A DNA stretch of 64,000 bases, taken from the NCBI GenBank assembly GCA_051362555.1, contig CM120649.1, forward strand, positions 4,898,001 through 4,962,000, in the 5' to 3' direction. The stretch comes from Lingula anatina. Taxonomy: Eukaryota > Animalia > Brachiopoda. The notes under the pieces are model-generated. The model made no database searches. It saw only the letters and a list, made by a program, of their open reading frames with translations, and was not told the origin of the DNA. This document shows positions 1-64,000 of the stretch, piece after piece; position 1 is the first letter of the stretch; every line of letters begins with the position of its first letter. Made by a program: the position numbers and the translations under genes.

Positions 1-732
1 AAATCCAACATACCAACAGTTTTTTCGCTTTGTAAACGTTTTTGTTTCTACTTAAACTTTCTTAAAATGCCATTAATTGATGCTTTATATGTGGTTTAAA
101 GAGCCAAAAACTTTAACCTGAAACTCTTCTCAATCCGAAAGAATTTATTAATTGCACGCTTCAACATAAGTCAGAGACGTGATGGCGTCTTTAAGAATGC
201 GCCATGTCGTCTAATGTCATTCCTTGCATTATATTGGTTGTCGCTTTCTCTTTCATTGCCTTTAACCGGTCTCATTTGATGTTAACCTCTATCAGCATTT
301 ATCTCAGTGACATTTAACTCTTCTTAATAAAGTTATTACAATCAATTTTAATGCTCACCACAATACATTATATTACCTATCATAAGTCTGTGATGTCTTT
401 GGCGCACAAAGCGCCATGTATATACAATATGTACAAATATGGCCCATTTTAATTATTTTTTAAACCATAAGCATTTGCGCTGCAAAGCGATAATAAAATA
501 TTTTGATTTACAGATTCGCATATATATAAATAAATGTTTGTTGTCCTCCTTTGGCTCTTCGAAGTTAGCTACGTTAAAGATGTTATAGAGTATTTTGAAA
601 CTCACTGCCATTTCGAGCCCAAAAATTAAAAAAAAATAAATAAAGCTGGAAATTATAACATTTAAACACATTGCGGATACTGTAGGTAAAGACAGAAAAA
701 CATCCTTCTTAATATCACTTCAAAAATCCATG

Positions 733-861
733 CTGCAGACAATTTTAGCAAAAGTAATATTTGATATGCAAATTTTTTTGCTGTGTAACAGCAAATCCAA
801 ACTGCAGACAATTTTAGCAAAAGTAATATTTGATATGCATATTTTTTTTTGCTGTGTAACA
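733..861. repeat. ~70-bp tandem repeat, 2 copies
   Basis: tgcagacaattttagcaaaagtaatatttgatatgca...gctgtgtaaca occurs twice; it explains the overlapping spurious ORFs at 662-915. Confidence 0.9.
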
Positions 862-1340
862 TTACTTTTCTTGGCAAAATTACTAATTCCAAGTGTTAAA
901 CTTTTCCACATCTAAATATAAAAAATACCAAATTCTCTCAAACTTCAAGATCACTGTAAACTACTTATCTAAGTAGGTGAACAACATTTCTATTAAATGG
1001 CAAAATCTTATAGTCAAAAGTAAGTGGAAATGGTGGAAAAATTACCTATTTTGGTTTGAATCACGAAAATACTGATGACACCATTACAGAGATTCCATGG
1101 CTTAGATTTTAGACCAACCCAAAGACAAATACTTCTAAAGATCTCGAAACAATTTTGTTGCCCTTGCCCATACGAAGTCCGATAATAAAACACGTCAATA
1201 GTCAAAGAACATCCAATCCATTCCTAATTTCAAAACTGTATGTCCTTGTGCACAATATTTGACGAAAGATAAAAATCCGGAGACAAATGACGACAGAAAA
1301 AACAGTCCATTCATAGTTTCAGAGACGCAGTACACGCACT

Positions 1341-1807
1341 CTACACGTGCAAGTTCTCGCAGATGTAGGAGTTGGCGGTGGAACACACCCCGTCGTTGAT
1401 TCCTGCAATACGTCCTCTCCAGAACCTCAGCTCCACGCAGTTCTCGTTGTTGTTATGGTTGTTGGGCTCTCCTGGCAGCCACTGGCAGTAACTGAAGTCA
1501 AATCCTGTAAAAAATGTAATAATATATTAAAAAATAATTAAAAAAAAAACAAAAAAACATGTAGGCCTATTCATTCAAAGACTTAAGATCTAAATGGATA
1601 CTGTGAAGCTTTGTCGGATACTTTTGTCAAAGACGAGTATATGCACTTTTGCTTTATCTTATAACTTTTGCATCGATTAATCTAATGACTTTAAAAGATG
1701 TAATTAATCAATCATTCAATATACAGATAATTAAAATCAATATGTTTGTCTTTTAGTTTATATCCAAGCTCAACAAGTTTTCCCATAAGAAAGAGAGACA
1801 GAGACCA

Positions 1808-1839
<32 letters not shown>

Positions 1840-4800
1840 GGTATCACCTACCGGTTCCCCAGTAAAATTGTCTGGATACTTCTATCGGATTATCAAGTGA
1901 TTTGGAAATCTCCTCAGCGTTTTCCATTCTGCGCCCTGACGTCCAGAATTTGCTGAAACCGCCTTAAATTAAATAAAGATAAATAAACAAATAAATTAAA
2001 AATAATCAGAATTCACCGTTTCAGCTCGATTCCATGATTGCTTTTGATATGACTACGTCGAAGAACTAATCCCCCTCGGAGAAAATTCCACTGTCACAAT
2101 TTGTTATTATTATTAAATATTCAGCATTTATTATCCGTAGCAAATATTCGTTACTCAAATTATGTCCAAATAAATTACCCACTGCATAATAATATCTCAT
2201 GGAGTTGTTTCTTATCTTTTAATTCCTTTTTACATATTAATTGTGTTTGCATATCTTCCTATGTCTACATGTAATGGTAAAAATCCCTATCCGAAATTGA
2301 CTTAACATTAACTAATACACCCTTTAAAGTGGACGGCGTCCTTTCTGCTTCCTTTGTGAGACCATGAAACTGGCATCACTGTGGTCGTTGAAAGGTAGCA
2401 CAAGCATCGCTTTGGTTGCAAAATGAATGCTCAATGATCGGCCAGTTGTCGGCACGTGAAGTATGTTTTTTACTCACAAAAAGGGCCGCACTACGTGATG
2501 CAGAAAGGACGCCGTCCAGCGTAAAGGGGGCTTTAATACAGAGAGATACGTACCGCCGTTAAGATCCAAGTACTGTGTGACAAGGGCCAGTTCTCGCGCA
2601 CTTTCAATACTGATCAGGTCGGCACCGCCGTTAGCGAAGCAGTCTGCGCGTGCGTCAGCCCAAGACTTGGCCTGGCTTACGAAGCGGTAACAGTAGTCTC
2701 CCAACTTCACGAAACCATCGGGACAGCCTGGAAGTGACAGGTCACCAAAATAATGAACGGTTCATACGGTTTATTTCTACTGTACTAGTAAAAAGAAATG
2801 ATAATATGAAGTGTTTATGCTTGTGGACGTAAAAAAAATAATAAAATAATAATTGAAAACTAAATCTAAAATATGGAATTCAATTGATGTATGACATATT
2901 AATAAAAAAGGTAATAAAAATAAAAAAGAATAACTACTAATGAAGGGTTGTAAAAGTATGCCGGAATTGCCAAATGATTTTTGTGTTTTACATATTTTTG
3001 GTACTTTTGCATTTTATTCTTTATATTTACAAATCCTATTCAACGAATTACTGATGCAATTTCCGATATTGCTCGAGGTCTCGAGTTTTATCACAAATTC
3101 CAACAAATATTTTGCGAGATTTAGAGGAGAGAAGAGTCAGAAATAATGGCAGACTAGTGAGTTCAGGGTGGTACTGAACTAAAACTTGCATAATTTTCCC
3201 CCGAATATCTTTTCGGTTATTCACGCAACAGCAATTATTTAGTTATATTTTAATAGTTTTGTGTGTTACTTTTTGCTTGTAAAGACGAAATCCCCGATTA
3301 TAATAAAGTTTCACCTTTGCTGCTGAAAGGTTTGTTCCATCTCTCGGAGATTCTCGCGCATATTTTATGACGTAGTCTCAAAAGCCTCGTTTTAGGCTTT
3401 TTCGGAAAATGTTCAATCTTATCGTCTGCACACGTGTGAAGACTTATTTAAAAAATGCATAGGAGATGGTTTTAAATTTAAATAGTTTAGCTTTGATATT
3501 TTAATCGTGCTGTTTCTTATTTTTTTCAAAGTCTCAACTCATGGCCAATATTTAGTCGCTGCTGTGTGTGTGTCTTTAATTATATCATTTATCTTTTCAG
3601 TTTTATTCAGTTGTAAATGATCTATTTGCTTATTTACTTTTTTATTCAGTAGTATAATCAATCCCTCCCGTTTTTTATATAATTTGAATTAAGCACAAAA
3701 GAATAGCTGTCTGCGCAAGGTGAATTTGCATGAAATGCAAGAACTCGTTCAATAAAGCGGATTTAACATTGTTCAAGAATTAGGCTTTTTGAACTGAGAA
3801 ACGAAAAAAATAAGCCAGTCTATTCCGCTAAACAAATTCTTTTTGTATTTTGGAGCTCAGAAACCCCACTAATGATTGTCTATAGAAGTAGAAAGATCGG
3901 TAGGAATATGAGCTCCTCTTAAACGTTACCACAAAACTCCACAAACGCATAGCGACGCTGAAATTACCCAGTCACGATTCATACAGACACTTTAACGTGT
4001 ATATATAAAGCTATTAAATGTTATACAAAGCGATATAGTCCATTACGTTACAATGGTAACGCGTAGAGCAGCTCTAAGTTCAGTTAATAGCGATGTTTAT
4101 GTTTTTCAGGACACATTATGCGGAACATTTAACGTGCAATATTAAAGAATAGTATCATTTAGTCATGCAGGGTGTGTCTGCGGGCCTGCTGTAGACTATT
4201 CCTTAAAACCCCGATGACTCAAACGATGTAACCTTCCTAAATGTACAACGGGATCTGTTAGACAAAAGTAACATTAATTTAAATAAATAAGTAAATAATA
4301 AATAAAGTTTTACAATAAAAGACAACAACAACAATAATGGAAACGATAATGATGTCTTCTAAAAGTGGAAACTATATGAACGATTATAGCCCATAATTAA
4401 TATAATTGTTACATTTATTTAAAGGGTTATAGTCATCTCCAGAGCAATACCATTGTCGCATGAATTTGTTCCAATGAGTTAATGAAAAGACTCATCAAGA
4501 CGTGGTGAGTGGCATTTTATTTTCTTTGCAAAAGGCAACTTTGGCGACCAAGACCCATATCTATGTTAAAAACGATATTTGGCTTAAAACCTTACGTGAA
4601 AGAGGCCCCAGTCAGCGATCAAAACCTGCACCCGTGTTTTGTATCACGCGCTTAAACCGTGCTCGGTTAACCAGCCATCAAGGTTTAAATGCCTCATCCC
4701 TGGGAACATTAAGCCTCACATTTAAAGATTACCTATATTCAAAAAATGTGTAAGGTGCCTGCCTGTGGTTGACTGGCTGAGCACTTTGTGTTACTGATTC

Positions 4801-6536
4801 CATGGTACAATTTGGGCCATTTCAGAAGCTTAATTTCTGCATTAAGATATCTTGACCCAATAAGGTGTTGGAATTCATATGTTAGGTGTCACATAAGGTC
4901 ATAAAGTGGTATGAGAGGTATGAGAGGGTGAGCAAAGATTTTAATGTTTTAAAGTCTGCCTAATAGGCCCCTACGCATTAAAATATAACAGACATTTTTG
5001 ACGTGTTTCATAGACAAAAGTACGCTCAAGGAATGTCTACTTGCCCCCCCCCCCCCCTTCAACAAACACACCAACCCCCTACCCCACCAAAAAAGCTGTA
5101 ATAAATTTGAGCGAATGCTGTATACTGAGGTATGCTCTCAGAGCAAAAATCTGATTCTTACTTTTTCAATTAAGTATATGCACTTAATCTTAGTCTATTC
5201 ACCACTGTGGGGGTGCATTTGGCTACAATATTTTCTCTCCACCAGTCTATTTTCAAGCTCAAGTCCATGATTTGTGTTTAATTCACGTAAAACATTCGTT
5301 TCTGATGCTTATTTTTCCATTAGGTTTGCAGTTAACGTCAGAACGTAACGTAAATTAGGAAGACCGACCAACAGAAAGACTTTCATGACGTCACTAGAAG
5401 CACCTGACTTATCTTAAAACCCCATTTTCTGAATGTGAAATGCTCCTTAAGAACTTTGCAGAAGTCTCCACTTACTGGTTTTTAAGGACCCTCTAAAACC
5501 CGATAAATGAAGGTCGGGTACATATTGATCAGTTACACAGACATTTTTATACTGATATTATAATGTCTGAATACGTACATGTACCGCAAAAAAAGAAATA
5601 AAACGCCCCTTAATAGTCATTTTCTGTTTAATTACCACGTCTTATCAAATGTATCTCAAAATCTGAACACGAACTACAAAACCGCGGGAAAGTCGTTTAC
5701 AAGTTTTGCCGAACCATTTCTAGCACAAATAAGATGTTTGTATTCATAACATGATGATTCATGAAATATGTACCTTTTTTGGAGAAAAATCGTCTGATTC
5801 AGTTAATGGGAGTCGGAAGACAGGTCATAATTACCTTAAAGCAGGCAAAAGTTATCCATTTTCCGTAGGTTTTCACCCGAAAATTAAAGAATCGAGTCAA
5901 GGAGCAAAGCAAAAGGGGATATATAGCATACCCTAAGTACTATCCCACATTTAATCAGAAATGTTAACTTTTCAGTGTGGGAGACTGAACCTTACAATAG
6001 TCATATTTGTGTACCACTACATAAGCAACTATCTTTATGTAGACTGTATGTAATTTTGGTTACCTAGAGGGCGTAAAATTTGTACGAGTTTCGCGAAGAT
6101 TTTAATTGGACGGTAGTAATGAAATGCAGTACATAGCAAAGGGAAAGAAATGTTTTCTTATTAAAAAAAAAGATCACACGTGTCAAAGTGATTATTTAGG
6201 CGTGGTGCTCTTTTGTTGCATACACAGTTTGTCTAGTTTTGCTTTTTACTGCGCTTTTTCCGTCTCATTAACCTTTTTACTGTCGATGAAAAGTTAAGTG
6301 GAAGAACCTTAAAGTCGTACAATGATCCCAGAGAAAAAAAACTACCGTGAAAAGACCGAATGTTGAAAGGTTAACTATCCTGTGTTAATTTGAAACTTAA
6401 ATCACCATGTTTCAAATAACCCGTATGTTAGTTTGCACATACCCTCACAGCAACAAGAAGCTCCTGCTTTTGCAGAGGAAAACATCATCATCATCACTCC
6501 AACCATCAGCCATGTTAACGCCTTTAACTCCCTCAT
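1341..6536 (-). CDS. Secreted single-domain C-type lectin (EPN, mannose-type), ~180 aa, 4 coding exons
   Basis: Exons 6443-6536 (or alternative 7309-7399), 2554-2727, 1852-1962, 1341-1504. All introns are GT-AG and phase 1; total 543 nt. Translation: MRELKALTWLMVGVMMMMFSSAKAGASCCCEG-CPDGFVKLGDYCYRFVSQAKSWADARADCFANGGADLISIESARELALVTQYLDLNGG-GFSKFWTSGRR...FYWGTG-FDFSYCQWLPGEPNNHNNNENCVELRFWRGRIAGINDGVCSTANSYICENLHV*. Long-form CTLD cysteines, EPN motif, and IND in place of WND. Confidence 0.92.
2320..2529. mobile_element. MITE with ~30-bp terminal inverted repeats in a lectin intron (CCC...GGG, piggyBac-like ends)
   Basis: tggacggcgtcctttctgc (2330-2348) is the exact reverse complement of gcagaaaggacgccgtcca (2500-2518), flanked by cccttta and taaaggg. 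No intact TTAA target-site duplication. Confidence 0.65.
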
Positions 6537-7460
6537 ATTATTTCCTTTTGCTGCTCTCCCGTGGAATTAAATCCACACACGAGGACTTTCGGTGACTTGC
6601 TGAGGTTTTGATCAGTTCAACAGACAGTTTTATACTGATACATATATTGTAATGTCTAGATACGTACATCAAAAAAGAAATAAAACGCCCCTTAAGAGTT
6701 ATTTTCTGTTTAATTACATTATATACCATGTGTCATCAAATGTTTCTTAAAATCTAAGCACGAACTACAAAACCACGGGAACGTCGTTTACAAGTTTTGT
6801 CTAACCATTTCTTGCACAAATAAGATGTTTGTATTCACACTGCGATGACTCATGAACTCCGTACGTTTGGGGGGGAAATTGTCTGATTTATTCGATGGGA
6901 GTTGTAAGATATAGCGGCATTACCACAAAGGAGGTAAAAATATCCATTTAGAGTATCATAGGACGATTTTTTTTATTTATCTATACCTTACAAGAGCATG
7001 GATACTGATTTGAAAAGAAGTGAAGTTCGTTAAGTTATTTAGGCGGGGTGTTCTTTTTGCGTTCCTCGTATGGCTATTTATGTTTATTACAGGAACTATT
7101 CAGCAATATTTTCTCTCCTTAGCAATTTTTACCTATCGATTAAAATTCTATGAACCAGTTTAGCTGAAGAGCGTTCAAGTCGCACAATGATCCCAGAGAA
7201 AAACAAAATTACCGTGAAAGACCTTAGATTGAAAGGGTAATGACCCTGAGTTAATTTAAAACTTAAATCATCATGTTTCGAATGAGTTGTAAGTTAAATT
7301 GAACATACCTTCACAGCAACATGAATCTGCTGCCTTAGCAGAGGAAAACAACATCATCACTCCAACTACCAGCCATGTTAACGCCTTCAACTCCATCATT
7401 TTCCTTTCTTTTGCTACTTTCCCGTGGAGTTAAATCCACATACGAGGACTTAAGGTGATT
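5535..7460. repeat. Diverged tandem duplication (~1.07 kb and ~0.85 kb units) carrying the lectin first exon
   Basis: Collinear blocks at ~5535-6600 and ~6618-7460. Shared strings include aaaaaagaaataaaacgcccctta, cacgaactacaaaacc, caatgatcccagagaaaaa and aaacttaaatca. Confidence 0.9.
7309..7399 (-). CDS. Duplicated alternative first (signal-peptide) exon of the C-type lectin
   Basis: Encodes MMELKALTWLVVGVMMLFSSAKAADSCCCE followed by G|gtatgt (phase 1). Paralogous to 6443-6536 and splices in frame to the acceptor at 2727. Confidence 0.8.
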
Positions 7461-10400
7461 TGCTGAAGTTTTGGCACGCCGCTTCTCTCCAAGCCCAACC
7501 TATGTCTCTCTCCGCCGAAAAACTAACCCCGAACCCGCCAAGTGCCGACTGCGAAGTGAGATGTCACGCCTCTGCTGAATCTGACTGCAATATAAATGGT
7601 CGTTTTTGGGAAATTATAGGAGATGGGTTACCCCGGACAACCTTTATTCCACCACAGGTACTCTGCGTGTGTTCAAACTATACTAAAGTAGACCGATTCC
7701 AATTCTATAAAAATGAGGAAAGGAGTCACGTAAAACTATGCTCACGGCCTCTTTTGTTTATTTTTTTTTACCCTCGAGTAAAATAAGGATATTATGGGCT
7801 CTGATACATGTAACAACGAGGATTGCTAGCGACAGTTAAATCATATTAGATACAGTCTTTTGTGCACTGGACCGCCTTATTTTCTTTCATTTTTCATGTA
7901 AGAACATTTCCGAACCATTCCCCTGGCATCACACACTGCGGTCTAACCTTGACGTGGGCATGTAAATGCATTCATTACAGCAATATCATCTGATCTTTTG
8001 GTTTACGAGACGGTGCAAACAAAAATACAAAGTTCTCTTAGTATACTTATATACATTTCCTCCAACAATTTCCACAAATTTCCCCCTTGGAAGATATAAC
8101 CCCGATATGTGAGGATGTAGACGACTTAATAGGCAATTAGGAATAAATGTTTTTCTCTTAGACGTGAGTAGAATTAACGCTCTTCCACATACAGGGAAGA
8201 GGCGTAAAAAGAACATGATAATTGTTTTTTGGCATTCCACGGCCACGAATAGGCCTATAGCGTATTTTCAGAGTCACATCTAGTTATTCAATAATTATCA
8301 TATTAAAATATGTCATAAAAAAGACATTCTAATAAAACTACACGGTCTAATTGTTTTATGGAAGGTTTGCAATAGTGTAAGTGGTTAAAGATTTATGATG
8401 CAAGCCCTGTTATGTATAGCAGTAGGCATACAGTGTACCTACAGTAGGCCTATACAGTTTGACAGGCAGAACAGGGAAGGGAAGTGGGTGAGGGATGAGA
8501 GCGAGGCTACCTCGTTTTCAAACTAAAATGGCGCATTTCAACCCCGCCCGTTCCCAAGAGACGTACTTCGACTGCCACGAAAGCATCTGTCTCGTGTCCA
8601 TTACCGCTTATATGAATAGCCCTTATGATTTCCAAATATTTTTTTTTCAGTCTGGATGGAAGAAATTGGACCAATCTAGTCGTGGTATCTCGGGAATACC
8701 GGATTCACGAAGAGGACAGAGCTGACATGTGCCTCTTCCTTACCTTCGGCCGTACACCCGCTTGGTACACATGTACACTTCTTATTCTCAAAAAAGTATA
8801 CACGAGCCAAATGAGACAAAACCACACTTTTCTGCCATCTATATACCTTATGTGTTACGATAACAAACATAGCGCGTTCTGTTTTATGTTTGAGTGGCTT
8901 TCATTCATGCACTTCCATGCCTCACTCAACCGCTAGGAAAATCCTAGATCCGGCAGAATTAGACCATTAATTCCTTTGGTATGCTTGAGATTTAGTCTGT
9001 GTTCTCGACATTAAACATAAAACTTCAGCACATAAAGAGACACATTTCTTCAGTCGTCAAGGTTGTCTGTCTATATCAGCGGTATGTGTAAGTTTACTGG
9101 TGGGTGACAGCATTGGGTCAGGGTTTCTCCCCTAACAGGATCCCCCCTCCCCCCCCAAAAAAAAAAAAAAAAAAAATTTTTTTAGCAATTCACGATTCAT
9201 TTAATTGCCTATCTATTTAGCTGTTTACTTGTTGTTTAATTTATTTTTCAGCTTACTAGTTTTTGTTATTTATTTATTTATTCATTAATTTACCAGTCCA
9301 TGTATGGACAGGTATTCCTCAGCAGTATTTAAATTCGATGTCAGCAGACTTACAGAGACACATTAACGTACAAATGCAATTGGAATTCATCATTTTTTAT
9401 TGCGGCATTTTTCCCTTGAGAGTTGAGATTGGACCATGCACCAATTCCCTGGGTTTCAATCCTTGAAAATATCTTTATCATTAATTTTGTAAATACCCAT
9501 TAAGCACTCCTGTTTTCAAGAAAATTTATGAAAGGTTTTTCGTTTCTGTGTTTGCATTGATTCCTTCATTATATGGCTTGGTGTGTGAAGCTGTCCCAGT
9601 TCTTTTTTCTTGACACGAACTCGTCCATTAGAGATGGGCAATATAATTTCTTGTGTTGGCCGCTAAAGTTTTTAACAGAATTTTAGGGCGGCAAATTAAA
9701 ACACTGGTGTGATTTTGGGAACAAAAATCATAGAGGTATGTGTATGTCTCTAAGAATCTTCTCCCAAAAATAATAAAATAAAATAAATTACTTTCCAAAG
9801 CATTTTAACGATTTTCAAATTTAAAAAAAAATCAGTAGCATTATATAAGAGCGTCAAAAGTACCCGACAAGCAGAGCGGGTCACTCTTTAGACGTTATTT
9901 ATTTATTTATTTTATTTATTAATTTTTTTAGCAGTGTCCAGTTGTGGAACTGAACTCGCATTAAAAATTCAAGAAAGTTTTCGAAAGAAAAGGCGACTAA
10001 ATGATAAAAGATACATCACATCTATAAACAAGTGAAAATGAACGGTTAAATGCATTCCTGGTATATTCACTTCAGGTGGTAACAGGTGTATCAATTCCAT
10101 TCTAACAGTTACGCAAAATATTTGGAAACTCTGCAAACATAGCATATGTACCCATGCTAAAAAACAAAAGTATAGATTGGCGTCTCAATAACACGTAATG
10201 ATGGTCACTGTGACTCCAAATGCACATTTAAGAGGCAATATATTAGCATCTTTTCGTTGGTGCAGACGCCTTTTTATGAAACAAACGCATTTCAGACCGA
10301 CTTATTTCAATTTAATGAGTGCAAATACTCGTGAAATTATTTTATCTGTTCGGCGAGATTCCGGTGTGCCCCCAAGTCTCCTAGGCAACAAGATTCAGTT

Positions 10401-10664
10401 CTGATAAACTTACCTTTAAACATTAAGCATTAACTGGTTGGCGCACTTTGTAAACAAATGGGCCCCGGTTCACGAATTATTATTTGCGAAAAAAACAAAA
10501 AAAAAAAAACGTAAGGATGTCGTCGTGCTGGGGTGTTTGTTTGTTATCTGCTTATACATATTTATTTATATTTCCTTTTTATAGGAAGATGGTGGTGTAA
10601 GGAGTACCTCAGACACTTTGGGAAGTTAACACGCCTGCTCTGCCCCTGTAACAAAGCTGAGGGT

Positions 10665-10812
10665 GCGTGTAACAGAAAGTCCGCCCTCCATTTAATTATA
10701 ATGGTTAGGGTTAGCCTGACCTAAGAGGGTCAAAACCTAGGGCGAGGCTTACCTGGACAAATGAATGAAAAGCGGACTCTCTATCATGGAGGACTCTCTG
10801 TCATGTTACACC
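10665..10812. mobile_element. Short unclassified inverted-repeat element with internal GGTTAGGGTTAG
   Basis: gtgtaacagaaagtccgcc ... ggactctctgtcatgttacac; architecture similar to 36598-36770. Confidence 0.45.
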
Positions 10813-11142
10813 CCACCCCATATGAATTCCCCATTGACTATACTATATATACCGTATATATCTTAGGAGTATTGGTTAATTGCCATGGGCACTGTATCGA
10901 AAATGTCAAAAGATGCAAGGTTAAGTAGGGTTTGCAGTCCACTTGGACCCATTTTATGTGTGTGTGATGTAGAGTTAACTGTGATATAAACAACTTTCAA
11001 CATATATATATTTTTTCAATCTGCAAAAACAACCCTATCAAGATGTGCATATACTACGACATGTATATTGTATTTGCTAGGTAACAGTTAATTCTTTACA
11101 ATTTAAAACATATTAATTTAAAAATGAGCTTGTATCGTAGTT

Positions 11143-11144
11143 AA

Positions 11145-11199
<55 letters not shown>
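11143..11199. repeat. (AAAT)n microsatellite
   Basis: Seen directly in the sequence. Confidence 0.95.
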
Positions 11200-11490
11200 C
11201 TGTTGCGGTGTCTTATTAACGTCAAGTGTGATAATTATTTAACTTGCGAGAAAAACGAATGAAAACTTTTAAAAAGTCCTTGTTTAGAGATGGTAAAAGC
11301 ACTTTTAGTTTTTTCAGAAGTAAATATTCATATTGCACATACTTCATAAAATGAAGAATGGATTAATGAAGGTTTTCCCTTTTATTTTCGAAAAAAATTA
11401 ATCTTTATTTCTGTCAATAATGACGTCGTTGTCCTAACACAGACATGCTCATGTCCAAGTAGATTACCACGATAATTTCAACAATCACTG

Positions 11491-11496
11491 TTTATT
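11491..11496 (-). terminator. Candidate polyadenylation signal (AATAAA) of the FAIM-like gene
   Basis: tttatt on the + strand, ~1 kb downstream of the stop codon. Confidence 0.45.
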
Positions 11497-12479
11497 GAAA
11501 ACACATATGCATTTCAAAGACAAATATTCTCAAACATGTATCTTTCACAATGTAGTTGTAAAACTAGAGGAATTAACTTACTACAGTTGTAAAGAGTTTT
11601 GTAAATACAGACATACCAGCAATATAACACAACTCAATTATATACCTTTGATTAAATGTCGTTCTTACAAACGCTGATGACGTCATTTAAGGCGTTGATT
11701 GCTTTGGTTGCGTCATTTTAGAAGTCTTTCTCCATTATGACGTCATAAATGGGATGAATTCTATTTATAATGGCCTCTGTCTCCATTTCATGTATATATA
11801 TATATATATTTTTTACTTTGGACGGAAAATCATTGAGATACTGTAAACATTTTTCATACTAACAAAATTATTTACTTCAAGAACACTTCAAAAAACTTTT
11901 TTTGCTTTTAATGGCACGTTATTGAAATTGGACGGATTAATTTGGACATATTACTCGTAGTTCCAAGGGCAAAAAAATAAGCTTATTTTATCTGATACTC
12001 TCTCTCTCTGGCCTGATTTACTTGTCTGTTCCACTTGTCCTACTCGGCATGCGCACGCACCTACTTATACGCATGTCAATTACATATATATTTATTACTC
12101 AATATGGTACACTCTGTTCCGTATACTTACATTTTTCATAGGTATTTAAGATGCATATTCATACAAATATTTTTTGTTTTAACATTGCCAACATTTAAAT
12201 ATGCAAATTAATAACCATGCAGTCTATATTATTGTCTTAATAAAGGTCATTATGTGATGATTTAAAGATACAAGTTAGTACACTTTGACTTTTGAGAAAT
12301 AAAGGAGCTGATTCATAAAATCAAAACTAATGTAACAATACTAATAAAATGAATATTTAAACTTATTAATACTTTTGAAAACAAAGACTTTGTTACATAT
12401 GGAATTTATAAACATTATACTGTATGTTGAATGCTTTAGATTCTACCAGCAGCGCAATTTCAGAAAATGACGTCATTAT

Positions 12480-15387
12480 CTACGTCGTGTCTTCCGGTAT
12501 GACGTAACCGTCGATGGTGAGGACGTGGATGATGCCATCTCTCTTTCCCATACCTTGCATACTTTTAATACGGGCTTTGTGACTGCCGATGCAGAAATCC
12601 ATCTCAGCGCCGGTATCCGAAAAGTTGCACTGAAATTCAGTCAAGGAACATTTGAAGCCGTTCGTCAGGCATATAATTTAGTCACTTTGATCAGTTATAA
12701 TAATAATAATAATAACAATTGATCGTGAAAGAAAACAATACCTATCCCGAAAATATGCCAATATTTAAGGTTTTTGTCGTTGCATATATGCAGAAAACTT
12801 TTGAGACCCCGTCTCTTTTTGCACTTTTTCCACCATTGATCGTCATGAATGTTTAATTCAACCCCAAATATCACCAATGACGATGGTAAAGGTAATTTCC
12901 AAGGACATATTTAGGAAAATTAATCATTATAATTCTTCTATAGTCTAACGCGCATTGTGAACATTCAATTAATCAATCTTACCATGGTCTCTGCCTTGGT
13001 GTCGTTTACCCAGCATTCCATTGTGTCCTTTCCTAAAAAAGATGAAGTGTGTAGTTGAATAGCATTAATCTTAAAATCTGATGCATTTTATACACATTGC
13101 AAGTGTCATCTGGGGATAATAATGTCCCTTAATTGAGTACCGGATACAGGGTTTTACTGAAATAGAGATGGTAACCTGCTGCCGGTATATAACGATAATA
13201 TGGACATTTATACACATTCAATTAATGTATGAGTACAGATTCGATTTGGCTATAGTGCATTACCGTACAGAAGCTTGAAAATTTTAAAATCAGACTATAT
13301 AAACTTTTTTCTTGATACTCCAGTCAGGGGGTTTTAGTGTCTGAGATGACGAAATACGTACTGAATATAACCTGGATAAACTCGTCATCCAAGGACCAGT
13401 TCCACATCTTCACGTTATTGGCGGCCACATATCCTCCGCTGGCCTCGGCTCCCGAGCTATGCTGGGCAGATCGCCTGAAAAGATATTAGTTATGATCCAG
13501 ATGTACATCCATTAAGATTGGAAGGTATACAATAAGAGCTACCAGAAATTACTGTGAACCAGAAACGTTGTAAGTTGAAATTTTGTGTCCAAAATTGGTG
13601 GGAAGATTGCCAGGAACAGACGTCTATTATGCACATCCATTCAGATTGCAATATATATTATAACATTCCCTAAAAAGGCTGTAAAGCATACAGATTACAA
13701 CTTGAAATTATCTTGCCCAAATTGATGGGCGGATCGCCTGATAAGAAACAGAAAATGCATCTATGCATATAGCAATATTTAAAGTAGCAAATCGCTGAAA
13801 TTGTAAACTCAAAGAGGTGAATAGTTATATTTAAATGGGCCATAAGAAATACATATATATTTACACTATACTCGGTAGTATCACACAGATAAAAAACAAA
13901 AACAAAATCAACAAATAAAAACTTTGAAAGTGGTTCTTAGTGTTAGAAACATCATGACATGGGCTTTTTTCTCCAAAAAAGATAATACAACGATTTGAAA
14001 CGAAGTATACAATGCAGGAACAAGACCAATCATAGCTAGTTTATAGGCAACATAGATTTTCTATTGCTGTTGGTCGATTTTGCACTTCCTCCTTTTCATC
14101 AATCCAAACACCATTCTTTACAAAATCAGTAGATAACAGATTGTCGCAGCTTTGTATCGGAGGCAGCGCGAAAAGAATAGCTTGGTTAATTCTAGTTGCA
14201 CGCAAAGGCCATTTCAAAAAGGGCTGACGTCATAAACATAAGGGCACAATGTATCAGTAACGTAACACAACGTTTTGTAACTTCATACATTTAGTGTCAT
14301 GCAGGCAGTGGTAGAGTCATTGCCAGTCAGCTATAGCTAGATAAATGAAGGAACAAATGAATATATTAATGCAAAAATCAATTGCTTAACAAGTGAATAT
14401 AAATGAGCGGATAATCACGCAAATGGACGAAAATATACCGCAAATCAAAACAGTCAATGTTCAAGGAATGATTTGGTCAAGAGGGGCATTTCAGGTAAAA
14501 TGATAAATAATATCAGAAGTGACCAGTCATGCGACAAATATATACTGAATGACATCAGTGATAATGATACCGCATATAGTAGGCGGTCACGGAAACTGCA
14601 CGTAGGTGATTTTCGTGACTCTAAAACACCCCAACGCAATATAGAATGATGAAATAATTACCAAACGTTTTAACCGGTTCTGCTCCCAGATCTACTGTAT
14701 TTGGCTTCTTGACATGTTATTTAATTCGATCATTGATTTATTTTTGTAATTGTCTATATTTTTTATCTGACTCTGACTTCTAATCTCCCTTCACCACTTC
14801 ATAACGGTCCAACATCACAGAATCACTGGGCTTCAGCTTCAATTGTACTATAAATCCATCATTTTGAACTCGACACATCCATCCTTGCTTTATCATGTGT
14901 AATTAGTCATCCATACCTGCCTCCGTACACTTATACTGCTCATATTTCAACAGTATGACTTTCAAAATACTCCACTCAGGAATAACCATTAGGATTCATC
15001 TCACTGACACTGTATAGCGAACCCTGGCGGCCTTTTTGAATGTTACATGTAGTGATCGCTTCCTGGTTTCAGTAAAGGTTTGCACGATAGTAAATATGGG
15101 CTTAAGGGGAGTTTTTCTTCTTTTTTGTCTAATCAATAAACAGTGACTTTCGTATTTGATTAAAGTAACGAGTGTTGTTTCAGTGTCTAGGTACATGTAA
15201 GATGATAGTACATGTATGTATGCTATGGTTTTGATATTTTTTTCAAGAGAGAGGTGATAGTTGTCAATCATTCGATGAGATTTTATCACACACACTATTC
15301 AGTTTTGTTCTCTCATTAGTAAGTTGAATAATTTAGGTTCACTCCCTCTCTCACCAAAATATTTTTTATCTTTCTATGTATACGTAT

Positions 15388-15422
<35 letters not shown>

Positions 15423-18400
15423 TCGTTCCTTCTCTAAGAACGGTTTTAACAAAAAATTATTAACGTATATTTTCATTCATTTTATTAATGTTATTAAATT
15501 AATGAAAATAAATAAAATTATGTATAAAAAATTAAAAAGATAATTGATAAATCAATTGTTTACTCTGTTATTTTTGTATGTACATGTATATATTAGTAAT
15601 CCATAGTTTATATCTAAATAAACATGACCGCAGGGTAATTAAAAAAATAACGTCTATGAACATTTGAATTAGTCTGACACGGCGCCTTTGAATGTTAACA
15701 TCAACAGAGAACCCCTGGAGAAGTCAATACCAGGTAAACCTCATTATTGACTTGCTCAATCACTCACGATTGTTCGAGGAACAAAAATCGATTACCTTGC
15801 CATAAAGTTGAGTGAGCTAACAACTTGATTTATGTCGCTGATGAGATGGCTATTTTGATTGTCATTATATGGAGTCCAAAATTGGCCGCTTTCGATGTAA
15901 ATTTGTGAAACGATATTACAAATTATCTTATACTGTATTTTATAGTCAGAGATGCTTATGTGGTTTTGTAAAATATAGCGTGAAGGTTTGATAAATTAAT
16001 CCCTTAACATTGCATTGCAACATATTAATAAACACACCCGTATATGAAGTGCTTTTGAACAATCCTAGTTGAAATGTACGATTTTTATACGCATGAACGT
16101 TAATAGTTTGACTAATTAACTAATTTTTATACCTATTTATTTATCTTCCTGTCTTTGTTGACTTCAATTCATTCATCCATTGTGATTTGTGATAAATATT
16201 TTTCTGAAAATTCCGCTGATTACAGAAACGCATGATAGCTTGTTACTGTATCTGTCCGTTGCCAACATTGCACAATTAAATATCTACTCACATTAAAACC
16301 AATCTAGTTATGTCTCTTTCTATATGGTGGCACGAGATAAATATAATTGAAATGTGGCGGTAATTCCCCCATATCATAAAACCATATCAAATTTTGCTCG
16401 AAAGTTACTTCACGAAAGGCAAAAAGGACTACCTTCAGGCCCGTAGCCAGCAATTTCAAAAGGGGGGTTCTTTTTCTGAAAAAGTGGACCTTTTTCAATA
16501 AAAACTTAATGAACCTAGATCATATTTTACCCAGAGTGGACCTTTTCCCACCAAAAGGGGCGGTTCTTTAGAACTCCCCGAACCCTACGGGCCTGACCTT
16601 ACGGGCCTGACCTTACTCCCAGATAAGGTTGTTGCTAACAGCTTCTGCTTTCATTCATCCATTCAGAACAAGGAGCCGTAAGTACATTAATGGCAGATGT
16701 CCCTGGAGGATATCGCTTGTTACTTTTCATGGCCAAATCACGGAAAAGACGTCACTTGGGATTAAGTGGATCATCACTAAGTGATAAAGTCACGCAGCGT
16801 TCGCTTAAACATTGACAGAGTTGCACAGTGTGAAACAAGAATGCCCTTTAATAATGTTTCAGACTTCATACATTATTTTCTTTGTCATTTTTTTATCATT
16901 CTGTCTTTCTTTCATTCTTTCTCGCTTCGTTTCTTTCTTTTCTCTTTTTTGAGTGACTGATGATTGGAATACTACCATTGTTAACCTAATGCTTTACAAG
17001 ATACTGTCGTAGGAAGAAAGTAAAACAAATGATGGCGTTGAGTAAATTTTGCACCGTGCAGAACGAAATGTAAATGTAATATGTTTCTTACGATATCGAA
17101 TGGAATATCAATATCGTAGTTTACCAATTGCCCTGCCCAAGGAAAGCCTCAAAACGGAAATTAAAAAAAGCTTTGGGGACAATTTTATCTACACTGAGTC
17201 ATCGTTTTAAATTAAAACCACATACTTTTATAAAGCAGTTATCACAAAAAAATCTAACAGTCAAAAGTGATAAAAATCGCCCAGCCTGACGTTTTTGTGG
17301 TTGGGAATCGCCCTTGATTGAATAGGGAGCACACGTGATTTCACTGCATTTCATTAAATACTACCTCAATGTAATACAAACACACCTTTGTCTCTTGTTC
17401 GTTATTGTTGATCTTGTTTCTAAGAACAAACTTTGCATCGCTTCCGATGAGATGAAATCAAAGGAACGTAAAATGTGTTTTAGTTTAGATATTTCATGAT
17501 GAATATGCTGCAACCATGCAGTTAACAAAAAACGAAAAACATACGCAATTGTGTCTGAATACAGATATTGATAAAATGATAAAAGGAAATCGAATATTTT
17601 CTTTCGTTGAATTTGGAATAGGACGTTGAGTAACACAATTGTTTTGAATAGGACCGTGATCCCTGAGAAAAGTCATATATTTTACATGACACGGTGACGT
17701 TTTTTTTTTCAAAAATCACAAATACGAAAGAACTTTAGACCCAAAATTAATTTGAACTCTAAATATTAAAGTCATTTTGTGAAGCTGGGAGCTAAACATG
17801 TGACTTGGGAAGGAAGAGTCTAAAAGTAAACAATGTGGATTTAAAAAGCGGATTTTGAGGATCTTTTGCTGTGGGTTGTACGATTTGAAGATTGGAGTTG
17901 AAAAACAACTGACGTCATTTTATGATAACGTCCCGTCAAGAGGCTAATAACATCTCCATGGTAACGGTCAGCTAGAAGGTCATTTGAAACGGAAACATTA
18001 CTGGACAGGAAAACCAACACCCATTAGTGGACCGTGCTTTAAATGGGAATCGCTGAATAAGACAAAGATATCTCACTCTTTGGTTCGATGCCCATGACTT
18101 CACATTATAAAGTCAATTAAGGATGGCAAAGCTTGGGGTTCCCAAAGACTGCTGTTTCTAGTAAACAGCAACTTAGTGCGTGTGGAGTTCATGGCCGGTT
18201 TCTGCAATGAGTCAGAAACTTAGGATTTCTTCTCGTCTCTTAGTCTATGACAAAACTTATGAAAATATTGAATAGATGCATAGCTAGATGCAAATGCTGT
18301 TTTTTTTTTCAACCGATGTTGCAATGCACTCTCAAGTAGATTTCTTTATACTTTTGAACATTTTTCTTGGATGCATGTAGTTGGTATGGTGTTGAAAATA

Positions 18401-18610
18401 CAGCCCATCTTAGACATGGCTCTCAATTGGGATTTTTTTAATATGGCAACTTAGGTACGATTTCCCGAAAACACTGCAACAGACTTATCTGAGGATTCTA
18501 TTTCAATATAGACTTATCTGAGAATTCTAATCTATCTATCTATCTAATGATAATAGAAATGATAAAGGAAACGTGTTAATTCCTTTCTATTAGTACCTAT
18601 CATCATCATT

Positions 18611-18664
<54 letters not shown>

Positions 18665-19562
18665 TTATCTTTAAGGGTGGAAAGACCAGAAGAAAGGGAA
18701 GACAAATGAACTGCTCTAAAACAAAAGCTTACGAATACAGATTTTAGTTATAATTTAGATACAATATAGCAAAGAGATCAGGTATGAAACCCAGTATAAT
18801 TTCATAAGCTTCACCTTTAACCTTTAGTCTGTTTGCTCAAGCGACGGGCAGTATATAGGGTGCTTTCAAAACAAGTTGATCCGCGGACTAGTTAGTTCTA
18901 AGATCAAATGTTGTGAACGCGACCTATACTCAAAACTGGGCTTAATCGCATTTCAATGCAATTCAGCTGTTCAGAATCAAGGGTCTCAATGTCTAGGGGA
19001 TACAGTCAATAACACAGGATATATTTATACCAACTTTTGTCTTTGTCTTATAGTACATGTAACATGCCTCAATATACAAAGTAGGATTCTCTATAGACCA
19101 TAAATCCTTCTATCCCTTTTTCTTTAACTAACTTTTTAAGGTCTGTGTTAATTTTTAACTTGATTAGATCTTAATGTGAATCTTAAATTTCTTAAATTTT
19201 ATTCGAATTCATTCATCTGTACAAATTAATCTGTTGGTTGCAAAGGTTAAAAATAAACCTGCTATTATCATGTATTACAACATTATAGATATCTTCTAGA
19301 TTATACATGTATAATTGGAAGTGTGCCTGTTGAAGTGGAACGCTCACACATAGCCAAAGGATGGCTATTTCGTAAAAATAAATAATAAGAGAAATTAAGT
19401 CACAACTTAACAAGCAATTGTTGCATGTACATATGATATGTATTGGCATTCTGAATGTAATAACCTGAAGAGCACTTACTGTTTGGCGGCCGATTTTGCC
19501 TTCCTTCTCTTTCCCGCCGACTTGATCTTGTTCATCCGAAACGCGTTGAGCATAACCGACAT
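12480..19562 (-). CDS. FAIM (Fas apoptotic inhibitory molecule)-like protein, C-terminal domain only, basic N-terminus, 131 aa
   Basis: Exons 19480-19562, 13362-13474, 12983-13032, 12480-12629 (phases 2, 1, 0; all GT-AG). Translation: MSVMLNAFRMNKIKSAGKRRKAKSAAKQRSAQHSSGAEASGGYVAANNVKMWNWSLDDEFIQVIFRKDTMECWVNDTKAETMCNFSDTGAEMDFCIGSHKARIKSMQGMGKRDGIIHVLTIDGYVIPEDTT*. Matches the recalled FAIM1 C-terminal pattern (KDxMDVWCNG..LET..EF.D.G.E..F.IG.H...IK...GKRK.GIIHTL.VD...IPE). Confidence 0.85.
13463..13741. repeat. Degenerate ~130-bp tandem repeat copying the acceptor of FAIM-like exon 2
   Basis: gggcagatcgcctga (13464) recurs as gggaagattgccagga (~13600) and gggcggatcgcctga (13727); catccatt.agattg and ttgaaatt...ccaaa also recur. 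Confidence 0.65.
16436..16595. mobile_element. MITE family A (TIR CAGGCCCGTAGCCAG, 5-bp TSD), copy 1
   Basis: Flanked by acctt on both sides; internal sequence is the reverse complement of the copies at 41885 and 61602. Confidence 0.88.
18596..18664. repeat. (CAT)n/(TAT)n microsatellite
   Basis: Seen directly in the sequence. Confidence 0.9.
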
Positions 19563-20963
19563 CTTGGATCTTTGGTCAGACGAAACACTGGACGCTGTAA
19601 TCTGATTCGGAGACACTTAAGTAACCAGAAATAGGAACGCTACCTCTGAGATCGCAAGATATTGAACTCGTAGGCTCAGATTGATTCAAAGATGCAGACA
19701 GAATGTAGTCAGCAGTATTATATCTGTATAAGAATTCTTAACGAAGTTGTCGCTCAACGTAGTCAGAATGGTCACCCGGGCTTCAAGAGTTCACGAAAAA
19801 AGCCTGTTTCTAGGCGTGCGCAGCCTACCCGCTTGTCACTCGTCCAGCGATCTACCTGTGTAGTAACAGCGCTCCTAAAAGCAGTTTTCAATCGATTTCC
19901 CAGCTTCAGCGTCTGAAACCGTCTTCGATTTTCACCTTCCCGTTCGTTGGATATATTACAGCGCGAGGAAAAATCGATACTCTGCACAATGGTTTGCGGC
20001 CTGCGGCTTGCCAGTATGCATTAGCCGCGCATCGACCAGGTGGCGGCACAAACGTACACAAAAGAGGTTATTAAAAATGGATGAGAAACTTGTTGTTGAC
20101 TGATGGAGGTTTTGACTGATTTCCGAGAATATCTATCATGTCCCGAGTCTAGAAGGAGAGCTCTGCTCAACCTCATCGCCGCTTTTCCTTGTGCAACTTA
20201 ATTGTTGAGACCATCTAGACTGGTGACGTTCACACGAATCAAATTAAAGTGCTCATGTCGCTGAAAAATAGGATGTGAATCATCATCGGTTGACTCGTTT
20301 GAACGTGACCGGATATCATGTACTATAGGCGTGGTGGGGGCGGGGGGGAGGGGGCGCTAAGCACAGTTTTCAACCACGGCAGTCCTAAGTGCAGAGTGAT
20401 TCAGAACCCCTTTCCATTTCCCTAAGCTAAATGGATACTTCATCCAGTCATTTAAATTATTATACCGCGGGCCGAGACTGTTGTCAAACTTCAAGTAACT
20501 TAACCTATGATCTCTCCCTGGTCGCTAGTTTGTTATATTTTTTCTTGATAGTTTGTCGGCTTAAATTTGCTTTAAACCATGGAGTTAATATTTCACACAC
20601 GATAATATTTAGATCGGCGTTATTTAGGGGCAGGGTCTTTCTAAATGCCAAACTATTAAAAACGTGCCGCCGGTTAAATTACTATCACACCGATCATTGC
20701 TTTTCCCTCCTGGGTCATATATAATTAAATATCAAATAATAATATGTTCATTATTGGTTTTATTATTTTATTATATTTTATTATTATTATTGGTGTCTTT
20801 TACTTGAAGGGGCTTTTAACAACTTCGATAAAAAAGCCACCAATAAGGTGAATAAATCTAGCCAAATCAACTGAGAGGCATAGGAGATTGTTTAATCTAC
20901 CCCCCTCAAAAATTAAACACGTATATATAAACAAACATGAATGGAGAGATCGGCTAAAATTAG

Positions 20964-21016
<53 letters not shown>
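20964..21016. repeat. (AAT)n microsatellite
   Basis: Seen directly; source of the poly-N and poly-Y ORFs. Confidence 0.95.
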
Positions 21017-21018
<2 letters not shown>

Positions 21019-21625
21019 CTTATTTCACGCTGAAGCCCGTAACCACTATCAATGCCAAACAAAAAGCGCAAGGAAAATTGTATCCAATTTTTAGGCACGG
21101 TGCACGAAGCAAATAAATTCTAGGTTTACGGAAGTTATAGCTTAAATACAAATATTGCTGCATCCAAGGGAATTGAACGGAAACCCATTGAATGGTATGC
21201 GAAAGTTATGTCCTTTTTTGTAGGTAAAGACAAGAAGCACAATCAAAATGATATTTGAATGGTGTAACTACATATCCTGGCTTTCTTCTTCCCAGGTGCG
21301 ACGGGCCAATTAAACATAGCACATGTGCTTATAGCTATTGAATGACCCGAATTTAGTGGTATTTGGATAATGGTATTTTGTTATTCTGATACGCACCTCA
21401 ATTGGAAGAAATCAATAGTTCGGTTGTATCATTCTGAGTTTACGTCTCGTCTTTTAAAAATACACGAAAGAAAACAAAATCTCAATGTTCATCTAGCACT
21501 GACGAAGCTTCCGTTCGAACCCCCTGAAAATCAAAGCGCACGTGTGTACGTCAGCGTCGTACTCCAAAATTGTGACAGGTGTCCGGTGTCAGGCACGTCT
21601 CAACTAGCAAAATCAGGATACAAAA

Positions 21626-21859
21626 AAGGGGCGGGTCCATGATTATTTGAAGGGGGGCGCTGATGCGAGGCCATCCCCCCTTTATATTGGAAGTTCAGTA
21701 TTTTAGAGAGCGAACGGTGTCATTTGGTACGTTTTACTACTATGATTCAGCTGGGCAAAATTCTAATTTCAAGAGGCGACCACTGGTGTGTTCTTTTTTT
21801 CAGAAATCGATGGGAGGTGGGTCAGAGCCCCCTGACAACCCCCCCTTAATCCGCCACTG
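21626..21859. mobile_element. MITE family B (ends ~CAG(G/T)GGCGGAT...ATCCGCC(C/A)CTG), copy 1
   Basis: Core gcgaacggtgtcatttggtacg...aaaattctaatttcaagagg is the reverse complement of the cores at ~46430-46510 and ~48550-48630. Confidence 0.75.
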
Positions 21860-22269
21860 CACAATTTGTTGACGCTAGGATCGAGATACACCACCTAGGT
21901 TCCGGATCTTGCACAGGGGTGGGGTGTGGGGGTGGGGGGGTGGGGGGGGGGGGGTTGACGGCTGATATGGCAAAGTGGACGAGGACAATTTGAGCATAGT
22001 ATGTTAAAGGATCAGGAATTTCATTTTTGCTTACTTTTGCCTTGTTTCGATTGTCATTTTAGTTTTAGAGAGAAAGAGAGGGGAACTTCTGTTGTTAAGT
22101 GTGTCTGTAATTGTAAATTGGAAAAATCTATTTTTGTGTATGGATAGAATTTCTTTTTAACTCATTTGCTATATTATCCGATGGTTTTGTATTTTTTTTT
22201 CCAAACGCACCTTGGAGTACATGTAAGTGCCGTGTTGACTGGAGAAAAGGCTGGGCTAGCCCCCCCCCC

Positions 22270-22301
22270 CACACACACACACACACGCACCCACCCACCC
22301 C

Positions 22302-22342
<41 letters not shown>
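22270..22342. repeat. (CA)n microsatellite
   Basis: Seen directly in the sequence. Confidence 0.95.
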
Positions 22343-22344
<2 letters not shown>

Positions 22345-23851
22345 TTTTCAACGAAATCAGGCCTAAGGACAGGGAAGGCGCTTTTTAAACCAAATGTAAA
22401 ATTAAATGAATCATAAAAGCCCAGTCAATTTTAACTTTAACTTGAAGCACACGTGATTTTACAACTCTCATCTCCGTCGCAACACATGCAACTCACATTT
22501 ACAAACTTGACTCACGCTTCATGTTGTGTGTAAAATGTACATATCAAAGAAAAAAGTCATTTTTAAAACTTATACATTTTTATTATATGAGTTATATTAC
22601 ATTAACGCCATTTATATTTTTGCACATTCAAATTATAAAAGTTATAATATTTGACGTCACACAAGAATAAGTCTTATAAAAAGATGACGCCTTCTATGTT
22701 AAAACAGACATTTAGAAACAAAAAGACACACAAAAAAGACGTTCCCAACAGCCTTTTAATAAATAATCTACATATAATACATTGATAATATGTCCTGAAT
22801 TACAGATTTACAGATTTAAAAAAATTATACACTACGAATACAAAATCATTATTTAAGATACAGAAAAGTTTGAAGCAAAAGAAAGGTTTGAAGTTTGAAT
22901 TATCTAATACGTTTATACGCCGGCAGATCGAGGACAGAAAAAAGGGTGCACAGTACTGTCCCACCCACCCTCTCCCTCAAGATATATATAATTCTATGGC
23001 CACATTGTGTATACTGATATTACTGAATTCTACCATCTGATTAGGAAAATATGACTTAAAAGTATAAAAAACCCATGAAACCAAATTGTTGGAGAAGGAT
23101 GTCAAGTTTGCTTTTGGCTTCGTGATGTTATATTGTTGTGGCCTTCAAATAACGACGCTTCACTTTAACTTAGTATAATATATGAATAAATTCCACCTTC
23201 TGCCAGCAGAAGATTACATTAATAAATGCTACAATTTTTTTTTCATCTTTTGAAACAAAGTTATATTCAGTGTTGGAAAACGGTACAATAAGGTGACACG
23301 ACTGACGTCCTAGCACCGTATTAAGAAGGAATGGCGGTGATTTACTTAGCGAACTCATTAGAATGATGTTGTTATGATTCGACGAATGTGATTGGCCTAT
23401 GCTGCTCCCAGCTGAAATGATGATTTGTTGAATTGTCACTTGCTGGTTTATGATTGGTCAATCCTGCCAATGAGATGGACCTTAGCTGCCTTGCGTTGGA
23501 GAACGCGATTGGTATGATGCTGATGGATATCAATTCATATATGTCTGTCGTCATGCTCTGATATTGATTATACTAATCACCATAGCAGATGGAGTTTATC
23601 ATGAGATCAGGGGCATTTACCAGTCACATGATTTTGACTTGACGAACAATTCTTTTGGTCTCGCGATAGGTTCCTCACTCACGTGACTAATCACGCGATC
23701 CTTTGGCTCCTCAATGCGCCTGCGTAGAAATGACAACGTCACCTTTCCCAGCTCTTCCTAGAGATTACGGGAGATCGAGTTATTTGCTTGTGCTCGGACA
23801 ATGCTTTTCAGAAATAATAACCTAGACTGTGTGTAGGAATTGGCAATTACA

Positions 23852-24505
23852 CTACGTGCAAGGTAGACATTTGCAGCTCTTGATTTGTCTGTAGTTGATT
23901 CGGAATGTACCGAGTTCCAACACTTTGGTTTCGTAGTTGGCTACAGTACAACAGCACCCACGTTCGGATTCCATAAAACCGGATTCGTCCCCGCTGATGC
24001 TAACGGATGGTCTGAAAAGAAATATAAAAACGATTTGAGTTTTACAGTGGACACAATATCGATATTTGACAATGAAAATCAATAAAATGGCCTTATTAAA
24101 CCATAGAGAATATTGTATTTTGAATTTTATGCATTTATAATGATTTTATTGAAGCTATATATCTGGAATAAATGTCACGGCATTATGGATTGCCGTCAAC
24201 AATTTGGCAGAAGAAACAAACTGTTTAAATAATTTCTTGAAAGGCCCTTACATAGTTCATCAATTCATTTCATTAACCAAAAGTATGTAATGATTGTTCA
24301 ATATTTCAGTAATTTTATTGTTCATTTTTTCATTGTTAGCATTTGTGATGCGTATGGAGCTGTTATGGAAAGCATCAATGCTATTGGATTTATTTGAATC
24401 TTTTGGGTTTTAAAAAATGATCTGAAAAGTAAACAGCGCTATTTCAAACAGGAAAGTTTAAAGTGAATTCCATGTGCTTGAATTTGCATGACTGACGTGG
24501 TTCAG

Positions 24506-24548
<43 letters not shown>

Positions 24549-26950
24549 CGTGCCCCCAATTCCCACCTTTCCCGGCTCATACGCCTATATCAAAGAACAA
24601 CATGCAAAACGTATTTTTAAAAATTCCGTTTGTAGTAATGCTATTGGGCTACGTTATCTCACACACATACACAAACCATTCCGATAATTTACTGATTTAC
24701 TTTACAAAATCAGAGAGAATTGTATAAGAATGGTTTTTTTCCGTGTAATTCTTAAGGAACATTTATCAGGAGGATCGAGCGTGAAAAAGACTTATTTACG
24801 ATAGTCACGTTTGAAACACGAAACACGTCGAAGTAAATGAGGTTTAAGTGAATATACACATATCCTAAATCAAATCCAATCAAAACAATATATTACGCAC
24901 GTATAATTTACCTCCAGAAAACGGACCAGAATATCATACACGATGGCCATTTATCATATAAAGTTTTTTCAAAAGTAGAACATTTAAAGGACTTCAGCAG
25001 TGACTCATTTGTGATTGTTCCATTGCTCTCGTCATTAAATATTTGATATGGAATATATTCTTGTACACACGCCAATTAAATGCCACTGACACACGCATAT
25101 ACACAAAAGAATAACCAAAAGACCGCGTTTACTACAGATTGACGCATTGGTAAAGAGTTTGTTTAAAGAGTGAGTCAATGTACGCAATAAACTAAAATTA
25201 CGATAGAGTGTAACCGTCACAGAACAATACAATGCCATGACCCAAAACGTCAGATTGACATATACGCGTAATCCATGACCATGTTATTCTTCCTTGGGCA
25301 CGCGTATTGTTCATTTATTAACATAGCTGCTCCCTTCAAATTGTGTGTGGTTTAAACAAGAATGAATCTGCTATTGTTTTTTTAAACATATATATTTTGG
25401 TCTTTATTCAATCTTGAGTTGATTTGGGTTAGAATTATCGGATCTTTAAAATGCGTTAAAAGCCCTAGTATCTCAAATAGTGATCCAGAACATTAATGCC
25501 GCTAAAGAGACGCACGTAACGAAAGAGACCCTAGAAAAAGCAAACTCGATTAATTTGAAAAGTTAATTGCTTTCCCTATAATCACATATACATATATACA
25601 AAATGCAGAGAAACGATCCATTAGCCCGTATTTGAGGACTATGTTTCTGGTTTTTAAGGTACACTTCTGATGGAGACAGAGGCCAGTGTATTTTACTAGT
25701 GAATGTAAAAGAATCAGAAATAAAGAACAGATACGCTATATTCAGATATTGGGGGTGGCTATAAATGTTCAAATTTCCTGGAAAATTTTAATGTTTGCAA
25801 TGCAGAGCCCTCGCTGTCATTTTGTATTTAAACCCCGGCGCCTAAAACGAGTCACTCGTAATTATGCACTGTGTTCAGGTTATCGCGCACGTACGTACCC
25901 GTTGCTTTCGTTTACCCTAGTCGTTTGCGGTTTTCTCTCTCCAAGAGATTTTTATTTGAGCGTCCAAGCTTTCGAGGTAATGGCTGAAATGCCAAGACCG
26001 CCTTGGTACAGTGATTACAATAATTTGGCCCGGTATGGTTTATCGATTTACGTTCGGACCCTCCAAAGTTTTGAGACTAATTTATCCTTTCTTGAGTTAG
26101 AATCGGTGTGTTCATGGATAAGAAGGAACTTGGTGTGTATCTATTGTTGCCATCAGCATTTACATTGTCTCAGTGAATTGCAAGGCATTTTTTACCATTC
26201 AAGACATACCTGTACACAATGAGGAATCTAAATACTTGCTCTCGTAGTGCATGTTTGATGCGTTTCATTTAACTGTCAAATAATTTTGCCAATTTTAACC
26301 AATTTTAATGTAAAGAAAATAATACCAGTGAAACTCGTTGATAAAATCCCGAAGACAAAGAAGCTAAAGCTTTATTGGCATTATCAAAACAGCAATGCTT
26401 GTATGCCCATCATATTAATAATTCTTGCAGTGGTTTGTTTATTTTTCCGTGAACTCAGTTAACACTAACCTTGAATACTCACAATTTCGAGACTACTTGG
26501 TACCTTAACACCGAAACAACTTGTGGTTGTCCGACGCGTTAATTTGTGGTCGGAGACTTTAAGAATGCGTAAATTATGATCTTATTTGTTTTGTTTTCCT
26601 TTAAGTAAAACGTGGATTGTGAGGTAAAGAGTACTTTTCGTGGTCAGAGTTAGCAGACGTTTGTTTTTCTTTTGTGTCTGGGCGCATTACAAATGCACTG
26701 TATGCGCCTCAGTAATAACACACAAGCGCCTTGTTTATGTTTTTTTGCACATGATGCAATCCATTAGATATTATTGGAAGAGAGGCTATATATTTAAATA
26801 CTGTAACTGTTGGCTTCAGGAGTCTTCCAAAAGATTCAAACTAAAAACGCTCTCTTTTAAAAAAAAACAAAGTTGTGTCAGACATTGTTTTTATATAAGG
26901 TCACTTGTAAAAGCAGAGTATATAAAAAGCAAAAAATTATGTTTTAAAAT

Positions 26951-27009
<59 letters not shown>

Positions 27010-29121
27010 TCTCTCCCTTTTGTTATTCCGCGGTACAAATCCATGGTTCAAAACGCGTCTATTCTAGGAAACTTTTGTTTCTGTGTTTGCAAATACATAA
27101 AACAGTGTAATGCCACTTTTACACAGGTGGAGCTCTCTGTAGCGGTACTTCGACAAAACGGGTTTAATGCTCTCAGTGGAAGAAATCTGGACAAGGGGGA
27201 CGGTCCCATAATTAATCTTGGAACCGAAAAATCGGTCTTGCCTTAAAGATCGAAAATATAGGTCCACTTGAATGCAGCATACATGTAGATCAATTGTCAT
27301 CTACTAAAAAGAGAACTATTGACCTAAAATACCGACCGTTTTTTTGTTGGTTTCTTTGATTTTTAATTTTCATTTAATTCATTTATCGATTTATTTATTA
27401 AATCTTACTTTACTTTATTTATTTCATCGTTACAAAACAGGTCAAATAGTTTTATTTATACGACTGCAATCTATCTTGATCGAGTCACAGAATGATACAT
27501 ATATAAGGCTGCCGGTTGATAACACATTTCGGTTGAGTTTTAATTTAATTTAATTTAATTTAATTTAATTTAATTTAATTTAATTTAATTTTAATTTAAT
27601 TTAATTTTTTTCTGAAACAGTCCCTATTGTCGCAGAGAAAAGTACCCTGGTAAAAGCAACAATGCTATCTGCATTTAAAAGCGCGTAATATTACCTATAA
27701 CCATTGTGAAAACGTAAAATAAACACATCACATTGCTACTAATCGAAAACCCAGAGCGATTTCTAATTCGCACAATAGGGTACACCTTTTAATTAATTCA
27801 GTCTCAGTATAATGGCACACATACTTAAAGGTCAAGGTGAAAATTACCGAGCGTCTTCGTTCTATTTGTTTAACTGTCGGTAAGTGTTCGAGTTTTCGAG
27901 ATAATGTTTATATGACTGTTAGCGGATGACGAAGATGACGTGAGACTCGTCCATTTTTATGTGCATTTATACCCGAGATACGTCCGCATGATGCAGGTAC
28001 TAATTCTCTTTTTTATGTTTGTGCATAAATAATGGTTTCGGTTTTATTCATTTCAATTCGTCTCCTCGTTTGTCACATGTTTAAATACCGCCCGGAAAGG
28101 TATATCAATACATTCCACATCCCGAAGGTACATTTCTTACACATGATGTTTTTTTCATGTCAACATAGTCTACATGTTCATGTGGCATGTATTCAGTGTC
28201 TAAAATTTAAGATTTATAATAAGTTAAAGCAACCAAGCCCTTCACGGGGTAACATGTTTTAGCAACAAACCATGTATTAAATTGTTCCTTAGTTCAAGGT
28301 TTTCCTGGCCTTACAATTGTGATTAATCTTGTAATGCGTGAGGCAGATTTCAGTGTTATAAATCTCGATTAAAAATGGTCTCTGCCTGTATAAAATCATT
28401 TGACTCAAATTGACAAAAACAATTTCGGAGACCTAAATATTTAGGTGGCTTATGAAAGTCAGATAAAGGTAATGGCGGAGGGGGGATTAGATTAGGGTGT
28501 TTCGTAGAAATACCATAACTTTATCATATATGAGCATCTCATTACTGAGGGCGAATCAGAAGCCGAACTTGCAAACGGTATGGCAAGAATTTGTTTTGTG
28601 GGCATTTGGCTGTTCCAAACGCGGTTTTATGATTTAGAGACTTGCGTATTCTGTAATGATTTACAATAAAAAGCCGAAATTAATTACTTTTTCCACATAC
28701 ACTGTGTTGCACGTTGATGAAAACAATGCTTCTTCTAGGAATTCACGGCAAATCGTCAACTTCTCATTCCACAACAAAGAATGGAAACGATTATGAAACG
28801 ACGACATCAAAACAAGCATTTGACGTGAAGGGGTCGGGCGTTGTAAACAAAACTTGACAGCATGTCAACAGTATCTTCCGTATTTGTTGATTGATTTTAT
28901 TGACGGATATTGGTTTCGAACTCTTCTCGAGATTTCACTTACCGTATAAAGTATGACGCATCGACCGCACATTGGTTAAGTTCTATGTGGGTGACATATC
29001 CCCCCAGGTTGATGAACTTTCTGAACTGTCTCAATTGGCAGATGTCGTCTGCTCTGGCGTACCACACCGACGTCAAAGACATCAGCGTCAACCAATGGAG
29101 GAGAGGCTTTGTGGTATTCAT
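23852..29121 (-). CDS. Secreted cystine-knot hormone-like protein (GPA2/bursicon/CTCK-like, atypical cysteines), 112 aa
   Basis: Coding exons 28943-29121 (acceptor before 29134; donor CG|gtaagt) and 23852-24011 (ttttcag|A), joined by a phase-2 intron. Translation: MNTTKPLLHWLTLMSLTSVWYARA/DDICQLRQFRKFINLGGYVTHIELNQCAVDASYFIRPSVSISGDESGFMESERGCCCTVANYETKVLELGTFRINYRQIKSCKCLPCT*. Signal peptide with an A-x-A cleavage site, 8 Cys, terminal C-x-C-x-x-C. Confidence 0.82.
27540..27606. repeat. (TAATT)n microsatellite
   Basis: Seen directly in the sequence. Confidence 0.9.
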
Positions 29122-31464
29122 GGTAATTCTGTACCTAAAAGGCAATGGTATTTATTTATAAAATAACAAGGGAACTTCCCCGAACACCAAAGGAAAAGTC
29201 ATTGACAATAATAAGACAGACATCAAGAAACCCAGTTTGAATTGAAATTGGAATCACTTACTTCTCTCAAAACTCGGTGTCAATACAAATCAGTTAAGAC
29301 ATTGTAGATACCCTGTACACGTGAAATTTAGCCTCCTTCGTAAAGAAGATGCAATTGATACCACAACCCATAGTTACACCATTATAAAGATAGCGCTATC
29401 AGTTTTGGAGGGGGGGGGGTAGATCATTACACAGGTACACTATAGCCATCTGTTCTCTAATGCGAACGGGTCATCCACAATTAAGTCTATCCGTTGTCTT
29501 TTGATGGAGATCGTTTATTCTGCAAGGCATCGAGGCACTTTTAGAACACTTACTTCTGCCAACAGCTGCTTGTACACATAATGCAAACTATTGAGGACGT
29601 CGCTAGTCTTAAAAATGGCCAATTGAGGATGCATTATCTTTTAAAGCCACGGTAAAGAGAGTGGACAACAGAATCTATGTAATAAGAAATTGAGCGCAGG
29701 TGACTACCTACATTTAAAAAGACCTCAATTTATTTTGAGTGGTTAAGCATCTTTGCAATCACCTCTTGGCCTTATTGTTAAGGTAAATTGTATTTGACAG
29801 TAAAGAAGCGAGGTAGTTTTTCAAGTCACGGATTCGCAGGCATTTGAGAATAAGAACGGTTTTAACTTGCAGCACCGTGCTCTAAGTTCTCATAGATCAA
29901 CAAAACGACACTAAGGGTTATTTAATGTTAACACGGCTGTAAACCACTAAAATCATTAATGCGATTTGAAATCACTCATATTATCAATGACAGATGGTCT
30001 TTATTTGCATCAAGGTATAAAAACACCAGTTTATGTATGTATATCTATGGACCTTGATGCTTATTGCAGACGCCGCAGTGGCAAAACCAGGATCCAGAGA
30101 AGCTGGTGAAGTAGGATAAAAATTACCCCAGTCCTGTTCGTAATAGAAATTGGAGAGAGAAATGAAAACGAAATGGTGTTCAGTGCGACAGGGAGTGATT
30201 TATCTACTACTTGGCGCTCTATAACATCTCTCCGAGTACATCTTGCAAGCTGTACATGTATAAATGCGGCAGACAAAATACAAAACACAAACACCTGTGC
30301 ACTGTGCACCGTTTTTCCAATATAAAGCTTTTCGCAAATTCGTTTGTAGAGAATGCACAAATATGGTAATAAGTTAACATTGCTTACGTTAACGTCAACA
30401 GCAAATATTCTTGGACACACTTACTTACAAAAAAGTGAAGCAGATGCTTTCCTATACCACCCCCCTCAAAAAATAAAAAAAATAAAAAATAAAAATAAAA
30501 AAGAGAGACTGTGAAAAAAAGGTAAGAGTAAATAGATTAATCCTTGTTGACTTCAATTAATACTTAAAATATGTTCTAAAGAACTAAGCACGTGCGCATT
30601 TCAAAACATCGCCAAAATTCTAAAAAAAAAAGACATAGATTTTAGGTTGGGTTGATAACGTGATTCTTTTCATAGCTCCGCGCCAAAACAATAAACAATT
30701 CAGAAGAACTTAAGGAAGCTACACATAATATTCTCAGTCATAGTGGTCTTTCGCAAAAAATAAATATTTCTCTGTACAGGACCCTAGGCCCATTCCAAGG
30801 ATTACTCTCTCGTGATTTCTTGGGAAATAAGTCAAAAGATGACTAAAATAAATGCACACTGAAACGCATAACCATTTCTAATAAATCCCAGCTTCTAATA
30901 AAACTGACAAATATTGAAGAAAAAGGTGTTTCAGTAAATCACGGAAGTCTGTCTCACTTGCCCATTTAGTCATATTCGAATGGTTTCATAGGAATCGATA
31001 CAAAGGCGCTGCGAGAGATAGGAAGGTGTGTCCTAGAAAGCTTTTCTAAACTTCCCGTTTCATGACAAAATTAGTTAGAGATTTCCGTTTCAAGTTTAAT
31101 AACTTATAAGATAACAAGATTCTGTATTTGAATTGATACCAACATCCGTTATCACAAATCAAAGGTATTGGCAATGGCTTATCTTTAAAACAAGGCGTTT
31201 TTGTTGAGGAAGATCACTCATCGTCACAAAAAATCGTCTTTAATGCGTCAACAGGAATCGTACATTAATACCTACGATTTATATTCCTCTAAAAAGGACA
31301 ATCGTTCGCTCCGTCTTTCTATGAACATTTAATCGACGAAAAAGCGAAAAGTTTAGAAAAAATAGATCAAATTAAAATTAAACACTGGTTGTTAAATAGA
31401 AATAATGAAAACAAACTCATCATACCAAAATTCTCTAAGAGCATTTACAAAAATCAATACGTAC

Positions 31465-31609
31465 CTTAGAAATATTCCTGAATTCAGATAAACTGATATC
31501 TTCTGATACCGTAAACTTGTCTAATTTCACAAAATACTTTTTCCTATTCACAACTCGCATCAATCAGTATAAAATCTGAACCAAACACACACGCACATGG
31601 CTTTTTATA
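31465..31609 (-). promoter_or_regulatory. Putative TATA box, Inr and non-coding exon 1 of the cystine-knot gene
   Basis: TATAAAA on the minus strand at 31603-31609, TCAGAT Inr-like motif ~30 nt downstream (~31577), donor AAG|gtacgt at 31464. The next exon (29134) starts with a short UTR before the ATG. Confidence 0.55.
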
Positions 31610-32025
31610 TTTTTGTCCGCAGAACTGAATTATGGGCATTAATATCGCAACACATTTCTTGGTGTGCGAAAGGCCATTAATTACTATAAAATCACGTCGT
31701 ATTCCCCGTTATACGTAGTCCAATTAGACTGACAGCCGCTAACGTTATAGCGATTGTAATGGTCTCGTTTTAAGTGCAAAATCACACGGAGGGAGACGTT
31801 AGGAGTTGGTTAAAACACATGGGAGAGAGCAGGGTTAAACGTAATGGGCTTTAATGGCTTGGAGCTGCCACCGCAACAATAGACAGTGACTGGGAGCTCC
31901 CTTTGATTCCCATATGTTGCCTGGTTAAGGCTGCTAAGCGTGTGTGTGGCCGGGGGTCTCTTACACTGGCTTGCAGCATGCTCTGGTTTTCGTTGTTGCA
32001 CTGATTGCAAAATTTTGAGTCTGAT

Positions 32026-32097
<72 letters not shown>

Positions 32098-32119
32098 GAG
32101 GAGAAAGAGAGATAGAGAG
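32026..32119. repeat. (GA)n microsatellite
   Basis: Seen directly; source of the SL/ER-repeat ORFs. Confidence 0.95.
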
Positions 32120-33512
32120 CAGACAAGGGTAAAGGAGGTAGTGGAACGAAAAACAACAATGACTGATTGGCTTGATGGTTGCATTTCGAAATTTTTGTAG
32201 ACATACATGCTATAATCCCTGCCCGTACATTTACAGAGGCACCAATATTACAACAGGAATACATTTTAACAATTACAGTACATGGTAGATAGTCTTTATA
32301 TTTTGTGTATAGTCCAAACTTTATTTCGTAGAGCTAATGCGATGATCAGTTTAATTGCGTGTTCATATGAAATGTCTACCACGAAAGAGTCCTCAAATGT
32401 AAACACAGTGCAAAAAGTTCACCGCACTATTTGACGCCAAAAAATACATATCCAAGTAATTGTTCTTAACCTTTTTTCTCCCATGAGTCACAGTCAGCTG
32501 TCAATCAAGTTCCCGCCCCATTTAACATAACTATACTTTTTTTAACAGAAATGTCATAAACTACGTAATCATCTTTGCTTTCCTTCCATAAGTGCTTGGT
32601 CTAGCCCCTTACAATCACTTTATGTGCAGTTTTTAATTCCCCGCCCCGTTTCGCCCAAATATAAAGGCAAAGTAACTCCTCGTTTGTCTGAAAACTCGGC
32701 CATCTCGTTACCATGTTAAGGGTGAATCGTTTATGTACTGTTTTTTAACGTTTAAAGAGTGGTTGTTACGTCGTTAAGTGTTAAGAGACACTTATCGGGG
32801 TTAACTGGAGACCTCACAACTTGTTTTAAATGTATGAGTAATGCTAAAAGTTGAAATCCGACGCCAAGGGCACTGGTTTACGAAATAATTGAGGACCGAA
32901 TATGGGTCTTTAATTTAAAGTTAAAAAACTGTAGGATCTCAATGTAATCACAAACCTATTGGTTAAAAAGAAAAAAAAACATTTCCTTTCTAGATAGTTG
33001 CCGACAGTCGAATACTACCAAGTAGACCAAATATTTTGGACTTTATGTCAAGATCACGCCAGTACGGCCGGCCTAAAGAGAGTTGTAAGAAAATAAAAAT
33101 CCACAGCGGATCAGTGTGTAGGGTATCCTCAGAAAGAGTCTTATTTAGTTAAGTCAAACTCTAGTATAAATCAGAAATATAATTTTTTTAATGTAATTTA
33201 ATTTAGGGATACATATGTGATGACTCTGCTTTTGTTTTTTGGCACGCCTTAGAAAATACGTAACCGGAAACGACTAAACGTGATTTTGTACCACGTTTTC
33301 AAATCAAATCAAATTTTAGGACTTCTATTGTGTTATCACTGATTGTATTATTACATGGAATTGTTGTTTAATTTCTATCATTTTTTATTTGAAACCAAAG
33401 GAATGTTACAAAATAACTGTGCCGAAGTCAATGACGTGGTACACGTAGAAGTACGATATACATAGTTGCAATGGACGGTGTTACATAAAGATTTGTAGTT
33501 CGCCCTAATAAC

Positions 33513-33548
<36 letters not shown>

Positions 33549-33690
33549 GAATATCGTTGTTGTTGTCTTTGTTGTTGTTGTATGAATGACCGAAAGGTGC
33601 GGTTTAACTTTCGAAAAGTTTGTCAAACGTGTCCTTATAATCAATTCTCTTCATCTTTTTGTCCATGTAACAAAAAAAAAAAAAAAAAAA

Positions 33691-33733
<43 letters not shown>

Positions 33734-36597
33734 GAAAGAAAGAAAGAAAAATAAAGAAAAATAAAGAAAAATAAATGGAATACATAAATCATAACCGTAT
33801 AGCCTTTGTTTCACAGGCTATTGTATTTTATCATCACTATAATTGTCATCATAGTCTAGTTTATATTGCTATTTTCTTATTATCATCATTCTATTTTGTT
33901 CTTCTGATTTTCAGTATGTTGTATTTATGTCTTATTTTTAATCTACTTTATTAATTTACTGATTACTGTTTCTCTTTTATTCATTGCCAATTATTTTTTA
34001 TCACTAAAAGGGATCATTACGTGTTGACAGCTGATTCAATGACAATTAACTTATCACGGAGTGGGCTTTTAAAATTTCCTAATTTCCAAATTTCATGTTA
34101 TTGCCACATTTATAATGATCTAATTGCATTTCCGCCAAAGAGCCAGTAGAAATGTCACCAAGAATTGGCCAACCCTTTTCTCAACTGCGCACATCTTCAA
34201 ATGACCTCGTTGCACTGGCAGGCGCGGTGGTGAATTCTAGGAGTGGGCAAGCGTTGTTATTATTGTTATTGCGGGCATATGTGATGACCAACATGTGAAT
34301 AGCTTTGATGAATTTTGGGTTCTCTTAATCCCTCGTAGTATACGTACGTGCGTAGATATTTCCACTGATAGGTATGATTTGCTCTTATTGTTGTTAGGAG
34401 TAATGGTGCAGCCAGCATTTGAATCACTTTTGATAAAATATGGATTCTCTCAGTTTTAAGTTCTCGGTGTTGAGAAGGATCTGTTTTTGTGCTTGAAAAT
34501 TGTAATTCAGAAACTAAGTTTACCATTATTTATTCATATGCCATGTCTCTTGGAATTCCCATTTGTAGAAATGCACTCAATTCAATCTGATATACTCTGA
34601 CATTTATTCATCATTAGATTCATTAGCGTTTTCATTATAACAAGTCTTGGTAAATAAATGGCACAGGCATCATATAATTCGCAGATATTGCCAGTCCCCT
34701 CTATATTCCCAAAAGACTACCGGTATAAGATTTTTGAGCGACAGATACTTCCCACATTGGGCTTGCCCTGTGACGTAGTACGTTGGCATGATCATCCTGG
34801 TTAGTGTGACGTCATCCTACAACCATAATAGACGACTGAAGCTTTCAGCCTCCAAAGTGAAGTCAAAACTGTGAAATCCGTTAAATCACCCTGTTTCACA
34901 TTTCAGACGAATTAATCAGAATACAAAGAATGTAAACACCACAGAAATGTGAAACGGTATCCTAAGAATATTTGCCTTGACCTCAGATTCTTTCAATCAA
35001 CGTTCTGAAATTTTGCTTGTCTGCCAATTTTGCCGACTTTGAGGACATAGGAGCAATAAAACACGCACCAGAATGCGCCTGGAATTAATACTGATCTCAT
35101 TAGAAACACAGAACATACATCTCAAAAGCTTTGGAATATTTATTGTTCCGAGAATAAATCATCCATTAAAGGCTGCCATACACTTGGGAGCTCCAACAAC
35201 ATGGCTTTTGTCTGGAAACTGTCTGGTTCGACGTTAGCAATCGGTTTTGGAACCTATACATACACCATAAATATTTATCAAGTACTTGTTCTTGAGGGAA
35301 AGTCATTTCCGTTGATAGAAGAGTCCAAAGGCACCTTGGGCTTTATCTTGTTGGACATTTGCTACTAGTAATTTCCTGATGAGGCTACTACTCTGATGGA
35401 CATTAGTGTGTTTATCTGTCGTTGTACTTTGGGCAATCACCTATTTGTTAAGATCAGTAGTTTAGGTCAATAAAATGGGGTAGGTCATTATAGTAGACAA
35501 AGACTCTTACATACATATTTGGAGACGGATTATTGAAATCAGCCTAAATGCTCAGTAGATCTTATGCTAGTTGTTCTAAAATGCACTGATTAAAATAATT
35601 AAAGTGTGTCTGATTTGACATTGACAGTAAGATAACCGTAATGTATTCTGCAAGTATATATGAACATTGCTTTTTTTATTTTCGTCTTATTTCGATTAAG
35701 ACGCTGCAACCCACTTCCTTAGACAACATAAATAATCAAAACAGATTAGCTAGCCATTTAGTAGGACTGGGTGTCATTTCAGTCACTGGGCAAGTACTTT
35801 GTCATTGCTAAATATATTGAAGGAAAGGCTAAGCATGGGTGGTCCAGTGAATAGTTGGGTCAGGAAATCTATAAACTCCTTTTCAAGCCCTTTTTGTCTT
35901 TTTTTTTTTTTTTTTACAGCCAAGAGATGAATTGACAAGACACTATTCCACCATGGCCAGAAAACCCAAAAACTAGAAACGTAGAACACAAAAGTCTGTT
36001 TAAGGATAGTGACTTTGTCAATGTTGTGAAATTTGATGATATATGGTGAGATATGTTGATTATAGAAAAGTTTTTGCTATACAAATGTCTTATGCATTTT
36101 GTATTACTTTGACATTTTGACTTTCCTTCATAGCGTTGATAACAATGTCTATTTTAGGGTAATATTTTTGGTATTGTAGTAATTTTAAACATAAAGAGAA
36201 CACTAGCAGCAATGGATTTACTAATAACATAATATACATGTACATGTAAAAAGCAAAAAGCACGATGTTATATGGCATGACATTACGATAGCATTCCTCT
36301 TGAAAACAGAACTAATTAATGTCCTATGTTCTATAAACTCATGAATTATCGAAACATAGACAAACATTGTATACAATTGCTCCAACAGTGTTTAATCTAT
36401 AACTGGACTAGCGGATATAAACACAGGGCCAATGATTAGGGCCTGTCAGATTAGGACATCGGGAAGGAAAGATTTAATGTATATAAGGATGGGCACACGC
36501 AGGACGGGTGGCCTTCAGATGGTTGGAGAGCTTCCAGAGATAAAAAAATTAATCTGTATGGCGTCATAGCTGTACGAGGAAGACAGCGAGATTGGAA

Positions 36598-36770
36598 CCG
36601 GTGTGACAGAAATGGCAGTCCTAGGAATGGAAGTCCGGGCTCCCATATAGTTAGTACAGGTTAGGGTTAGTCGGAGTATTGGGATATGGGACGTATGTCA
36701 ACTGTACAAAGTAATGGGGAACAGACTACGGTTCCTAGCGGACTTCCATTACTGTCAACGGCTTGTGATT
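36598..36770. mobile_element. Short unclassified inverted-repeat element with internal GGTTAGGGTTAG
   Basis: ccggtgtgacagaaatgg...aatggaagtccg at the left end, cggacttccattactgtcaacgg at the right end. Confidence 0.5.
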
Positions 36771-36791
36771 CTTACTGTCCCATGCACATTG

Positions 36792-36848
<57 letters not shown>

Positions 36849-37898
36849 GTTTATTAACAAATAAAATAATTGGATTGTACAATAATTATCTTTTTATTAA
36901 TTCATTTATTTGTGTATTACCACCGCAAGGACGAAAGACATAAAAGACCTTACATACATAAAATCGCACACATAATTCACATAATGAGGTCGCATAATCA
37001 AATAGTTCTAATATACGTAATAAAATCATTTTAAAATGTGTCTGGTTAAAACAATTTTATTAAGAGTTGCATTATGCTATATTCGAAGGCACCGACATTA
37101 TATCCTTGGCGGTTTATCAAAAAACTAATACTGTCTGTTAGACCTGAGGACGGAATGTGAGTAGAGAATGACTTTACAGGGTTAACAATATGATTCTTTT
37201 ACATTCATTGAATAGAATTACATAAATAATATTGCTGATTAACAGTTTTAAGATGGAATAAACATTGGATACTTCGAGGACATTCATAAAAGCACAAAGA
37301 CATTCACTTAAAACGCACTAAAATTATTTAATTTTTGTGAGTATTCAGTTCCCATGGTCTGAAATATCTGATAGTTCTCAGTTTTGGTGAGGTATATTTT
37401 TTAGTTCGACGCAGAGTAAATATCTTTTTAGTTGCCTCTGGTAGTAAATGGTGTGTTTTGTGGAGTAATGTCTTTAAGTCACTGTGGTATACACAACTAT
37501 GAGTAGATACATAAACATGTTAAAGATAAGTTAGTGAATAGATCATTCGATCGATATATGGATAGATGAAGAAATGAATTAGTGAAAAAAAAAGCTATTT
37601 GGTCAATAAACCAATCACTTCATTGTCGTATTAATTTATCTTCTTTTGGATGAATCAACGTGCACCTGGCTATAATGCCCTTAATATATGTAATCCATCT
37701 AATACTACAAAAAGATATCTTTAAACGTCTTTAATTATGGCTAGTTTTCGCTCTAAGATACGATTTTAAATGCATTAAAATACACGCATCTGATCAAGTC
37801 AAATATTTGTCACTTCTTTGTAGGAAAATGGTTATTATATTTAATGTTTTTATATGAGAAATATTCATATCTACGCACAATTATTTTTGATTAAGTGA

Positions 37899-37945
<47 letters not shown>

Positions 37946-39152
37946 GTTTGATAATTTTGCTCTATTTGCATGGAAAACATATATTCACAACCTGTGCTGA
38001 CCGGACTGCGTGAAGAAATAAACTAAATTCAGAACAGCTTGCCATTGTTCTTAACAGTCGTGCGGCAATACTTCTTTTACTGGTGCGGTGTACATCCTGT
38101 TTCGAAGCAGTATCCCCCACTAAAATAAATGTTATTTTTCTTAAAAAATGTACGCTGAATAGCATCCTGGTCAATGGAACAACCGCCCAGATGCAAGCGG
38201 TTTCAGGGATTTCCGGAATTATCTAAAACATCCACCAATTGCAGATTGACAGCTTAATATTCTGTTTAGATTTTCCTGGTTTTTCCTCAAACATCGTGAT
38301 GCCCTATTTTCTCCACGTTAATTCATCAAAGTAATTGGAACATTCGAGCTATTTACATACAATAAAAATGAACGGCGATGCATAACCTGTCGATCACTTA
38401 ATTTGTGATTGAATGTAGTTTGTTCTGTCCATTCTACAGTTTCTGATTGAACCAGATTTTAAAAACATAGGAAAAGTTGTATCTCTCATAAAACATTCCT
38501 ACTTGTATCTTTGAAATATAATATAGACAGATCTGAGTCTTGTTGGTGGTATCGTTCCTTATATTAAGCCGCCTGACATATACACAAAATGTAATATTAT
38601 AATATATTATGATTACGTTGTTATGATGTTAAAGCAACAGCACGTGTGATCCAGATTCGCTCTTAACATTTGTAAACTAAAAGTTTACTACTAAAGGTCA
38701 CCGTATTAACGCACATTTCAAACGAAAGGAAAATCACAATTCCATCTGGTGCACGCGATGTGTCTGTATATGAAATATCATTTCGGGCGTCTAGACTTGA
38801 AGGTCGGAGAAACAGGCATGACTGGTCTTACATCGGAGCACTGTGAGCAATGCTTGGTCGATCAGGGCACCCCTATATCACACTACAGGCCACCTCCATC
38901 GATCCAAACGTAATTTTGGGAACAATATTTAAAAATCCATAGAAGCAGGGCGTGGTTATTTGCAGTTTGAATCAGTTAACCAGCAATTATCAAACCTGGA
39001 TTAAGAAAGTAGAAAAGCGAGATGACTATCTTAGGTTTTCTTTCCTTAACAGTGCGTCTTACATAAATTATTTTCTTCAGATTTTACTTTTATTCTTTCA
39101 TTATATTCTTTCACTTTCATTCACGGAATAAGTTACTGAGGGCTAGAGGCAA

Positions 39153-39183
<31 letters not shown>

Positions 39184-40547
39184 GTAAAATTAAATTAACA
39201 AAATGAATAACAAAAACAGTCACACAACGAAAGAAAACATTAGGTACAAAATTATCAATTTTACAAAATGTGAATCAGAAAGGAAAAAATGTAGTTTTTG
39301 GTCAGTCGTCCGTTTAAGAATATCCAATTGCTTTAGTTGTGCCAAGTTTCACAATGAGCAGTGTGTTAGGGCAGATTACAGACACCCCGAGAATCAAATC
39401 ATTTAAAAATGTGTCAATGATAAGGAGAGTGTCCTGGATTTCCAATAAACAAATACCCAAAATATTAAAATTTATTTATGCTGCATAGCACGGTCAAATG
39501 AAAAAAATTGCAAACAACAGCTTTATATTTTTATAAAACAACTTCAAAGACGGTCTTTTCAAGTTCTAGGAGAACTAGTACTCGATAAAGGTACTGGGGT
39601 ATTAGTGGTTAACTGCAAGTAAGGGACATCATCCGAGTCAGCTTAGAATACGTGACGTCAAACGAGAATAAAGACTTACAGCGAGACTGTGCAAGAGGTG
39701 AGGAGTACTTATTAGCAATAACGTGTATATCTATCATCAAAGGAGTAAAATTAATCCCCAGAATATAGGATTAAGTTTATTTTATCAACACATTAAAATT
39801 TGCTGCAGGGTACTATAACCTTGGTATTTGGCCAGATAACACACCGCCACTGACACTTGACTAAGCCGACTTTAAAAGGACTTTTTTTATGACCAATCCC
39901 ATTTAGAACAAATGCAATAACGCAATAATTTTTTCAACTTATTTAATTTTTCAGCTCCCATGTGCATAAATAATCCACTTGCAATTATCAGTATAAAGAT
40001 GTTACTTGCCAATCATTGACGGCATTCGCAAAAATGTAAAAAAGACACCCAACAAAAAACTTATAAAATCAATTAACCGATACGGAGATAAAATCTGTTT
40101 CCAAAACAAATATTACTAACCTCAAGCCGTACCATAAACGTCTCGCAGGTTTCATCGTGTAATGAATTATTGGGTTTTTTTGTCCTTTGTAATACAATGT
40201 AAAATGTGTTTGCGCCAGCTTATTTTATCATTAAAACTGCCATCATTCCATCAAAAACGTGTTTCGTTAAAGCTGAAAAACATACACTGCCACCAAGCGA
40301 CAAAAAAAATAAAAAATTATAGTCTGTCAAAATAATATAAGGAATTAATAAAAGCTGAGTAAAATCTCGCAGAATAAAGTTTTAAGAGAACGCTGGTATA
40401 TTTTTCAAGGTTGACCTTCTCTACTTTTCATATAGCGATTATGCTAGGCCAGCACGTGATTCTTATTTTTAGTTTCAACTGTTCAAATCGTGGTTCACCC
40501 GATACGGAGATGAATTCAATTATTCAAGCTGCGTTCCCTACTTAACA

Positions 40548-42310
40548 TCATTTCAAAAGAGGTCCGCAAAAGTGCACATGTTTGCTATCCGGATCTTCAC
40601 TGAATATAAAATCTAGATAGGCCGTCAGGAACTGCTCCCTACTTACATGCCCATCGTTATTCGTGTCTAAGGTTTTGAAGACCTCCGGAGAAAACTCCGT
40701 CGGGATGTTGTAGCCATAGAAAAAGGCAGCGTGCTCCTCTTGCGATATTTCCCCATCGTTGTTGAGGTCAATACCATCAAAGTGAATGCTGAATGTCTCA
40801 AAGAAGCTCTGACGTAATGTTGAGTTGACAGCCAACAGAAAGCGACGTTTTCCTTCCACATCCGGGATCTTGACAGTGTCCGAGTTGTCAGGGTCACCGC
40901 TGACGTAATACTTCCAAATATGCATGCGGTTGTCCATCAGTTTTTTGGCTTGTTCGTCTGCAAAAAAAAAAAAAAAAAAAAAAATTAAAATAAAAATTGA
41001 AAGAGAGGGAATGTACCGAAGATATTTATGTAAAAAATATATCAAAGAAATACATTATATAATCCAGTTCAGCAAACTGCATGTCAACACCATTGTCAAA
41101 TAAGTCGCACTTCATTTTTAAACCGAATACGCCACGTGCATGTGACTTATTTAGTTATCCATACTGGTATCTATTCTTGCAATTATAATTTATTTATTAA
41201 TTCATTCACTTAACATCTATTCATTCAGTGAAATTATTTTACATCATTAAAACATGTTTATATTTATTTATTAATTTGGTCACATTTATCATTTTACTTT
41301 TTTCCCATTATAATTACTTTAATATCGATTACCGTTAAGTTTCATAAATTCAGTGATCCGCCTGGCCTGCTGTTCAAAGTCACCCTTGCTCAGGTAGCCG
41401 TCGCGGTCGACATCTTGTCTGAAGAACCAAGTTCTCATTTTCTCCATCCATATTGGTGAACCCTTCACCTCCGGGTATTTAAACGGAAGCTGGAAATACA
41501 CCAATAATTGTGTACAAACAATATCCATATTGGCAATCCCGTCACTTCCGGGTATTTATACGGAAGCTGGAAATACATCAAAAATATATTTAACAGCTTT
41601 GTGCTTGAAATGACCCATGAAGATTTATTTGTCAATATCTATCGAAAAAATTAAGAGATATTTACCAGCCAAAAATTCGTCTGCTGACAGTCAGACCATC
41701 AAGGCCCTCATTTCCGTAATGAAGTCTGACTGTCAGCAAATGAAACCTTATTAGTCACAACGAAAATAGTGTACAAACAGTAATAAATTAAGCAGGAGGG
41801 GGCATGTGTCCCCCTTTTGCTCCTGGGGTATTGCTTTTCTCTTCTTATAGAAATACGGGCACCATGATAAAAAATTATGAATAACAGGCCCGTAGCCGGG
41901 GGGGGGGGGGGGGGGGGGGGAGGGGGAGGGGGGTTCGGGGGGTTCGGAAAAAACCCTTTTTGCCAGGAAAAGGTCCCCTCCGGGTAAAATTTTATGTAGG
42001 TACATGAAGGTTTCATGGTAAAAGGTCCACTTTTTCAGAAAAAGAACCACCCTTTTGAAATTTCTGGCTACGAGCCTGAATAACAATAACTAGATCCCAT
42101 GCTCTGAGAAGATACTTCTAACAGGCCCAAAATAAAAGAGACATTACACCCGGGATTTACCACGAACGGGTGAGCATTAAACCGCTCTTACAACAATATG
42201 CTAATTCCCACAGATTTAGACTTAGAAGAAGCTGAACGAATATCGTGTGATTAAATGCACATAGATCACGCGAGATTACCCTAGTTAAGAAACATTAAGC
42301 AAATTACCAT
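40548..42310 (-). CDS. Sarcoplasmic calcium-binding protein (SCP)/coelenterazine-binding-protein-like EF-hand protein, ~189 aa
   Basis: Firm exons 41333-41489 and 40548-40957 (phase 1). Candidate ATG-only exon 42308-42310 (ATG|gtaatt) is uncertain. Translation: LPFKYPEVKGSPIWMEKMRTWFFRQDVDRDGYLSKGDFEQQARR...DLNNDGEISQEE...DTNNDGHVSREQFLTAYLDFIFSEDPDSKHVHFCGPLLK*. EF-hands I, III and IV present, II degenerate; W..KM.T N-terminus and F.GPL C-terminus are typical of the SCP family. Confidence 0.9.
41885..42078. mobile_element. MITE family A, copy 2
   Basis: caggcccgtagcc ... ctggctacgagcctg flanked by aataa on both sides (5-bp TSD). Confidence 0.88.
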
Positions 42311-45300
42311 GTTTTATCCATCAGTTACACTCTAGGAACATAGTTACTTTTATTCACCTCGCCCAACAAGGCTTCAAACGACTGTGCGAATATAGAATAA
42401 CTACTTCAATTATTTGCGAAGCACAATATATCTCAAAATTATCTAAATAGTCAACTAATTCCAACTGAGAGAACAGTTGTTTTCAGTAGTGAAAGCACAG
42501 AGGGGAGAAGGGAATAATGATAACAACAACAACAATAATATTTTTATATAATTAAATAAATGAAATCTTAAATAAATATTAAGAGCGCGGGCGGCAAGTG
42601 ATTATTTCACATACACCATTATTTCATAATGCTAGCACAGTTCTTATTCACAGCAGCTGTTTATATCATCTAGCGTGACGTTCCTGGGTGCATTCGAAGT
42701 TTTCCTGGGTCATTAAACACGATTTATCAAGAGCTATGCAGTTCAACTCTCAATGTGAAATTTTCTTAGTCAAAGAAATATGAATTGCCGACTTCTGTTT
42801 AGTAAAACGCATACATCTTGAAGTTTTTCTCTTCTTTTGTTCGTTAAAATTTCTTACATCTAAAGACAACATCATCAATATTTTTAGGATAAATAATAAA
42901 ACGAGTATGGAAATGTTTTATACCATTCACAATTAGTTGATTTTAGGACTCACCTGGAGCTTTCGTGAACTATTATTATAATTATTATTACATGTATTAT
43001 TATTATTACTATTATTATTATTATTACAGCTCAGCTAATTTCAGCCGGACTAGTGACATTTTCAGGGCAAACAACCACAGAATCATTTCCTAAAATCACC
43101 TTCAGATAAAATCCCAGACATATGAAATCCTTGGACAGATGTTCGTAACGTTGAAATAGATCCTAGGTATAATGTCTGCTAATATGATCAGTATGGACCA
43201 ACACCTGGCCACTGTTCGTGATAGGAAGTGACCACCCTCCAGCAGCCGGTTAATTTAAACCAGCTGGGGCCAGTTTCAAATATGCATTAGACCAAAAGTC
43301 GGGCTATAAGGGATAACAAGTCTTCATATGAGATTCAAAATTCCATAATAAATACATTTAACCAACATATAGAAATATTATAAATTTCACGTTACTACCT
43401 AAATGGCGGTAAACGTGATCATTCTGAAACCTGTGCTTGCTATCGAACCAAGTGGACCTCCATAACAATCTCTTAAGAGATTATTACAAAAAAAAGTTAA
43501 AATGTGTGATAAGGGCTCTGTTCTAATATTCTGCCGGTACAGAAATAAATAAAACATAAAAAGTCTTATTCCTGAATATAAAATACTTATTCCCCTACTT
43601 TCACGTTGAACGGGGTTAGACATTTGGCCATAAGCTCCTTTCCCTTCAGGAAGCCTTATTTACAATTGTCTAGAATAACAGACGGACGACATTTATGAAA
43701 TGGTAATACATGTACTTGGTACCATTAAAAAAAGGCAGTAAATTAATTACAATACTCTCCAACGTTGAATTTCGTCCTTCCCAATTTGCAGTGTATGTTT
43801 CTGGAACAGTCATACGATATCAATAAGTGATGGGTTGATAATCGATATCAGTTGTGATAACCAGTACATATTGGCAGAATATAGCTGTAGCAAAACATGT
43901 GCGATGTGGGTCAACAGCTGACCGCTGTCCGTAAACACCAGTGACCTCCGCACAGCAGGTCAAGTGAACAGACCATATATAAAACGCCCTTCTGTTAATA
44001 ATGCAGACGACCATTGGTTCTATTTCACTGCGTCAGTTCTGCACTAGGCTGACCTGACGCATATAATCTTGACTTTTTATCGATACTGTCATACTTGGAG
44101 TTATGAAAATGGGGATATATAACAGATACACTTCATATACAGATCGCAGATGTTAAAAAACTCTAGCTATATTTCAAGGGTGTTGCGAGTATGTTTATAT
44201 TGTGGTAACTTACAGCGGCTTAAAATGCACATTTAAGTCAGTCTTATTTCGTTTCTGTTTCAACCGGAGGTTATGTTATTTTTGTTTTAAAACGTTTACT
44301 AACCCATAAGCAATGACAGAATATACCTTTGCTATTATACATCATGTAAAATGTATGAAGTCCAATATGCGCACATTTAAAAATGTAACGTCAATATGAA
44401 ACAATGGACAGGGCGCGCAAAGTTCACCCAATCGGCGGAGTATCACAATACTCGGTGTTTGAATGCCAGTAAACATATACGGTTCGCACTACAACGGACT
44501 TTGTTTTCCAAAATGAAATGTGCACAAGCATTTTAAAGTACAACAAGTTATATGAAAAGGTCATTTAAACAAGGTCAGAGTCAGCCATGCGTACTGAATT
44601 CTTAGTCGTAAATTATATTCATGACATGAAGGACTGACACCATGTGTAGGACATATCCATTTGTTTTCTTGATGTAGTTCTTTTACAACTTCATCGTATG
44701 TTAATCATCTGTAATGCAATTTAAGAAAACGGGCCCACTTTGGGCTACGTGTACGTGTATTTGTCCTAAAGGCCAACTGTTTCACAAATATAGGCATTTA
44801 CTGGCCGCAAATCTGATAGATGCACGTTCAGTCATTAACCAAACGAATAATTATTTATTTCAATATATTATTATTATTATTATTATTTGACGATGACACT
44901 AACATGTATGAACTGGTGCTTTCAGTATGACAAAATGAGGGATTTTTGATGCAACCCCTGCTCCACCCCCCCCTCAAACCCCCTTCACCTCTAGGTGAGC
45001 TCCCCCCTTCACTCCGCGTTTTCTACTCCCCCCCCCCCCCACCCTTTCCGCCTTTGCTTACAAAATCACGTTTTTAAACTTAATTAACTTTTCACAGACC
45101 TGTAAACTGGGTACAGGATTACGGTACAATGCATCTTTGAACCTAAGCCTGTGTCATTTCCTTTCCTTTTTATTAAGACTGAGGAAAGATTTAAATCCTC
45201 CATTTTGTTTTGAAAGGGGGACCACCCCACAACCCGGTGACTACCTCCTCCTTGTAATCAACATGTATTAAAGTAACATAATAAATAATACTCTCTAAAG

Positions 45301-46374
45301 AAGACGGTTTCGAATATATATGTATATACTCAAAATATATAATCTTTCTTGTCGTGACCATATCTTAGATAACAAAGCACTTAAACGAAATCAAGCCAAG
45401 GGACTATATTTAAAGTGCTGATAAATTAAGACACAAGTCAGTTACTATCTACCTCGTGGAGTCGCTCGGCCTCCGTGCTAAACGGCTGAACCAGTCTCAG
45501 GTGCGGTCGAAGCTGCGTAATCCGCAAAAGTCGAGACATTTTTGACTGTCAAAAGTTCGTTCAAGTCCAGTCCCCGGTCGAAGCAAATAGGTCAAGGTTA
45601 TGGAGGCGTGGTGAAATTGACCAATGAAAATCACCCCTGTAAATAAGACTCTTTGTCTTTTTCAGCGATGACCTAGTTAGATGAATACCAGCTGTTGTTT
45701 TATTGCACGTGCGACCTTGAATAAATAACAGCGACCTAATGCGTTGCGCCGTGAGGTTTATTTGAGTTCAATAGCTGCTACTGACGGGCTAAAAAGAGCC
45801 TCCTTAGTGCGAAGTATCGAAATCGCTACACCGCCATCTTTTTGTATTGACGTGGCTCGCCATTGTGCAAGGCGCACTTGTTGCTACCCAAAGGAGAGGG
45901 TTATGTAACACATCGCTGCGTTAACAGGCTGACTTTTCAACGGTCAAGAGTGCGTTGTGCCGTCTCACCAAGCACAATCGATGAGAGCGGTTGTTACAAT
46001 TACGTTAGATAGATTTATTTTGCAATAAAACGTTAATAAGAAATATTATATGAATAAATATCATGATATATTAATGTTTTAACCACAGCCCATTTAACAT
46101 TGAGCGGTATACTGTCTGCATGCCAGTGAACCCTGAGAGATAGACAAAAAATAATCTGGCAATAACGTAAACTACTCATCCTTAGTAGGCCTACACGTAC
46201 ATGTAGAACCCTCGCGCTCACCGCGACCAATTAATTTTAAGTTAAAACTTAATTATCATTATTTGTAAAAATAGGAGTCGAGAGCCGCATACACACCTAC
46301 CCGTTTATACGCCCTATATATAATTGAAATTTCAGACAAACATCTCTTTGTAAACTTTTCTAAAAACTTAGAAC

Positions 46375-46600
46375 AAGATCTCCCCCCCCCCTTCGATTTC
46401 TGAAAAGAAAAAAAAAACACTTACGGGATCCCCATTTGAAATTAGAATTTTGACTAGCTGAAACATAGTTGTAAACCTTACCAAATGACACCGTTCACCC
46501 TCTAAATAACCAATACACTTCAGCGGGCCTCGAACCCCACGCCAATGGGGAGGGGGGGGGGGGGTTGTTGGCTTCGCATCCGCGGACTCCCCCTTCAAAA
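46375..46600. mobile_element. MITE family B, truncated copy 2
   Basis: Shares ccccttcgatttctg...gaaattagaa..ttgactagct...accaaatg.caccgttc.ccctctaaa...cgaaccccac with 48451-48748. Confidence 0.7.
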
Positions 46601-47117
46601 ATACAGTGTTTACCCAATTTTTGGTCCTTAACAAGTTTAGTAATAACAAACTCCCTGAGCACATTACACTGGTTTATTTGACTGCCAAATTCACTGGTTT
46701 GATAAGATTCCACAAGTTTGAAGAAAGGTCTGTGGCTGGAACAGATATTATGTGAGCACGGTCAGTTTGATGAAGTGAAAAAGGCACTCTTTTTAAGTGA
46801 TTTTGTTGAAAAAATATTCTCTCAAATCATTGCAGTACAAATCTTGCAGTAGAAACACTTAATGGTTATAACATTACACATTTCTAACATATTGTAGAAT
46901 CGCTTGCCGTATGTCCTTTGGTTTTATTCATCTTAAATATGAATATTATGAACTTTATTTTGAATGCAAAAAAGAAGTATCCAATTTCAGACCAGACTTG
47001 CCTTTGGAACGTTAAAAATGAAAGGTTTAGCATTACTATAATATTTCATTTCCACTTTTAAAACGTTTTCATTGGCAGGTGATGAAATAAAGTTTCATCA
47101 CTGCAAGAAGCTGAAAT

Positions 47118-50049
<2,932 letters not shown>

Positions 50050-50097
50050 TTTGTAGATCTACTGAATAAGCAACAAAACGTAAATATCATGAAACCC

Positions 50098-50151
<54 letters not shown>

Positions 50152-52387
50152 TCTAGCGCATTCCATTTTCTTGCATTTCATTGCACTTTACAATCATAAA
50201 ATAAAAATGCCCAACTGCTGTAATATAACAAACAGAGCACCATGCCAAGGTGACCCTGAACAGGATCTAAACAACTTAATATACTATTTAATATACTACT
50301 AATTGCGTCATTAGTAAAACCGCGTAATGACATCTACCTCTGCCAATATCTGTATATTTAATTGACTCGCGCGACAATGTTATTTTACCGGTAAGTATAG
50401 GCCCTAACACCCCGAATTATGCACGCGGTCTCCGCAAGGTGTCGCCTGTAGAGGTGGGGCAGCACAAGCACAGGCTTCAAACAACTGCGCATGCGCGAAA
50501 TGCGCGCTGTTTGAAATAAACAAGTTGGTGACAAAGCCCGCCGGTGTTTACCGTCTGGTTGATTTTATTTGATTTGCTCCCTGGTGCCTTTTTGAAAATT
50601 TATATTAGAAATGTTCTATTGATTTTATGTTTCAAAAAGTAAATCCATCAGAATTCCTTAGAATAACATTTATTTTACCTTCATTACAAGGGGATTCCCA
50701 TTGTATTTATAGTGTTATATGTGACCCCAATGGGGATTTTTCACCCCCCCCCCCCCCCCCCCCCCCCCCACTCTTGATAAATAAAATGCTCCATGGGGCA
50801 GATTGAAAATGATATTGCAAAATGCATTTAAAATCGTAGGGGCAGATAATGCTGCTAGAACATTCTTGTGCGAGGGCGAACTCGGCCAATATAAAAATTT
50901 TAACTTCGTCTACCGGTTTTGGAGCGCCTGTTCCAATTTTTGAAAGCGAGGCAATGGAACCAAACAATACGATACAATTTGTAATCTCGTAAAAATTGCT
51001 ATTTTTTAATAAAGATCATAGCATGGAGTACATCAAAATGCGACTCGTTTATTATTATGATCTTTAATGATAATTAATATAAAATATTCGATATAATAAG
51101 TTCTTGTTCTCGGCCTATTTGTTAGCTTAATTGATTTTTTTTCAGTATTTGGAGATTAAAAGCACAAAAGTTGGCTGGTTTCATATCGAGGCACCACGTA
51201 TTGTTCGCGTGCTGGCAGCACAGTGGCACGGCTCACACAGTTAACAGTGGCGAAAGTGTCAGGTACTTTAAACATTTTCTATAACAGTTATTATTATTCA
51301 TTTTTTTTTTTGTATGAAATTGACATTTAGCTCAATGGTAAATAAGCATTGTGTTTGTGGTGACTCAAAGAATGCTGACAGGCCGCATATGGCAGTTTTT
51401 ATTGTACCATTTCTCAAGCCGAAAACAAATCGAGAAATGACATACAGTCCATAAATTTGCTTTTAACACCAGTAATGGTCCGCCTTAAGTCAAGAATCTG
51501 AACAAGACATCACTCTGCGGGTAAGCTCAACTTTCTATCGGCGTTTTTGTGATTTTATGAACAAGGTCGTTCAGCTCTTTACGGTAAGTTTTGTCAAACC
51601 CAAGAACATATAGCAGAACAAGGTAAAAGAGCATCGTTTTCTATAGCATGCTAAAGACTCATAACTTTAATGTGTCCACCCAATATGCAGTATTTGATAC
51701 GCACGTTAGTAGTTATTTAGTATTTATATAGTTATAAATACAGGGATTTAACAAGGGAATGGATGTTTTTGAAAAGAATGTCAAAAGAAGCACTAGTACT
51801 AGTAATACCTATATATATTATGAAACCTGAAGATACCCACTTCTGTGAGGTAGAAAGCTAAGACTTTTCAAATATTGGTTGAAAATCTGCTCCTCAAAAA
51901 ACTTTATTATAAAAACGTGCTATTAAGATCCCCTTAACAATAATTTTGATTGCCATGGAAACCATCGATTGGTTTTGAAATGATTAACTATTACTGGATC
52001 TCTCCACAAAAATAACCATCCGAGTCAAGGCAGTGACGCACATAATTTGTGAAATAAATCCTGTTATCAGTACTTATGTGAAGTGCTATATAGAAAAATG
52101 ATTTAAATTCTTTTCACTGCCAAGGTGGTTTTCCCCTTTATAAAGTCATTCATATTAAAATGTATGTCATTACGCAACATATATATATCGTTAATATCGA
52201 AACCAACCAATACCCTCCTTGTCCCTTTTGGGGCCTGATATAAACATATAATCACTTTGGAGTGCTAAAATTCAACTTTATTTGATTAGATTACCGGGGT
52301 AACTAGCTTCTTTACTTTGGACCATGAAATATCAGAAACAAGGAATTTTATACTGGTTCCCAGTTCATTGCCAACACTTTTCGTCTT

Positions 52388-55726
<3,339 letters not shown>

Positions 55727-58262
55727 TATTTCTCCTTCGAAATTCTGTAACAGTATTAGTAAAGGATGTACATGTAGTGCAAAGATAAGATGCCCGACCA
55801 CATCTGGGGCATTCGCAGCGTTGCAAAAGTAAGTCGCATTCACACAAGGCGTGCTAGTTCCGAGACGGTCCGGTTGGTGCTGTCATATTACGGAATTTAA
55901 TGCACGACAGTAAGGGACCAGTTTTTTTATTGAAATATAAACTCCGAATTACAGAAAATAGTTATATTTGCGTTAAGGATAGCACAAACTTTTACTTTTA
56001 CACCAAATATTGTTTGGTCATAAATTTCTTTTGGGTTTGCTATCCCGAGTCGATTTGGTTAAAATAATTACTGTGGACGCACATTTGAAGGATACCAAGG
56101 ACAGGTGTTCCAGTAGATAAACCATAGCTACTTAATATACTATTACAAATCGTTCGTGTTTTCCTTTGCGAACTATACAAGTACAACCTTTAACTATAGA
56201 TTAAAAAAAAAAAAAACTGACCCGGACATTTATCCTTATAATCGCCAACTTATACGCTTACCCAAATCCTTTCAGGAAATTACGATATATAAACCAGTCA
56301 TTGGGATTTAAATGTCTGATTTAAGTACTGTGGGGTCAAAATCGCCAATTTCTATTTCCATAAGGAGTGTGTCAAAAACAAAAAAATGATAATAAAAAGG
56401 GGTTTATTATCATACTTTTGAGAACACCTTCAGAACAAAAACACACCTAACTCTGTGACTTTCAAAGAGGTTTTTTTCTTGCTTCATAAAGATCCAACGA
56501 GTTTTGTCCGTTCTACAGTTACCATGCTATCATGAAAACAATGTTGAATGTTATTACTAATTTAGAGGAGGAGCGGTTTGCAGTCTAAAGGCTTGTTCTA
56601 CATAAGCCGATATGACAGTGGTGACGAAATACTGTGTTAGTCGAGATTGCTTTATAGTGCTACCGGTAGATGTCTCTATCAGTAAAATATAGTCCGGTGT
56701 GCATGTTTGAATCTCTTCCTGTAACGTTGCATGATCTATTCGAATTTGTTAATTGTGAGTAAAATTTTTCACTGTATAACTTACTATGATTTGCGAACGT
56801 GTACATAACTGAACAAGTACATAAGAGGGATACTCGAAAGAAATCGTTGTTTTCTCCTTCTTCTCTTTAATTTTCTAATAACAGCTTGGGAAGCTCTACA
56901 GTAAGTGTTGGCGTTACTGTGAGTTAATCTGTATTAGGCACTTAGCCAGAGCCGTGCCATGCAGAAATATATGTATGTTCCTGTTACAGTGCAAAAAATT
57001 GATATGCAATAATATCGAGCAGTGAACATGATGAAAAACATTTTTTTTCAATTTCTGTCGTTTTTATAGTTGTTAGCAAGCAAGAAAGGTAAGCATGATA
57101 AGTTACTGGGCTTACCTCCGTGGGTTCGCGCTAGTAGGCAAAGGCACATTCTCGCAAAATCTCTTTTGCTCAAACAACAAAGGCAAACACCGTAGCACAA
57201 GTACCCCCCTCTTTACTTAAAGATTGGAAGGTAAGGCACCAAATATCTGATCTACCAGAACTATAAGTATGCAAAACGGATAACCTTTTTAATGAGGAAA
57301 TTATCTCCCTTTGTCTATTATCTTTATTTATCCATTAAATCCTATCCTCTGTCCAAACTATTCAAGGTAATTTACCGGTGAGTTTCAGTTTGTAACGTAA
57401 AGAAAACCAATATTAATCTAAAAGCAGGGTCCCCGTGTTTAGTAAGATAATAAATCGTGTGTCAAACTGTGAGGTTTCCCTCATTGCAAGGCGGCGTAAA
57501 TGCTAGCAATCAAAGCAATTTATTTAGAGAAAAATAAAACATTTATAAATTCATAAAACTAATAGTCAGTTGTGATGTTTGTTCTTATTATTGTATTATT
57601 ATATGACTGTGAACTACATATCAGAAAAATTATAACATTGCAAATATAAAAAAGGATGTAGTATTGATGAAATTAAGCAAAAACATAATATATCTGTCAA
57701 TCTATTATACCTATATTTCAAATTATTTATAACGACAACAACAACAACAACAACAATAATATCAATTGCCCATATATTGTTCATACAGTAAAAGTATAAA
57801 ATGCTAATTAATATGATCTGTCGATAAAATTAAATTTAATCAATTGTGTTTAGTAAAATTACGTGTTGCTAAGCCTAATGGGTAAAACTTTATATATCAT
57901 TTTTTGTGTAAAGTATGCATCACATATGTTTCATCACAAAAGTTATGAGAATAGACATCTTAGTAGGACGTGCATTTCTACACGTAGGACTTGCATTACT
58001 TGGAAATGTTTTCGTCCTATGGGCATTGAATCCCAGTCATGTATGCCCTAACAGCAGAACTATAATTTCTAGCAATGCATGACTTCATGTTTGTATTCCC
58101 AGGACAAGTAGTACCAATCAAATAAACACTTTTAACAAAAAACGCAGAAAAAATAACACATATTCAATGTGAAGACTGTATATATCTTTCAGATTGTTAT
58201 TCTTATTACTATAAAGAAAACATTAGCCATTTTATTTTAAATGTCTCCTTATTAAATATAAT

Positions 58263-58465
58263 TTAGGGAATGGACGTATCAAATGTTGATGGCTCCGTAT
58301 CTGTTGTGATTTTTGCACTGCCATGGTAACAACATCGATCCTGAAGCTTGCGTACCCATGGTAACAATAGAATGCTCCCGCCGGCAAGGAACACTAATGA
58401 GCCAGTGATATAAAACGTTACATCATAAGACCCGGTTAAATCGTACAAACTGCCTAAAATAAAAC

Positions 58466-58506
<41 letters not shown>

Positions 58507-61097
58507 GTAATAATAATAACTAGAAAAGCACTCCGAGAGCGCAGACAAACAGGGGTAAAAACATAACCTCCTCGGCGGAGGTATTAATAATTATAATAAT
58601 AGTTAACGTAAATATTTACATGTAGATGAACACCTTCAAAGAAAAAAAAAGATATCTTCAGACATGTGCTCAAAAAAATGGTCTACAGAAAACCAAACTA
58701 TACAATATGACGTTTCTGTTAGCTGACATACCTCCTGCTGACAACAGTAGGGAACCCAACCCTGTGGCCAACATGTGCAGTCCATAGGAAGGTCCGAGTT
58801 TCTCAATGCCGACTAAATCTCTCAGAACAACCGGGACCAGAGAGACAGTAGCGCCTGTAAGAAGAGCAGAAGTACATGCTAGAATCTCGTGTTGTTAGAT
58901 TGGTTTGCGCCAAGGCTTTAATAAAGTAGTGTATAGAACTACGATACATGCACAAAAAGAAAGACGTTCTTAATTGTTATAAATCACTAGGTTTCAACAT
59001 CTACTGGATATTCATAGTTATATTATAATGTCAACACAAAAAAGGCTATATGACACATTAACAGAGATCTCACAAGATACATTTATTATTATTGCACAGT
59101 TTCAGTTTGTTTGTTTTATAACTTATATCTTACCAACTGTCAATCCATAGAAAGCGCATACGGTGGCAATCTCGCCGTACCCCATCATGAAAGGCAATAT
59201 GGAGACCATGACGCCTCCAACTATTACACTTGTCCCAACCATATAGCGCCTGTTAGCGCACCGGAAGTCTGCAGAAAGACCCATCACGACTCGCGCCACT
59301 GTGTTAGCAATTCCTACAATGGACACCAGGAACGCTGCGTTGTTCACTTCTATCCCCTTGGCTCGTGCGGCATCTGGTATATACGTGTGAGGAACCACGA
59401 CTCCTACTTTGAACATTAACATGCAAACTAGCCACACGACAACATCAGCTTCTCTTAATAAGGGAATGTGGATCAAGTTCTTTAAGGACATATCCGTTTT
59501 GTCACTGAATTTTAAGTTCTGTTTTGTCTCATTTTCCTCGTTGCTCTTTAATGTAGGTGGAAAGAACAGCATACTCAAGCCAATCCCTGAGAGTGAAAGC
59601 CCAACCAGTACGAGAAGAGTGTACCTCCAAGTAATACTTTCAATGAGAAGTTCTAAGAGGGGTGCCATCGAAAATGTCCCAACGCCAGATCCACACATTG
59701 CGACGCCCATGGCTAGGCTTTTCTTCTTCTCAAAATGATGCTGAACGGACACAATGCTTGGGAAATACATCAGTCCGAAACCGAGGCCGGTCATAACCCC
59801 ATATGAAATATACAGCATGGACAAGTTTGGCGCCAAGAAACTCATCCCAAATCCCCATGCAGCGAGAATAGAACCAGTGATTCCAACAGCCCGGTGTCCA
59901 AATTTCTCAGATAGGGCGCTTGCTATTGGACCTAAAAATATCCAATCAGAAAGCTTCATTTAATTTTTTCATACCCTGTACTTGCTTAAGGCTATAATCG
60001 TTCAAACAACATTTTGTATTGCAAAACATTAGATATTTTATTTTGTAATAGATAGATCGGTCGTTATGTTGGTATTACTGTGAATCTGTGATATAAAATC
60101 CCTTCACAGGCATTGATGGCATAAAACATCGACATGGACATCAGGTGGGCCTCTAGCTATCAATTAAAAAGTAATTTTATTAATTAATTTTTGGGAGACG
60201 TGAAAAAACTGCTTACCGAGCATACCGTACCTATGATTAAGCTCACAGCTATCTGAATGGAGCCAACCCAAGAAGTCGCCAACTTGCTTTCTTCAAATTC
60301 GTTCAGCAGGGCGATGTAGAGCACGCCGAAAGAGTACATAATACCGTCTACGATGAAGTGAATGAAAAAGGACGCCAATACTACCAACCAGTCGATGCAA
60401 CGGTCGGTCGGAACTTTGGAGTTTGTGTCCACTGACGGTCGTCTCGAGTCTATTACACTCCCTATAGACTTCGCCGACTTACAGCTCAGCCTGCGTTGTT
60501 TATCTGTAAAAACACAGTGTAAATTAAACTATTTAAGTACAGGCATGTTGCATCTGACTATTCAAACAATATAACCTACCAGCTTTCAGGACCATGTTTA
60601 ATTTTCACCATTAATTAATTCTAGGTTCAAATGCGAAAATTTCACTGTCATCTTGGAGTCCTTTTCAAAACACGCTTGACGTGCTACTTTTGGAACACTA
60701 ATTGTCATTCCCATTAATGTCCCCTTAAAATGAATCCAGTTTAGACGCATTAATGCTGGCAGGGTCTGCTTTATCATCAACATTGTAAGGCGAACATTAC
60801 AGTACGTTATGATTCCTTATATTCAGTGTACTGTCAGGCTTGCCCCCCCCCCCCCCTTCAAAAAAAAAATTAAAATAAATAAAAAACCTCCTTATTTACT
60901 ATTTATGTATTACCTGAGTGTGTACTCTCTCCTTCGGTGCTTCTCTCGGTTAATTCTCTACGCTTTTCAGAATCATGTCCTTCTTCAACACTATCAGGGT
61001 TGTCATCGTATATTGTATCGTTATTAAACCCGCCATTGGTATACCCATCTTGTTCTGGAATTTCTAGTACTGCGGTATTCGGGGATGCGCCAAACAT
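58263..61097 (-). CDS. SLC16/monocarboxylate-transporter-family MFS protein, ~522 aa
   Basis: Exons 60914-61097 (acceptor before 61126; further upstream exon not located), 60231-60503, 59134-59931, 58732-58854, 58263-58453 (1569 nt, all phase 1). Motifs: WLVVLASFFIHFIVDGIMYSFGVLY, GPIASALSEKFGHRAV, YGVMTGLGFGLMYFPSIVSVQHHFEKKKSLAMGVAMCGSGVG, LYDLTGSY. Confidence 0.93.
58518..58583. mobile_element. Internally deleted non-autonomous Helitron/Helentron-like element (ends only)
   Basis: aactagaaaagcactccgagagcgcagac joined to aaaacataacctcctcggcggaggta (terminal hairpin acctcc-tcggc-ggaggt). Resembles a recalled aquatic-animal repeat terminus; family call tentative. Confidence 0.5.
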
Positions 61098-61601
61098 ATC
61101 GGCGCCCTTGTTGTCCAATATACGGACTTCAAAATAAGGTTAAAAAATGAGACTCAAAAGAGAAACAATTGAGGGGAAAACACCACAACTAGGAAAAAAA
61201 TGTATCAGCAGACTGGTACTAAATTCACTCATAAAAGAACATCCTCCTCGATTCTAAACACCGCCTCGTTGTTTACACCAAATTTCTGCACATCTCTTAT
61301 CGCGACATCGCCACCCCTTCCCTTCTTCAATAACGTATCAGACACATCATACAACAACATGTAACCAAGCACGTGCACGTTTACTTTTGTCTGTACCTTA
61401 CATAACATCCTCTCATCCGTGCTGTCCTTTGCATTACCCTGCAGCGTTTGCGTACATTTCCTTTGTACGACAGATTTTGTGTCAAGATTATTATCTGCCT
61501 TATGCAAAGACCGATTTTTATCTGATCGAGGCAATCAAGCTGTTAAATCACATGCGTCTGTATGACGTGAAGTCAAGCCTTGTCATCAAAGAATACAGTT
61601 C

Positions 61602-61768
61602 CAGGCCCGTAGCCAGGGGGGTCGGGGGGTTCGAAAGAACCGCCCCTTTCGCTGGGAAAAGGTCCACTCTGGGTAAAATTTGATGTAGGCACATGATGTT
61701 TTTATGGAAAAATGTCCACTTTTTCAGAAAAACGAACCCCCCTTTTGAAATTGCTGCCTACTGGCCTG
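61602..61768. mobile_element. MITE family A, copy 3
   Basis: caggcccgtagccag ... ctgcctactggcctg flanked by agttc on both sides (5-bp TSD). Confidence 0.88.
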
Positions 61769-62071
61769 AGTTCATTCTGTATGATCTAATTTCAAATATA
61801 CATGTAAGTGATCCGATAAATGTTGTCTTGTGAAGCAAGCGCAAGGAGTATGTAGTGTAACTACATGTGCAAGTATATACTGAGCCATGAATCTGTAAAC
61901 CAGCTTTCATGATTAAAGGTCCATTTATAGTACTTTATATTTATGACAGTCAGGCTAGAAGTCATAAGGTCCTGACAATGGACCTTATTCTCTCAGATAC
62001 AACCCAGCTGGCAAATTATGTTTTTCAACGTTGACAAGACGATTAGATTAGGATTTCCACAGTATAGCTTT

Positions 62072-62073
<2 letters not shown>

Positions 62074-62112
<39 letters not shown>
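62074..62112. repeat. (CA)n microsatellite
   Basis: Seen directly in the sequence. Confidence 0.95.
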
Positions 62113-62118
<6 letters not shown>

Positions 62119-64000
62119 ATAAGAAAGTCACGGTCACCTCAACCTGTAATGTCTATCTATATACAGTATCTATCTATAGCAGGATACCGTGATCTGTCAA
62201 CATCGTTAGGGGGGGAATGTCCAGGTAGGTTGGAGATTTTCTCTTAAAATAAAGGTCTTAGCTTTTTTATTCCTATGACATTCATTTAATGTATCTTCAA
62301 AACTTCTAATTATGTTGAAACACAGCTCCAACTTCATCGTGTGACGTAATATTGGGGTTTGGGGGACGAAAACACCATTTTTAAACACCTGATTTTTTCA
62401 GGCACCTGGACAGCTATAAACATGCTTTTAATGGTATTATAACACTTGAACAAAGTACTACAAAAGGAAATCAGGGATTTTTCTTTAGAGACTTATTTAT
62501 GATTTTATCTATAAAAACGTGAAATTATATCAAAATATAAAGGAATTTTCACTTTCAAAGTCAAAAAATTGGAAAAGAGAGGATCAATGAAAAAAATTTA
62601 GAAGCACTTGCAGTGCATACTTTTCTTAACAAGCTTGGTGAATTTGGTCTCCCTCAAGTGTACAGGTAGACAGTTATAGCTCGCTCCGATAACGCTATCT
62701 CGTCAACCTTGAAAGCATAGAAAACAAGCAAAAACCCTTTCAAGGAGGTTAATTGTCCAAAATAGCAAATTAGCTTTACCTGTTATCGTTCTGGCAATCA
62801 CGAAGATGGGTACTCTATTGAGGGTTGAAATTAGCTTGTTTGCATGCATTTGGATGTCAGAAAATCTTATTTTTGTATCAATCTCACCTCCTGTTAGTAA
62901 CTTCAAGGGGTTACCGGTAGCACTACCAGAATGATTGACAGGCAATCAAGTAAGCTCTAACTACTCAACCAATCAGTGGCCACGTCAACTGACGTCGGGG
63001 CAAGTGTTAGGGATGTGCTCTAGGATGTGCACACAATATAGCATCATCGCAGGTGGTCTTGTCCACATTCGCCGAGCGAAAAATGGTTCAAAAACACGGT
63101 CGTGTTACGGGACGCCGATCGGACCATCAGCAACAAGAAATAGATGCAACCAGGCAGGGCTTGTTAGAGGAAATGTGTAAAGTTGTGTTTGGCAGAAATT
63201 GGGATAATTATTGAAAAAAAAAAAAAAAAAAAAAACAATGTCGGCCATGAAAGTGCATAAATGCAGCCAGAACTGTACCTCGCGGTATACCAGCATTTAG
63301 GTTGAAAATGATATAGGGCTTAGGCTATGTTCACATGAAAAATCTAAATTCTAAAAACCTAGTCTGTGCCCTGAATACCCCGCGGCGTAATTAAATAGCA
63401 GAGCGAGCGAGTTACTTCCAAAGCTGTAATTAAATCTCGGTTGCGTTTGGAGGAAATTATGGTACCGGCTCATATCTCATAGCTGAAATGAATAATTCTG
63501 AAAAATCAAAATGTTATAAATACTACAGCCCTCACGTGATCTCAGCTTACTATTGTTCGCGCGAGTCTAACTATATCATTAGCTCTTCTTGCTTATTTTT
63601 TTTTTTTTTGCACATGTACTGATATTTTACGTCACTCGATGAAAGGTTACGCTAGGATATTGGCTCAAGTCTTTTCAAAGCAATCTTGTATATGATTTCA
63701 GTCAGTATTCGACGCAATGTTCACGTCAGAAAAAGTCCAAAACACAGAAATTATCACCATCGTAGAGCAAAGTAATCATTAGTTGTCAGGTTAAAGATTT
63801 GATAAACATGCGCCTCGATGCTAGGCCAGATGGCCCAAGTTGCATGGATCTATAAAATCTGACTATAAGATTGATCGATAGTTTGACGGTTGCCGTCACA
63901 GGTAGCAAGCAGCGGAATGTTTCTTTTTTTTTTTCGTATCTCCAAATGTTAAGTTAAGAAAATCAAAAGTACATGTATAGCAACAAGCAATTCAAGGAAA

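Follow-up and report, generated by a model that had tools for sequence, protein, structure and literature searches.

The set of bilaterian ligands resembling the glycoprotein hormones (GPH), namely GPA2, GPB5, bursicon alpha and bursicon beta, together with the BMP antagonists, is treated as known. The genes for alpha and beta subunits usually occur as linked pairs. Every type A LGR ligand and several ligands of type B LGRs are proteins of this kind, according to the accessible portion of PMC9910494. The six cysteines of the knot are called invariant in the available part of PMC4079206, and the Gly is called conserved in all 8-residue rings (PMC3224965). In PMC4079206, bursicon, GPH, NDP (Norrin) and NBL1 are described as having a signal peptide followed by the domain without a pro-region and then a short tail, as against Gremlin and SOSD. 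Here, we describe a gene of Lingula anatina encoding an eight-Cys protein that very probably belongs to this cystine-knot-hormone lineage.

Structure and expression of the Lingula gene

On the minus strand of the window (the whole 64-kb stretch of Lingula DNA analyzed), exons 29134-28943 and 24011-23852 join to encode a 112-aa protein with eight Cys, located at residues 28, 51, 79, 80, 81, 106, 108 and 111. The ATG is at 29121, a donor GT follows 28943, an acceptor AG precedes 24011, and the stop codon ends at 23852. The sequence of a neighboring gene has its match in Lingula anatina. The features of the locus are as follows.

28943..29134, minus strand: exon A, comprising a short 5′ UTR, ATG 29121, the predicted signal peptide, Cys I and Cys II, and a phase-2 donor (basis: sequence, RNA reads of runs X1 and X2, N-terminal halves of homologues)
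29050..29121, minus strand: predicted signal peptide of ~24 aa with a putative cleavage site (hydropathy peak at residues 7–21; both homologues have a hydrophobic N-terminus at the same place)
24012..28942, minus strand: intron of 4931 nt, GT-AG, phase 2, placed ten codons after Cys II (sequence; read depth 0 in 14 wholly intronic bins)
23852..24011, minus strand: coding part of exon B, comprising loop 2, CCC, finger 3, CxCxxC and the stop TAG (phmmer matches)
23330..23851, minus strand: 3′ UTR, extending at least to ~23330 (reads of X1 and X2 in bins 23028-23655; signal scan)
31465..31577, minus strand: candidate 5′ non-coding exon (the only AG/GTRMG donor between 29134 and 36000)
31603..31609, minus strand: candidate TATA box (Inr-like TCAGAT 32 nt downstream)

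Seven of nine available RNA runs were compared with the locus, three of them (X4, X7 and X9) with positions 27700-31900 only. Run X1 gave 6 reads and run X2 gave 4; X4 gave one stray, partly fitting read, and X3, X5, X7 and X9 gave 0, too little for a test. On a stretch containing exon A only, one X1 read fitted only in part, with ~24 letters left over; once exon B was included, all 6 reads fitted wholly, the bin of exon B took up ~25 letters, and those of the intron were empty. The depths in X2 fit both mates of a single pair spanning the junction. Thus, the read depths of two RNA runs fit the splice junction 28943/24011, which was derived by depth arithmetic, the table of joints (needing 3 reads per run) being empty. 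All 10 reads of X1 and X2 had the orientation expected for minus-strand RNA. Expression was very low, with 10 reads in the ~25 million records of these two runs. As far as these few reads go, they bear out the spliced transcript proposed in the preliminary description.

A phmmer search with exon B alone detected two proteins named ‘uncharacterized’, XP_074657344.1 of the nemertean Tubulanus (E 4.7e-7) and XP_014676254.1 of the priapulid Priapulus (E 1.9e-5). The third and last match, an ORF of 450 aa, was discarded as repetitive and lacking the Cys pattern. When the N-terminal halves of the two homologues were scored against the 2154 six-frame peptides of the window, exon A was the best for both (summed score, 131 vs 68 for the runner-up), and none of 5000 shuffles reached the real score for either homologue. 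Since these homologues had been retrieved with exon B only and their N-terminal halves nevertheless selected exon A, the pairing of the two exons is not due to chance. The two coding exons and their phase-2 joining, as originally described, are therefore confirmed by the sequence, the homologue N-terminal halves and the read depths. The Lingula gene is real, spliced and weakly expressed. A word-index search with exon B among proteins of 53–170 aa returned 0 candidates, and the window’s own protein seems to be unannotated at that size.

Upstream, an Inr located at +28 to +34 of TATAWAW was found at 4 of 196 such sites in the window. An ATG in the candidate 5′ exon is out of frame and begins an ORF of 84 codons overlapping the main start; the exon received 0 reads in the seven RNA runs, at a depth too low to test the exon. 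Downstream of the stop codon, the signal scan placed candidate poly(A) signals at 22760 and 22584.

An eight-cysteine family in three phyla

In the Lingula, Tubulanus and Priapulus proteins, the gaps between successive Cys were 22/22/23, 27, 0, 0, 24, 1 and 2, so that the whole eight-Cys spacing recurs in Tubulanus and Priapulus. Identity among the mature chains was 36–41%, and their charges were near neutral (+1, +4 and -2). All three have a hydrophobic N-terminus, as judged by hydropathy and alignment, and are predicted to be secreted; the signal peptide leads directly into the domain, without a pro-region, and the tail is short. The residues after Cys II are AVDA, AVVA and LSID. The six knot Cys with an 8-residue ring (CxGxC plus CxC) do not occur in any of the three, all of which are without Cys III of the knot and without the ring Gly. 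The L1-L3 pair and knot Cys III were thus correctly identified as lost, first in Lingula, and their absence is conserved in three phyla. The CCC cluster is also common to all members. In contrast, the ‘PS’ motif, thought to have been retained from the hormones, is not conserved, and reads PT in Tubulanus and SE in Priapulus.

A word-based profile search yielded no further member (2/31 candidates), and the family comprises three members so far. Matches of metagenome loci L001 and L002 to a 27-aa stretch were rejected as chance; the frame of L001 has stops just upstream and no CxCxxC. None of the members matched a Pfam cystine-knot family, and PDB sequence searches gave no match for them; hits to Rheb, integrase and 7tm_1 in these Pfam and PDB searches were dismissed as spurious. 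No description of the eight-Cys family was found in the literature searched, and its motifs are absent from the searchable part of the supplement to a dedicated nemertean and brachiopod survey covering Lingula and Tubulanus. The novelty originally suggested has held, in that no named family with this Cys pattern turned up.

The proteins are secreted, small and Cys-rich, and growth-factor knots occur in venoms (PMC12203953), features that a toxin, pheromone or structural secreted protein reusing the fold would share. However, a fast-evolving, abundant secretion would not be expected to show a single copy in the window, very low read numbers and a spacing that stays fixed across Brachiopoda, Nemertea and Priapulida. 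Because the family spans three phyla and is not an oddity of one species, the toxin- or pheromone-like product considered in the preliminary description is very improbable. The two-finger toxin (Argos-like) family was also set aside, since none of these taxa is mentioned in the available portion of PMC12514838 and our fold searches retrieved no such fold.

Predicted fold and comparison with known families

AlphaFold models were obtained for the two orthologues, Tubulanus and Priapulus, rather than for the window’s spliced protein, from a 4-row alignment (pLDDT, 76 and 73). Two beta-hairpin fingers and loop 2 were predicted for both. In VIA-align searches of 48,161 chains, ranks 1–32 and 1–34 for the two models were all cystine-knot growth factors. 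The top match of both was C. elegans alpha2 (8enb_A), with a Z of 6.2, below the VIA caution line of 8, and an rmsd of 2.3 Å over 64 and 2.8 Å over 66 residues; Norrin reached Z 5.4–5.5 in these searches. The best Foldseek rows were Norrin, PRDC, alpha2 and Gremlin, with E-values of 0.07–0.1. Judged by the aligned end points, the first Cys corresponds to C8 of alpha2 and to C39 of Norrin, and the last one to C90 and C131, respectively; Cys I, II, IV, V, VI and the terminal Cys are predicted to stand in the GPA2/Norrin register. In an ESM feature search, the first unnamed cluster for the Priapulus protein was ‘Partner of bursicon’ (0.91, 187/256 features), an Atlas cluster of 52 members lacking a Pfam family, and the rows shown for the Tubulanus protein were all of GPH, Norrin, bursicon or DAN types (0.76–0.84). 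The two-finger cystine-knot topology expected of such a hormone is accordingly the predicted fold of both orthologues.

The missing CxGxC, the lack of a Pfam or PDB sequence match and the moderate Z might suggest an unrelated beta-hairpin protein forced into this fold by the predictor. Such convergence is highly unlikely, considering that two separately folded orthologues retrieved the same list of more than 30 entries from one superfamily with the Cys registers in place, and that the ESM search agrees with the cystine-knot superfamily.

GPA2, represented by C. elegans alpha2 (PDB 8ENB chain A), is the top structural match and shares with the family the signal peptide followed by the domain, an even Cys count, and Cys I, Cys II, CC and CxCxxC in register. 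The combination that characterizes GPA2 (10 Cys, CxGxC and the L1-L3 bond) is not found in the family, which has 8 Cys, no CxGxC, no L1-L3 bond and an extra Cys before CC. Of the two loops described as shortened, finger 3 is indeed shorter by four (Cys IV–V gap of 24 residues vs 28 in GPA2), whereas finger 1 is not clearly so (Cys I–II gap of 22–23 vs 23 in invertebrate GPA2). Bursicon alpha and beta likewise have three Cys clustered before finger 3 and a terminal CxCxxC, but they carry 11 Cys with CxGxC and CxCC; the family has 8 with CCC and no CxGxC, a longer loop 2, and a finger 1 much shorter than that of beta. The extra Cys is present as described, although it may be the old Cys of bursicon/Norrin CxCC and not a new one. 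We rejected the idea that the gene is the missing brachiopod bursicon, because Tubulanus has a family member and canonical bursicon side by side.

Norrin resembles the family in fold (Z 5.4–5.9) and in the register of the first and last Cys. Of its 11 Cys (39, 55, 65, 69, 93, 95, 96, 110, 126, 128 and 131), the family lacks equivalents of three, C55, C69 and C110; it has CCC and not CxCC, and its fingers are shorter by 3 and 5 residues. The DAN-family BMP antagonists (Gremlin, PRDC and NBL1) also matched in fold (Z 4.9–5.7), but the eight-Cys family has no CxGxC and no N-terminal extension, and PF03045 was not matched at E up to 5–10 by the Tubulanus or Priapulus protein or by either exon. It is possible, though not the reading we favor, that the family is the diverged equivalent, in invertebrates, of Norrin or the DAN family, a secreted and possibly disulfide-linked dimer modulating Wnt/Frizzled or BMP signaling in development and not a hormone, with CCC representing Norrin CxCC minus one residue. 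Norrin ranked 1–2 in Foldseek and lay within 1 Z unit of the VIA top, and 27 residues separate Cys II from the cluster’s first Cys in all three members and in Norrin (C65 to C93, in the accessible part of PMC3828517), vs 21–22 in phoronid and nemertean bursicons, counted by eye. However, VIA Z differences below 1 are ties, so that the fold search cannot rank families; the three interchain bonds of Norrin would leave Cys VI unpaired, and the mature charge is near neutral, without the N-terminal extension of the Gremlin/SOSD type.

A canonical GPA2, distinct from the family member, is present in Lingula (PMC8557429, in the part available), and canonical bursicon alpha (partial) and beta exist in Tubulanus as separate genes. 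For this reason the eight-Cys family is, as judged from sequence, a separate paralogue family, and it is likely to be as old as the protostomes.

Proposed role and significance

We propose that this spliced, weakly expressed gene belongs to a three-phylum family of predicted secreted proteins with a GPH/bursicon/Norrin-like fold; that its product acts as a dimeric ligand of a type A or type B LGR (leucine-rich-repeat GPCR) is our leading proposal, at about even odds. In the proposed wiring, the I-IV and II-V bonds would be kept, and the simplest partner for the orphaned Cys VI would be the first Cys of CCC, leaving the second to bond the terminal Cys, as in the 55-90 bond of C. elegans alpha2. 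Each of the eight Cys would then have a partner in its own chain, a large loop would take the place of the 8-residue ring, and the Gly of the ring would be dispensable. Dimerization may occur via the loop-2 strands, as in the relatives, with formation of a homodimer or with another partner.

Several observations weigh against the proposed explanation. Unlike the usual linked alpha/beta pairs, no partner subunit gene was found in the 64-kb window, where none of 7 six-frame CxGxC matches had hormone-like surroundings, nor was there a second HMM match at E <0.3. No single fold score is strong, and sequence matches to Pfam and PDB are lacking. Finally, Norrin and the DAN proteins are just as close by fold, and their targets are Frizzled and BMPs. 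Alternatively, the protein may be a decoy or alternative subunit that, by pairing with a bursicon chain, GPA2 or GPB5, alters or blocks their signaling without a receptor of its own. Its GPA2-like length, terminal CxCxxC, even Cys count and ESM likeness to partner of bursicon are consistent with this role, and Lingula, with one GPA2 and two GPB5 chains (accessible text of PMC8557429), has room for a second alpha-type partner. Nonetheless, we consider it unlikely, because no linked partner lies in the window and because brachiopods, reported in that text to be without bursicon, retain the gene, indicating that bursicon is not an obligatory partner.

The eight-Cys family is likely to be a very old lineage of animal signaling proteins that has been overlooked, perhaps because every hormone profile anchors on CxGxC. 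Neuropeptide surveys thus have a blind spot, the family having been missed, as far as the searchable supplement goes, by a survey that covered Lingula and Tubulanus. The family offers a concrete ligand candidate for unassigned LGRs, and, as a natural experiment, could show whether fold and signaling require the knot ring. Conserved between Spiralia and Ecdysozoa, it breaks the rule of the invariant knot and represents a candidate signaling system for the protostome ancestor.

Structure and transcription of the gene

The studied locus, on the minus strand of the window, is a real gene with two coding exons and a candidate exon upstream.

Features of the gene (window positions)
29134-28943, minus strand: exon A; acceptor before 29134, ATG at 29121, donor after 28943
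24011-23852, minus strand: exon B, coding part; acceptor before 24011, TAG ending at 23852
31560 onward for its upstream ATG, minus strand: candidate 5' exon; TATA box, with an Inr-like site 32 nt downstream

The preliminary description had joined two exons about 4.9 kb apart in phase 2, and this join holds: exons A and B are separated by a 4931-nt GT-AG intron of phase 2, and together they encode a 112-aa product whose residues 7-21 are hydrophobic and whose cysteines lie at 28, 51, 79, 80, 81, 106, 108 and 111.

Seven of nine available same-species RNA runs were compared with the locus. In run X1, region 27700-31900 gave one exon-A pair, one mate of which diverged for about 24 letters; on 22400-31800, all six reads fitted over their full length, with about 25 letters of depth in the bin containing the exon-B start and 0 in the intron. 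Run X2 gave four reads on 22400-31800, with depths of 100 letters in the bin holding 51 exon-A bases and 69 in the bin holding 42 exon-B bases, which is consistent with both mates of one pair spanning the junction. All ten X1 and X2 reads had minus-strand RNA orientation. Since junctions were listed from a threshold of three reads per run, and none was listed for exons A and B, we infer the predicted splice over 28943/24011 from read depth, and the depths of both runs fit it. X4 contained one stray read, and X3, X5, X7 and X9 had none and are uninformative on expression. Expression in the sampled runs is very low.

The proposed upstream exon with its TATA/Inr remains a candidate. Its donor is the only AG/GTRMG donor between 29134 and 36000, and no reads fell there in the runs examined, in which expression is very low. 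If real, the exon adds an out-of-frame ATG whose 84-codon ORF runs over the main start, and translation of the main ORF would then be damped.

Homologues and age of the family

A search with exon B alone against 1.84 billion representatives gave three matches at E <= 0.001, the third of which, a repetitive ORF, was dropped as a homologue. The others are XP_074657344.1 (here P0001; Tubulanus polymorphus, 109 aa) and XP_014676254.1 (P0003; Priapulus caudatus, 124 aa), both annotated as 'uncharacterized' and each a cluster of one. Because their N-terminal halves were absent from the query, these halves provide a test of the exon join: exon A was the best of 2154 six-frame window peptides (score 131 vs 68 for the next), and its match lay above 5000 of 5000 shuffles for each homologue. 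The mature chains of the three members share 36/88, 33/88 and 32/86 residues, and the gaps between their cysteines are 22, 22 and 23 for the first, then 27, 0, 0, 24, 1 and 2. A word-based profile search revealed no further members, and no candidate among proteins of 53-170 aa shared exon B words. Brachiopoda and Nemertea belong to Spiralia, and Priapulida to Ecdysozoa. Having members in both, the eight-Cys family likely dates to the protostome ancestor. A set of three is too small for losses to be mapped. The family is real, apparently unnamed, and conserved across protostomes.

No description of the family was found in searches of the full-text literature outside subscription journals, and a full-text search found no papers mentioning the accessions or gene ids of the Tubulanus and Priapulus members. 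Five-letter motifs of the three proteins had no relevant match in the accessible parts of the PMC8557429, PMC6425005 and PMC6660194 supplements, where line breaks may conceal a motif, and no such family appears in the accessible parts of PMC4772807, PMC6188537, PMC6660194, PMC4341566, PMC12514838 and PMC11863921. The same Priapulus proteome was mined with bursicon and GPA2 profiles in bioRxiv 10.1101/2024.07.20.604414; the family was not found in its available text, outside which Table 1 and Figure S6 might list XP_014676254. Within this literature, the earlier inference that the protein is undescribed stands.

Predicted fold and cysteine wiring

Fold models were made for the orthologues P0001 (pLDDT 76.4, pTM 0.62) and P0003 (pLDDT 73.1, pTM 0.60), each from a 4-row alignment, and not for the spliced window protein. 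Apart from the signal helix at the start, both are all-beta. In a comparison with 48,161 solved chains, cystine-knot growth factors took every one of ranks 1-32 for P0001 and 1-34 for P0003, in agreement with the two-finger fold proposed earlier. The top match of both models was the GPA2-type subunit alpha2 of C. elegans (Z 6.2; rmsd 2.3 A over 64 residues for one and 2.8 A over 66 for the other), followed within about 1 Z unit by Norrin, Gremlin and NBL1. Foldseek returned the same families at E 0.07-0.2, and no match at E 0.001 for either model. By the aligned ranges, the first family cysteine falls on C8 of alpha2 and C39 of Norrin, and the last one on their C90 and C131 (numbering from the accessible parts of PMC9910494 and PMC3828517, respectively). 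ESM features linked P0001, at 0.76-0.84 and as a lead only, to clusters of GPH, Norrin, bursicon and DAN, and P0003 to 'Partner of bursicon' at 0.91, among unnamed clusters. The latter ESM Atlas cluster has 52 members, mostly arthropod, with no common Pfam family; these may represent genuine bursicon beta or else the eight-Cys family in arthropods. Sequence searches against Pfam and the PDB came back empty. The fold evidence is an agreement of methods, no score being strong by itself, and the models predict a fold of the cystine-knot-hormone type that lacks the canonical knot ring.

In alpha2, the knot bonds are 8-56, 32-85 and 36-87, and the others are 22-70 and 55-90 (PMC9910494). Cys I, II, IV, V and VI and the 55/90 pair are predicted to be kept in the family, which has no counterpart of the 22-70 pair or of Cys III and carries one extra cysteine ahead of CC. 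The C2/C7 pair described earlier as lost is this 22-70 equivalent. The reported loss of CxGxC was likewise confirmed: the second cysteine is followed by AVDA, AVVA or LSID, and both Cys III and the ring Gly are gone, as expected if no tight ring needs threading. In the accessible parts of the respective papers, the six knot cysteines are termed invariant (PMC4079206), the Gly is termed conserved in all 8-residue rings, and loss of the GPH-alpha L1-L3 bond accompanies shorter loops (PMC3224965). In Lingula GPA2, counted by eye on the accessible supplement sequences, the I-II, II-IV and IV-V gaps are 23, 30 and 28, whereas those of the window protein are 22, 29 and 24.

The simplest closed intrachain wiring would be 28-81, 51-106, 79-108 and 80-111, and the predicted P0001 hairpin (strands 77-90 and 93-106) would bring CCC beside the terminal cysteine group. 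CCC may be CxCC minus one residue, since the 27 residues from Cys II to its first cysteine equal those from Cys II to C93 in Norrin (PMC3828517). Norrin-like interchain bonds would leave Cys VI unpaired, and a Norrin/DAN-like modulator is a rather doubtful reading of the protein.

Identity and putative function

The accessible supplement of PMC8557429 gives a single canonical GPA2 and two GPB5 for Lingula, and for Tubulanus a partial bursicon alpha and a bursicon beta, both canonical; because these proteins are separate, a disguised GPA2 or bursicon was ruled out. The main text of that paper, where accessible, reports bursicon absent from brachiopods. The family fell outside GPA2, bursicon, Norrin, DAN and the strict knot definition alike. 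No partner subunit gene was found within the 64-kb window, which also contains the following.

Neighbouring genes (window positions)
2474-2761, minus strand: C-type lectin domain exon (PF00059, E 0.0025, below the curated cut-off)
40551-45539, minus strand: sarcoplasmic calcium-binding protein gene, three exons, matching Lingula anatina P0009 (one exon 100% identical over 130 aa; 97-98% over the three), a match that assigns the window to a lingulid brachiopod
47118-49641 and 54758-55189, minus strand: fibrinogen C-terminal domain exon (PF00147, E 1e-29) with a similar pair of coiled-coil exons lying upstream, a layout that points to fibrinogen-related genes in tandem
58263-60528, minus strand: MFS_1 transporter exons, monocarboxylate type (PF07690, E 3e-24)

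A decoy subunit is less probable still than a Norrin/DAN-like modulator. The top-ranked reading, to which we give an even chance, is that the eight-Cys protein would act as a putative secreted dimeric ligand directed at a leucine-rich-repeat receptor (LGR). The family would come as a surprise to neuropeptide and cystine-knot specialists, and is directly testable.
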